A stretch of DNA of 63,652 nt, filler included, from Thraustochytrium aureum (taxonomy: Eukaryota): assembly GCA_012862495.1 (NCBI GenBank). It is 4 parts of 2 records of this genome, joined end to end, with 100 filler letters (N's around TTAATTAATTAA, not from the genome) between each part and the next. Parts side by side here need not be neighbours in the genome. Positions count along the whole stretch, not along the records: positions 23,323 to 34,550 come from BLSG01000314.1; 3 more parts are not named here. One strand, given 5' to 3'. Below the pieces are notes generated by a model that had not been told where the DNA came from, did not search any database, and was given only the letters and a program-made list of their open reading frames with translations. The position numbers and the translations under genes were made by a program. Positions 1 through 63,652 of this stretch are shown piece after piece (within the stretch, counting starts at the first letter, position 1; each line of letters begins with the position of its first letter).

Positions 1-526
1 CTTCCGAGACGCGCCTGCAGAGGCCGCGTGGCGGCGCGAGCTAGGCTTTCGGATTGACGAGTTTCGAGTTGCTGGGTGGATTCTCGACCAGCACGAAGAG
101 GCGCGCCCAGCTTCGCTCTCACTTGTTCGCAGAATGGCTGGCCACGATTATTTTGGCGTTTTTGCAACGCTCGAGAGTGTGGCGCTCTCCAAGGCGTCAA
201 CCCCACAAGCGGCGTCGTGTGCGCTCGAGTGCGCCGCTGAGGCTCTGCAGGTCTTGCGCGACAAGTGTCCAGCACCCGCCTCGGCAACCAACCCGCGACC
301 ACCGTCTCGCTTGCCTGAGCTGAGCGATAAAGAGTGCGACGAGGCGATTGCTATTATGAGGGCCGCAAAGACTTTTCGGGAGCGGCTGGTCGGGGTCGCC
401 AAAATTGTTGCGGCTCGGCGCCGGTTGTGGGTTGAAGCTCCAGCCGACTTTAGGTCAGCTGGGACGGTGCTTGACAAGCTTATCGTCCTCTTCCGAGCCG
501 CTTCGGCCGAGCTCATGCAAGAGTAA
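1..526 (+). CDS. Hypothetical protein, 3' part (5' end outside window)
   Basis: The frame of ORF 134..526 is open from position 2 (FRDAPAEAAWRRELGF...) to TAA at 524-526. It converges on the next gene. No recognisable motif. Confidence 0.55.
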   Translation, partial: FRDAPAEAAWRRELGFRIDEFRVAGWILDQHEEARPASLSLVRRMAGHDYFGVFATLESVALSKASTPQAASCALECAAEALQVLRDKCPAPASATNPRPPSRLPELSDKECDEAIAIMRAAKTFRERLVGVAKIVAARRRLWVEAPADFRSAGTVLDKLIVLFRAASAELMQE

Positions 527-926
527 AGAGGGCGGTAGAGTGAAACGCGACATGGGAGCCCGAGCAAGTCACACGGCGCCTTCTCGGCGGACCTCGCCGC
601 CGCCGCCAAATCTGGGAGGGGGGGGGATTGAGCAGTCGACTTGCTCGCCTGTCTTGGACTCGTGCGCTCGAGCTGGTAGCTCTCTCTCTCTCTAGCTCTA
701 CTAGAGAGAGCTGGAGTTCGATTGATTCGATATGGATTTGGTGATCTGGGTTTGATTCGGATTTGATTGCTTCTACTTTGGCAGCTGCATGCGCTTTTCT
801 GCGAGCTTGGCCTGCCAAGGTCACGCCAAGAGCAGGAGGTCGCCGGTGCAAACACCTATTCGTCAAAGGCGACATACTCTCATCGCACTGTCTCTCTACC
901 AACTGCTACTCTAGAGTAGCGCTCCC

Positions 927-3900
927 TCAGTTGAGGCTCATTAGTCCCAACGTCGTCGCATTGCGCCCAAAGGACTGCTGCGGTGGCGGCGGCGTCGCGA
1001 GCGCGACTGGCTTTGAGCGGTAGTCCAACGGCCGATCTCGACGCGAGACCGTAACTGGGGATTGCGACTTGCTGAGGCGCTTTCGCGCAGTGAGCGGTGC
1101 AGTGCTCGAGCCCCGCGGAGTCTTGTGGAAAACCTTGGTGCGCTCCAAGTGACCAAAGGCCTCCCACCAGTTGTCGTCCAGCACAGAGTTGCCACGGCGC
1201 GCCTTGAACCACTGCCGCTTGCGTGGGATGCAAAAATAGTCGACAATGCGCGGCTCTTGCTCGCGGCGCTGCTTGCGGCTCCGAACGTACGCCGGAACCC
1301 ACCGGCTCGGAAACTTGGCCCCGTACGAGGCGATTTCCGGGTCCAGCTCGTCAATGTCGCTATCGCGGTTTGAGAAGTGCGCCCGCAGGAGCCGCGTCCA
1401 CGTGCTGGACCAGCGCCGGTCCTCGCGCCACTCGCGCGGCACGCGGTCAATCCCAATCACGTACGCATGAAGGTCCCCTTCCGCATCGATACGGAATCTT
1501 ACAAAGCTCTTGAAGTCGGGGCTGCGAACCGACGAGAAGGCCTCGTTCCAATGCAGCTGCAGAAAGTTCACCGAGATGAAAAGGTACAGTCCCAGCACGA
1601 GACCCACTACGTCTGCAGCGATGACAAATAGAAACAAAAAGTTGCCCGCATAGTATGCGGTCAGCTCGAAACGCGACAGCACAGGCGGCATCGCCGCGAG
1701 GCTCGCGGACACAAAGTCGGTTGCATTGGTCAATGTTTCGCCCGCGGCAGCGGCGGCGGTAGCGCCCGCAAACCGGGCGCAGGTCTCAGCACTCGCGACA
1801 GCAGAGCCAAACAACGCGGGCCGCTCCACAAGCCCGCGGCAGATTCGCACCCGCGTGGTTGCCATGTTCTCAGGCATGTCAAACACGCGCAAAATCGTTC
1901 GCAGCAGCGAGTTGAGCAGCCCAGTAGTCCACCAGGCTTCGGGCATCGTGCGCCGCTCAAAGCTTTTGAACGACTCGAAGATGCTGTCATAGCCCTGGCC
2001 AGCCAACTCGTCCCGGATGGCTACCTCGACGGCGATCTCAAGCAGTAGGAAGAGCATAATAGCAGAGAAAACGTGCACCGCCGCATGCACCACCCCAACA
2101 AGCGTCTGCCGCCAGCGACCGTAATGAAAGTCCGCAAACGAGACTGTCGCAGCGACGGTGACAAGCGTGACGAACAGCGACACGACGGAATCCGTCCACA
2201 GTTCGCCGAACACTGCCAGAGTCTCGCCCAGAAACTGAGAGATCCCGTCGGGGTAGAAGCGCGCACTCATGATGTGGTCCAGATCACAGCGCGGGAAGAA
2301 GGAAGCCACCATGAGAAAGTATGCCGTGGAGCCGACAATGTCAAACTTCCAGTTCTGGAGGCGGAAGCCCTGCCCCAAGTTTTGCATTCCAACGCGTCGG
2401 CTCTGCGCAATATTGGGGTAGTTGCGCTTGCACTTGTAGTGCGCCCCAGTCTCTTTGAACCGGGCGGGGAACGTGTGCGTCGGGTGGAGAAAGGCCCCGC
2501 CGCCGCCCGCGACGACCAGGACCGGCGCTGCCCCAGCACGCAGCGCGGACTGCCGCAGCGGCTGCTCGGCGTCGTGCCGCATGTAATTGTGTATGTCGCC
2601 GGCGATCCGCATCGCCACGCGCCCTCGCAGGTGGCGCCGCATCAGCTGCTTGAGATTCTTGGACGACTTTGCAATCGGCTGGTCCTCTGGGTGCGGGTGG
2701 TTCAGATACGCGTCAAGCACCCACGTGGGCTCATGCGAAGCAAGGATGACTTGGTCAGCTTCGCCCACCTGCTGGCTCGCGATCGACGCAAAGTACTGGT
2801 ATTGAAGCCCGTCAATGTCCTCGTTGAGCCCAAAGTCCATCGCAAAGAGCCACCACCCGTGCGGGAGCTTGAGAGCAAAGTACGACTTGGTCTGCGGCAT
2901 GCGCCAGCCGCCCAGCCAGTCCCGGTAGCAGATGCACTGCATGTATGTGTCGAGGCCGTCAAACCAGTCGTGGTTGCCCGGGATGGCAAAGACGCAGGGT
3001 GGGCCGCTCCGCGTCTTGGGCGACCCGCTGCCATCGGCCGCTCCGTTGCGCGGCGCATCGCCGCGCCCAGCCAACGACGACCCGCTGGCGGCGCTCTGGC
3101 TCACCCCGGTGCTCGAGCCTCCGCTGCTCTTAAGTGCGGTGGCATTGTGCGAGCAACTTGAAGCGTCGTCGCAGCTGCAGGTCGAGGACGCGCTCGTGGC
3201 GGCCGAATTCAGCGAGTTGGTGGACCCGCCAATTTGAAACATCGCCCCGCTGCTCTGGTGGCTGATCCCCTTGCGCAGCGGCCGCGACCCGCTCCCGACC
3301 CGCGTGCTGTTGGAACTGAACAACGCCGAGTCGTCAACGGTTCCCGAGCGTCGCCCGTCCCGCCGGCGCGCGCCCCTGGAAAACGAGTCACCAACCTGGC
3401 CCAAGTCGGCCTTGCCAACTTCATCGGCCTTGACGAAGCTCAGTCGGCTGGTAAGCACGTACCCGCTCTCCTCTGCGTTGGTGGTCGCGATGTCGTCACG
3501 GTGGTACGAAGGCGGCGGCTCCATCGCATACTCAAATGGGACGAAGAGGCGCTGGTCGTACTCTTTTATGGATGGCGTTGGGTAAGCCAGATCGCCCCCG
3601 ATGACCAAGAGATCGCCGCGCTTGAGGTGCTCGAGCTTTACCGCTCCCTCTCGCACCTCGGATCCCGCGGCATTCGAGCTCCCGGGACCGTCGCTCGGGC
3701 TTGCTCCGGCAGGGTCTTGCTCCTTGTCGCGTTGCGCCTGCGAGAATGCGGGCAGCGCAAGCTCGGGCTGCGCCACAGCGCGCGCTATCGCATACGTCGG
3801 GTTCCCGCCGTCGCCCGTGTCAGCGAGCCAGTCGAACCACAATTCGTCCAGGTCGGCGTACCGCGCGTCATAAGTAGGCCGGTGGCCGGCCCTCTTGCGG

Positions 3901-5292
3901 CGCGCAGCTTTTGCACCTCTCCGGCGCGCCACGCGCTTGCGTTCGCCCTCATCGTCGGTTCCGTCGTCACCGTCGAGTGGGGACCACTCAAATCCTTCGC
4001 CTTGCCCTCCCTCGACGCTTTCCCGTCGCTCGAGCCGTTGCTCTCGGAAGGGTTGTAGTTCTCTGGAAGTGCCGCTTGCAAGGTGCGCATGTCGAAGCGG
4101 CCAAGGAAGAGCTTCATGGAGATGAGGAGCTGAAACGCCGTCTCCGTGACGGCGAGCGAGTACCATTCAGCCATGGGCATGAGGTTTTTGGGCGACTTGC
4201 AAGGCCTCCGTTGCAGTAGCGACTCGCTGGGCCCCAACTTGCTTCCAGAGTCTGGCGGAAGGGGCGAGCTCGGCTCGCAGGGGAGGCCTTCCGCGTCGAC
4301 GTCCTGTTCGTACTCGTCCTCGCTGGCCTCGTCGTCGTCCTCATCCTCGTCGCGAGCGGCCGACTCGACCGCCTTGAGGTTGTCCGAGCTGCTGCTGAGG
4401 ATGCGCTGTCGCTTGCGGCGCACGGCGCGCTCGTGAAGCGTCTGGTTGATGCGCTTGGTGCGGCGCAGCGTGTAGTAGGTGGCCCATAGGGCCACCCCGG
4501 AGAGCCACAGCAGGCCAAGCGGGCTCTCCAAGAGCGACAGCCGGCCAAGGTCAAAGCCCAGCACGCGGAAGATGAGGTCGCCGTCGTCGCCCCAGTACCC
4601 ATCGATGGGCGGGAGCAGCGTACTGCAAACCGCGTCCGAAATTGCTGTTACCAGGTTGTCCGGGCGCGCGACGCCGCCACCACTAGCAGGGTCGCAGACC
4701 ACGCCAGCTCCGACACGACCCGGCTCGGCGCCCGCAGCGCACTTTGCCTCGGGCATCGTTTCGCAGTACGCAAAGAGCGTGCTCAGCAGGCCGGAGAGCA
4801 CGATGCTGGCCTTCAGGATGGTCTTGAAAGAGCGCATTGACCTCAACGCCGGGACCCAGAGCGTCTCAGCGAGCTTGGGCGAGCAGAGGCCAAGCGCCCA
4901 GGCAAACACGTGGTGCGCCATCGTGAACGCGGCCAGCGTGATGTGTGTCACGACAAGGAGCAGGATGAACGCAGACGTGAAAAGGATGCTCGGGTGGTCC
5001 TCCACCTTGCTTGACCCTAGTGGCGTGTGCAGCACTGCCGCAGCGAACAGCCAAATCAGGATCCCGACGCGAAGGTCCATGTACACCGAGTGCTTGCTCG
5101 AAATCAACGGCACGGCCATATTGTAAAAAACACGACCAACCCGAGCACAATCGCGAGCCACCTCACCGAGTGATTGCTCTTCCGCTCCCCATCTGCCACC
5201 TCGATCTCCGTCTTCTCCGTGAACAGCCCGGCCAGCCACACCCCGAGCCTGCCGAGGCTCTCTGGCAGGGCCGGTTTCGCCGCGCCGGCCAT
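927..5292 (-). CDS. Multi-pass membrane calcineurin-like metallophosphoesterase (plant At4g11800-like family); 2 apparent frameshifts (~5128, ~4020)
   Basis: Joins ORFs 5104..5292, 3785..5359 and 927..4166. Motifs: FLGRFDMRTLQAA, WFDWLADTGDGGN, GGDLAYP, IPGNHDWFDGL, HEPTW, AGDIHNY, GGGGAFLHPTH, HWNEAFSS. Several hydrophobic helices at both ends. Confidence 0.85.
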
Positions 5293-5776
5293 CCTCCAGT
5301 CCGTTTCGAGCCTCCGCCGAGCCGGCCCGCAGCGCGCGCCCTAGGCCGTGCCGAGACAAGCCGTGCCGCCAGGACCTCCTCGAGCGCCGCTGGCTGCTCC
5401 AGCCGCTGCCGCCGCTGCCGCCGCTGCCGCCGCTGCCGCGTTCGGGGTCTGCCCGCCTGCTGCCTGCCTGCCTGCCTGCCCCTCTATTCCCGCCCGCTCG
5501 CCTACTTTAACAACCCGTCTCCGGAGAAACCCCACAAAGCCGCATACCCCGCATCAAAAGATTCGCCGGCGGTCTCGTTCCGCAATGCAATAGATTGCTT
5601 CGGATATATCGGGGTATGTAGAGTATAAAGGGGGCGTGAGGGAGGGCGAAGGAGAACAAGCAGGACGCGGAGAAGGGGAAACGGAGAGTGTAGTTCAGGT
5701 TGCGGCAGCGGAGGCGGTGGTGGAGGCGGTTGGGGCTGGCGGTGGTGCGCCGGCCGTGGGCTTGGGCCTGGAGAGC

Positions 5777-6868
5777 ATGGCAGAGGTGCAGCGAATCGCG
5801 ACGTTCGTGGACGGGTTTCATGATGCGCAGGTTGTCGGACGAATGCCGTACAGGCAACTCCGGCCGGGCCTGAATGTGTCCGTGGTCGCGCTTGGAGGCA
5901 GCGCGTTTGGGGAGGTGTTCGGTGCTTGCTCGCAAGAGGAGGTCGACGAGGTTGTGCTCACGGCTGTCAGAGGTGGGGTGAACTTGATTGATACGGCGTA
6001 CTGGTACGGCCATGGCGTCTCAGAGGCGCGGCTTGGGAAGGCGCTGAGCAAGCTGCCGCGCAGCGCGTACTATCTGCACTCCAAGTGCTGCCGGTATGAG
6101 AAAGCGGTCTCGAAAATGTTTGACTTCTCCGCGGAGCGCACTTTACGAGCCGTCGACGAAAGCCTCGCGCGGCTCGGAGTGGAGTACCTCGACTGCATGC
6201 AGGTTCACGACCCCGAGTACGCGCCTTCCATCGACGTCATCCTGAACGAGACCCTCCCTGCGCTTCAAAAGGCCAAGGACGCCGGCAAGATACGCGCGAT
6301 TGGCATGACGGGTTACCCGCTAGCAATCCACCGCCAGGTGCTCGAGCGCTCCGCAGTGCAGATCGACACCTGCCTCACCTACTGCCATTACTCGCTTAAC
6401 GACGCTACTCTGCTTGACGGCGACTTTGTGGGCATGCTGAAGAGCCGCGGCGTCGGCTTGATCAACGCCAGCCCCCTCTCCATGGGCCTGCTCACCGAGC
6501 GAGGCCCTCCCGCGTGGCACCCAGCCTCGGAGGAGGTCAAAGGCGTGTGCCGCAAAGCAGTCGAGCTCTGCAAGGCTCGTGGCGTCAGCATTGAAAAGCT
6601 TGCCATGAACTTTTCGCTCCGCGAGCAGCAGATCCCGACCACGCTCGTGAGCACCACGAGCGCAAAGTACATGGCTAGCAACCTTGAGGCCGCCTACGAG
6701 CTCGGGAGCCTAACGCAGCTCGAGCGGGAGACCCAGAGCGAGATTCGGCGGCTTTTGTTCGAGCCCATGGCAAAGCCCTCCTGGGAAGGCGTCGAAGTCG
6801 CCCAGTATTGGGACTTGCTTGAGCGGAACAAACGCGGCGAGGACGTCGGCACGCTTTCCACTCTGTGA
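5777..6868 (+). CDS. Aldo/keto reductase, L-galactose dehydrogenase / D-threo-aldose 1-dehydrogenase-like
   Basis: First in-frame ATG at 5777. AKR motifs: GVNLIDTAYWYG, SKCCRY, SLARLGVEYLDCMQVHD, GKIRAIGMTG, ASPLSMGLLTERGPPAWHPA. Confidence 0.88.
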   Translation: MAEVQRIATFVDGFHDAQVVGRMPYRQLRPGLNVSVVALGGSAFGEVFGACSQEEVDEVVLTAVRGGVNLIDTAYWYGHGVSEARLGKALSKLPRSAYYLHSKCCRYEKAVSKMFDFSAERTLRAVDESLARLGVEYLDCMQVHDPEYAPSIDVILNETLPALQKAKDAGKIRAIGMTGYPLAIHRQVLERSAVQIDTCLTYCHYSLNDATLLDGDFVGMLKSRGVGLINASPLSMGLLTERGPPAWHPASEEVKGVCRKAVELCKARGVSIEKLAMNFSLREQQIPTTLVSTTSAKYMASNLEAAYELGSLTQLERETQSEIRRLLFEPMAKPSWEGVEVAQYWDLLERNKRGEDVGTLSTL

Positions 6869-7171
6869 AGAGACGCCCAGCGTTTGGCAACAATTTTACT
6901 TGACGTGGACGGGGCACGTGCATTCGCTAGCACAGTACGAGCGCCCAACTCGCGGTTATGCAAAACGAGACGCGCGCTCGGCTGCGGCTTCGGGCCTGTT
7001 TCGGGCTGGGCGCCAGGGATAATAATTCTTGCTTCGAACGCCGATCGGCGCTGCGTCGCCAACTGGCGGCAAATAAATACGAGCAGAGGCCGCAGATGGG
7101 AGGGATGCGCCTCCAGTGCCGCGCACTGTCGAACGCACGCCGCTCAACGCCAGGCGGTGCTCTTTTTTCGA

Positions 7172-9048
7172 CTACTTGAGGCCGTGCTTTTGCTTCGCCA
7201 GGTCGATCAGCGTGCGATGATCCACGAGCTGTACATCCGGGTGCGCGGCGGCGAGGTGCGCCGCGTACTCGAGAAAGTCTTTGTTGTGAATTCCCCAGGA
7301 AATGTCGAACACGAAGTTGAGACTGCCCTTCGCCTGGGAAGCAACAACCTGCGCCATCTCTTCAACGGAAAACCTCTTGCCGTTTGCAGATTGCTCGCCG
7401 CGCAGCCCATCCCACCGCGTCAGCTCCTGGAAGACGACCACGCCCTTGGTCGGGTCGCGGCGGTCCCGATAGACTTGATCTGACTTGTAGCCCAGCGTGA
7501 CGAACGGAGCGTTCTCGTTCGGGCTCAGGAGCCACGGCGCGGCCGAGAAGAAGATCGCCTCGATGGACGACCCAATAAAGCCGCGGATGTACTCGCGGTG
7601 CTTGGTTGTGGCAAACTGGAAAAAGAAGTCCCACAAGATGGTGGCCCGGATCCCAAGCGCTTGCGCAACCTCAATAGTGGCTGCGCGTTGCTGCTCCAAG
7701 CCGTGCGCGTCTTTGGCGGCAGCTGGGTAAAAGTACGTGGCCCCCGACGGGGGGAGGAGGAAGCTGTCCGGCGCGTTAGGGTACGAGTTGACAATGTCGT
7801 AGTAAGACCGGATCGCCGCGGACGCGACCTTCGTGTTGCCCGAGATCGTCCACGCCCGCGGCGGGCAGGGCGACGAGGCGTTGGCGCACATGGCGCGCCG
7901 TTCAGCCAAATAGTCGAACGTGGCACCAAGGAGGTCGAGATTATCCCCGTCGCTCACGATGTGGCAGACGTACCGCATGTTCGGGTCATACCTGAGCCGC
8001 GGAAACGGCGGCTGCGCTACGCTCTGACTCGGCGAGATTGCGGTTTCCGGCGCAGCGCGTTGCACAGAGAGGATCAGCGAGAGGGAGTCGGCAATGTCTG
8101 ACGCCGAAACCCCCATCGTCTTGTTACGCGTGCAGAACCCCGTGGACTCCATGAGCCCCGGAGCAAAGCCCATCATGGTCAAGGGCCGCTTGGACACGTC
8201 CCAGTGCGCACTGCTCGTCAGGTCGAGGAACGGCTTGAGACCGTTTCGAGCTGCCACCGCCTCGGCAAGCGCGTTTATCGGAACCAGGTTGTACTCGATG
8301 CACTTCGCTGGGAGGTCGTCCACGAACACGACGACCATTCTCTCCATAGCGATGAAGGGAACGATCTTGCCCTCCGGAGGCCGAAACGCAAACGTCAAAT
8401 TGTTGGAGCTTGCGAGCAGCGCTTCCAGCGTGAATTTCGTGGCCTGGCTGTATGACTCAAAGTACCCGCCAGCCAGCGTATCGTTGCGGGCCTCTCGAAA
8501 GTCGAAGCGAGCGGGAGGGCCTCGATCGCATCCCCAAGCGCCGCGAGTGCTTTGGCAAATACGGGGTCTCCCGACCCTTCAGGCAGCAGGTCGTGTATGC
8601 CGGCAGCGCTAATCGCGAGGTTCTCCGAGATGTGGTTCCCGTAGTCGTAGAGAACGCGGCCTTTGAGCAGCCCACGGGTCAGGGCAAGCTTCAAGGCATC
8701 CAGTGGGTCGGCCGGCACAACCTTCATTCTGAGCTTGTCAGCCCAAGCCGCGTCGCTCAAGCAGTCGGCCGTCGGAGCGCCGCGGTTCAACAGCCCAACA
8801 GCCACGCCCGTGGCGATGGAGCTCGCGCACTCTACAACCAAGATCTCCCTCGCTCCATTCTCGAGCTGCAGGGTCGGCGACAGCCATTGCCGTTCGCCGC
8901 TGGGCGTCCCGGCGCCAGCCCCGCGCACCGCAGCAGCACGCCCGCTGGCCATCTCTTCCGCCGCATTCTCTCCAAGCGCGAGCAGTCCCAGCACAAGGAA
9001 GAGCAGAGTTGCGCCGGCAAGGACGAGCGCCTTTCCAGCGCTGCACAT
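7172..9048 (-). CDS. GxGYxYP-family putative glycoside hydrolase / deacetylase-like protein with an N-terminal membrane anchor; frameshift ~8510
   Basis: ATG at 9048 followed by a hydrophobic helix (ALVLAGATLLFLVLGLLAL). C-terminal YVCHIVSDGDNL, WTIS and DSFLLPPSGATYFYP resemble the GxGYxYP C-terminal domain. Confidence 0.7.
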
Positions 9049-9143
9049 CACCCCCCCAGCAGCCGGGGGCGGCCCAGGCGCCTTGCGCGGTCCTTGTGCG
9101 CTCGGCAGCCAGTTCACGGTCGAGCGCAGGCGTGCCGTCCCGT

Positions 9144-9151
9144 GCTGCTGC

Positions 9152-9192
<41 letters not shown>
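9144..9192. repeat. (CTG)n / (CAG)n microsatellite upstream of the GxGYxYP gene
   Basis: About 16 near-perfect CTG units visible. Confidence 0.9.
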
Positions 9193-9193
<1 letters not shown>

Positions 9194-10123
9194 GCCTCGA
9201 TGCGGGCCTGACGTGGCCCAGTTGACGCAGAGCAAACACGCCGCCGCTGTCAACCCTCTCTTTTTCCCACCCTTTGGTGCGCGTTTTTCATAGCACGCAG
9301 CCTTTCAAGAGTGGACTCCAAATGGTGACTACTGTAGAGTAGAGTACCTACGGTACTTACTCTCCTGGAAGAGGCTGGCCTCCGAGTCCAGCTGGGTTTG
9401 CCGGCGCGAANNNNNNNNNNNNNNNNNNNNNNNNNNNNNNNNNNNNNNNNNNNNNNNNNNNNNNNNNNNNNNNNNNNNNNNNNNNNNNNNNNNNNNNNNN
9501 NNNNNNNNNNNNNNNNNNNNNNNNNNNNNNNNNNNNNNNNNNNNNNNNNNNNNNNNNNNNNNNNNNNNNNNNNNNNNNNNNNNNNNNNNNNNNNNNNNNN
9601 NNNNNNNNNNNNNNNNNNNNNNNNNNNNNNNNNNNNNNNNNNNNNNNNNNNNNNNNNNNNNNNNNNNNNNNNNNNNNNNNNNNNNNNNNNNNNNNNNNNN
9701 NNNNNNNNNNNNNNNNNNNNNNNNNNNNNNNNNNNNNNNNNNNNNNNNNNNNNNNNNNNNNNNNNNNNNGTGAACCGCCCTCGCGGAATAAACGATACGA
9801 TTTGTTTCTCCGCGTATGGGGGAATTTTGCAGGAGGTACTCTCGGGTAAACTCGGTCGATGTGGCCCACAGCGCTGCCCCGCGTGCACCGTAGGAAGCTA
9901 TACTACAACGATCGGAATTACCTGTGGTTCAAATGAACGAGTTCTATTTCCCCGTAAGTGCGATAAGGTGGCGAGAGCTGCGCACAGGAATTTCCGTTGC
10001 AGGCGGCAGCAGAGCCCGAACGAGGACAGCTGAGGCAGGCAGGCAGCAAGGCAGGCAGGCAGCAAGGCAGGCAGCAAGGCAGGCAGGCAGCAAGGCCCTC
10101 GGCCGCGACGCGTTGACGGATGG

Positions 10124-13100
10124 ATGGGCTCGTGGAGCGGGCTCCTGTCGGCCAAGAGGCTCCGACTGGTGCAGAACCTGGTCGCGGAGGCGGAGAAGCG
10201 CGAAGGCGTGAGGGACCTGGCACTGCTGGTCGTGCCCGGAGTGGACGGCAAATACAATGCAAACTCGCAGCGGCTGGTGAAGTACCTTTTTCTTGGTGCG
10301 GCCGGGGAAGAGCTGCTCGAGCCCACCATTGGCGAGGAGCACGAGGCGCTGGAAGACTGCGTTTTGGCCATCGCCGCAAAGGGCGTCAGCGTGTATTACG
10401 GCCCGAAGGCGCGCAAGCTGATGGGCTGCCTCGTTGCGCAGTGGCCCGGCCTGCAGGAGTTTCGCCTCCTTGAGGGCGAGTTCGGCGGGGACGCCGCGCT
10501 CGAGGAGCGCTTCAAGATCGAGAGCTTTATCAAGATGCTCGACAGCCACCAGACCGTGGCGGTGCCAACCAAGTCCGCGGAGCTGGAGAACCACGAAACG
10601 TTCCCGCTCGTGCAGGCGTACGGCTTGGACGAGTTTGGAACGGGTGGGTTCCTGTCTTCGCAAAAGCGCATCATGCACCTCGGCGACGCGCTTGAACCCT
10701 TGTGGTCGCACGCGGACGACGTGGCGGCCCAGGGGAGCCAACGCAGCCCAGCTACTCTTGCAGCACTGGAGCACGAGCCTCCGCCTCGTCAGCAAGCAAC
10801 TCCGCGAGCGCGGCGAACTCGATTTGGCCAACCCGGAAACGAGCGCGGTGGAGCCGCTTCTTAGCCTCTTCGATTTCGGCAGCATTCGCGTGCCTGAGCT
10901 GTGCACCAAGGCCGAGTCCCGTACAGGTGGGTCGAGCGCCACTCTGTCCACCGATGGCCGCCGCCTCAGCGTGCGCGGCGAGGACCCCGCCAGCACAGTG
11001 CGCGCTGCTCGCGAGTACTTTGTCGGCGCCTCGCAAGGATGCGGAATGGCCCGCCTTTACGGCGCACTGGTAACAGCGCAGCGCACGGTGCTGGAGCAGG
11101 TTGCGCTCGCCTCGGACCGGGAGTCGTTCGCCCCGATCTGCGACCCTTCGCGCGCGCGAGCAGAGCGCAGACTGCAGTCNNNNNNNNNNNNNNNNNNNNN
11201 NNNNNNNNNNNNNNNNNNNNNNNNNNNNNNNNNNNNNNNNNNNNNNNNNNNNNNNNNNNNNNNNNNNNNNNTCCAGCTCGACCAAGGTGCCCTCGAGGTT
11301 TCACTCGAGACCTTTGATTTGGCTGGCCAGGACGCGAGCCGCTGGACGAGCGCTGACGCCAGCGTCGGCTTCGAGGTGGACGCCCTTCACTACCTCGAGG
11401 TGCGGCTCCGTGCCCCTAGCGGCGAGCAGCTTTGCGTGGGCGACACCGTGGTGGCCCCGCGCAGGGCCCAGGTGACCAACCTGACCGTCTCGGTCCCCGC
11501 GCTGCTCTCCTTTGAGACTGCTGAGGAGGCTGCCCGCGCGGCAAACCGCGTCGAACAGCTCGGGAACCCAGCGCAGTTGCGCCGGCGGACGCGATGCTCT
11601 GCCTATTTCGGGCGCAACATTCTCAGAGCCAACCTTGGCCGGATTGAAGGCATGGTGAGCCTCTTCGAATTCGGTTTCGCGTTCGAGCACGTCGGCGGAA
11701 CCGAGGTTGTCGATCTGCGGGCTGAGTCTGAGCCGCGCACCTTGGTCACTTGGAACGCCACAAAGGAGCGCAGCGCGGACTGCTCCATTGTCGCCGTCGA
11801 GGCCGACGACGTGCTCAGCCCTTGCCTCGCCGACCTGAACTGCGGTCTGTGCTCGCACGTTGGGCTCTTGGCGGAAGGCCACGCCGGCCTCGCTGAAGCG
11901 GCGCACTCGTACCGCGACGCCGGGCTCGTCCAGTTTGCGGACAGGAGCGGGGAAGCTGCAGCCGAGCGCTGCTTCTTAGGAACAGATCTGGCTCGCGCAG
12001 TTGAGGGTGCGCGCGTGTCGGCTTCCGCCATCGAAGAATCCAAAGCAGCGGAGAATGAGGCGGGCCGCGAGGCGGGATATGAGCGCCTATATATCGTTGC
12101 TGGGCCGCCTGGCGCGGGCAAGCAAGCTGTGGCGCACGCGATGAGCGAGCGCTTGGGAGCGCGCCTGATCCAGAACGACGTCATCCACGGAGCAGTGTTT
12201 GACGCCGCGCGGCTCCGTAAGCAGCTTGCCAAGCTAGGCGCCAGCGCTCGCCAAGTGTTGGTCGTCCTCGCCCCGGGCGACACGTCGCCCGAGGCGGTCT
12301 GGGAAGCAATCAGCGAATCGGTGGAGGCGAACACGCGCGTGTCGGCAGTGGCGGTCGTCAGCCCGCAGACCGCGTTCCGGGACGAGCGAGCGACCAACCT
12401 CGTGCCTGGGCTCCTCTCGTCTTGCCAGCGCGGTGCGGTCCACACAGTGGTCCTCACTGGCGCGAACGCGATCCGCGAAGAAGAGGCAGACGAACTACAA
12501 GATCGCCTTCGTCACTGGAATGCCGAAGCTGAGCTGTTTCGAGCTGGGCTTGCAGAGCCGTGGAACGCTGGTGTCGTCCTGAACGACGACTTTTGGGACC
12601 ACCAGCAGCGGGTCCTGAAGCAGCGGCGGTTCAATCCGTCTCAAGCTGCCGATGTTCAAGGCGAGATCGAGTCGCGCGTTGTCCTCTCGACAGAAGCGAC
12701 CTTGTCCCGAAAGCGGCTTGAGCTGGCGTTGCGACGATTGACTCGCCCCGACAACTTTGCTGCGGTCGTTGCGTCTGCTGCCCCACAGGTCGCGCCGCCA
12801 GGTGGAAACAGCGAGAACCTGGGTGGCGCAGCAGCAAACCGTCGCCCGCGCCTCGGGCTACGGGCCGCCCAGGAGTTGGCCAGGCAAAAGGTACTCGCAG
12901 GACAGCAAGACGGGCTGGACCTGGCCGACGTCATCGCGCTCGAACTTCCAACAGGCTATGTTGCCGCTGTGAGCGGCACGGTGGTGTTCGAGCAGCCTCC
13001 CGAGAAGGTTTTTGCGGTCTCTGCGGCTCACGGGCTCGTGCGCTTCAAGCAGCTCACGAAGGCGGAGATGGGGCGGCTGACGCGAACAGAGGCGAGCAGA

Positions 13101-13460
13101 ACGCTAAGTCTCGTCTTTGAGGGCTGCAGGCTCGGGCCGGCCGCCTCATTTGAGGGATTCGTACGCGAGCTTCAGGTGCGCGCGCTGCGGGCGGCGCCGG
13201 TTGCGCGCAAAAGTTCAGTCTCGGCCGAGGAGGTGGCGCGCATCAGTAAGGATCTTTTGGCGGGCCCCCTGCCTCCCGGATTCTGGTTCGACGGACGCAG
13301 CTACATGGACCACACTGGGAGGCCGTTGAGCTCCCACCCCTTGCTTGAGGAAAAGCTGGCAGAGTGGGTGGCTGAGCAGAACCACACGGCGGCCTCGCAC
13401 AACGCCGAGGTGGCCAGGCAGGAGCGCGAGCGAGCCAGCGCCAAGTTGTCTTCGTTCTAG
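10124..13460 (+). CDS. DNAAF9: Dynein axonemal assembly factor 9 / Shulin (C20orf194) homolog; frameshift ~10733, internal N gap
   Basis: N-terminal RLRLVQ...LLVVPGVDGKYN...LVKYLF and PLVQAYGLDEF. P-loop-like IVAGPPGAGKQ. C-terminal PLPPGFWFDGRSYMDHTG..SHPLL, characteristic of C20orf194. Confidence 0.8.
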
Positions 13461-13619
13461 TTGCGAGCCACAATTCCCGAGAACAGGAAAAGCGACGATC
13501 TGCACGAGTAAAATAAAAACATCTCCACAGCAAGAATTGTAAATTCCACCCGTTTACCAAAAGCCGAGCGTGGCAACTGCGCCACCAAAACGCATTCGCG
13601 TTGCTCTACCGATTGGCGC

Positions 13620-14338
13620 CTACGCCTCGATATCTCCACGACGCTCAAGAGCCTGACGCACCACTGCTCCGACGCAAGACCCAATGCAAGCAAGTGCCGC
13701 AAGGGCCCACAGCACCACGATGAGAACAAAGCAGAAAAAGTAGACGCGCTCAGGGCACTCGTCCTTGTTGGATGCAGCCAACCACGCCGTTCCGACGGCA
13801 AACCAGATCAAAGCAACGATCTGGACAGCGCCCAACACGCCGACGACGACGTGGTTCTGCGACCCGTCGGCAGAGCTCGCGGCAGAAAAGGAAGGCGGCT
13901 TTATCCTGTTGCCTAGGAATCCTCGAGAGGTCTCGTTCGTGGCGCGAGCGTTGCTCACGCCGCGCGGCACGCTGACGACGATGACCAGCACGGTCGAGAC
14001 AAGGCCGACGATACCTTGGACGATGAGCCAAGCCGACAGCGCCTTGTTGCAGTCCTCGTCAACAGACGTGGCCCCGAGATAGATGCAGTACACATTGACG
14101 GCAATGATTGCCCCAAACACCAAGCACGCGAACACGACGAACGCGGCCACTCTGCACGGGTGGCTCGCCGCGAGTCTGCCGTTTTCCTGACCGGCGCCGC
14201 CACCATCGTCGCCATCAATCTCGAGCCGCAGCTGCTGCCTCGCAGCTACCTGCGAGAACTCGGCCGTCGCGCTCGCCAGCCTCAGCTCCTCGCCGGCCTG
14301 CACGAGCCGGCCGCCGTCGTTATGCGGTCTCGTGGGCG
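13620..14338 (-). CDS. Small 4-TM membrane protein (TMEM272-like pattern); 5' end in gap
   Basis: Four hydrophobic helices with the pattern DCNKALSAWLIVQG ... WFAVGTAWL ... CPERVYFFCFVLIVVLW. Confidence 0.6.
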
Positions 14339-15274
14339 NNNNNNNNNNNNNNNNNNNNNNNNNNNNNNNNNNNNNNNNNNNNNNNNNNNNNNNNNNNNNN
14401 NNNNNNNNNNNNNNNNNNNNNNNNNNNNNNNNNNNNNNNNNNNNNNNNNNNNNNNNNNNNNNNNNNNNNNNNNNNNNNNNNNNNNNNNNNNNNNNNNNNN
14501 NNNNNNNNNNNNNNNNNNNNNNNNNNNNNNNNNNNNNNNNNNNNNNNNNNNNNNNNNNNNNNNNNNNNNNNNNNNNNNNNNNNNNNNNNNNNNNNNNNNN
14601 NNNNNNNNNNNNNNNNNNNNNNNNNNNNNNNNNNNNNNNNNNNNNNNNNNNNNNNNNNNNNNNNNNNNNNNNNNNNNNNNNNNNNNNNNNNNNNNNNNNN
14701 NNNNNNNNNNNNNNNNNNNNNNNNNNNNNNNNNNNNNNNNNNNNNNNNNNNNNNNNNNNNNNNNNNNNNNNNNNNNNNNNNNNNNNNNNNNNNNNNNNNN
14801 NNNNNNNNNNNNNNNNNNNNNNNNNNNNNNNNNNNNNNNNNNNNNNNNNNNNNNNNNNNNNNNNNNNNNNNNNNNNNNNNNNNNNNNNNNNNNNNNNNNN
14901 NNNNNNNNNNNNNNNNNNNNNNNNNNNNNNNNNNNNNNNNNNNNNNNNNNNNNNNNNNNNNNNNNNNNNNNNNNNNNNNNNNNNNNNNNNNNNNNNNNNN
15001 NNNNNNNNNNNNNNNNNNNNNNNNNNNNNNNNNNNNNNNNNNNNNNNNNNNNNNNNNNNNNNNNNNNNNNNNNNNNNNNNNNNNNNNNNNNNCCCCACCG
15101 TGACTGCGCTCCATCGTCGTGCCGGCCCTCCCAGTTACTCCCAGCCCAAGGCACAACACCGCGTCACACGAAGGCGCATACGACGCGAAAAGGTGACGTA
15201 CAGGGGTCCTGTGTGACGTGGTCGTCATTTTTGCCAGAACCGTGGAGAGCGGCGGTTATTGCGCGATGGAAGGG

Positions 15275-15310
<36 letters not shown>

Positions 15311-15476
15311 GCCGCAACGCGCGCGAGTTGCGGAGCGTGGAGTGGCAGCCCCGGGGCGCTCGCGTGCGTGGTTTGGGCGTGCTTGCGCGAGCGTTGCAGG
15401 TGTGCTTTTGCGCGTCCAGCAGGCCGTCGGTGCGCCGGCGGTCGTTGCGGCTGTGTGAGCGTGCGAGCCGCTGGAG

Positions 15477-18400
15477 ATGGACCTCGAGGAGGCGGACGCG
15501 GAGGTGCGGCTGCCGCTCAAGGTGCTGGAGAATGAGGCGGGCACCGGGAACGGGGCCGGCGAGAAGCGGCCCGGAAACAAGGTGAGCAACAAAGGGACAC
15601 CCTCGCCGCTGCGCAAGTCGCCTCGAAGGAAGAAAGCACGCGTTGGCGCCAAGATGGACGCGGAGGCCGCGGAGGCCGCGAAAGAAGAGACCGAGAATGC
15701 GCACGCAGCGGCGCTGTTTGTCTCGGGTCCAGATGACTCGCCTGGATCAACCGGGTCCGGGCCAGCGCTGTACTTTTCTTCGTCGGACGACGCCTCGTCT
15801 GCGGGGGCGTCAACGCCCCCTCATCAATGAAGTCGAGCTCAACACAAAGCGCAACTCGCTGCGCCCGATCCCGCCGCGCCGGACCAGCCTGTCGTCCATC
15901 GGGGAGGAGAGCGACGCAAGCGAGGGAGTCAACGACGACAACGCAACCGTGACCCTTGCGGCCTTCCAGGACATGCTTGACTCTGCGCGGGACGACGAGG
16001 ACGATGAAAGCGACGAGGAAGGCGCGTTGGTCTACCGTGCAAGCGAACCGGTCAACCAGCAAGACATCGCTGCACGAGACGCTGCCAAGGCTCTCGCCAG
16101 CGCCGACAAACTGCAAAAGGCGCTGCAGAGTCCTGTGCAGTCGGATCGCCGCAGGAGCGCTGGGGAGGATGAGAGACGGAACACGGCGTCCCCGTCCCTA
16201 TTGGAACAAATGCTCAACATGTCGGACAGCGAGGACGAGGAAGAGCTCTTGAGCGCGGCGGCCGCGCGTGGCAAGGCCATGGCCTCTAAACTGGCAGACG
16301 ACGACGAGGAGCGCGCTGCCGCTGGTTCCTTCAGCTCCCCGACTGGGCAAGCCCCAGCTCCGCGAGCGCCCAAGGAAGACGAAGAGACGCCTGAGCCGCG
16401 CAACCAACGCAAGCTGGTTGGTTCTGTGGACAGGCCCCCTTCAAGCGGCCCCGGATTCGGTGTCGGTCCAACCCCGCTGAAAAGCTGCATCAGCGCGCGC
16501 AAAGGGCTGCGGGACCGGTCCTGCCGGTCCAAAAAGAAGAGCGTCGTGTTTGGGTCCCCGGACGCAGCCGAGTTTGACCACCAGGTCCCTGTGAAGGGCG
16601 GGGTGACACCGCTCACGAAGACGTACGCGCGCACTCGGTTCAAGATGGAGGAACGCCAGGACTCGGACGAGGAAGCCGAGGAGGGGGACCTCATCGAGGA
16701 AGATGGGACCACGGCCCTGAACTCGTCCATCCTCGCCACATGGGAGGAGGAGNNNNNNNNNNNNNNNNNNNNNNNNNNNNNNNNNNNNNNNNNNNNNNNN
16801 NNNNNNNNNNNNNNNNNNNNNNNNNNNNNNNNNNNNNNNNNNNNNNNNNNNNNNNNNNNNNNNNNNNNNNNNNNNNNNNNNNNNNNNNNNNNNNNNNNNN
16901 NNNNNNNNNNNNNNNNNNNNNNNNNNNNNGGACTCGGCGACGACGAAACCGCGAGCCGCGCCAGCCGGTCCGGGGGGCGCAAATCCTCAAGCAGCCGCTC
17001 AAGACGGAGCGGCCGCCGGGCGAGCCTCCTCTCTATAGCCCCGGGGACGGAGATCTTCTCGGCAAACCGATTGACGACGAGGAGGAGGAAGAGGCGGCGG
17101 CGGCAGCCAGCCAAGCTGCGTCTGCTCGTTCGCAGCGCGCCGACCTCAGCCGCAAGTTTGACGCCGTGGCGTCTGACAGGGACGCCGAAGCGGAGCAGCA
17201 GATGGAACACGATGCCGAGTTTGAACAGCAAATGGACTTGGAGACATCCGTCAGCACGGCGCTTCCCTCGCCCAATACGGCGGAGAAGAAGTTGCAGGCT
17301 GGCCTGGGAGGACAGATGCAGCGAGGACCCAGCGATGTGCCGGTTCCGCAGGCGACGAAACTGTCGACCTCAGTGACCTTGCTGACCTCGAAAATGACTC
17401 TGACGGAGAGACGGCAGACCTGGGTCAGCTGCGCGAGCTCGTTGGCGATCGCTCCAGTCTCGCCTCTTTCGTGCCGCCCTCGCCACCGCGCTCGCCAAGT
17501 GAGCAGGATGAAGTCAACAGAACCGTCGATTCCAGCGCCTTGGCAAACATGATGGAGTTTTCGCCGCAGAGCAGTCGTGGACGGCCGTCCCCCGGGGGAG
17601 CAAGCGCCGGCGACCAAACCGTGGAGCTTGGGGCTCTAGCAGAGCTGGCGGATCTCTCGCCTGTCGCCAGCGCCAGGCGAGATAGCGGTGGAGTACCGGG
17701 CGACGCGAGCCCCGAAGCGTTTGCAAATCGGTCCAAGGGCAGGGCCTCCAAAGCGATAAACGATGGGTCGGCATCAGCGAAGCAGACGCAAATGCACCTC
17801 CGACGCTCCCCGCGTCTGAACCGCAACAGAAGCGCAGAGAGCGGCATTTCCAGCACAGCAGAGGACCACACCGTCGAGCTGGGGCAGCTCGCAGACTTGG
17901 CCGCTCTGGATGAGGACCGAAATGTCCATCCGGCGACGAACCTTGTCGAGGGGCCCGTGGCGGGCTGGTCGGAACGGGATGCGACCGTCGAGCTCGGAAC
18001 GCTCTCGCAGCTTGCCGCGCTTTCCGGCCCCGAGACGCGCTCCCCGGGACAAAGCTGTGCGTTGCCCGCGAACGAGGAGCAGACCGTTGAGCTCGGCGCA
18101 CTATCCGAGTTGGCGCAACTCGGCTCGCCGCCTCCTGCAATCCCAGAGGTGCCGCGGAGCCATGCGGCTGGAGAAGAGGAGCACACGGTTGAGCTTGGGC
18201 GCCTTGGCGACCTTGCCAAGCTCTCGCCCGAGCAGAACAGTGTGCTGGCCTCGGCCAGGAAAGGCGACGAAGCCACGGGGCCCAATTCGCCGGCGCAAGT
18301 GGACCTGCGCCTTAGCTTTTCGTCTCTGGCTTCTGCGGGCTCGGGCGAGGGTGGTTCCGGCAGCACAGCGGCCCCTGCTACGCCAGCCGTTTTTGACTCT

Positions 18401-20501
18401 GCGGCCCTCTTGGACCAGTTTGTCAACTCTCCAGCGCCTTCGTCGAGGGGGGCTTCGCCAACGCCAACACGCCGCCTGTCCGACACGGCCCCAATTCTGT
18501 CGCAATCCTCGCCTGAGGCGCGCAGGTATTCTGATGGCGGCGCGAGTACAGCTATGACACCAGAAAGCCGCTCGAGCGAAGGTTTTGCCGACACTCCGAT
18601 GAGCGATAGCGGCGCGTTTGTGCCGACGCGATCCCTGTCCCGCACTCCAACGCATGGCTCACCTGGCGAGGCTGTTTTGGTCGCGAGCCCCGAGGCGGCT
18701 GCGGGTGCGGCCAGCGAGGCGGAGCCAATGGACACGGGGCGCTCTGTCGCTGCTTCCACCCCTGGGGCCTCCGAAGCGTCGGTCGTTGAGCGTCGGCCGC
18801 TCGCTGAGGAGAACCGCACTCCCGAAACGGCGCCAGACGCAGTGCAGGTGGGCGTTGATGCATTCCTCGCTTCATGCGGAGTCTCGTTCCCGACGGTCGA
18901 CCCAGGCGAAGCCCCCGAAGTCCCGTTCGCAGCGGTCGACGAACCCGACGTCGCTCCGCTTGAGGTGGAGCCTGCCGTGCTCGAGCGCGCTTGCACGTTC
19001 ACTGAACACCTGTATGGGCTACGCTGGGCCACAGGCGAGCTCTTCTCACGCATCGAGGTTTCGCAGAGAACTGTCCGCGACATGAGCGTGGGATTGAGCG
19101 CCAAGAACCCCCAGCTATTCCGTGAGGCGGATGCCAAGCAGATCGTGACGGCGATGCTGGTTGAGGCCAGCGCCGAAGCGGAGCTTGGTCGGCTCGACTT
19201 GCAGAGAAAAGCAACCAACCTGTCGCTTGAGGTGGCGAGCGAGCACAGGAGCGTCTTGGAGGAAGACCGGGCGATTCTTGTCGAGGGCATCGCGCGACTG
19301 GACGAGGCAGCAGCAGCTGTGAAGGCCGCGATCGACGCGGAGACGCGACTAGACGGCCTTGAGGAAGCCTACAGGGAGCAAAAACAGATCCTCGACTCAT
19401 ACAAAGAGTCCGTCCGCGCCCTCGAGGAGAGCGAAAGGATGTTACTCGAGGAAAAGGCGCTGCTGGGCCTGGAACTCGCCAAGCACGACGCCGTCGCGGC
19501 CCGGCGCCATGCAGCAGAGGAGCAAGCCCGCTTGCTGCACGAAGCTGCTGTAGACTTGCAGGGGCGCAATGCCATTCTCGACGTCGCGCATGGGATGCAT
19601 TTGTGGCGCCTTCACAACGTCGCCTCCTCGCTCGTCGTGCTTGCGATGGATCAGCCAACGGGTTCGACAGCGCTACTCTCGATTGCCCTTGACGCCTCGC
19701 CGGCGATCACGAGCATCACGGCTCACCAGTGCGCCGCTGACGAAGCGTCCGCACAGGCCATGGCCATGCCGGCGCTGTCGCCTTGGGCGGAGCAGGTGGA
19801 GTTGGTCTCCGCCGCGCGGCTCCGGTCTACGGTGTCGCGCTTCAACCGCGAGCTGGTGGGCAAAGCGCCGTCCCATTTGCCTGTTATGCTTCGGGAGCTC
19901 GACCTCGTTTTCGGNNNNNNNNNNNNNNNNNNNNNNNNNNNNNNNNNNNNNNNNNNNNNNNNNNNNNNNNNNNNNNNNNNNNNNNNNNNNNNNNNNNNNN
20001 NNNNNNNNNNNNNNNNNNNNNNNNNNNNNNNNNNNNNNNNNNNNNNNNNNNNNNNNNNNNNNNNNNNNNNNNNNNNNNNNNNNNNNNNNNNNNNNNNNNN
20101 NNNNNNNNNNNNNNNNNNNNNNNNNNGTTTTCGGGCGACTTCTGGACCTCTGGGAGGAGATTGCTGAGGTTGGCGACTCGACGCCCGGCTCGTGCGCGCT
20201 GCGTCTTGGCGATGAAGGCCGTGTCATCGAGTTCGCTGTTGAGCTTGTTCACGAAGATCGCGGCGCTCTTGTGGAGGCAGTATTCGCGGTCCGCGAGGGC
20301 TACCCGATGGCGTTTGGGTCCTGCTCGGTGGACTTTCGAGTTCTGGCCGATGCTGGAGACGGTGGCTTGCACGATCGCCTGCGAGCTGCCGTCGCGGCCG
20401 GGCCGCAATGTGGCGCGGCGGGGTGCTTTGCGCCGCTGACGGAGATGTGGGAGCGGGTGGACGCGGCTTTCCGTCCGGGCCGTAGACTTTGTTTTGATTG
20501 A
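15477..20501 (+). CDS. KNL1: Kinetochore scaffold KNL1/Spc7/Spc105-like protein; frameshifts ~15818, ~17035, ~17340 and two gaps
   Basis: Disordered N-terminal region with SILK/RVxF-like LKSCI...KKSVVF (~16478-16552). Multiple MELT-like [DE]xTVELG repeats. Long coiled coil (~19150-19580). C-terminal RWD-like region (VEAVFAVREGYP). Confidence 0.7.
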
Positions 20502-20861
20502 ATTCGTGGACCGCGGTTCACTTTCTGGCCCGCTGCTTGCTCAGCTGGCAGGTGAGCGCACAGCACAGTGCGATTGAATGAGGCTGACCGAGTGGAGAGG
20601 GCGACTGTCGCTTCAAAACCTGGTCTGTGAAGAGAACTCGTGTGAGCTCTCGGAACTACAGTATGGTAGGGTACTACTCGTGTGCGGAAAACGAGGTCCC
20701 TCAACAAAAACGATTGTTTTCTAAAAGCACCTGGCCACTTGTCAATGAAACGAACAACTACTCGCGTGCCGAGGTGGAGCATCCTAGAGAATGACGGTAC
20801 CGTGCCCGGCCGACGCTGGCGTCACATTGGCATCGGTTCTGTAGTGGATCCCAATGGCTCC

Positions 20862-22280
20862 TCAGCGCCCCAAGGCCTGGTGCTTGTGCCTTCGCGGACG
20901 CCATCTCACAAGCGGTGCTGTCACTTTGGGCCAGGAAGGCGCAGACGTCTCTGGCACCCAGACAAGGTGTGACTCTCCTGCGCCAGCAGACCGGCAAAAC
21001 AGCGACGGAATCCACGAAATCAGGCGAACTACGGCTATCAACACTCCTAGGAGNNNNNNNNNNNNNNNNNNNNNNNNNNNNNNNNNNNNNNNNNNNNNNN
21101 NNNNNNNNNNNNNNNNNNNNNNNNNNNNNNNNNNNNNNNNNNNNNNNNNNNNNNNNNNNNNNNNNNNNNNNNNNNNNNNNNNNNNNNNNNNNNNNNNNNN
21201 NNNNNNNNNNNNNNNNNNNNNNNNNNNNNNNNNNNNNNNNNNNNNNNNNNNNNNNNNNNNNNNNNNNNNNNNNNNNNNNNNNNNNNNNNNNNNNNNNNNN
21301 NNNNNNNNNNNNNNNNNNNNNNNNNNNNNNNNNNNNNNNNNNNNNNNNNNNNNNNNNNNNNNNNNNNNNNNNNNNNNNNNNNNNNNNNNNNNNNNNNNNN
21401 NNNNNNNNNNNNNNNNNNNNNNNNNNNNNNNNNNNNNNNNNNNNNNNNNNNNNNNNNNNNNNNNNNNNNNNNNNNNNNNNNNNNNNNNNNNNNNNNNNNN
21501 NNNNNNNNNNNNNNNNNNNNNNNNNNNNNNNNNNNNNNNNNNNNNNNNNNNNNNNNNNNNNNNNNNNNNNNNNNNNNNNNNNNNNNNNNNNNNNNNNNNN
21601 NNNNNNNNNNNNNNNNNNNNNNNNNNNNNNNNNNNNNNNNNCCCGTCGATGCTGACTTGCGGAAAGTTGCGATAGTCGGGGCAGACAAACACGTAGCCGA
21701 GCTTGCTGTAGCAAAACCCAAGGAAGGCGCCCCAGGCCTTGTACCCGATCACCCAGGCGCCTCCCGCGAAGAAAACAATCACGGGCCGCTTTTGCTTTGC
21801 CGAGGCCGCCGGCGGAGCGGCGTAGACATCGACGCTCTGGCGGCGTTCGGGTCCATAAAAGTCCCGCGAGATTGTGCTGGACACCACGTACCGCCAGACG
21901 ATGCGCAGAAACCCCGGCAGCAGTACGAGGGCGAAGAGCAGGAGCCTGCAGAACATGACCCATGCGAACCAGCTGAGCCCCACAAACGCGACGAGCTTGG
22001 CGGCCATCCTGGCGATAAACTTGGAAACGCGAAACCCTTCGACGAGCGTATCGGCTGCCTCCTCGCGCGCCGACGCCACGCGCGCCATCGCGCGCCTGGA
22101 CCCGTCCATGGCAATCTGCGCCAGTTTGTAGCGGCGCGCTGCGGCGCCGTCGTGGGGGGTGCCGCCATCGCTGGCGCCCGCTTTGTCCTCTTCGCCGGCA
22201 CCTTCGCCTGATGGTCTCGCCTCCGAGGTGCCAGACTCGCTGCGAACGCGAGACCGCACGACGCGGAAGCGGCCGGACAT
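20862..22280 (-). CDS. Isoprenylcysteine alpha-carbonyl methylesterase (ICME)-like alpha/beta hydrolase; middle in gap, 3' end uncertain
   Basis: LLLFALVLLPGF, YGPERRQSVDVY, PVIVFFAGGAWVIGYKAWG and CPDYRNFPQ closely match plant ICME. ATG taken at 22280. Confidence 0.8.
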   Translation of the reverse strand: MSGRFRVVRSRVRSESGTSEARPSGEGAGEEDKAGASDGGTPHDGAAARRYKLAQIAMDGSRRAMARVASAREEAADTLVEGFRVSKFIARMAAKLVAFVGLSWFAWVMFCRLLLFALVLLPGFLRIVWRYVVSSTISRDFYGPERRQSVDVYAAPPAASAKQKRPVIVFFAGGAWVIGYKAWGAFLGFCYSKLGYVFVCPDYRNFPQVSIDGXXXXXXXXXXXXXXXXXXXXXXXXXXXXXXXXXXXXXXXXXXXXXXXXXXXXXXXXXXXXXXXXXXXXXXXXXXXXXXXXXXXXXXXXXXXXXXXXXXXXXXXXXXXXXXXXXXXXXXXXXXXXXXXXXXXXXXXXXXXXXXXXXXXXXXXXXXXXXXXXXXXXXXXXXXXXXXXXXXXXXXXXXXXXXXXXXXXXLLGVLIAVVRLISWIPSLFCRSAGAGESHLVWVPETSAPSWPKVTAPLVRWRPRRHKHQALGR

Positions 22281-22730
22281 CGCCCGAGCAGGCCCCGGGC
22301 TGGGGAGCGAGCGAGCGAGCGAGCGAGCGAGCGACAGGCTGTGTGCCGCAAGAGTGGGCTTGGAAGCCCTTTTTCCGTCTCTGCCAGCAACGGCTCCTCC
22401 GTCGCGAGCTCGTTGGGACGGAGGGGGCGCGGTGCAGCCGGCCGGCACCACTTGACGGTGGGGGCATGCGCGAATTGGCTCGGGCGAGGCGAAACTCGTT
22501 GGCAAGTAGAGCACGGTGACGCGCGTGCGGCGGAGCCCTGGATGGGAGCGAGTCGAACTCAGAAACATGGCTACCCAACCTTCCTCACTACTGCCTACCC
22601 TGCTGCTCCCTCTCTCGCCTCTTCTACGCGTGCAGCTCTCTACTAGTAGTAGAGAGGACGCAAATCGCGCCCTTCGCAGCGCCGCCCAACAGCAAGCCAC
22701 TGCACCGGCGCTCGCTGTCAATCCTGTCCG

Positions 22731-23222
22731 CTAGCGGCCCCAGCGTTGCTCGGTCTTCGAGTACTTGAACATGGCCCACACAAACGAGGCATAAGAAGCC
22801 TTGATGATGCTCTCCCCGATGTTGAGGATCTCGGGCGTGCGCATGAGCCAGGGTGGGAAGCCGAGCAGGTTCGGTGCGACCGAGTAGGTAAGAATCAGGT
22901 TGAGCTTGTCCGCGTTGCCACGGCTCGAGCTAAGACGGCCGTTGAGCAGCTTCTCCGTGATGCCGTTCGGCTGCAGGTCTGTCTCGTCGACGAGCTGCTG
23001 CGCGACACGGGCCAAGTCGCGGTCGCTGTCCTCGTCGGTGAGGAACCTAATGCTAACTTGTTCAGTGGCCTCCTCCGCGCTTGCACAGCGCACCTGGGCC
23101 GACGGTTCGCGGTTGCCGTTTTTCGAATATGCTGACAGCGCGCACGCGGCGCAGCTTGCCGAAGATGAGGCGTGGGAACGTGGGCGGCGCAGTCAAGCTC
23201 TTCTCGAGCTGCTTGCAGAACA
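22731..23222 (-). CDS. NUS1: NUS1 / Nogo-B receptor (cis-prenyltransferase subunit), C-terminal fragment
   Basis: LLGFPPWLMRTPEI and the terminal YSKTEQRWGR* are the conserved NgBR C-terminus. Truncated by the spacer. Confidence 0.85.
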
Positions 23223-23322
23223 NNNNNNNNNNNNNNNNNNNNNNNNNNNNNNNNNNNNNNNNNNNNTTAATTAATTAANNNNNNNNNNNNNNNNNNNNNN
23301 NNNNNNNNNNNNNNNNNNNNNN
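23223..23322. other. Artificial contig-join spacer (N44-TTAATTAATTAA-N44)
   Basis: Exactly 100 nt, with stop codons in all six frames at the centre. Confidence 0.95.
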
Positions 23323-23824
23323 GTGGCAACTCAGCTTCCCGCTCCCTCTCACAAGGCCATCAGGCTCAGCACCTCCGGTCGCGCCTCGCTCCTTGCCGAG
23401 GCGCGCAAGCGCTGCGCAGACTGGCACGCGCCGGTGCCGGATCTGCTGGAGGCGACCTCGGAGCTCGATGTTACCGGGTACCCGGCGTACGACCGGCCGC
23501 CGCCAGAGCTGGTTTGCCGCCGGGCCGGGGACGGGCCGCATCGCTTGTGCAGATCCGCGCTCGAAAGACAGCGTTGTTCTCATCGGCGACGCCGCGCACC
23601 CAATGTCGCCTTTCAAGGGCCAGGGCGCCAACCAAGCCCTCATCGACGGCTGGTCTCTTGCTGCTCTCTTGTGCAGCACGCCTCGCGATGGCGATGCCTT
23701 GGCTGCCTTCGAGGCGGAGATGGTTGCAAGGGTGCGGCCAAAAGTGCAAGCCAGCGCTGAAGCTGCGCGCGTGCTCCACACCCAGGCGAGCGTCGACGTG
23801 CGCACCGCGCGCCAGGTCACCTAA
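23323..23824 (+). CDS. FAD-dependent monooxygenase, C-terminal fragment; frameshift ~23510
   Basis: WHAPVPDLLEAT...GYPAYDR followed by VVLIGDAAHPMSPFKGQGANQALIDG (GD motif). Confidence 0.85.
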
Positions 23825-24018
23825 CTCTAGAGGCTCTTCGCCCTTTGCGTCGCTCGAGCTGCTGTAGCAGAAATCGAATCGCTTGAGCGGCGCGTGGGGG
23901 CCCAGAGCTGCTGCAACTTGAAATATCCAATTCGACTGATTACCTCTACCTGCTCGAACTCTCTCTGCAGCTACTCTCTACTTGCTCTAGCTAGAGGTAG
24001 ACAGAGTTGCGGACCTGG

Positions 24019-24849
24019 CTAGACCAACTCAAACCGGGAGTCGTCCACCCTAGACGGCTGCCACGCCTTCGTGTTGTACCAGTTCCGCACCGAACAAAAC
24101 AGTGAAGCATACAGGAGGATGTTGATGAGCGACAGCGACAAGCCGATCCAGCAAAGATCCGTCACGAGGTTCAAGGCCCGGACTGACGCGGCCCAGGACG
24201 CAGACGAAAACGTTGCGCCCTCGGCAACTGCCAACGCGGTGACGGCCGTTTGTGCTTTTTCAAAGCACGATTCCGGTGTGTTGTAGAAGCCCATCCCCAC
24301 CGTCGACACCATGGCCAAGATCATAAACATGAGGAACACGCTCGTGGCGTAGGAAAACAGCACGCCGCGCCAGAATGGCTCCATTCGTTCGTACCGGATC
24401 AACCCTGCAACATCGATGGAGGCGTACGCGATCGGCATCACGAGCCCAAAGATCAGCAGCGAGTCGAGCACGATCATGGCAAGCGCTGTGCCTCGCGGAC
24501 CCGTTGTGCTCGAGGGAAACAGCTCGCTCGAGCTCACGGTCTGCGTTGCAGCGCAGTCGCCCGCGACAAAGAACGAGTTTGCAGGCGTGTTGTAGACTGT
24601 GGCGTACAAGCTCCCGCCGTCCCCTGCCAGCTCGTACGTGATCACGTCGTTCAGGCTCACGAGCGCCACGAGCGCGAGCGAAATCGCCAGGCACGTCACA
24701 TAGAACAGCAGGATGCAGCCCCTCTCATTATTGCAGAACGCCCACAAGTACCACGCGACCCCGGGCGCCTTGATCTTCTTCGTCCTGAGCTCGTCCTCGT
24801 CGCTGGAGGACTCTGTCAGGTCGACCTCCTCCTCCTCGGAGTGGGCCAT
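24019..24849 (-). CDS. Uncharacterised ~4-TM membrane protein
   Basis: ATG at 24849, acidic N-terminus, four hydrophobic helices, GC3-rich codons. Confidence 0.7.
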   Translation of the reverse strand: MAHSEEEEVDLTESSSDEDELRTKKIKAPGVAWYLWAFCNNERGCILLFYVTCLAISLALVALVSLNDVITYELAGDGGSLYATVYNTPANSFFVAGDCAATQTVSSSELFPSSTTGPRGTALAMIVLDSLLIFGLVMPIAYASIDVAGLIRYERMEPFWRGVLFSYATSVFLMFMILAMVSTVGMGFYNTPESCFEKAQTAVTALAVAEGATFSSASWAASVRALNLVTDLCWIGLSLSLINILLYASLFCSVRNWYNTKAWQPSRVDDSRFELV

Positions 24850-25563
24850 CCCGACCTGCGCTGTTTTCAAGAGAGCGCGGGCCAGCCCAGCCCAGCGACG
24901 CTCCTGGCTTGCCTGCGCCTGGTGGCCGAGCGCGCGCGCCGCAGGCCAACCTCACCTGCGCGCCAACCCACCCGCCCNNNNNNNNNNNNNNNNNNNNNNN
25001 NNNNNNNNNNNNNNNNNNNNNNNNNNNNNNNNNNNNNNNNNNNNNNNNNNNNNNNNNNNNNNNNNNNNNNNNNNNNNNNNNNNNNNNNNNNNNNNNNNNN
25101 NNNNNNNNNNNNNNNNNNNNNNNNNNNNNNNNNNNNNNNNNNNNNNNNNNNNNNNNNNNNNNNNNNNNNNNNNNNNNNNNNNNNNNNNNNNNNNNNNNNN
25201 NNNNNNNNNNNNNNNNNNNNNNNNNNNNNNNNNNNNNNNNNNNNNNNNNNNNNNNNNNNNNNNNNNNATGATGCTGCCGCCGAGGGCCTTGCGCGCGGAC
25301 GTCGTGGACGATGGTCATGCTGGATGATGAGCTCCGAGGTGAAGCCACACCTCTGCCGGTGATGGCCTGGCCTTGCACAACTCGCAAAGGGTTGCGGACC
25401 CGGCCGGCTGCCCACAGGCCAGGTGGAAGGAGAGCTGTCGCTGTTGAAGGCGTGCTGCGGCGGGTGGCAAACAAAGCAAGGAGACACAGTGAAACATGGT
25501 TGTGGAAATGGCTCGACAGGACGCTTGCGCAGGGAAAGAGGCCCCGCCTCGACGAAGCTACTT

Positions 25564-28500
25564 TTACGAGGACGGCGGCGGCGGCGGCGGCGGCGCACGG
25601 CGCTGCGCGATTTGGTTCATCGACAGCGTCTGGCCTGTGTAAGGGTTGTACACGTAACCGTTCCCGAGCGGGCGCCACATGTCGCCAAGCTCGGCTGGGT
25701 TCGCCCGCTGCTGCTGCTGCTGTTGCTGCTGTTGCGGCGGCAACGGCGCGGCGCGCCCGAAGCGCCTTGAAAGCATGACTGGACGAGTGGGGGGCGGCGG
25801 GCGACTGGGCGGGAAGGTGCCGCTTTGACGGTTGGACGCGCGCTTGAGCGACATGCGCTGGATGCTCGAGTGCTGCATCCGCAGGGCCGCGGGCACAGAC
25901 CCCTGCATGTTGGCTGCAGGACGGTTAAAGTTCGGGCGCGCCGGGCGCGCAGGACGCGCCGGGCGGCTCGGCGGGAGTTGCTGCACTCTGGGGCCCCCGG
26001 AGAAGTCGTCAAAGCCTGAGATGCGCCTTTCACCGCCGACGTTGGCCTCCGCGACCTCCTCGATGAGCTCGTCGCGCAGGTCGAGAAAGGAGCGAGCGCG
26101 CACAGCGTGATACGCGTCCACCTTTTGCCAGTAGGCATAGACGCGGAGAAAGCGCATTACACGAACGATTCCTGCCAGGACGAGCTGGATCGTAAACTCG
26201 GCGGCGGTGCCAGTAGCCTGGAACACGAGCGCGACGTCCACGATGAGCGTGAGCGCGCCCACGGCATCGTATCCACCAGCCCAGGTGCAGTCGAGCTTGC
26301 CGTCCAGCGTAGTGGGGATGAGCGCGAAGAGCTGGTAGAAGAAGAAGAGCACGTAGATTCCCGAGACCATCGCACTCGTGACCGCAAGCGCGATCGGCAC
26401 AACCACGACATCTGACGGGGACGTGGAAGTCAGCTCAAACTCAAACTCGCACAGGTACGCGCTCGAGTAAAAGTCGACCAGGAAGAACAGGAAAAACAGG
26501 TTGCGGTCAAGCAGGATGGCGGAGAGTCGAGACTGCACAAAGCTGAGCTTGACCTCCTCGTCAGCATAGTAAGCCATCTCCACCTCCGGCAGGCCGTGGA
26601 GGGCGAGCTTGGTGCGCCGGGGCTCAGATTGAACGCGGACACGCTGCCAGCTGCGCCCTGTCGGCCGCCAAGGTTTGGCGTGGAGCGCGGGGTCCCCGCA
26701 GTCATGGACGAGTCGCTGCGGTTCAAGCCCGACTCTTGGCGCTTCATGGTGGGCGTCTGGGCCTCGAGCATCGCGTTCATCGTGTTCTTCCCACTGCCCC
26801 CAGCGCCAGAGCCTTGGCGGAGGAGGGGTGTGCGGCCTCCAGCAGGCGAGCCAGCCTTGCTCTTCTCCGCGTCGTCCGAGACTCGGTTCAACGTGTTGCC
26901 GCGGTTGAGCACGTAGCGGAGGTAAAAGTCGAGAACGGCGAGCCCACGAAACACCACGACAAAAATCACGAGGACCAGAATGCAAATGTACACATTGCGG
27001 TCGTCGTACGAGAGCGTCTGGATGATCACGTCGCCGGTGCGGGCCGCCCTCTCCAGGACAGAGGCTTTCTCAACGGGCACGACGAACCCGGAGAGGTCGT
27101 TGATGATGGTGCCCACGAACGACCAGTAGGTGACCATAATGTAGGGCACCCACGACAAGTAATCGGGAATGTCGTCCAGCTTGATGATGAAGCCGTTGAA
27201 GAGAGCGCCGAGGCCCAGCAGGCCGATCTGCAGCATGGCCGCCGTCCGCAAGTCGTCGCGGTCCACCTCGATGAAAACGTTCTGGCAGAGCACAACGAAG
27301 GAGGTCAGCACCATGATGAGCATGTACAGCCCGAACCGCTCTATGGCGGGATTCATCCCGCCAACCCAGTAAACGGGGGCCGCAAAAGCAATGCCTTCGA
27401 CCGAGGACGCCACGCAGTCGCGCAGAAACTGGCTGATCAGGAACGCGACCCAGCTCCTGAAGGTCCCCGCGTCCGTCTCGTGGTCGTACATCTGCTTCTC
27501 GCCGAGGTACCGATCCCCCAAGAACGTGCCTTGCAGGAAGGTCATCGTGGCCACAACGAGGTACGCAAGCGCCGTGCGCGAGGTGTACGTGTCCGTGCCG
27601 ATGAAAACGATCCCGACGAGGGTGCCGCCCACGAGCGCGAGCGAGGTGGTGGTCATCAAGTCAAACCCGCCCCGGCGAAACGACCTTGACATGAGCACCC
27701 AGGAAAGCATCGCCGAGGAGGAGGATTCAGACCAGGACCAGCGCCCTTCAGCGAGCGAGTTCTCCACGAGGACCTCTTTCAGGTTTGTGATGAGCTCGGT
27801 CGTGAGCTCGGTGGCCTCTGCCTCCATTTCCTCGCGCACGGCGTCCCCCAGCGGGCCGTTCGCGTACGCAGACTCAAAGTCCTTGATACGCGCAGGCTCG
27901 CAGGTCTGGAGCACGTCAAGGATGTCGTTTGCGATGTTGGTCGAGTTGGCCGGCAGGCGAAAGTGCATCGCGGCCGCCTCAGCGGCGCCCGAGAACACCA
28001 CGCGGCCCTGCACGAGGAAGCTCAGGCTGTCGAGGTGGCTAAAGATCTCCTTGCGCGGTTGGTGGATGGTCATGAGCACGTTGACGCCGCCCTCGTGCGC
28101 AAAGGTGTGCAGCGCCTTGACGAGGAGCAGGGCGTTGGTGGAATCCAGACCGGATGTGGGCTCGTCCAAGAGGAGCACGGCCGGCATCTTGAGCAGTTGC
28201 GTCGCCACAGAGACGCGGCGGCGCTGACCGCCAGAGATGCCGCCCTCCACGGTGATTCCACCGTCGCCGCACTGCGTGTCGCCGCATTCGTCCAGCTCGA
28301 GGAGCCGCATGACCTGCCACACCCGGCGCAGCTTTGCCTCCGCGGACATGTACTGCGGAAGCATGAGCCAGGCCGCGTGCACGAGGTGCTCGCGCACCGT
28401 GAGCAGCGGGAAGAGGACGTCGCTCTGCCGGACGTAGCTGGAGTTGTGGCGCATCCACTCGCGCAGGAACTTGCAGCTCGCCGAGTCGGACGGGACGCCG

Positions 28501-30523
28501 TTGATGTAGTGGGCGCCAGAGATGTTGCCGCTGTCGCGCGTCAAGGCGAGGATGTCGAGCAAGGTCGACTTGCCGCTGCCAGACGGGCCCATGATGGCGT
28601 GCACACGGCCAGGCGCAAAGGTGAGGTCGACAGACTCGAGGATCTTGAACGGCTTGCCGCGGCGCGTCTTGGCCGGCGCCCAGTAGCTGAGACCCTCCAC
28701 CATGAGGTGGATCTNNNNNNNNNNNNNNNNNNNNNNNNNNNNNNNNNNNNNNNNNNNNNNNNNNNNNNNNNNNNNNNNNNNNNNNNNNNNNNNNNNNNNN
28801 NNNNNNNNNNNNNNNNNNNNNNNNNNNNNNNNNNNNNNNNNNNNNNNNNNNNNNNNNNNNNNNNNNNNNNNNNNNNAAAACAGCACGAGAACCGAAAGGC
28901 CGTACCCGATCGTCAAAAACTCCCAGCACTTTGTTCCCAAAGTCTCGATCTGGCCAGCCTGGTAGGGAATGATCTTGGTCGTGCACTCGGTGTTGCACAG
29001 AAACGAGCCGCACTCATCCGCAAGCAGGTTGCCTCGCGTCTCGAAGCTGCTCGAGTTGGTGCCGTCCGATTCAATGAACGCGACTATGCTCTCGCGCACG
29101 GAGACCCCGTTCACTCTGACGTTCTCCCACACGTCTTGGTTGCGCTGGAACTGCACGGACCCGAACGTGCCGATCTGCTCCGTCCGCGGGTCGACGGTGT
29201 GGATCGAGGTCGGCACGATGTAGCCGTGCTGCCCGCACGCAGTCGCGTAAAAGTGGTGCTCGTCGCTAGAGCCGCGAACGGCTGCCGCGCGCTCCATATC
29301 GCTCCGCACCATCTCCCCATAGGTCTCGATATACGAGATTGCAGCAGACGCGTACGCAGCGGTGTCCACAAAGTCTTCGTGGCATCTTCCTCCAAAAGGC
29401 CCAGCGACTCGAGCTGGACAAGGTCGTAGAGCGACTGCACGAACAGAAGCGACTCGTTTTTCATGTGCGTGATCAAGTTGCTGGGGAACAAGCAGTTGTG
29501 CCGGCGGTCGCCTTTGCTCGCCTCGCTCGAGCCCCACCTTGCGAGGCAGTCCGGGTTGAGCCGCGCCGTGGGGAGCCAGTCCGCGCTTTCCTTCACCAGA
29601 AAGTTCTCGAACGCGAGGACCTGCTCCACGGGTTCGTCTGCAACCGCGAAGGCCTCGGTGTTGTAGAACCAGGCCGAGTCAAGCACAGAAAGCACCTTGC
29701 GTGGGACAGTGTCTGCCTGGCCCGTGAGCTCGGCATGGACCGAGCTTAGAATAGACTTGATCTCGTCCAGGTTATTGAGGAGCCCCACCGCGCCGCCGCG
29801 GGTGCCACCAATCACGATCCTGCGCGCGTACGTGAGATTGTGGGCAACTGCGAGGTCCAGGAGGACAGTCCGCAATGCCAAGTTGCCGCGGTGCCGCGAG
29901 GCGGCCTTCCCACCGACTGCATCGGGTGAGGTTCCGCGCCCCAGCCACCAGTCCAGCGTGCATGCTGGTATGAAGACGCGTTTGAATTTTTGGAAGAAGG
30001 GGTCATCGTGGCAAAGCAACGTCTGCGGGGTGACCTCGTCGAACGACGAGTACCAGCTGCTCGTGCAGGTCACGCGCGAGTAGAGGCATCGCGCCGTGGC
30101 CTCGTTGATCTCGTCCTCGGAGAGACCGCCGTTGATGTTGTTGTTCCTCACGTCTTTGCAAACTTCGCCAGAGAATTCCGCGTCCGTCCTATTGGTGCCC
30201 TCGCACAGTTGCGTGCACTTGTCCCCTGAGCAGATGTCGGAGTCGCCAAGCCAGATGATAAAGTCCAGCTCGTAATTCTCCGGCCGCAGAACGAGGCCGT
30301 CGCGGATGTCGTCTCCGGGCTCGTCGTAATAGTAGGCCACTTCCGACCCGTCCGCGCAAGTCCCGCTGGACGTGTACCCTGTCAGCCCTTCCGCGGCGGA
30401 CACGTTCGGAAACGTGAGCTTGAGCTTTTCTTTTGCCGTGCAGGCAGCGGCCTCGCCTCGCTCGCCGCCGAGCGCCACGATGGCGCCAGCGGCGGCAGCA
30501 ACGAGCGCCACGACCTTCCTCAT
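25564..30523 (-). CDS. Fusion protein: signal peptide, Notum/pectin acetylesterase-like ectodomain, TM, ABCG half-transporter, voltage-sensor-like domain, Pro/Gln-rich tail; frameshifts ~29382 and ~26620, one gap
   Basis: PAE-like motifs: CADGSEVAYYY, VFIPACTLDWWLG, HRGNLALRTVLLDL, QSLYDLVQL, CGQHG. ABC motifs: GPSGSGKST, ISGGQRRR, LLLDEPTSGLD, TIHQP, plus a 6-TM ABCG domain. S4-like GIVRVMRFLRVY. Confidence 0.75.
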
Positions 30524-31959
30524 CCTCACCTCGAGCACCTTCGCGGGCGGTCCGCAGCGGCCTCTCGTCGCGCAGCGGTCCTCAGGCCGAGCGCGCGCGC
30601 GCGCGTGCAAGCCTATCAAGTTGGCGGCGCCTGCAGCGCTCCGGGACACCGCTCTCGAGCCCAGGCCGTGGCGACCTGCCGGAATGCACGGGCGCCCGCT
30701 CGAGCTTTCGGGGTCTGCTGCTCGTGCTCTGCTACCGCTGCGAGTCCTACGGCGGTCCAGCAACAAACAGCAAANNNNNNNNNNNNNNNNNNNNNNNNNN
30801 NNNNNNNNNNNNNNNNNNNNNNNNNNNNNNNNNNNNNNNNNNNNNNNNNNNNNNNNNNNNNNNNNNNNNNNNNNNNNNNNNNNNNNNNNNNNNNNNNNNN
30901 NNNNNNNNNNNNNNNNNNNNNNNNNNNNNNNNNNNNNNNNNNNNNNNNNNNNNNNNNNNNNNNNNNNNNNNNNNNNNNNNNNNNNNNNNNNNNNNNNNNN
31001 NNNNNNNNNNNNNNNNNNNNNACAACAAAAAAAAAAAGAGAAAAAAGGAAAAGGACTTGGACACTTTCTTCCTCTCTCCCATGATAACTTGCAAAAAAGG
31101 AAAAGGTAAGCAATCAATTGTAAGCAGTCCTGCGTAAGTACCGGCCTCTGCGAAGTACTCACCTTGGCTGGGGATGAACTCAAGTCGGCGCATCTCCTTG
31201 CGCCTGATTGCGCTCACACGAGATTTTTTTAACTTTTTATCTTTTTTCAATTTGGTGAAAACGATAGGCTCGAGGGGAGTGCAGCAAGGTTTCGGACCCG
31301 ACGCCACGGAGAGGGGATAGGCGCCTCCTCCTCACAGAGCCGGCATCAACGCAACCCTCCAGTGCGCGGCAGTGTCCCGGGCTGCCGCCTCACATGCGGC
31401 GCGCGGAAGTATCCCGCGGCCTCCTGCTCGCGAGTGAGAACTGCGTAAGATTCCAGTGGGAACCGCTCGCGCGGCTGGGAGGGCGGTGGGTGGTAAGTAC
31501 GACCGACCCTCTGCCGTAAGTGTGTAAGAAGTGCACGCCCACCCCATCATGGCGCCCGCAGGAATGAGAGAGTAAGTACTCGCTTCTTCTTCTTCTCTCC
31601 ACGCACAGCGAGCGGTGCGAGAGAACCGGGTCCAAAACCCGCCGAAGAACAGCGAGCAGCTCGCGAGCAATCTCGGGCTCGCTCTGTGCCTCGCCCCCCG
31701 TGGCAGGCGGTCGTGCGGCACTGTTCCGTTCGTGGGGGAAAACGGCCCCTGCACCTTGGCGCGCGGCGGGCGATAGGCGGAGGAGGCGGTGAGGCGGGCG
31801 AGTGGGCGGTTAATGTGCGGCGGGGCGCGCGAGTGGGCGCAGCAGCCTGCCTGCACACGTGCGTTTGATTGATTGATTGACTGATTGTTGAGCGAAAAAA
31901 TAAACACTCACTTGCTTGTTTTCGGCGTGTTGCACAGCCAGTGCGACAGTGCGCGAAAG

Positions 31960-32200
31960 CACGCGAGCAAGAAAGCACCGAGCACGCGATCGAGCAAGCG
32001 CGCCAGCGATCGAGCACGTGATCGAGCAAGCACGAAGCAAGCGAGGGATCGATCGAGCAAGTGAGCAAGACAGCCAGCGTGCGATCGAGCAAGCACGCCA
32101 GCGATCGTGCACGTGATCGAGCAAGCACGAAGCGGTCGAGCAAGCAAGCCAGCACGGAGCAAGCCAGCGACTGAGCGAGCGAGCACTTTATCGAGCAGAC
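31960..32200. repeat. Degenerate GATCGAGCAAGC tandem repeat containing a ~50-bp duplication
   Basis: gcgatcgagcaagc(g/a)cgccagcgatcg(a/t)gcacgtgatcgagcaagcacgaagc occurs at ~31986-32038 and ~32081-32133, with further TCGAGCA copies around it. Confidence 0.8.
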
Positions 32201-32328
32201 CCGAAGACTCGGGCGTGCGGGCGCTGGCAGCTGCCGGGCACCACGGCAGCGAGTCGTGACTGGGCGCGGGCGCTCGGCCGACGGCCGGCCTTGACAGAGG
32301 GCCTGGCGCAAGACGCTTGGCGAACGAG

Positions 32329-35300
32329 ATGGCCGCCCGCGGCAAGGGCAAGCTCGACTACAAGCGCGTGATCACGGAGTTTTACAAGCAGTATGCGCCA
32401 GAAAAGGTGCGCGAGGTTGGCAATGTGCTGAGCCATTTTCGCGGCAGAGAGCGCGACCTCATCGGCACGCTAGAGGAAAAGTACAAGGTCGTGTTCAAGC
32501 GCGACGGCACGTTTGTGCGACGCGAAGAGGAAGAAGACGGCCTTGAATCGGAGTACACGTCCTACAACTCTGACGACGACCTCGACGGCACCTCCGAGAC
32601 GGAGGACGACGAAGACGACGACGAGGGCGAGCTGGACTTTGACGGTCTTGGTGTCACCAAGGAGGAGTTCGAGTTCTCGTTCAAGAGCGAGCGCGAGAAG
32701 GCAGCCGACATCGCACGCGCCGCCGCCAGAATCGTAAAGTCCAGGCCGCCCCCGACAAGCAGCACAAGCAACAAAGGCATGGACAAGTCCCAGAGGCCCA
32801 CGTCCAAGAAGCTCGCCGCGAAGAGCGACAAGGAGGCCAAGCGCAGCTCCGCCAAGAAAGAGGCCAAGCGCAGCTCCGCCAGCAAGGAGGCCAAGCGCAG
32901 CTCCACCGAAAAGAGCAAACGGAGCTCCAAGCGGGCCTCGTTCGACCTGTCGCGCTTCATACCAGACCGGTTCAACAAGAATCGCGACGNNNNNNNNNNN
33001 NNNNNNNNNNNNNNNNNNNNNNNNNNNNNNNNNNNNNNNNNNNNNNNNNNNNNNNNNNNNNNNNNNNNNNNNNNNNNNNNNNNNNNNNNNNNNNNNNNNN
33101 NNNNNNNNNNNNNNNNNNNNNNNNNNNNNNNNNNNNGACCGTCCCCGACGCCGTCCGCGAAAAGCAAGACCTCCTCGCCAAAAAGGGCGTGCCGGTCTGG
33201 GTCCCCGACGAAGGCGAGGCTTGGGTCCGTGGCAGAGTCGCCAGCGACACCCCTGGAAAGGGCGGCCTGATTTCCGTCAAGCTCGAGACGCCCCGCAACA
33301 AGACCGTGACCGTGGACCCGCGCGACGCGGAGCCCGTGCTCGCCGCGCCAGAGCACCTCGTTGCTGTCAACGACCTCACCAAGCTCCCGGCGCTGCACGA
33401 GCCCGCGCTGCTCGAAGCCCTCGACGTGCGGTTCAGGAAGGACCTGATTTACACGTTCACGGGGCCCATCCTGCTCGCAGTCAACCCGTTCAAGTCGGTA
33501 AGTCTGTACGGCACCAAGCAAGCCAAGCGGTACATGGAGGCCGCGCGCGGGTTTGAAGCAAGCGCGAGCGGGGCCCTCCACGCCGTGAGCCTGCCTCCGC
33601 ACGCGTACAAGCTCGCAGACGACGCCTTCCGCGCGATGCTCGACGACGGCGGTGCCAACCAGAGCATCCTGGTCAGTGGCGAGTCGGGGGCGGGCAAGAC
33701 CGAGACTGCCAAAATCGTCCTGCAGTACCTCTCGTACGCGAGCTCGGTAGGGCGCAAGAAGAAGGCCTATGTGGCCGACCGCGTGCTGCAGGCCAACCCC
33801 GTGCTCGAGGCGTTTGGGAACGCCAAGACGCTGCGCAACGACAACTCGAGCCGATTCGGCAAGCTGATTCAGGTCCAGTTTGACAAGAACAAGGCGGCCA
33901 TGACCGGCGCCTACATCGAGTCCTACCTCTTGGAGAAGGCGCGCGTCGTGCACCAAGCCGACGGCGAGCGCAACTACCATATCTTTTACGAGCTCGCCGC
34001 CGGGGCTAGCCCAGACCAAAAGCGCCGCTGGAGCTTTCCCTCGCTCAAGCGCTCACGCTACACTGGCCGGAGCCGCGCCATGGTGCGTAGCGACATCGAC
34101 GACCTCGCCCAATTCCAAGCGACCTTGACCGGGATGCAGGTGCTCAACTTTGCGCCAGCCGACATCGAGCGCGTGTTCCGCACCGTCGCGGCCGTGCTGC
34201 ACCTTGGCAACGTCGAGTTCGCCGAGCGCACAAACAAGCACGGCGAGGCGGCCGCCAAGGTGGCCAACGCCGCGGAATCCCTTGACCTAGCCGCAGACCT
34301 TCTCGTGGTGAAACCGGAGGACCTCGCTAAAGTCCTCACTTCCCGCACGATCCGCGTATCGGGCTCGGAGACTGTCAGCAAGCCGCTGTCGGTCCAGGCC
34401 GCCGGCGACGCCCGCGACGCGCTCGCCATGAACCTCTACGAGCGCCTGTTTGGGTGGATAGTCTGGCGCACCAATCTTAGCATCGGCATGGACGACAAGC
34501 AGTACGAAGCCATGCTGGCCCGCCAGGAGCAAAAGCGCAAGTACCAGGAGNNNNNNNNNNNNNNNNNNNNNNNNNNNNNNNNNNNNNNNNNNNNTTAATT
34601 AATTAANNNNNNNNNNNNNNNNNNNNNNNNNNNNNNNNNNNNNNNNNNNNACGCGCGCCGGGTACCCGTCGCGGTTTGCGATCCCCAGCTTCCTCGAGCG
34701 ATTCGCCGTTCTGAGCTATGGCCTGCGCAGCGCGGCCAAAAAGGCCTCTGCCTTGGCCAAGAGCGGCGACCAGAAAGCCCAGCTGCGTGCCTGCCAGAAG
34801 ATCTGCGACAACGCCAAGCTCAAGTTTGGCGAAGACTTCCAGATCGGCCGCACCAAGGTCTTTCTGCGCCAGTCCACCCTCGCGTACCTCGAGATGAAGA
34901 AAGCGGAGCGCACGTTCGACTGTGTCGTGACCATCCAGCGCGCATTCCGCCGCTTTCGCGGCGAGTTCCGCCAGCGCTACCACGCCGTCGTGATCCAGCG
35001 CAACGTCCGCGGGTGGCTCGTTCGCCGGGACGTGCGCGATGTTCTGGACCAGCGCGCCATCGCGGCAGAGATCATCCAGACCAACCCGCACTTTCAGCGC
35101 TGGCTCGACTATGTCATGCGCAAGTCCCGCGCAGAGCGCCGCAAGCGCCGCAAGCGCCGCATGGCGGCGTGGCGGCCGCCCAAGTGGTACGTCAATAACC
35201 GCGAGCTGGTTTGGTGGGCCGTGCCCGCGTTGCTGGTCTATTTCGTTCCGGCGTTTGTGTTTGCGTTTCTGCGCTTCGTGTTTGCGAGCCCGACACTGGT

Positions 35301-35715
35301 GCTCCTACTCGTACTCGCGGTTGCAGGGTTTGCCTCGGGCGCCTTCGGGGCTCAATTCGCCAGCACGATCATGCGCTCTGTGCAGGCCCGCGCTGCGCCG
35401 AAACGGCGGCGCGCGCCGCCCGCGAGCGCCAAGCCACAGCTCAGCACCGTGGCCAAGCAACTCCAAGTCAAGACGCGGACCCCGCGCAAGCACAAGCCCT
35501 CGCGCACCATTGGGCGACGCCAGTCGAGCGCTGCAACCCCGAAACGCGTTGTCGTTTCGGCGCCCGCGGTGTCGGACAAGTTTACGAAGCGCGCGGCCAG
35601 CTTGCGTAAGGAGAAAGCGCGCAAGGCAGACTCGCGCAAGTCGCAGGTCTTCGAGATGCCCGTGCCGAGCGTCTCCAAGTTTCGGGGCCTTGCGAGCAGG
35701 ACCAAGCGGCGCTAG
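32329..35715 (+). CDS. Myosin with an N-terminal extension, IQ motifs and a hydrophobic (TM) tail; interrupted by a gap and a spacer
   Basis: DLTKLPALHEP, IYTFTGPILLAVNP, GESGAGKTE, EAFGNAKTLRNDNSSRFGK, ERNYHIFY. After the spacer: RAGYPSR, FQIGRTKVFLR, IQRAFR, IQRNVRGWLVRR. Confidence 0.85.
34551..34650. other. Artificial contig-join spacer inside the myosin motor
   Basis: N44-TTAATTAATTAA-N44. The motor segment from switch II to the SH helices is missing, so the true gap is longer than 100 nt. Confidence 0.95.
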
Positions 35716-35739
35716 GGTGTTGCTCGAGTCGCCACTTTT

Positions 35740-35799
35740 CGTGAAGCCTCGCGAGCAACTCCTCGTGAAGCCTCGCAAGCAACTTCTCGTGAAGCCTCA
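35740..35799. repeat. 24-bp tandem repeat (about 2.5 copies) between convergent genes
   Basis: cgtgaagcctcgcgagcaactcct / cgtgaagcctcgcaagcaacttct / cgtgaagcctca. Confidence 0.8.
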
Positions 35800-35900
35800 A
35801 CTTGTTTTGATTGACGCGAACTTCCCAAATGTATGCTCTCGTTTTGTTGTCAGTGCAGAGGGCGGGCGCGCAGAGATGGCTGCAAGGCTCGCCCAAACGG

Positions 35901-38900
35901 TCAGCGGCGCCGCTGCGGCCCGCCGCGGCTGCGCGACGGCCGCGGCTTGTACTCGTCTTCTTCCCCGCCGTCCTCGTCGTCATCATCCTCGGAGTCTTCG
36001 TCCTCCGAGTCTTTGGCTCGCTTGGCTCGCTTGCGACTATTGGCAGGGCGGCTCGGCGCGCGAGCGGGCCGTTTCGCGCCGCGCGTGGGGCGCCGTGCTG
36101 CCACTACCTCCTCGTCCTCGTCAGCCTCCTTGCTAAAGTCACTCGCCTCGTCTTCGTCGTCGTCCTCCTCCTCCTCCTCCTCCTCTGTTTCCAGGGCGGC
36201 TGACTCTGCGTAGGAAACATGTCGGTCGCTTCTACGACCTGCTGCTCGCCGGGCTGGAGCACGGTTGGACGGGGCGGAAGCTGCCGCCGAGGCCTTGGAA
36301 CGAGCGCCTCGGCTCACACCACGACGAGGAGCCGCAGCTTGCTTCTTGGTCGCCGCACGCCCGCGAGTGGCGCGTGTTGCCTTCGTGCCGACCATATCGT
36401 CGTTGTCGCCGTCAGAAGCCTCCTCTTCATCCTGGAACTCCTCTTCCTCGTCGGCGTAGGACGGCCGAACGCCGCGAGACGGTCTGGACCCACTCGGCTG
36501 CGCCGCTGGGCGAGACTGCGAAGGCGGCTGCGCGTGAAGGCTCGGCACTTCCCAGTGGTCCTCGCCTAGGCAAGCCTGCGCCAGCTTGGACATCTCTTTG
36601 TCCACCACGGGTTTGAGAGACTTGGCCGCCTTGTACGGCTGCGTGTGGGCCTTGTTGTACGTTACGGCATTTGAGAGGACGAGGAGCAAGTCGACCTGAA
36701 ACAAGCGCAGAGTCTCCGCGATTGCCGCATGCCCGATCGTGCGCCCGTGACCAGAGAGCCCGTACTGGCGATCTCGCAGCTTGTGCTGCATTGTTGCGAG
36801 GTCCATCGGCTGGGCAATCTTCTCTTGGTAGTCGGGGCAGTCGTCTGCGTCGACCGGAGCCGCAAACCAGTTGAACCGATCGGCCTTGCCCACAGCGGCG
36901 ATGGCGCTCTCGAGGCGCCGAACGAGGTCCGTCTGGCGCACTTCACTTATTCGAGGAGAGACGGGCGCGCTCGCTCGCGCCTTCCCCTCGGCTGCGGACG
37001 ACCTGCGCGCCGGCCGCTTGCCCTTTGCCCGCTCCTGCCGTGCGCCTTCCTCATCTTCCTCGTCTTCCTCTTCCTCCTCGCTCTCGTCGTGCTCATCGCC
37101 GTTTTGGGGGTGGGTAGCGCGGCCCTTTCCATTGGAAGCTGATCTGCGCCGCTTGCCGCCGACCTCTGCCGCAGATTGGGCAGAGCTGATGATCTCACTC
37201 ACGGCGGCGTTCACAGCGCTCGACGCAGCCACAATGTCAGAGTCCGGGGCGTTGAAGAGAAGGCAGTTCGAGTGGATAAGGTCCAAGTCCGCCTGGACGG
37301 CCTCGATATGGCGATAAAACCCGTTGTCCAGGCGCTCGAGGACTGTCTTCAGGTCCATCGGCAAAGGGACCGTCTGGAGGTAGCTTGGAAACAGCTCCAC
37401 CGGAACCGGCTCCACGAAGGGGTCTGCGACGCCCGGGTTGGCAGAGATGTACTCGCTCAACCTCCGCGCGAGATCAGAGCCCTCGAGCTCGGTCATCTGG
37501 GTTGGCCCAGTTACTTGCTGCTTCCAATCCGTCGCTCGCGTCCTGCGGAGCTCCCACGGGCTCACGCGGCTCGCATCGCTCCCGTCAAACTCGATCTGGA
37601 CGCACTCCCAGGGCGAGCCGGGCCATTCGGCGTGATCCCCGTCGTTCTCGTGAGGAAATAGAGCAGTCACTTTGGCGTCGTAAAACACCGTCCGGGAGCG
37701 CACCGCGTCCCAGAAGACGGCTTTCACGTAGTCACCTTCTCCCAAGGCCTGCATCACGCCGTGCTCGAAGAGCTCTTGCAGGACGAGAAACTCAGACCCG
37801 TTGTGCGGCCGGAAGGCGACCGAGAAACTCCGCACAGCGTCAGAGCCTGCGCCTCTGGCCCTCTCCTCGATCGGCGGAAGCGGCTCCCAGAGCTCACTCG
37901 GCGACGTGATGGGCGCGGGCAGAACACCAAGCAGCAGCGCGTCGCTCGGGCCGGCGCTTACGGAGAGCTTGCAGTTGGCGACTACGGCGTCCTCGTGGAC
38001 GCCGGCGACCCGAGCGCCAGCGGTTGTGGGAAACTCGTACGAGATCTCCGTAACCGTGCACAGGACAGCAGACCAGCTCCGCTTCCAGCCGCGGCTCTGA
38101 AACGGCGTACTTGAGTTGACCGGATGCTCCATCAGATACGCTTTGTGGCCCTGCGGGCAGTAGACCACCCGGTCGCCCTTCTGCGGCACATACGGCGCGC
38201 CAATAGCCGCTGCTCGCGTCTCACGCAGCCAACGGTAGTCAGCATTGCAAACGACCGTGTCTTCTTCCTCGCGGACAGCCGCGCTGCTGGACGCCCGGCC
38301 GCTTTTGTTCCGCGACCTCTTGTCCCTGGAAGCGGCGGCTTCGGCGCTGCGCTGCCGCCGGGAGTCGATGCTCTTCGACCGCCGCTCGCTCTGCTCGCGA
38401 GCCTGCTCCTCACTTTCGCGCTCCATCCGAAGCGTAAAAGCCTCCTCGTCCTCCTCGTCGTCCATGAGGTCAAAGTCCTCGATGCGGGACGGCCTCTGTT
38501 GCCGCCTCTGGCTCGCTCTCGAGGGCTGTGCCGACTGCTGCGCGGCGCGTCCTCGGCGTGCCGAAGCCCCGCTCCGTCTCGCGCGTTGCCGGCGCCTGCT
38601 CCTGCCCGGGGAAGAGGCGTCGCTGCTGGCGTTACCTTCTTCTACGAGACCGAGGTCGTCCATGTCTTCGTCAGAGTCGGCGCCCGCGCCAAGAGTGCGN
38701 NNNNNNNNNNNNNNNNNNNNNNNNNNNNNNNNNNNNNNNNNNNNNNNNNNNNNNNNNNNNNNNNNNNNNNNNNNNNNNNNNNNNNNNNNNNNNNNNNNNN
38801 NNNNNNNNNNNNNNNNNNNNNNNNNNNNNNNNNNNNNNNNNNNNNNNNGCGAATTGCCTCGGGCTGCGGGCTCGTTTGCTTGCCGGCGCGGAGCTCGCGT

Positions 38901-41320
38901 TGAACGGCCGCGAGTGCCTTCCTCGACGTAGTCTTCCTCGCCTTGCGAGTCCGAGTCGCTGCTCTCGATCGCGGCACCGGCCAGCGTCGCGCGCTCGCAC
39001 GCCAGGAGCGGCTGCGCACCTGCACGGCGGCTCGAATCGCCAGTGCGTGGTGGCGTCCGCCTCGCCCCGAGCTGCCCGAGCCGACCAACTAGGCCCAACA
39101 CGCTTGCGCCCCGGCCCTCCCCTCTTGCCGCCCCCCGAGGACTCCGAATTTGGCCGTCCCGTGGCGACATGAGCGACCCGCTGCGTTTTGCCGCGCCGAG
39201 CTGCTTGGCTTGGGCGAGCTGCGCCCGCTGCTCTTCTTGCTCCCGCTCGTTCGCGGCGTCGATCAGGACCTGGACCGCGCGGAAGCGGCCCTTGAGCTTT
39301 GCCATCGCGGCCGCTTCGTTGCGGCCGAGCACAAGCTCAAACTTGCGCACGGCATCGCGACGCTCCGCGAGGTTGCGCTGCTGGATTGCGAGAGACGCAG
39401 CTCGCGACCCGTACAGCGGCTGCGGGGCGTACTCTACGCCTTGCGAGTCCACGAGCTTGTTTCGCGCAGCGAGGTGCGGCGGCAGCTGCGTCCGAGCGTC
39501 CAGCACGTTGCCGTGGGCGTCGCGTATCAGCTCCGCGTAGTCGTTGGCGAAAAACTGTTCGGGGTAGGCGCCGCTGAGAACGCTCCCGTCCTCCGTGCCG
39601 ATCATGATGAGCCTGCCGCCGGCGTCTGTCGCCACGATCGTCGCCGAACTGCCCGCAGGGGCAAACATGCCGTCGAGCACTGTAAGTGCTCCATACTGCG
39701 ACGCGATCTGCAGTTTGCTGAGCAGCTTGCCAGAGTACACGTCCCAGACGCAGATCTGGCCGTCGTGGCCGCCGGTGAGGAAGAGATGGTTGTCGCTCGG
39801 GTGGGCGCGAAGCAGGAAGGCGGGCTTGCGGTGCGCGCACAAGTTGTGCACAAGGTGTCCCGTGTACGAGTTGAAGATTTTGATGCGCTGGTCGAAAAAT
39901 TCGACCAGGTCTTCGTACTCGGTCTGGTCCCAGTGCCGGCGACGCTTGACAGACTGCGTTGTTATGACAAAGCTGTCGTCCCCGCTCCACGTGCAATTGT
40001 CCAGCGTGGGGATCTTGAAGCTATTCGATGCGGCTGCCCTGCGGGCGATTCCCGGCCCGCCGCCAGCCGCTCCATTCCCCGGTGCGCCTACGCCCGGCCC
40101 TGCGCTTCCGCCCGCAAACCCCGTCGCGGCGTTGGCGCCCCCTGACACGCTCAGAACGCGGTGGTGCGCGCTCGTGAAAAAGTCTGGCTCGTCGTCATTG
40201 TCTTGGTCGCGCTGCGGCCAGCGCCAAATCCGAACTGTCCCATCGCTCGCCGACCCAGTCAGGAGCCTATCGCCCTTGTGCGACCAGAAGGCCATCGTGG
40301 CGGAGCCAAGGTGGCCAGACAGCATCGACACGAGCCGCGCGGCACCATCCACGTATTCGCCCGGACCAGATTGGGCCTCGACGGGGCTCGCTTCGCCCCG
40401 TCCCTAATTTTGAACTTGCGCGACACCGCCCACACACGAATGGCCCCGTCGTCGCACGCCGTCACGATGAGGCCGCCTTGCGGACGCACTGCCATGGTGT
40501 TGACCTCCACGGGCCTGTCGCCAAAGTTGTTGAGGTGCGGCAGAACGATGGGCACGCGCGGGTTCAGGAAAGCGTTGGTGATGCCGGCCTCGGCTAGTGC
40601 CTCTGCACTCACGAGGTTGTCCCCGGACGGTCCTGTGCTGGAGCCGCTCCCACCCTCGACGCCCCCAGTGCCACTGGATCCGCTGGCCGCCGATTCGGGG
40701 CCGCCCTCCGAGGCTGGCGGCCGCCGCCGCGCGCCTTGCACAATTCTCTCGATGGCGTCCTCGTCCTCTTTCACGATTCGCTCGGTGTCCCAGATGCAGC
40801 AGAGGCCGTCGTCGCCGGCTGAAATGATTTGCCCTTCAGCTGGGTCAAACTCCACAACGTTTATACTCTTCGTGTGGGCCTTCAGCACCGCGATGTGGCG
40901 CCCCGTCTTAGCTCCCAGAGGCGCACGGTCTCGTCCACAGAGCAGGACACCATGTACGTGCTCGTCTTGTCGATCGCCAGGTCGCAGATCATCTTTTCGT
41001 GGGCCCGATAAGTCATGCACAGCTCCCCAGTCCGCGCATTCCAGAGTTTCAGGAGCGAGTCGTCAGACCCGGTCACGATCCAACGCCCCGTTCGGTCCAC
41101 GTTGACGCAATACACGAAGGCCTTGTGGCCATAGATCTTCTTCATGACGCGCAGGCGGGCGCACGCTAGTTCGCGCGTTGGTCCCACCAACTTGCGCTCG
41201 ATGCGCCGCCCGAGCTGCGACGTGGCCAGGAGGTCCAGGACGCCTGTCGAGCGCCGCGAGCGATCTACCAAAAAGTCCCGCAGCTCAGAGCGGAGGCGCT
41301 TGATGTCCACCTCAATCGAT
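35901..41320 (-). CDS. BRWD1/BRWD3/PHIP-like WD40 + double bromodomain protein; frameshifts ~40908 and ~40395, 5' end in gap
   Basis: WD40 repeats (GHKAFVYCV..DRTG.WIVTGSDDSLLKLW, GGHDGQICVWD). PEQFFANDYAELIRDAHGNVLD, YVPQKGDRVVY..QGH and RVSPWE. Two bromodomains (PMDLKTV..RL...FYR; CPDYQEKIAQPMDL). Confidence 0.9.
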
Positions 41321-42750
41321 NNNNNNNNNNNNNNNNNNNNNNNNNNNNNNNNNNNNNNNNNNNNNNNNNNNNNNNNNNNNNNNNNNNNNNNNNNNNNNNN
41401 NNNNNNNNNNNNNNNNNNNNNNNNNNNNNNNNNNNNNNNNNNNNNNNNNNNNNNNNNNNNNNNNNNNNNNNNNNNNNNNNNNNNNNNNNNNNNNNNNNNN
41501 NNNNNNNNNNNNNNNNNNNNNNNNNNNNNNNNNNNNNNNNNNNNNNNNNNNNNNNNNNNNNNNNNNNNNNNNNNNNNNNNNNNNNNNNNNNNNNNNNNNN
41601 NNNNNNNNNNNNNNNNNNNNNNNNNNNNNNNNNNNNNNNNNNNNNNNNNNNNNNNNNNNNNNNNNNNNNNNNNNNNNNNNNNNNNNNNNNNNNNNNNNNN
41701 NNNNNNNNNNNNNNNNNNNNNNNNNNNNNNNNNNNNNNNNNNNNNNNNNNNNNNNNNNNNNNNNNNNNNNNNNNNNNNNNNNNNNNNNNNNNNNNNNNNN
41801 NNNNNNNNNNNNNNNNNNNNNNNNNNNNNNNNNNNNNNNNNNNNNNNNNNNNNNNNNNNNNNNNNNNNNNNNNNNNNNNNNNNNNNNNNNNNNNNNNNNN
41901 NNNNNNNNNNNNNNNNNNNNNNNNNNNNNNNNNNNNNNNNNNNNNNNNNNNNNNNNNNNNNNNNNNNNNNNNNNNNNNNNNNNNNNNNNCGCTCCCAGGC
42001 ACGCCTCGCTGCGGACCGACCAGGCAACGAGGGCAGGCCGGCCGGCGCGATGGTGGCCTTCGAGTACATCCCAACGAGTACATGGTCTTGTGCTCGTGCC
42101 CGCATCGGGCCAAGCGGAACGCTGGGAAAGGAGCCATGTGGTCGTCCTGCGTGTTCAGCAGCGACTGGCGCACATTCTCTCCTGCCTGTGAGGCGTTTAG
42201 AGTGCGAGCTCTCACTGAACGCAAGCACGTCGCTCGACGCGCCACTGGCAGGCCGACGGATGAGGACACTTGCATCCGAAACGAGCCGAGAAGACCGGCT
42301 CAGGCAGGCTTTTTTGCTTTTGGTTTGTTGGTGTGACTGTTCAGCTCCAGTCCGAATGTTCTACTTGCAGAGATCTCGCAAGGCAGTCAAGCGGCGAGCA
42401 CCGAGCGATAGCTTCCACGGGACGCGCCGCGATGCAAAGCGTGCCATCAGCAGGACGAGACCTCGAGGCAAGATCTTCTGGGTCTGGTTCAGTCTGCGCA
42501 GCGCCAGCACTTTCGCACCGAACGCAAGCCAGGGCTGCACAGCGCATAATCGAGTTGAGGGGCGCGTAGGCCACTGAATGCGCAGGCCCTCGCTTGGCCT
42601 GCTAGCCGAGGTCGGCGGCTTTGCGGACGGGCGCTTGCTCGACCTGGCAAAGACCAGGCAGACCCGAAACACCACAAGCGGCCGAAACCAGCTCAGCAAG
42701 CGACCAGCCAGATTCCCTCCTCTACATAGCGAATGGGGGTTCAAATCCCG

Positions 42751-44089
42751 ATGAACGCCACCAGCGCTTTGTGGGCAGATGGCCTGCCAAGCGCCGCGGA
42801 AAGGTACTTGCGCTCGACGTCAACGCTCGGAGAAATAGGAGGCGCGCCCTCGCCCGCACTCCTGCTCTGTCTCATGTGTGCCTGGTACGTGGTTACCAAA
42901 GCGCTCAAGGTCGGGCTCGACTTTGCTCTGATGAGCATCTGCGCAAGACTAGCCCNNNNNNNNNNNNNNNNNNNNNNNNNNNNNNNNNNNNNNNNNNNNN
43001 NNNNNNNNNNNNNNNNNNNNNNNNNNNNNNNNNNNNNNNNNNNNNNNNNNNNNNNNNNNNNNNNNNNNNNNNNNNNNNNNNNNNNNNNNNNNNNNNNNNN
43101 NNNNNNNNNNNNNNNNNNNNNNNNNNNNNCGGAGGAGTGGGAGACGATCGTCGAGCATGCCAGCGAAGAGCACATCCGCTCTTTCCTCGCGTTCCGTGGC
43201 TACAGCGCGCACGTGGATCGCGAGCTGGCCAGCCGCGAGGCCGTCAAGTACCGCGCAGAGCTCTTCGACATGAAATGGGTCAGGTACCTGCACGACCGGT
43301 TTGGGCTAGGCAAGCCCGCCGCCTACCCGGGTGCCATGAAGCCGTGGGCCGGCTGGGCTGGCTGGTGGGGCGAGCTCGGGCCCGCGGTGAAAGGCAACTG
43401 GACGGGCCACCTCCTCTACGGCGCGCACCACGCGCTCTGCGGCCTCGTCGCACTGGTCTACCTCCGCACCGGCGACGTGCTGGCGTTCAACGCTGCGCTG
43501 TACCTGGAGCTTTCGTTCAACCTGCTCGATCTCGCGCTCGCGACGCCTGCGATCCTCGGCAAAACGGCAGTGGACCGCACGATTTGGACCGGTTGCAGGC
43601 GCAGCGCTCTTGTCGCTGCCACGCCGGCGGAGGAGATGCGGGGATTCCACAAGATCTTGCTCAATCATCACCTGGCGGCAGCAGGGCTCGAGCTGTTTGC
43701 TCTCTCCATGGTGCGCACCCCTGCGGCGGCGAGGCTGACTTGCCGATTCATGATTGCGATGGTGGGCACAACAGCCACGATGCACACGCTTGCCAACAAC
43801 TCTGACGTGACACCGCTGAAGAACGACCCTCTGTCGTGGTTTGCTTTGCGGCCACAACGCTTGTTTGATTCTCTGGCACCGCTTTTTCGCCTTTGTGCCG
43901 ATGGCCGTGCAGGCGGTCTCGGAGGCGAACGGCGCCGCTGGCCCACTCGGCGGGCTCGTCGTGCTGGGGCTCATGTGCCTCTTTACTGAGATCAACGTTT
44001 CGTTCGTGCGCTTGTACCTTAGCAAAATCAAGCTCGCCTGGGCCCGATTGCGGGACTCGCGCCGCGAGGCCTCCGGCAAGGCGGCCTGA
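42751..44089 (+). CDS. Multi-pass membrane protein, TLC (TRAM/LAG1/CLN8)-like; gap and frameshift ~43850
   Basis: Paired-His motifs GAHHALCG and LLNHHLAA within hydrophobic helices. Continues in the 43841..44089 frame. Confidence 0.55.
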
Positions 44090-44258
44090 GGCAGGCGCGG
44101 GCGGCAGCGCGCCGAGCGTTGCGAAGAGAAGCACGGTTGCATAACCCCTTTTTTTAAACACCGAGGTTGCTCCGCCCTTTTCAATGAACCACCGAGGTTG
44201 CACGTCGTGGCCCCTTTGGCAGCCGGGGGCCAGGCCGCCTGGGACGTTCGCTCGGCGG

Positions 44259-45138
44259 CTACTTCTGGGCCTTGTTCGTGCTCGCGAGCGCCCGCAGCTG
44301 CTCGTAGAGCACAAAGAAGGTGGAGCACCAGATCACTTTGCGGACGCAAATGGGCACGAACCCCTTGTAGAGCGCGCCAGGGCCCTCTTCGGCGGTGATG
44401 CGGCGCAGCGCGTCGCCGATGCCGCGATAGTGGTCGCCGCCGACCTGGCCCGCCGCGTTCATGAGGCGCGTCTTGATGACGTCCGCGGGGGTCGACACGA
44501 GCGCCGAGCAGACCCCGCTCAGCGAACTCGCGCCAAGGTGCGCCACCGCGTTGTCGCCGACGAACGGGACAAGCGAGGTCTTGGCCTGGTCGTAGGTGCC
44601 TAGCTCGACGGCATTGACCAAAAAGGTGCGCATAACGTTTGGCTTGAGCCCCGCCCAAAATCCAAGCACGCCGTCCTTGTTGAGCACCTGAAAGAAGACT
44701 TGGCGCATGCCCACCTTGGCTTGCGAAGCTTGCATTCGCGTCTTGAGGACCTCGGTCCAGTTGAAAACCGCGATGCTGACGCCCCCGGCGGTGCCGCCTG
44801 CGATGAGTCGCTGCGAGTAGCTCGCGGTCCCGTCGCCCCCCGAGGCCGCCTGTCGCGCCCACCACTGCGTCGCGGATCGGCTCGTACAGCACGAGCGACG
44901 CAGACGAGTAGCAGCACTGCCGCAGCAGCGAGGGCGGCAGGCCTTTCCAGAGCGCGCTCCGGCCCTCCTGCGCGTGAATCTGCTTCAAGCAGTCCACCAT
45001 GCCGCTGTACTTGAGCTTGCCGGCCTCGGCGTGCTGCACTTGCAGCCTCACCTTGGCCACGTCGATCGGCAGCGTGACCAGCTCGGACACGCCGGACGCG
45101 ACCAGCGAGGCCCCAAACCTCGACGAGTGGTCCCCCAT
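44259..45138 (-). CDS. Mitochondrial carrier (SLC25), uncoupling protein / dicarboxylate carrier-like; frameshift ~44838
   Basis: PIDVAKVRLQ, YSGMVDC..QI...EG..ALWKGL.P.LLRQ, NAVELGTYDQAK, PADVIKTRLMN, ALYKGFVP. Confidence 0.9.
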
Positions 45139-45583
45139 CGCGCCGCCGCTACCGCCCGTCACAGCGACGTCTGGCTCTCCGCGTCGGCCCGTCCGCGTCT
45201 GGCCGAGCGTGTCTCAGCCGGCGGGCGTGCCAAGCCCGCCACCAACCCGCCCTTTACCGCGTGGGTGGGTGGGTGGGTGGGTGGGTCCGCAGCCCGAGTG
45301 CGCACACCGCACGCAGCGTGGCGCTCCTGCTCCCGCTCGCCCGCCACACGCGCGGCGCGTGGAGAGGCGCGCGTCGCGGCCGAAGGGCAAGCAGGCTTGA
45401 GCGCGCCCTCGCTGGAGGCTGGCACAAGGCGCGAGCGGCGCTCGACAACTATCAAAACGCTCCATCATTGTCTCGCTCGCCCGCCATGCGCGAATCTCCT
45501 CGAGGAACTATCGGGGCAGCGCTGCCTCTGTCGAGATCCCTAAGGATTTTCATGAGGATACTTCGACAGAAGAAAGACTCTGG

Positions 45584-45646
45584 GGTGGAATGACCGTGAG
45601 GAAACATCGAGGGTGTGGTGGAATGGCCGAGAGGAAACGTCGAGGG
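45584..45646. repeat. 30-bp direct repeat (period 33) in a divergent promoter region
   Basis: ggtggaatgaccgtgaggaaacatcgaggg / ggtggaatggccgagaggaaacgtcgaggg. Confidence 0.8.
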
Positions 45647-45990
45647 ACCCAGCGAGTTCGTGAGGGTAGACCGAGGCTACACATGCACGGTGAGCAGTTC
45701 CGCTTGTGCGAGAGAGATGTGCGTTGGACGCGTGTTCCGATGAACCGGGCGCGCTGCGAAGGGTGTGCATTCTGTGTGAGCGTTTTTCGAGGGTAGAAGG
45801 AGATGAGCGACGGCCTGTGAGCTGCGGCTGCAGCAGCAGGCAGAGCAGCAGCGACAGGCGGGCAGCAAGGCAGCAGGCAGGCAGGCAGGCAGGGCAGGCG
45901 GGCAGGCAGGCGGGCAGGCAGGCAGGCGGTTGGGCAGGCAAGGCGCGGTTGAGGACGGGGGGGGCTGTAGGGTCGGTCGCGGGGCCCGCG

Positions 45991-46563
45991 ATGGTGCTGC
46001 AGTTGGTGACCAAGTGGGCGGGGCAGGCCATGCTGGAGGCCGGCCAGGACCTCCAGCGCGTCGGCCTGCGCTTGATGGGGAACCTGGTGGTGGACCCGGA
46101 GCCGTTCAAGTGGATTGGGCTGGTCAAGCCCAAGGTGATGCAGGGCGCTCACGTTGACACGACAGCCTGCCTGCTTGGCGACAAGGTTTTCGTCTCGCCA
46201 AAGGCCGTCCTCGGTAAGAACGTAGTGGTGCGCGGGGAGCACTTTCCAGTCAACATTGGGCTCAGCGTGGTGGTGGGGGCCAACTCGGTTCTCATGTCTG
46301 GGCGCAAGTCAGTCAACGGCCTCCCTCCTTCTCTCGAGGTGGGCGAGGAAAGTGAAATCGGCGAGAACTGCGTGATTGAGACGAGCATGATTGGCAACGC
46401 ATCGGTCATTGGAGACAACTGCGTCGTCTCTGCGGGCTGCATCATCGAGCCTGGGGCCGTCCTGGAGCCCGGCACCGTGGTTCCTCCGCTGCACCGAATC
46501 CCCGGCAAGCAAATCTGGGGAGGCAACCCGGCCAAGTTTGTCGCCAAAGTTTCGGCCCATTGA
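45991..46563 (+). CDS. Gamma carbonic anhydrase-like protein (probable mitochondrial complex I subunit)
   Basis: N-terminal GQAMLEAGQDLQRVGLRLMG, like plant and protist gamma-CA. Hexapeptide repeats. Terminal IWGGNPAKFV. Confidence 0.8.
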   Translation: MVLQLVTKWAGQAMLEAGQDLQRVGLRLMGNLVVDPEPFKWIGLVKPKVMQGAHVDTTACLLGDKVFVSPKAVLGKNVVVRGEHFPVNIGLSVVVGANSVLMSGRKSVNGLPPSLEVGEESEIGENCVIETSMIGNASVIGDNCVVSAGCIIEPGAVLEPGTVVPPLHRIPGKQIWGGNPAKFVAKVSAH

Positions 46564-46832
46564 TGACCAGGAAGGAGGCTGCGGCTTGCGAGGGGCGCGA
46601 CGGAAGAGCACAGACTTGGCAAGCTCAAGGCGGTCCGCGATACTTTGCGAGCACGTCGCCGCTGCGCTGGTGTTTTTTTGCTATCCTCGCGCGCGCAGGG
46701 GTGCACCTGCGCGCTGCGAGCATTGCAGCTGATTCGCACTCATTGCGGCTGTATCTTCTCCTTCTCCTTCTCCTTCTTTTTCTTTTCTAATCAGGCAAAC
46801 AACATGGGGCGCTCTTCTCTTCAACCTTGTTG

Positions 46833-48950
46833 CTAAGCGTCCTTCTCGAGCCGCACGCCGCGGAAAACAGCCCGGTTTGCAGAGAGCTTCATGCCCAACT
46901 TGAAGCCAGCCTCCAGGTATCGGCCCTGGTGCGCCTCCGAGTAGGCCCTGCTCAGCTCGCGGACAAGGTCCGTCTTCTTGAACCCGTAGTGCGTGTAGTT
47001 CTCCACGGGCTCCCCCGCGTCGCGGCCCCGCGTGCTCCTCTGGTGCGCCAGGAAGAGCTCGTGCAACCTGTCCATCGTCGAGCTCTTGAGAGGCCGCGTC
47101 ACAGCAAAGTCGCACAGGCCGTCCACTAGCTGGGCCGTCGTTGGGGCGCGCACGACGCCCTCCTCCAGGTTGTCGCGAGCAACAGATCCCATTGGGAGCA
47201 GCGAAATCGCGAGGGTGCAACCCCGCTCGTGCGAGGCGGCGACGCGCCGCGCATGGCTCACAATGCCTCGCGCCTGCGCCGCGTCCATGTCCGAGTCGAT
47301 GAGCACGAGGCCGTAGAATGTCACCGCGTTTGCGCTCTTGATGCCGGCACGGAACTTGATGTGCGCCGCCGCATCGCGGGCCGAGATGGCCAGTTCCGAC
47401 TCGTAGCTGAGTCGCCGCAGGAGCTTTTCCATCTGCAGCTGGGACCGGAACTTGGTCGGCTCGACAAGCAGGAGCCGAGGCGGGCTGTCCTCCCGCACGA
47501 TGTTGATGGACCGTGCTCCCATGATGCTGGCCTTAACGAGGCGCCCGCTGTGGAAGACGAGGTAGGCTGGCAGCGTGTGAACGCCAAACCTGTCGGTCAG
47601 GTAGCGCGAGTGGGCCATGGCAAACTGGTAGACCTCGCACGGCGGCAAGCCGCCGGGCTCGTCTGCGCTAGCGCCTTCGCTCCCCCCCCCCACTGGCCCC
47701 GGTGCTGCCCCCATCGCGTTGGTTGCTTGACGCAGAACCCCTCGGGCCCGACCCAAGGTCGGCATGGAGCATCTCGAATAGTTGGCGCGCTCGTACGCAC
47801 AGAAGGTCGTCCTCGCGCAGGCAGACGACGACCACGAGGCGGTCCCCCGCCCCGCCGACCGCTTCGTCAAAGCTCTTTGGCACAAGCGTTGGAAGCTTTT
47901 TCATGTCCTGGACGTCAACGTGCACCGGCAAGCTCGTCGAGTACCGTCCGCTGGCGCTCCTGAGCACCTTTGTCCGCTGGAGGACCGGGTTGGCTGCCCT
48001 AGCTTGAATGCGGACTTGCAGCTCTGATGGCCACGTTTCGGGCAGCGGCTCAGCCATCCGGATCCGGTCGCTGGCGTCTTCGATGGCATTTCGCGAAATC
48101 ACTCCTCCAAGCTCGGCGCGCTCAGGCGTCTCGCCCGTTTCCTGGCCGGTCTCGTAGATTCGCGGTATTTCCAGCATCGTCTTGTTGAAGGCCGCGGACT
48201 TCCACTCGGGGTCGAGAAACGTGTCGCTGTAGTTTGCCTCGCGTACCTTGGTCTCCCAGGGCGCGAGGTGTGTCTCTAACGAGTGCATCATTTGCTTCAC
48301 CTGCTCGTTGTGCCGGATATTGTCGCTGCAGGGCCGGTTCAGGTTGCGCAGATACGTGAGCCGCTCTGCGAGCTCGTTTTGGCGGTCTTGCAGCGTCTTG
48401 AACGGGATGTTGGGAACCACGCGCTCGCCGACCCGCGAGCAGTCGTCTAGGTATGTGGTGGTGCGCCGTAGCTGCTCTCCGCAGGCGAATTCTCGCGACA
48501 CGGTCTCACAGAGAAACGCGACAGAAATGTCTGCGCGCGACCGGAAGGTCAGCGCCAAGTTGTCGTTCATGCGCACCACAAGCGGGAGAAGAGGGAGCTC
48601 GCCAGCGTCTTGGGCGCGCCGGTCCCACTTCCACACGTTTAGGATGCTGCCCGCGTTGTTCGAAAGAGTGCCGCCGAGCCGCGTCGAAACGAACCGCAGC
48701 CCTTCCGGGTCGTCCGAGCTATTCGCTGCGCCGCCTACCACATGCTCGTCCAGCGAGCCCAGCAAAGTGCCAGCTTTGTCGTCATCGTAAAAGTAGTGCT
48801 GGTACTTGACTCCGTTCTCTGTCGTGGAGCTCGCCACGACCACGGCGACCTTTCCACTTGGATAGTAAACCTGCCCGGAGCCCTCGTCGTTGAACAGAAA
48901 TGCGCGCTGCCCGTTTGGTAGACCACCTGCTGCTCGGCCGCGCCATCCAT
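46833..48950 (-). CDS. FAM194/ERICH6-like domain + thioredoxin-like + receiver-like domain protein; frameshifts ~48917 and ~47685
   Basis: The repaired start MDGAAEQQVVYPNGQRAFLFNDEGSGQVYYPSGKVAV is FAM194-like. LTDRFGVHTLPAYLVFHSGRLV resembles the end of a Trx fold. RLLLVE...LVLIDSDM...AVTRPL is REC-like. Confidence 0.65.
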
Positions 48951-49518
48951 GGCGACTTGACCCCTCTAGAGAACCCCTTCTGCCTGCAGGCGCGCGTGTG
49001 CTTCTTGCTGCGACGAAGTGCCGGACCACGTGCCGGACGCCGTGGCGGCCTCGCCCCACGAGTGCCAACGAGTCCCGGCGACCGAGCGAGCACGCCGCCA
49101 GCCAGCACAGCCACGTCCAGCCAATCCTCAAGCCACGCGTGGAGGCCCGCGGCAGATCGCGCTGCTCTCGTCTCTGCCGATGCAGAGCCAACTCGACGTC
49201 CATCCACATCGAGCATCCACATCGAGCATCGCAAGAACGGCTCTCCATCCCGCTCTACCGATATAGAGGGTCGATTTGAACGCCAGAACAGATGCGCTCG
49301 CGGCGAGAGCAGAGCCCAAGCGACCCCGGGCCTGCGCCGCGCGGGCCGACGGGCTCCACGGACGCGACCCGCACCCGGCGAGAGGCTTGCAACGCCCTGA
49401 ACGTCCTGCTGCGAGTCTTGTCCGTTGGGCCCTCGTCAAGCGCCGCCGCGGCGGTCGAGCTGTGCTGGGGTTGGTGCGCGCCTTTCGAAACGGCAAGAGG
49501 CCCGGCCTGGCCTGCCTC

Positions 49519-49736
49519 ATGACGTCGCCGGCGGCCGAGCTCGGCGACGGGCTGGCCAGTGGGCTGCTCACGCATCTGGAGCGCCTGCAGAGCCAGTCGA
49601 AGGCCCTGCTTGAGTCGCAGGCTGCGGCGCTCGAGAGGTTCGAGCGGAAACGCGAGCTGCGCGAAAGCCTCAAGCTCGCGCTGCAAGGCCAGGCCAGGCT
49701 GGAGAGGGAGCGGATTGGCGAGCTGCACCGGGCTGG
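49519..49736 (+). CDS. Short coiled-coil protein fragment (possibly BLOC-1/Snapin-like), truncated by the spacer
   Basis: MTSPAAELGDGLASGLLTHLERLQSQSKALLESQAAALERFE has a heptad pattern. The family call is weak. Confidence 0.35.
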
Positions 49737-49836
49737 NNNNNNNNNNNNNNNNNNNNNNNNNNNNNNNNNNNNNNNNNNNNTTAATTAATTAANNNNNNNN
49801 NNNNNNNNNNNNNNNNNNNNNNNNNNNNNNNNNNNN
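49737..49836. other. Artificial contig-join spacer
   Basis: N44-TTAATTAATTAA-N44. Confidence 0.95.
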
Positions 49837-50156
49837 TCGCTCCACCTTGGCCGCCTTTCTCTTGGGCGAACGAGAGTCGAGCAGTCACGACGAGCAGCAG
49901 ACACCGAACGCGAGGCAGCAGGCAACGCGCAGAGCGGCCTGCGTGGGCGGGGCAGGGCACGGCGAGGGCACTGAGCGAGTTGGCGCGCGCTGCGAGGTCG
50001 TCCTGGTGCACGCTGCGGCCGGTGCGTGCGTGCGTGCATGCGTGCGCGCGTGCGTGCGTGCGGGTGAGTGGGCGAGACGGCTTGTTCTGGAACGAGTGGG
50101 ACGCAAGGTGGGCGAGTTGCGGATACAGTAGGTACGCTGCGCGCAGAGAAGAGGCG

Positions 50157-51914
50157 ATGGACGAGCAGGAAGTCGGCATGGAGGGCGTGGCCGCGAAAGA
50201 TGCCGCTGCTGAGGAACGGGACGCGGCTGGCGAGCGCGGCGCCGATGACATGGAGACGGAGCGCGGCGGCAACCCCGCAAACGAAGGCGAGCCGGAAAAG
50301 GGCATCTCGAGCGAGGACGCCCAAGCCAACGGGCAGGCCAATGGCGGTGCTCGAGCGGACGACGCTGAAATGGACGCCGAGGACGACGGCGACAGCATCG
50401 AGCAAGTCGAGCCCAAGGAAGACCTGGCCGCACTCGCAGTCAAGCACAAAGAGGACGGGAACCGAAAGTACAAAGAGAAGGACTACTTTGGCGCCATCGA
50501 CAGCTACAACGAAGCAATCAAAGCAGACCCTGAGAACAGCGCCTACTACAACAATCGCGCCGCCGCAGAAATGATGGTCGGGCTGACGAGGAACTCGATC
50601 AAGTCCCTCCAACGCTGCCTTGAGCTCGACCCGAGCAACGTCAAAGCGATGATCCGGCTCGGCAAATCCGAGCTCAAGATGGGCCGTGCCGAGGAGGCCC
50701 TCAATTGGTTCAAAAAGGCGCTGGAGCTGGATCCGACCAACAGTTCTGCATTCACCGAAAAGAAGGACGCCGACCTGCTTTTCCAGCGAATCAAGGCCGC
50801 GCGCGCCGCGCTACAGACCGGAAACTTTCAGCACGCACTTGCGCTGGCGCAGGCGGGTCTGCGCCAGGCGCCAGAGTGCAGAGAGCTGTCGCTCATCCGC
50901 GCTCGCGGGCTGATCGCGGCCGGCGACTACGATCAGGCGTACAGCCTGACGACCAAGCTGATGCGCGAGGACCAAAACGACGCGCAGCTTCTCGAGTACC
51001 GCGCCAAGTGCCTCTACTTTCAGGAGAACTTTGCCAACGCGATCCGCCACCTCCAGCAGGCACTCCAGCTGGACCCCGACAACAAGGAGGCCCAGAGCGA
51101 GATCCGCAAGATCCGCAAGCTAGAGCGCCTCAAGGAGACCGGCAACGCGGCGTTCAAGGCGGGCAACTTCCCGGCCGCGATCGAGGCGTACACCGAGTGC
51201 GCCGCCATCGACCCGGAAAATAAACTGTTCTGTGCCAAGCTCTACAACAACAGGGCCACTGCTCTGCAAAAGATCGGCAAGCTCGAGGAGGCGCTGGCCG
51301 ACTGCGAAGAGGCCGTCAAGCTCAACCCAGAGTACGGCAAGGCGTACCTGCGGCAGGCCGCCTGCTTGCGGGCGCTCGGCGGCAAGGAGCGCCTCGAGCG
51401 TGCGATGCACTGCTACAGCGAGGCCGAGCGCATTCTTGGTCGTTCCTCCGACATCAACCAGCAGGTTCGTGAAACCAAGGTTGAGCTGAAGAAGGCCAAG
51501 CGAAAGGACTATTACGCGATCCTGGGCCTCGAGCGCAAAGAGGCCTCCACCGAAGCGGAGATCAAAAAGGCCTACAAAAAGTCTGCCCTCAAGTGGCACC
51601 CGGACCGGCACGCTGGCGCCACAGAGGAGGACCGGAACAAGGCCGAGTCCAACTTCAAGGACGTCGGCGAGGCCTACGAGGTCCTCTCCGATCCGGAAAA
51701 GCGTCGCAAGTACGACTCGGGCCAGACCTTGGAGGAGATTGAGCAGGGCGTGCCCAACATGGGGGGCCACGACCCCAACGAAATCTTCCAGATGTTTTTC
51801 GGTGGCGGAGGGGGGATGGGCGGCATGGGCGGCGGCCACGGGTTTCGTCACGGCGGCGGTGGCGGCGGCGGCGGCTTCCACCACGGTGGCGGCGGCGGCT
51901 TCCACTATGGCTGA
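50157..51914 (+). CDS. DNAJC7: DnaJ homolog subfamily C member 7 (TPR + J domain)
   Basis: Multiple TPRs (KEDGNRKYK...[18 protein letters not shown]...LYNNRA). [37 protein letters not shown]-rich tail. Confidence 0.93.
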
Positions 51915-52659
51915 GCGGGCGGCCGCGCGTGGTCCGGCTCTGGCGGAGGAACTGCCTCGCTTGAACGCGTGTCGCCGTGGCGTTTGCGCGCGCGAGGGAG
52001 CGTCAGCTTCTGCCGCGGTCTAGTCGGAGGGAGAAGGGTGAGGGGGGAGAGAGAGATTGTGTGTTTGTCGCGGGGGTTTGGGGTGGGCGCGGGCTTGCAG
52101 TAGACGCAGAGCCGCCGCCGCCCAGATTCGCACAAGCGAGGACAGTCCTGATTGGTATTGCGTTTTGGGTCACTTCCTCATGCACCACTCGTGTGAGCGA
52201 TGAAGCGCCGCGCTTGGAATCGCCTCCTGATTTCTACATTTCGTTCTCCGAGGCGAGCGCGGCTGTGGCAGGAGTTTCGACCGCGTTGTTGTTTCCGCAC
52301 GGGCAGCGGAAAAAGTGCTNNNNNNNNNNNNNNNNNNNNNNNNNNNNNNNNNNNNNNNNNNNNNNNNNNNNNNNNNNNNNNNNNNNNNNNNNNNNNNNNN
52401 NNNNNNNNNNNNNNNNNNNNNNNNNNNNNNNNNNNNNNNNNNNNNNNNNNNNNNNNNNNNNNNNNNNNNNNNNNNNNNNNNNNNNNNNNNNNNNNNNNNN
52501 NNNNNNNNNNNNNCCGCGTGGCTTCGCGCGCCAAGTCAGGTGCAGTGCTCTCAGGTGTGAGCACGTGCCCGCCTCGAGAGAGACAGCCGGCCGGCAGCGC
52601 GGTGTCTCTGTTGGCAAGGGCAAGTTGTTGGTCAGGTCGCGGCAAGCGGGGCAAAGCCC

Positions 52660-53728
52660 TCACTTGCTCGACGTGGGCGTCGCCGCAGCGGTGAGTCCTG
52701 TGAGCGCGCGCGCAGCAGCAAGCGAGGCGAGCCAGTCCAGGTCCGTTACAGCGCTCACGCCGGCGAGACCCCCCATGGCCGTCGCCGTCGGCGTGGTTGC
52801 CTTGTCCGATTTCTGGAACTGGCCCATGGAGAAACGCGAAGTGGACGTCAGCGCCTCGAGGCGCGACTTCCAGGTTGTTGGCGTGAGGGCTCCCTCGTTT
52901 GACTGCGGTACAATCGAAGCCAAATCGAGGAGAGTGATCGCGGAGCGGGCCTTCTTCCGAGAAGGCCCCTCTCGTCGGCGGCGGCGATCTGGCCGAACGA
53001 GCTGCTCGAGAGAGGCGTAGGAGGTGCCTCCGTCGCCGTGCTCTCCCCCGACACGCGCGAGAGGACCGAGAGCAGGCTCGAGGTCCGCTTGCGCATCGAC
53101 TCGATGTCGCTGGGGAGCCGCATGATTGGCACTGGGGATTCAGATGCGAGCGAAGCGATGGATGTTGCGGGCGACGCAGAGCGAGGCGTGCCCATCCGCG
53201 AGCACGGGGTCGCGCCCCCTTTTGCTCGAGGGCAAGCTTGGCATTCCAGCGGTTCTTCACAGCGTTCTCGGTGCGGCCAGGGAGGTGTCGGGCGATCTGC
53301 GCCCAGCGGTTGCCCATCTCAAGCCGAAGCCGCACAATGAGCTCGTCCTCCTCGGCGCTCCAGGGCTCCTTCTTGACGTCACCGCGGAGATGGTTTTGCC
53401 AGCGCTCGCGGCACTGCTTTCCGTTGCGGCCAGGGACTGCCTCTGCGATGCGGGACCACTTGCCGGGGCCAATTTTCTTCACCGCGTTGTTGAGCTGCTC
53501 GTCCTCCTCGGCGCTCCATGGTCCCTTCTTGATGTTGGGGTTGAGGACCTTTTGGAACCTGTGCGCGCACTGCGCCCGCGTCCTGTTTGGCAGGTTGGCG
53601 GCGACCGCCTTCCAGTTCTTGCCGTTGTACTGCGCCACAGCTTTGAGCAGAATCGCGTCCTCAGTCGGGCTCCATGCCAAGCGCGTACCCCCAGGCGTAG
53701 ACGGCAGCTCCATCATGTTGGCGTCCAT
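52660..53728 (-). CDS. Three-repeat (R1R2R3) MYB transcription factor; frameshifts ~53215 and ~52965
   Basis: Three MYB repeats: WSPTED..., KKGPWSAEED...GRNGKQCRERWQNHL, KKEPWSAEED...GRTENAVKNRWN. S/T/P-rich C-terminus in the alternative frames. Confidence 0.9.
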
Positions 53729-55148
53729 TGCGCTTGCTTGGTGATCGAAGCACGTGCAGGTTGAATAAAGGCTCGCGGGCGCGTCGACTTGCTGGTGCTG
53801 CGAACTCGAGCGGTTGAGGATAGGCCGAGGCTTGGTGGTGTGTGCGTTTGCGCCGCGGCGGCGGATCAGGTCGTTGTTGTACACGTCGCTGTCCGTCACG
53901 CTCCAGGTGTGGCGGGCAAGGCGGGTGGGGGGATGATGTGAAAGTGATTGGGTGTTTGCTGCCCGCTGCGCTGCAGGCCTGCGAGCCTCTGCCTCTGCCT
54001 TTGATCGGGCGCTTGATATGGTGCATGCACGTATGCGTTGCTTTGCTCGTTTTGATTCAATTGCTGGCGCACTCGCCTCTCAGAGAGCCTAGGAACGGTC
54101 AATGAGCGGTGGCCAACTGATAGCCGCCACCTTACCCGAACGAGGACCGTCCTCTTCGCACCACTCGTGCCGGAACTATTTTGCGCTTGCAAACCCGAGC
54201 GCCCGCCAGCCAAACGAACCTATTTCAGCTTCTAAGCGCATGCACGAGGTAAACGGCGCCACGGCCAGCTCGCCACTTTGGCTGTCCGATAAGCAGCCGC
54301 GCATTCGCGGCCAAAATGTATCCGCTGGAGGGCCGCCGCCCATTTGAATTTCGCTATCCTATCGCGAAAAAGCGCGCGACAATCAATACTAAAAAAACAG
54401 CAAAGTAAAACCACGCAATGCAGCACAGCTAGCGTAACATTCGTGTGGACGTCTGCGCGGCGGTCGGCCAAACGCTGAATGACCGTTCATCTCCGAGCGC
54501 CAACCTGCTCAGAACGGTCGAAAAGGTCGTTTAGCGTGTGCACTGCGCAGCACCTAGGCCGGGCAACGGTCAGGCGCATGGCCGTTCGCTGGCCGCCGGC
54601 CGCGTCTACAATGGCTTTCAGACGCGAAAGGCGTGCAGGTCTATCACATTTGCTCTGCCAACGGATCGTTCTCCCAACGGATCTTGCTCCTGGCCGGTGG
54701 GATACGGCCGTGCGCGCCTCGCAGGACATGATGCGCCAACACGGCACGACAGCAGTTGAGAGAGCACTCCACTGGCCGGATGCATTTCAGCTCGCGTTTG
54801 GTCGCGGCAAGTCTGAGGCGAGATTGATAGATAATCCATGTGGTTGGTGGTGTTACTCTACGTACTTAGCGCTAAAAGACGGGAGGTGCGACCTCAAAAG
54901 CGAGAGTTTTGGACCAGAATCAGATCTGACGAAGGATGTCGATCTTCGAGGGCGCGAGCGACTCTGTTGGCACCGTGCGAGAGATTGATTGAGATAGGCA
55001 AGGAGCAGCGCTTGACGGGCACAGGGCGAGCACCGCTCTGAGATGGCCGAGCCCGAGAGAAAATAAACTCGGCTCTTTACATTGCTGCTACCTGTAGCTC
55101 TCCAAAGCGCGACACAACTTGGCGGCGGCAGAAAAACGCCCCCCACCC

Positions 55149-58100
55149 TCAAAGCTGGGCCTCGTCCTGCAGACGAGAGATGAGCCCCGCAAGAACGGCC
55201 TCGCGAGCGTCCGGGTCGCGCAAACGCGCAAGAATACCGTAAACTGCCTCTGCCGCTGCGTCGACCACCTCGGTGATGGACTCCAAGCTTTCACACGCTG
55301 GCTGCGTGGGCCCATGCAAGTCAGCTGCGGCCTCGTCGTTGTCAGCATGCGCGTCGACAGGCTCGGGGCCGGCGTGTGGGCTAGCACTCTCCGCGTCAAA
55401 AAAGGTCTCATTGTCCTCGTCGCGTTCATAGTCGTCGTCGCGATCGACGCCTTCGTCGCCGTCGCTCTCGCCGTCGCTCTCGCCGTCGTGGTCGGCGCGT
55501 TTCACCCCAAGCGCAGACGGCGTTGCGCCGGCTGGCGCTGCTGCAGCCAACGACTTTCGTCGCGTTCTCAGGGCCGTTCCCGCTGGATCCTCGGTATTTG
55601 TTTCAGGCAGGGCATTCTGTGCCTCAACGCGCTGTGTGCGAGATTCCCCAGACACTGCAGAATGCGGCGATTCGTCGCGCGACCGCGGCGCGGGTTCCTT
55701 TGCCGCCTGAGATCCGGGCCCTCCTCTGCCCGCTGGGCGAACCACGACATGAGCGTCGCGTCGCGCGGCGGCGCCGTCGGCGTTTCGAGCCGATTCGGTA
55801 CCGGACCCGTGCTCGGAACGTTGAGCGGCGCTGTGTCCAGCATTTCCGGCTCGGTCTGGCCCTTGAGCGCCATCGCTTCATGGTGCTCGAAAAACGCAGC
55901 AAGAGAGTGCAGCGCGCTGGTCGCCGTTGGGGGCACCGACACGTGCCCGCGCATCCACTTGGACAAACTTCCAGAGATCGACTTTTGCGAGAACCGGTGG
56001 TCGAGGAACACAACCGCGCCAAAGTCATTCTTGTGCCGAATGCAGCGCCCGACGGCCTGGTTGAGCGCCCGAAACGCTTGCTGCGCGTACCACTCTCGGC
56101 CAGTCAGCGGGCCGCCGGTCTCGTCCGGGAGCGCTCGACTCGCCGCTTGGTCTTGGTACTCTCGCTTGAGCTGGACCCGCAGGTCGTGTAGGTTCGGGTA
56201 CGGTATGCCCACGATGAACACTGCTCGCGCGCTGCGGTCACTAAAGTCGATGCCCTCTGACAGCTTGCCGCGGAACACGCAGAGGAAGAGGGCGCCCCTA
56301 CGAGTCTGCACCGCGCCGCGAAACTGCTCGAGCTTTGCATCGAACGCTGCCGCGTCCTCGGCGTCTGCCGCAGCCTCCTCAGCGCCCTCGAGGAGCACAA
56401 GTGGCTTTGCGGCAACGAGGCGGCGCCAGAGGCCGGCGTCCTTCCACCGGCTGACGCACGCGCGCAAGAACGAGTAGGAGGGAAAAAGCACAGGGCGCCG
56501 TGCGGCACGTGCTCCAGGCAGGCCGCCAGCGTCGCCCCGAGCGAGTCCAAGTAGAGCGTGTTGCTCTTGTTCGAATAGGTGCACTCAAGCATCGTCACAG
56601 GCGCGGCCTCGTTCGTGACCACGCCGTGCGTGATGACGCCAGCCCAGAGCTGCCGCGCAGGGTTGATCACGTGGGTAGCCTCCAGCGTGAACCGAAACGG
56701 GACGCCAAGGTCTCGCGCGAACGAGGAGAGAGGCGAGAGCGTCCCGCTGGTGAGCACCACGGATCGGCACTTGTCGGCGAGCGACGAGAACGCAATCGAG
56801 GGCGTGAGGCACCACACGTGCAGGAGAACCTGACCGTGCGGGTCACCGCCCGGGGCGTCGGTTTTGGATTCCCCTTGCGCTCCAGCCGGCCGTCTGCGCC
56901 TCCCCCCCGCCTCCCGAGGCGGCGCCACGCGCTCAACGACAACCTTGTAGTCCCTCGCAAACCGCCGTCCGTCCGAGCACATAAACTCGAACGCGGTGAG
57001 GAAGGCCTCGAGAAGCTTTTTGGGTCCGGGCCCCAGAATTGCCAGAGTCTCCGCGGCCTCCCCGCCGCCTTGGCCCTCGGTCCCATCCTCGCCTCTGGCA
57101 GCCTCGTTTAGGAGGCCACGCAGCACAGCCGCGGACTGCGGGCCCAAGCCCGCCGCGTCCTGCCAGCTCACAAGCGCCTCTGGCCCAGAGAAAATCAGCT
57201 TGCCGTCGCGCTGGACCCGGTCCGTGGCTGCCACTCGCTTGATCCACCCCGCGAGGTTTGCCGCAAATTCGTGCAGCGCGCGAAAGGCGTGCTTCTTGGT
57301 GAGACTGCGCTCCTCGAGGTCCGCGATTTGCTCTCGCGCCTCCTCGAGCCGCGACAGGGTGAGCTCGGCAGAGGCCGCGTCACGGGCCACGTCGTCGATG
57401 TTGTGCGCCTCGTCGATGACAACGACCGCGCCGTCCACCAGCGCGTCGATGCCCATCGCGCTGCGGATGATAGGGTCGATCAGGTAGTTGTATGGGCAGA
57501 ACACAAGCGTGGCCTTCGCCTCGGTGGCAAGGCCGCGCGCGCAATAGTAGGGGCACGACTTGTGCGCCTGCCCCGCCTCCACAAGGTCCTCGACGTCCCA
57601 GATCTGCCCCGGGACCTTGTGCTCGAGCGCTGTCGCCGTCCCAGAGAACTTGTAGAAGCGGCAGCCCGGCCCTTCGCTGAGGAGCCTCTGGCACTCTTCG
57701 TTCCGTGCGCCGGTGTGAGCAAATTTTTTCTTGCGAACAACGCTCGGATTGACGCAGTACTGCGCCCGGGAGCCGAGGATGGTCATGCGCACGCTTGGGT
57801 GAGCCTGCCGGGGCACTTTTTAAGCTCGCCCACGACTTGTGCAAGCTGCGAGTGTGTCCGCGATGCGAAGAAAACTGTGTGCCTGTGCACCGGGGGTCGC
57901 TTGGCCCGCTTCGCCGCCATGAGGTCGTCTTCGTCGCCGGCAGCCTTGCTCAGGTGGAACGCAGGGGGAGCAGACTGGCCGGCGACAGAGTGGATTGGGC
58001 AAACCTGCCGCTTGGCTGTTCCCGGGTCTTGCTCCACCGCCGCAGCAGCGGAAAGTCGCTTGGTCCGCTTCCGCCTTGGTGGCGTCTCAAAGTCCTCGTC

Positions 58101-58657
58101 CTCGTCCTCCTCCTCTTGCTCGTCCTCCGCTGCCAGGCCAGCGCGCATTCCGTGCTGCTCAGCGTGCGTGGCGGAGCCTTGGGCGGGCGGAGGGGTGGAG
58201 CCCTCATACACCGAGCTGCTTTTCCTCTCGCCAGTGCTGCCAAAGTATTTGCTTTGCCCTGGGCTGTCAGACGTCGCGCAAGTGCAAGACGCGTCCGTCT
58301 CGGGCTCGTATCGCAGTTCGTAGAGCTTTAGGCCGCGGTCAGTTTGCTCTACGTCTTCAGCCTCCTCGAGCGCTCTCCGCCGCTCCAAGTCGTTTTCATA
58401 AGTGCTCTGCTGCCAGCTCAGGCCGAGCTGAGCAGCGCCAGCGTCTTGCCGCTGCCGGTTGGCGACTCGAGCAGGGCGTTCTCGCACTTACTCAGCGCCT
58501 GGATGGCCTTTGCCATCAGGGCAAGCTGCTGCGGAAAGGGCCTCTTTCCGCCGGGGAACACGACGTCCACGCCGCCGATCTTGAGCACCTTGCCGGTTGA
58601 GGCGCCGGCGAGCTGCGGCGGCGCGCCAACGGCCTCCGCAGCGCCAGAGCCGGCCAT
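55149..58657 (-). CDS. FANCJ: Fe-S cluster XPD-family DNA helicase, FANCJ/BRIP1-like; frameshifts ~58422, ~57810, ~56480, ~55705
   Basis: IGGVDVVFP..PFPQQ, ALLESPTGSGKTLALL, ASRTHSQLAQVV.EL, CPYY, CPYNYLIDP.IR, DEAHNI, LTSGTLSP, RGKLSEGIDF, QAFRALNQAVGRCIRHKNDFG. Confidence 0.82.
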
Positions 58658-58899
58658 TTCGCCGGCGAAGCAACCTGTGGCCGGCACGCGAGCAAGGTTC
58701 CGCCGCCCGCCAGGGAGCTGCGCGTTCCGCGGCGCGCCGGGCACCCGTCCTGCGCGCGGGAGCGTCGAGCGCGTGCCCCAAGGCTGCGTTGCAGCTCTGC
58801 AGCAAAGGCGCTGCTTGCTTCCGAGTCGGGCAACCCAGTTCAATGCAATTCAAAAATCAAAAACGTATCGTGCTACTTGGCTATAGAATGCTGACGAGC

Positions 58900-58970
58900 T
58901 TCCAGCCAGCAAGCCATCCATCCAGCCAGCGAGCCAGCCAGCGAGCCAGCCAGCGAGCCAGCCAGCCAGC
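58900..58970. repeat. (GCCA)n / (GAGCCAGCCAGC)n microsatellite
   Basis: Tandem gccagccagcga units visible. Confidence 0.85.
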
Positions 58971-59235
58971 CATGCATGCGCCGCTGCGAAAGCCCGGGGC
59001 GGAAACGACATCGCAGCCGAGCCGGTACTGCACGCATCGGGAGCCAGCTGCGCGTCTCGTCGAAAACACCGCTCGCAAGTTGCAACGGTCTGCCGACGTG
59101 TAGATGCGGGAAGGCCAGGGGTTTAGAATGAATGGAAGGGTACAATCTCGGCGGGCCCCCGCGCCCGTGCGCGGGCCTCGTCCCGTCCCGCAAACCAGGA
59201 GGACCCAAAGCGGCCATCGAGCTCGGCGGAAGCTC

Positions 59236-62200
59236 CTAGAACGCCATCCCGAGAAAGCGTCGGAGGATCTTGAACTGCAGAAGACGCTCCGTCTGCAAGA
59301 CAACCAGAAACTTGAGGAGGAAGGCGGAGAGGATTTCCAGGCGGTTCTTTGCCCTCTCGTCCGCCGACTCTGCCGTTGTCTCGTCGTCGGGAAACGAAGG
59401 CAAGGCCTCTTCAACCGAATCCGGAATCTGCCCTGTCCCCAGAAACTCCTTCTCGTAAAAGTCGCGAAACTCCTCCCAGGTCGTCGTGAGCACAAAGTCC
59501 TCCCAGCCGTCCTCCGAGTCGGTCACTTTGCGGTGCCAATCCATGTTGAAGAGGAAAATGGTCCGCGTCCCGTCCCGATCGAGCTGCGACGTGACGCGCG
59601 GCGCCTCAAACTCGAACTGCTCCTGTTCATACTCGACGTAGAAGGGGAATCCGTGCTGCCCATCGAGATTGCGGAAGCCCTGCTGGCGCGTGAGCTCAAC
59701 CCGCATTCGTGCGAGGCGCGCCTCGTTTTCGATATCAACAGGGGCCTCGATGTCCGGGTTGCCGCAGTCCGGGCACTCGGTGAGGGGCGCGATCGGGAGG
59801 TTAAAGTAGTACCCGTTGCACTCTGGACACCTGCGCTTGTAGTCGGCCTGAGCGTCCTCCCCGTAAGCGCCAACGAAGTCGTCGAGGTATTCGGTCTCGG
59901 TGCTGACTTGCTGGAAAAGCGCAAGCTCGTACTCGGTCTGGCTGATCAACTTGGCCTCGAACAGCTCGCGGTACTCGACCATTGCCGGAGTGAGCTCGCC
60001 GGTCTCGAACTTTTGCGCCTCTTCGATCTCGTAGATGTACCGGTGCTTGGCGCGGTCGAACGCGCGCGCAAACTCGCCCATGAGGTAGTCGTCGTCAAAC
60101 CGGAAGCGCAAAAGGTCGAGTGTGCCGTAGTCCATCGCCATGGTTACCACTGAGACTGCGCCGAGCAACACCGCGCCGTTCTGCGGAGGCTCCGGCCGCT
60201 TCAGCACCATGTCGTCCTGTATCTGCAAAAGCCCAAGCGGCTCGCCCTTGCCGCGCACCTGGCCATCGTCTCCACGGTCGCCCTCGCTAAAGTACCGGAT
60301 TTGGTACCCGTTAATCTGCAAAACGCAGTCCTCCCACTCGGCGTCCGCATCGTCGGCTCCTGCATCGTAGCCCTCGGCCTCGGCCGCCGCCAGCTCATCG
60401 AGGCGGTCCTGGTCGGTTGGCGCCGAGCCCGCAGATCTGCCTGCGTCCGACTCGCGCTGTGTGCTCGCCGCGGGCTCGGAGAGGCGCCGCTGCGAGGACG
60501 ACTTGCGCCGGAAGATTTTCGTAAAGCAGGCCACGGAGCTCAGCGCGCTGCCCTTGCGCAAGCGCGCTTCCCCGCCGCCCGCGCCGGAGGCCAGTCCGCG
60601 CGAATTGGTCGGATTCGAAGCGGCTGCCAGCGCCGCCAGCGGCGTGAGTCGATGGTTCTGCGGGGGCGGCGGGCGCGCCTCGCGAACGACCTGGAACGCG
60701 ACGCCTTCGCTCAGCACGAGCGGCTCCTCCTCTTCCTCTTCTTCCTCTTCTTCGTCCTCTTCCCCACGCATCGCGCGAACGTCTCGCGCCGTAGAGCGAC
60801 GGAAGGACATGCGCATAGAGCGCTTTTTGTCGTCTATCATCAGCATGGCCTTCCCGGGCGCGACGCCGTCGCGAGCGATGAGACGAACGCTGCGTCGCAT
60901 CTTGGTCTCCTTGTCTTTGGACTCGATGTGGCGTAGCGAGAGGTGGTTGGCCCGACGCTCGAGGTCTTGGGCTCGCGATGCGACCATGGCCTCCTCGACC
61001 TCGAGGCGGCTTTTCTCTTCGGCGCTGGCTTGCTGCTTTTGCTTTTTGAGCTCCTTGAGCCGCTTCTTCTCCGCTTTGGCGCGGCGCTCGGCTTCCTTGA
61101 GCATCTCCTTTTCGCGCTCTGCGCGAAGGCGAGCGAGTTCTTCCTTGGCCTCGATCTCCATGAGCCTGCGGCGCGCGAGGCGCTGGAGGATGCTGGCGGC
61201 ACCCTGGCGGTCCCGCGACTCCTCGAGCATCTTGATAAAATGACGCACGGCCACCGCCTTGGCGAAGGCACGGCGCCACAGGGCGCGCGCAAAGGCCTGC
61301 GTGAAGCGCTTGGCGATTTCCTTGTCGAGCTTTTGGCCGCTCATGGCGCCGGCCAGGACCTCGTTGACCTTCTCGAGCATGCCCGACTTGAAGAACACGC
61401 GCGTCATGCCAAGCTTGTAGGTGTCCGCGCCGATGTCGAACGCGTAGAAGAGCGCCTTGACGAAGAGCTTGTCGTTTCCGCCGCCCAGCGTCTCCCAGAC
61501 GCGAATGGCGTCCTCTGGCAGCAGGCTCGAGTACGACTCGATGAACATGCTGAACTCAATCCGCGTCGGCAACCCGCCACGAAGCACTTCGGCGGTCTGC
61601 GGGATGCTGAGGTTGACCAGCTGCGGCATCACATAGGTGCTGTCGAACCAATCGTTGTCTCCCTTGCCCTTGCGCGTCATGCTGGCGTTGNNNNNNNNNN
61701 NNNNNNNNNNNNNNNNNNNNNNNNNNNNNNNNNNNNNNNNNNNNNNNNNNNNNNNNNNNNNNNNNNNNNNNNNNNNNNNNNNNNNNNNNNNNNNNNNNNN
61801 NNNNNNNNNNNNNNCTCCAGCTGGTTTCTTGTTCTTCTTGTCCTTTTTGCTCTTCTTGTTCGCGCTGTCTGGCACCTCGCCACCTTGGAGGAGGGCGACG
61901 CAGGCCAGGTTGTCAGGCGGGAGCTGGCGCGAATCTTCGTCGACGAGGAGGCCCTCGCGCTCGTACAACTGCGCTTCCGCCTGGAAAATCTGCTGGTTGA
62001 AGCAGCTCTGCAACGCTTCGTTGGTGAAGTTGATGAGGAGCTGCTCAAAGTCGTTCACCTTGAAGGTTTCGAACCCAAAAATGTCGAGAACGCCGATGAA
62101 GGGCAGGCCCTCGAGGGAGCCCTTTTCGCTGAGAGACGCGGTGATCTTGGTCACGAGCCAGTCAAAGACCCCAACGTAGAGAAACTTGACGACAGCGTCG

Positions 62201-63517
62201 AGGGCGTACTTTGCGCCGCGCGCGTCGCGCTTTTTGACGAGCTCGTCGTTCACGGTCTTGACCTTGTGCTCGGTGAAGACTTTGGTGAGCTTGGCGGCCT
62301 TGAGGCCAAGCAGCTTGGCGGCCGTCTCGAGCGGCGCATCGTCCGCCAGCGCCGCCACGCTGCCCTCCGAGCTGTCTTTCTCGGTAAACTTGATGTTGCC
62401 GAGGTGCAGGATGGCCGCCACCGTGGCCAGAAGGCCGTCGCCCTCGTCGTCCTCGCCGCTGTCGTCCGTTGCGACGCCGACCGTCGCGAGCGCCTTGCAG
62501 AGCTCTTCAAAGTTGGCCTTGTCGTCCTCTGCCTTGGGCAGGTGGCTGGAGACCTTGTCGCCGCCTCCGCCAGCCTTTGCGAGGCGCCCCGGCGCCCCCG
62601 CGCCGTGGCCAGCGGCCGGCTTTTTCGGCTTGAGGTACTCAAAGTCCTGGTCCAGTTTGAGCCGCTTTTTCAACTTTTTTGCCCGCGCCATGGACGAGTT
62701 GGTAAAACACGTGGTAGGTGCGCTCGCCTTCGACGTGGTAGGTGACGCGCGAGCGCTCGAGCAGGTACGTGTTGACGCTCGCGCCGAAGATCTGCATCGG
62801 TTTGCCGCGATCCTTCTTCTTGCCGGGCTTGGTGTAGTGGAGCTTCATAAACTTGCCGAAGCGGGACGAGTTGTGGTTGCGCTTGGTAGCTGCGTTGCCG
62901 AAGGCCTCGAGGATCGGGTTGCTCTCGATCAGGCGCTGGTCGAGGTCGTCGTCGCTGTTGCCCTGCTTGACGCTGCGCTGCACAAGGTGCTTCAACACGT
63001 ACTTGCTCGACTCGGTCTTGCCGGCGCCAGACTCGCCGCCCACGACGATTGACTGGTCTACCGGGGTCTCGGTTGACTCGCTGCGCTTGGCGTTGAATAC
63101 GAGCTGCTGGTATGCGCTCTCGGCGATCGCGTAGGGGTGCGGCGTGTTGACGGCAGTTGGCTTGCCGAGGATCCCGCTTGGGTCCTTTACGCGCTGCAGC
63201 GGATTGACGGCCACCAGCACGCTTCCCGACAAGAACGTGTACGGCTCGTCTTGGAGCGACCGTTGCTTGAGGTTGTGCAGGATCCCGGGCACGTGGAAAA
63301 ACTGCAAGCTGGTCATGTCGGATACCACGCTGGAGTTGGCTGGGAACAGCTTTTTCGCGTCGTCCTCAATGTTCATCTTGAACGTCTTGGAGCCGTCGTC
63401 GGCCTGCAGCTTGACGGTGTTCCCGTGCCTCGCCTTGACCTGCACAAGCCGCCACGTGTCCAGCTCACCTTGCACCCATGCTTCGGTGCCCGGCGCGAAC
63501 CGCTTCGTCGACTCCAT
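59236..63517 (-). CDS. Myosin with IQ, charged helix and a PH-like, SHOCT-like, zinc-ribbon, PX-like tail; frameshift ~62680, internal gap
   Basis: GESGAGKTE, EAFGNAATKRNHNSSRFGK, LDIFGFE, FEQLLINFTNE, YKLGMTRVFFK. The tail carries CPECNG...CPDCGN and a PX-like C-terminus. Confidence 0.88.
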
Positions 63518-63652
63518 GCCGCTGCCAACCAAAACCCTCAGCCGCAGCCTCGCGTCCAGCGCCGCTCCGTCCGCGCGTTCTCCGCCGACCCGCTCAGCGC
63601 CGCCACGCCCTCGCGCGCGCCGCTCTCAAGCCGAGCGGGCACCTGAACCGCA

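What the first reader, a model, noticed from the sequence alone, without database searches (positions are those of the whole stretch)
25564..30523. Notum/pectin-acetylesterase ectodomain + ABCG transporter + voltage-sensor-like domain in one predicted protein
Seen in sequence: three overlapping minus-strand ORFs join into one frame if a single base is added at ~29382 and at ~26620 (a C4 run), the same defect found in conserved genes across this window. The order is signal peptide (MRKVVALVAAAAGAIVAL), PAE/Notum-like hydrolase, TM, an ABCG NBD with intact Walker A/B, signature and H-loop, 6 TM, a Ser-rich linker, a 4-TM domain and a Pro/Gln tail. Established: some ABCGs carry ectodomains (yeast Adp1 has EGF-like repeats). 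I know of no ABC transporter with a PAE ectodomain or a voltage sensor. Inference: this could be a ligand-sensing, voltage-coupled transporter or a transporter-derived receptor, and is the best candidate for a new system here.
Basis: partly seen in the sequence, partly recalled or inferred. Interest (0 to 1): 0.88.

Follow-up and report, generated by a model that had tools for sequence, protein, structure and literature searches.

The report
ABC pump carrying a voltage-sensor-like domain
This is one real gene, split only by two assembly errors, from a small protist family in which an ABC transporter is fused to an outer esterase-like domain that has lost its catalytic serine and to a likely voltage sensor, so it would be an ATP-driven pump predicted to be tuned by membrane voltage.

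Summary
The fusion is real. Short-read contigs carry the missing base at both breaks (behind 29377/8 and 26592, not 26620). Read through, the gene gives 1653 aa without a stop. It belongs to a compact family of 28 proteins (47-100% identical in the core, then a drop to about 30%). The family includes two Hondaea fermentalgiana paralogues and a complete MMETSP transcript; 25 carry the PAE domain and 24 the 4-TM domain. The ABCG core has every ATPase motif. The ectodomain has the Notum fold but looks catalytically dead: Arg usually replaces the nucleophile Ser, and none of 25 homologues keeps both Ser and His. The 4-TM domain is likely a divergent voltage sensor (about 80%): invariant S1/S3 aspartates, RxxRxxR in S4, and weak hits converging on Ci-VSP, Hv1 and Ion_trans. 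No test reached significance, the S2 glutamate is lost, one subgroup has a decayed S4, and two members lack the domain. Best reading: an active ABCG lipid exporter with a ligand-holding pseudo-esterase outside and voltage-sensor regulation inside. Function is untested. Ten literature searches found no description of this family.

The parts
25564..30523 (-). Whole gene, about 1653 aa, no intron needed; two one-base assembly losses
   Evidence: homologue L001:6149-10924 is one intronless 1591-aa ORF
30455..30523 (-). Predicted signal peptide (aa 1-23)
   Evidence: hydropathy peak 1.8; similar N-termini in P0003, P0011, P0017; no SignalP run
28950..30442 (-). Notum/PAE-fold ectodomain, Cys-rich, predicted pseudo-esterase
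   Evidence: Pfam PAE; Notum E=4e-9; model of Hondaea homologue pLDDT 74, Foldseek Notum E=1e-18
29798..29800 (-). Arg242 at the place of the Notum nucleophile Ser (GTRGG against GSSAGG)
   Evidence: alignment; column
29423..29425 (-). Asp367, triad-acid position, invariant in the family
   Evidence: match to Notum Asp340 is by recalled motif
29226..29228 (-). His433, triad-His position; variable in the family (H, N, P, T, Y)
   Evidence: match to Notum His389 is by recalled motif
29377..29378 (.). Break 1: one base missing in the assembly; two variants (C or T on +) in X1 and X3
28715..28930 (-). Single TM helix after the ectodomain, running into the 162-N gap (54 codons)
   Evidence: TM at 520-608 in homologues
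27950..28712 (-). ABCG nucleotide-binding domain: Walker A 28589, signature ISGGQ 28238, Walker B 28175, H-loop 28070
26905..27660 (-). ABCG membrane domain (ABC2_membrane, 6 TM expected)
26515..26904 (-). Variable Ser/Gly-rich linker with a short conserved TM..ML..QTP motif; break 2 behind 26592
26050..26514 (-). Four-helix voltage-sensor-like domain: S1 Asp 26475, S2 Tyr 26355, S3 Asp 26268 and 26238, S4 Arg 26163/26154/26145, conserved post-S4 helix W-x-K-V-x-x-Y-H-x-x-R from 26130
25564..26049 (-). Pro/Gln-rich tail with a degenerate WW-like motif (about 25677-25620) and terminal polyproline
   Evidence: weak Pfam WW in homologues P0011 (E=5e-4) and P0008 (E=5e-3), both under the cut-off

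Best explanation
One gene encodes an ABCG half-transporter with intact ATPase motifs, fused to an outer Notum-fold domain that lacks the catalytic serine and to an inner-tethered four-helix domain that is likely a voltage sensor predicted to tune the pump. Shown: the fusion, the motifs, the lost nucleophile and the conserved S1/S3 Asp and S4 Arg pattern. Inferred steps: (1) it dimerises and hydrolyses ATP like ABCG1/2 and moves a lipid or other amphiphile across the plasma membrane; (2) the dead Notum domain holds an acyl ligand in the pocket that in Notum takes palmitoleate, with the substituted Arg able to pair with a carboxylate, and so acts as cargo acceptor or sensor; (3) membrane potential moves S4, and the conserved helix that continues from S4 into the cytosol releases or restrains the ATPase cycle, by analogy with SLC9C1; (4) the Pro-rich, WW-like tail recruits partners. 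The predicted topology (ectodomain out, 1 TM, NBD in, 6 TM, linker in, 4 TM, tail in) gives the sensor its native N-in/C-in orientation.
Confidence: 0.5

Rival explanations
1. A transporter-derived receptor. Ligand binding to the dead Notum domain is passed through TM0 to the NBD, and the ATP cycle acts as a switch (as in SUR or CFTR, recalled) whose output is the 4-TM domain and Pro/WW-like tail rather than cargo export.
For: Dead enzyme ectodomain with a conserved Arg; a single TM joins it to the NBD; signalling-type tail; core conserved at 47-80% across paralogues.
Against: The membrane domain keeps ABCG features such as LFNGF; tail and 4-TM domain are absent in P0038 and P0040; no catalytic output domain.
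Confidence: 0.22
2. An ordinary ABCG lipid exporter whose appended 4-TM domain, whether sensor-derived or not, no longer senses voltage and serves folding, dimerisation or trafficking.
For: S2 charges lost; decay in 5 and loss in 2 of 28 members; inconclusive fold and profile tests.
Against: Three basic S4 residues are kept in 19 of 24 and the middle Arg in 24 of 24; three membrane aspartates are invariant in 17 of 17, which costs energy if no charge moves.
Confidence: 0.2
3. The 4-TM domain is an Hv1-like proton pathway tied to the pump, for charge or pH compensation.
For: Invariant mid-S1 Asp and three S4 Arg; the best membrane fold match is mHv1cc.
Against: The Trp of the RxWRxxR signature, described as perfectly conserved in high-confidence Hv1 genes (PMC4621752), is absent in 24 of 24.
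Confidence: 0.06
4. Separate genes or a pseudogene joined by chance.
For: Three frames in the assembly; P0042/P0008 may be a split form.
Against: Reads hold the missing bases; over 20 intact one-ORF homologues.
Confidence: 0.02

Closest known systems
ABCG half-transporters (ABCG1, ABCG2, plant ABCG25)
   Same: NBD before a 6-TM domain, all ATPase motifs; E about 1e-50 to 1e-43. The Hondaea member is annotated simply 'ABC transporter G family member 22' (GBG30839.1).
   Different: Adds a signal peptide, Notum-fold ectodomain, extra TM, 4-TM sensor-like domain and Pro tail; only 26-31% identical to nearly all of the next ABCGs listed.
Ectodomain-bearing ABCGs (yeast Adp1, plant ABCG24/28; recalled, one search found no paper)
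   Same: Ectodomain-TM-NBD-TMD layout.
   Different: The ectodomain is an alpha/beta-hydrolase fold; no EGF hit in Pfam; extra C-terminal membrane domain.
Notum / pectin acetylesterases
   Same: Fold (Foldseek E=1e-18, TM 0.7-0.8 to target), triad Asp, C-x-D-G-S and PxCxxDxW motifs.
   Different: Ser232 site is Arg; the Gly126-Gly127-Trp128 oxyanion loop (PMC8172013) is G-D-x; His variable; membrane-tethered to an ATPase.
[quoted passage not shown]
   Same: A transporter with a C-terminal sensor whose S4 continues into cytosolic helices.
   Different: Secondary against primary active transport; no cyclic-nucleotide-binding domain here; three rather than five S4 charges; S2 Glu lost; coupling not shown.
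Ci-VSP and Hv1 stand-alone sensors
   Same: Four helices, S1 Asp, S3 W/D, three S4 Arg, no pore.
   Different: No phosphatase domain; no Hv1 Trp; sensor lies C-terminal to its putative effector.

Membership tests
ABCG half-transporter | NBD N-terminal to an ABC2-type membrane domain | tested here: met
ABCG half-transporter | Intact Walker A, Q-loop, signature, Walker B Glu, D-loop, H-loop | tested here: met
   window and 10 of 10 homologues
ABCG half-transporter | Dimerisation, ATP hydrolysis, substrate transport | not testable with these tools
   needs purified protein
Notum/PAE carboxylesterase | Notum alpha/beta-hydrolase fold | tested here: met
   (model is of Hondaea homologue P0026)
Notum/PAE carboxylesterase | Nucleophile Ser in G-x-S-x-G | tested here: not met
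   Arg in the window; Ser in 1 of 25 homologues, P0036, whose His site is Tyr
Notum/PAE carboxylesterase | Triad Asp and His | tested here: inconclusive
   Asp in 10 of 10, His in 5 of 10; positions assigned by recalled motif, not by superposition
Notum/PAE carboxylesterase | Gly-Gly-Trp oxyanion loop | tested here: not met
   G-D-x, G-E-G or D-D-T in 10 of 10; position assigned by recalled motif; loop defined in PMC8172013
Voltage-sensing domain | Four TM helices S1-S4 | tested here: met
Voltage-sensing domain | Basic residue at every third place of S4 | tested here: met
   R-x-x-R-x-x-R in the window; 19 of 24 homologues
Voltage-sensing domain | Charge-transfer centre: S2 aromatic, S2 Glu at +3, S3 Asp (PMC10620092) | tested here: inconclusive
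   aromatic 17 of 17 and S3 Asp 17 of 17, but the Glu site is never acidic (Q12, F2, H, Y, L)
Voltage-sensing domain | Significant sequence or fold similarity to known sensors | tested here: inconclusive
Voltage-sensing domain | Gating charge movement | not testable with these tools
   needs voltage clamp
Hv1 proton channel | Mid-S1 Asp | tested here: met
   D35 in 17 of 17
Hv1 proton channel | RxWRxxR with Trp | tested here: not met
   no Trp in 24 of 24; signature from PMC4621752 and PMC10377628
Adp1-like EGF-ABCG (recalled) | EGF-like ectodomain | tested here: not met
   no EGF family in Pfam scans

The most novel reading that the evidence does not exclude
The first voltage-gated ABC transporter: a primary active pump or transceptor that opens its ATP cycle only when an outer pseudo-esterase holds an acyl ligand and the membrane potential moves its own S4 sensor, a coincidence detector built by labyrinthulomycete protists.
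Probability: 0.35. Interest if true: 0.95.

Novelty: new variant of a known kind. Interest (0 to 1): 0.82.

Why it matters
Outside channels, voltage sensors are known to control very few effectors. A 2023 paper calls SLC9C1 the only known sensor-regulated transporter (PMC10620092). A sensor on an ABC ATPase would extend electromechanical coupling to primary active transport. It would give a natural part for voltage-controlled pumps, and a natural test of how a sensor works without the S2 glutamate. The family supplies its own controls: full, decayed and absent sensors. An Arg-for-Ser Notum domain would be a new type of lipid-binding receptor module. The one securely named host is a thraustochytrid, a lipid-rich group (recalled), so a role in lipid export is testable. 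The Hondaea member sits in public databases under a plain ABCG name.

Tried and rejected
No whole genome is held for the window. No listed run is on record as RNA: X1-X3 are only guessed RNA, so expression here is not shown. The 5-sequence sensor profile found no sensor in PDB sequences. Pfam found nothing relevant on its members. Foldseek gave no match at E<=0.001. hhalign against bacterial sensors was inconclusive in local mode; global mode was a second look and also inconclusive; 45 matches from loci L082-L136 were used. The complex fold of pump core with the 4-TM domain gave no verdict (score 0.00, alignment not used, partner fold uncertain). The metagenome scan gave 1 locus from 108 matches. 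Literature: searches (ABCG + voltage-sensing domain + fusion; pectin acetylesterase + ABC transporter + domain architecture; thraustochytrid + ABCG; Hondaea + ABC; labyrinthul + voltage sensor; Adp1 + EGF; pectinacetylesterase/thraustochytri/labyrinthul/ABC) gave no paper on this family; I judged their rows by title and abstract start only. Searches were for background. The library lacks most subscription papers, and I read no supplements, where ABC inventories could list these genes. Earlier scan findings: nothing. Rejected: tiny introns at the breaks (contigs show added bases and no joints there); the ~26620 junction; an active esterase. A family-wide tree and column count for P0027-P0043 could not be run, so those counts are by eye.

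Full report
OBSERVATION. The minus strand holds three overlapping frames. Pfam gives PAE for 29384-30523 (E=1.6e-13), ABC_tran and ABC2_membrane for 26622-28712 (E=2.6e-26, 1.1e-16) and nothing for the last frame. Nine runs were listed; 7 hold part of the stretch, 4 of them about three quarters of its words. Contigs laid on either side of the N gap show one extra base behind 26592 in X1, X2 and X4 (X5 has no cover). They show one extra base behind 29377 or 29378 in X1, X3 and X4 (X6 has no cover). X2 and X4 bridge the first place with more than 31 letters on each side, and X4 bridges the second. These runs come from two studies, and X4 may be the source sample. One 3513-letter X2 contig runs from the NBD to the tail (25604-28714). 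With an unknown base at each break, the frame is 1653 aa with no internal stop. A mitochondrial carrier elsewhere in the window is also in two frames, consistent with an indel-prone assembly.

FAMILY. The ectodomain found 4 longer proteins among 7994 candidates, each one ORF with PAE + ABC_tran + ABC2_membrane and the same 4-TM domain and tail. A profile of the 4-TM domain found 19 of 1.84 billion representatives. Eight are full length and all have the three Pfam domains, two are partial with ABC2_membrane, and nine are short pieces without ABC domains. Some of those nine lie on 1-2 kb contigs, but free forms are not excluded. The core of the Hondaea protein retrieved 28 rows at 47-100% identity, then a drop to 26-31% for nearly all later rows (named ones mostly fungal ABCGs). 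Of the 28, 25 carry PAE; the other three are cut at the N-terminus. Named sources are Hondaea fermentalgiana (two paralogues) and an assembly labelled Batrachochytrium salamandrivorans (two). No other fungus is among the 28, so contamination or transfer is open and untested. P0017 is a complete MMETSP transcript ORF. L001 encodes P0004 without introns. In a 12-row unrooted tree of the core, the window protein falls in a 96/96 group with Hondaea P0026 and P0001-P0003 (cluster mates, partial proteins and the later P0027-P0043 were left out). A thraustochytrid host is therefore likely (inference). No prokaryotic fusion appeared.

ABC CORE. All ATPase motifs are intact in the window and in 10 aligned homologues. 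The best solved relatives are CDR1, ABCG2 and ABCG1. It is an ABCG by every feature I could test.

ECTODOMAIN. A model of the Hondaea ectodomain (pLDDT 74) matches Notum at E=1e-18. The Notum nucleophile aligns with Arg242. In 25 homologues the site is Arg 18, Gly 4, Asn 1, Leu 1, Ser 1, and the one with Ser has Tyr at the His site (by eye). The oxyanion loop is also changed. Notum's triad, oxyanion hole and palmitoleate pocket are from passages of PMC8172013. So it is a predicted pseudo-esterase. That the Arg binds a carboxylate is my inference.

MECHANISM. Best (0.50): an active ABCG dimer exports or flops a lipid-like cargo; the dead Notum domain holds the acyl ligand outside; S4 motion acts on the ATPase through the post-S4 helix; the Pro/WW-like tail docks partners. 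Rivals: transceptor (0.22), voltage-blind accessory domain (0.20), proton pathway (0.06), artefact (0.02). Shown: fusion, motifs, lost nucleophile, charge pattern, fold of the ectodomain. Inferred: topology, dimer, cargo, ligand, voltage coupling.

KNOWN AND NOVEL. Each module is known; the combination was not found in seven targeted searches. PMC10620092 (abstract and passages) calls SLC9C1 the only known sensor-regulated transporter. The Hondaea record carries the PAE/ABC domains under a plain ABCG name, and no Pfam family marks the fourth domain. I file it as a new variant of the ABCG kind, interest 0.82. If voltage coupling is shown it would be a new kind of system (probability 0.35, interest 0.95).

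Noticed in passing
window 23324-23821 (+) and L001:10976-12319: An FAD-dependent monooxygenase lies near the 3' end of the gene in both (44% identity): directly downstream in L001, inverted and one gene away in the window. Loose synteny despite about 43% against 60% GC.
   Followed up: partly
window 24019-24849 (-): A 276-aa multi-TM protein without a Pfam match directly downstream of the gene.
   Followed up: no
window 44259-45138 (-): Mitochondrial carrier-like gene (recognised by eye) split over two frames, probably the same assembly defect. Other split-looking genes at 927-5119 and 32329-34598 (myosin).
   Followed up: partly
window 29074-29408: Runs X1 and X3 each hold two sequence variants at about equal depth, as from a diploid or mixed strains.
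   Followed up: no
P0027, P0035: Two family members are labelled Batrachochytrium salamandrivorans (BASA81) while no other fungus is in the family: contamination or gene transfer, untested.
   Followed up: no
P0039: The second Hondaea paralogue has EF-hand and GTP cyclohydrolase II domains in front, with no signal peptide there; probably a merged gene model.
   Followed up: no
P0013, P0027-P0033: One subgroup has an insertion of about 250 aa, Pro-rich and charged, between TM0 and the NBD, with a conserved 'IDLVALAEALTS' motif.
   Followed up: no
window about 26451 (-), end of S1: An invariant Cys (C43) at the outer end of S1 has no invariant partner in the domain; it could bond to the ectodomain, the ABCG outer loop or the other subunit.
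   Followed up: no
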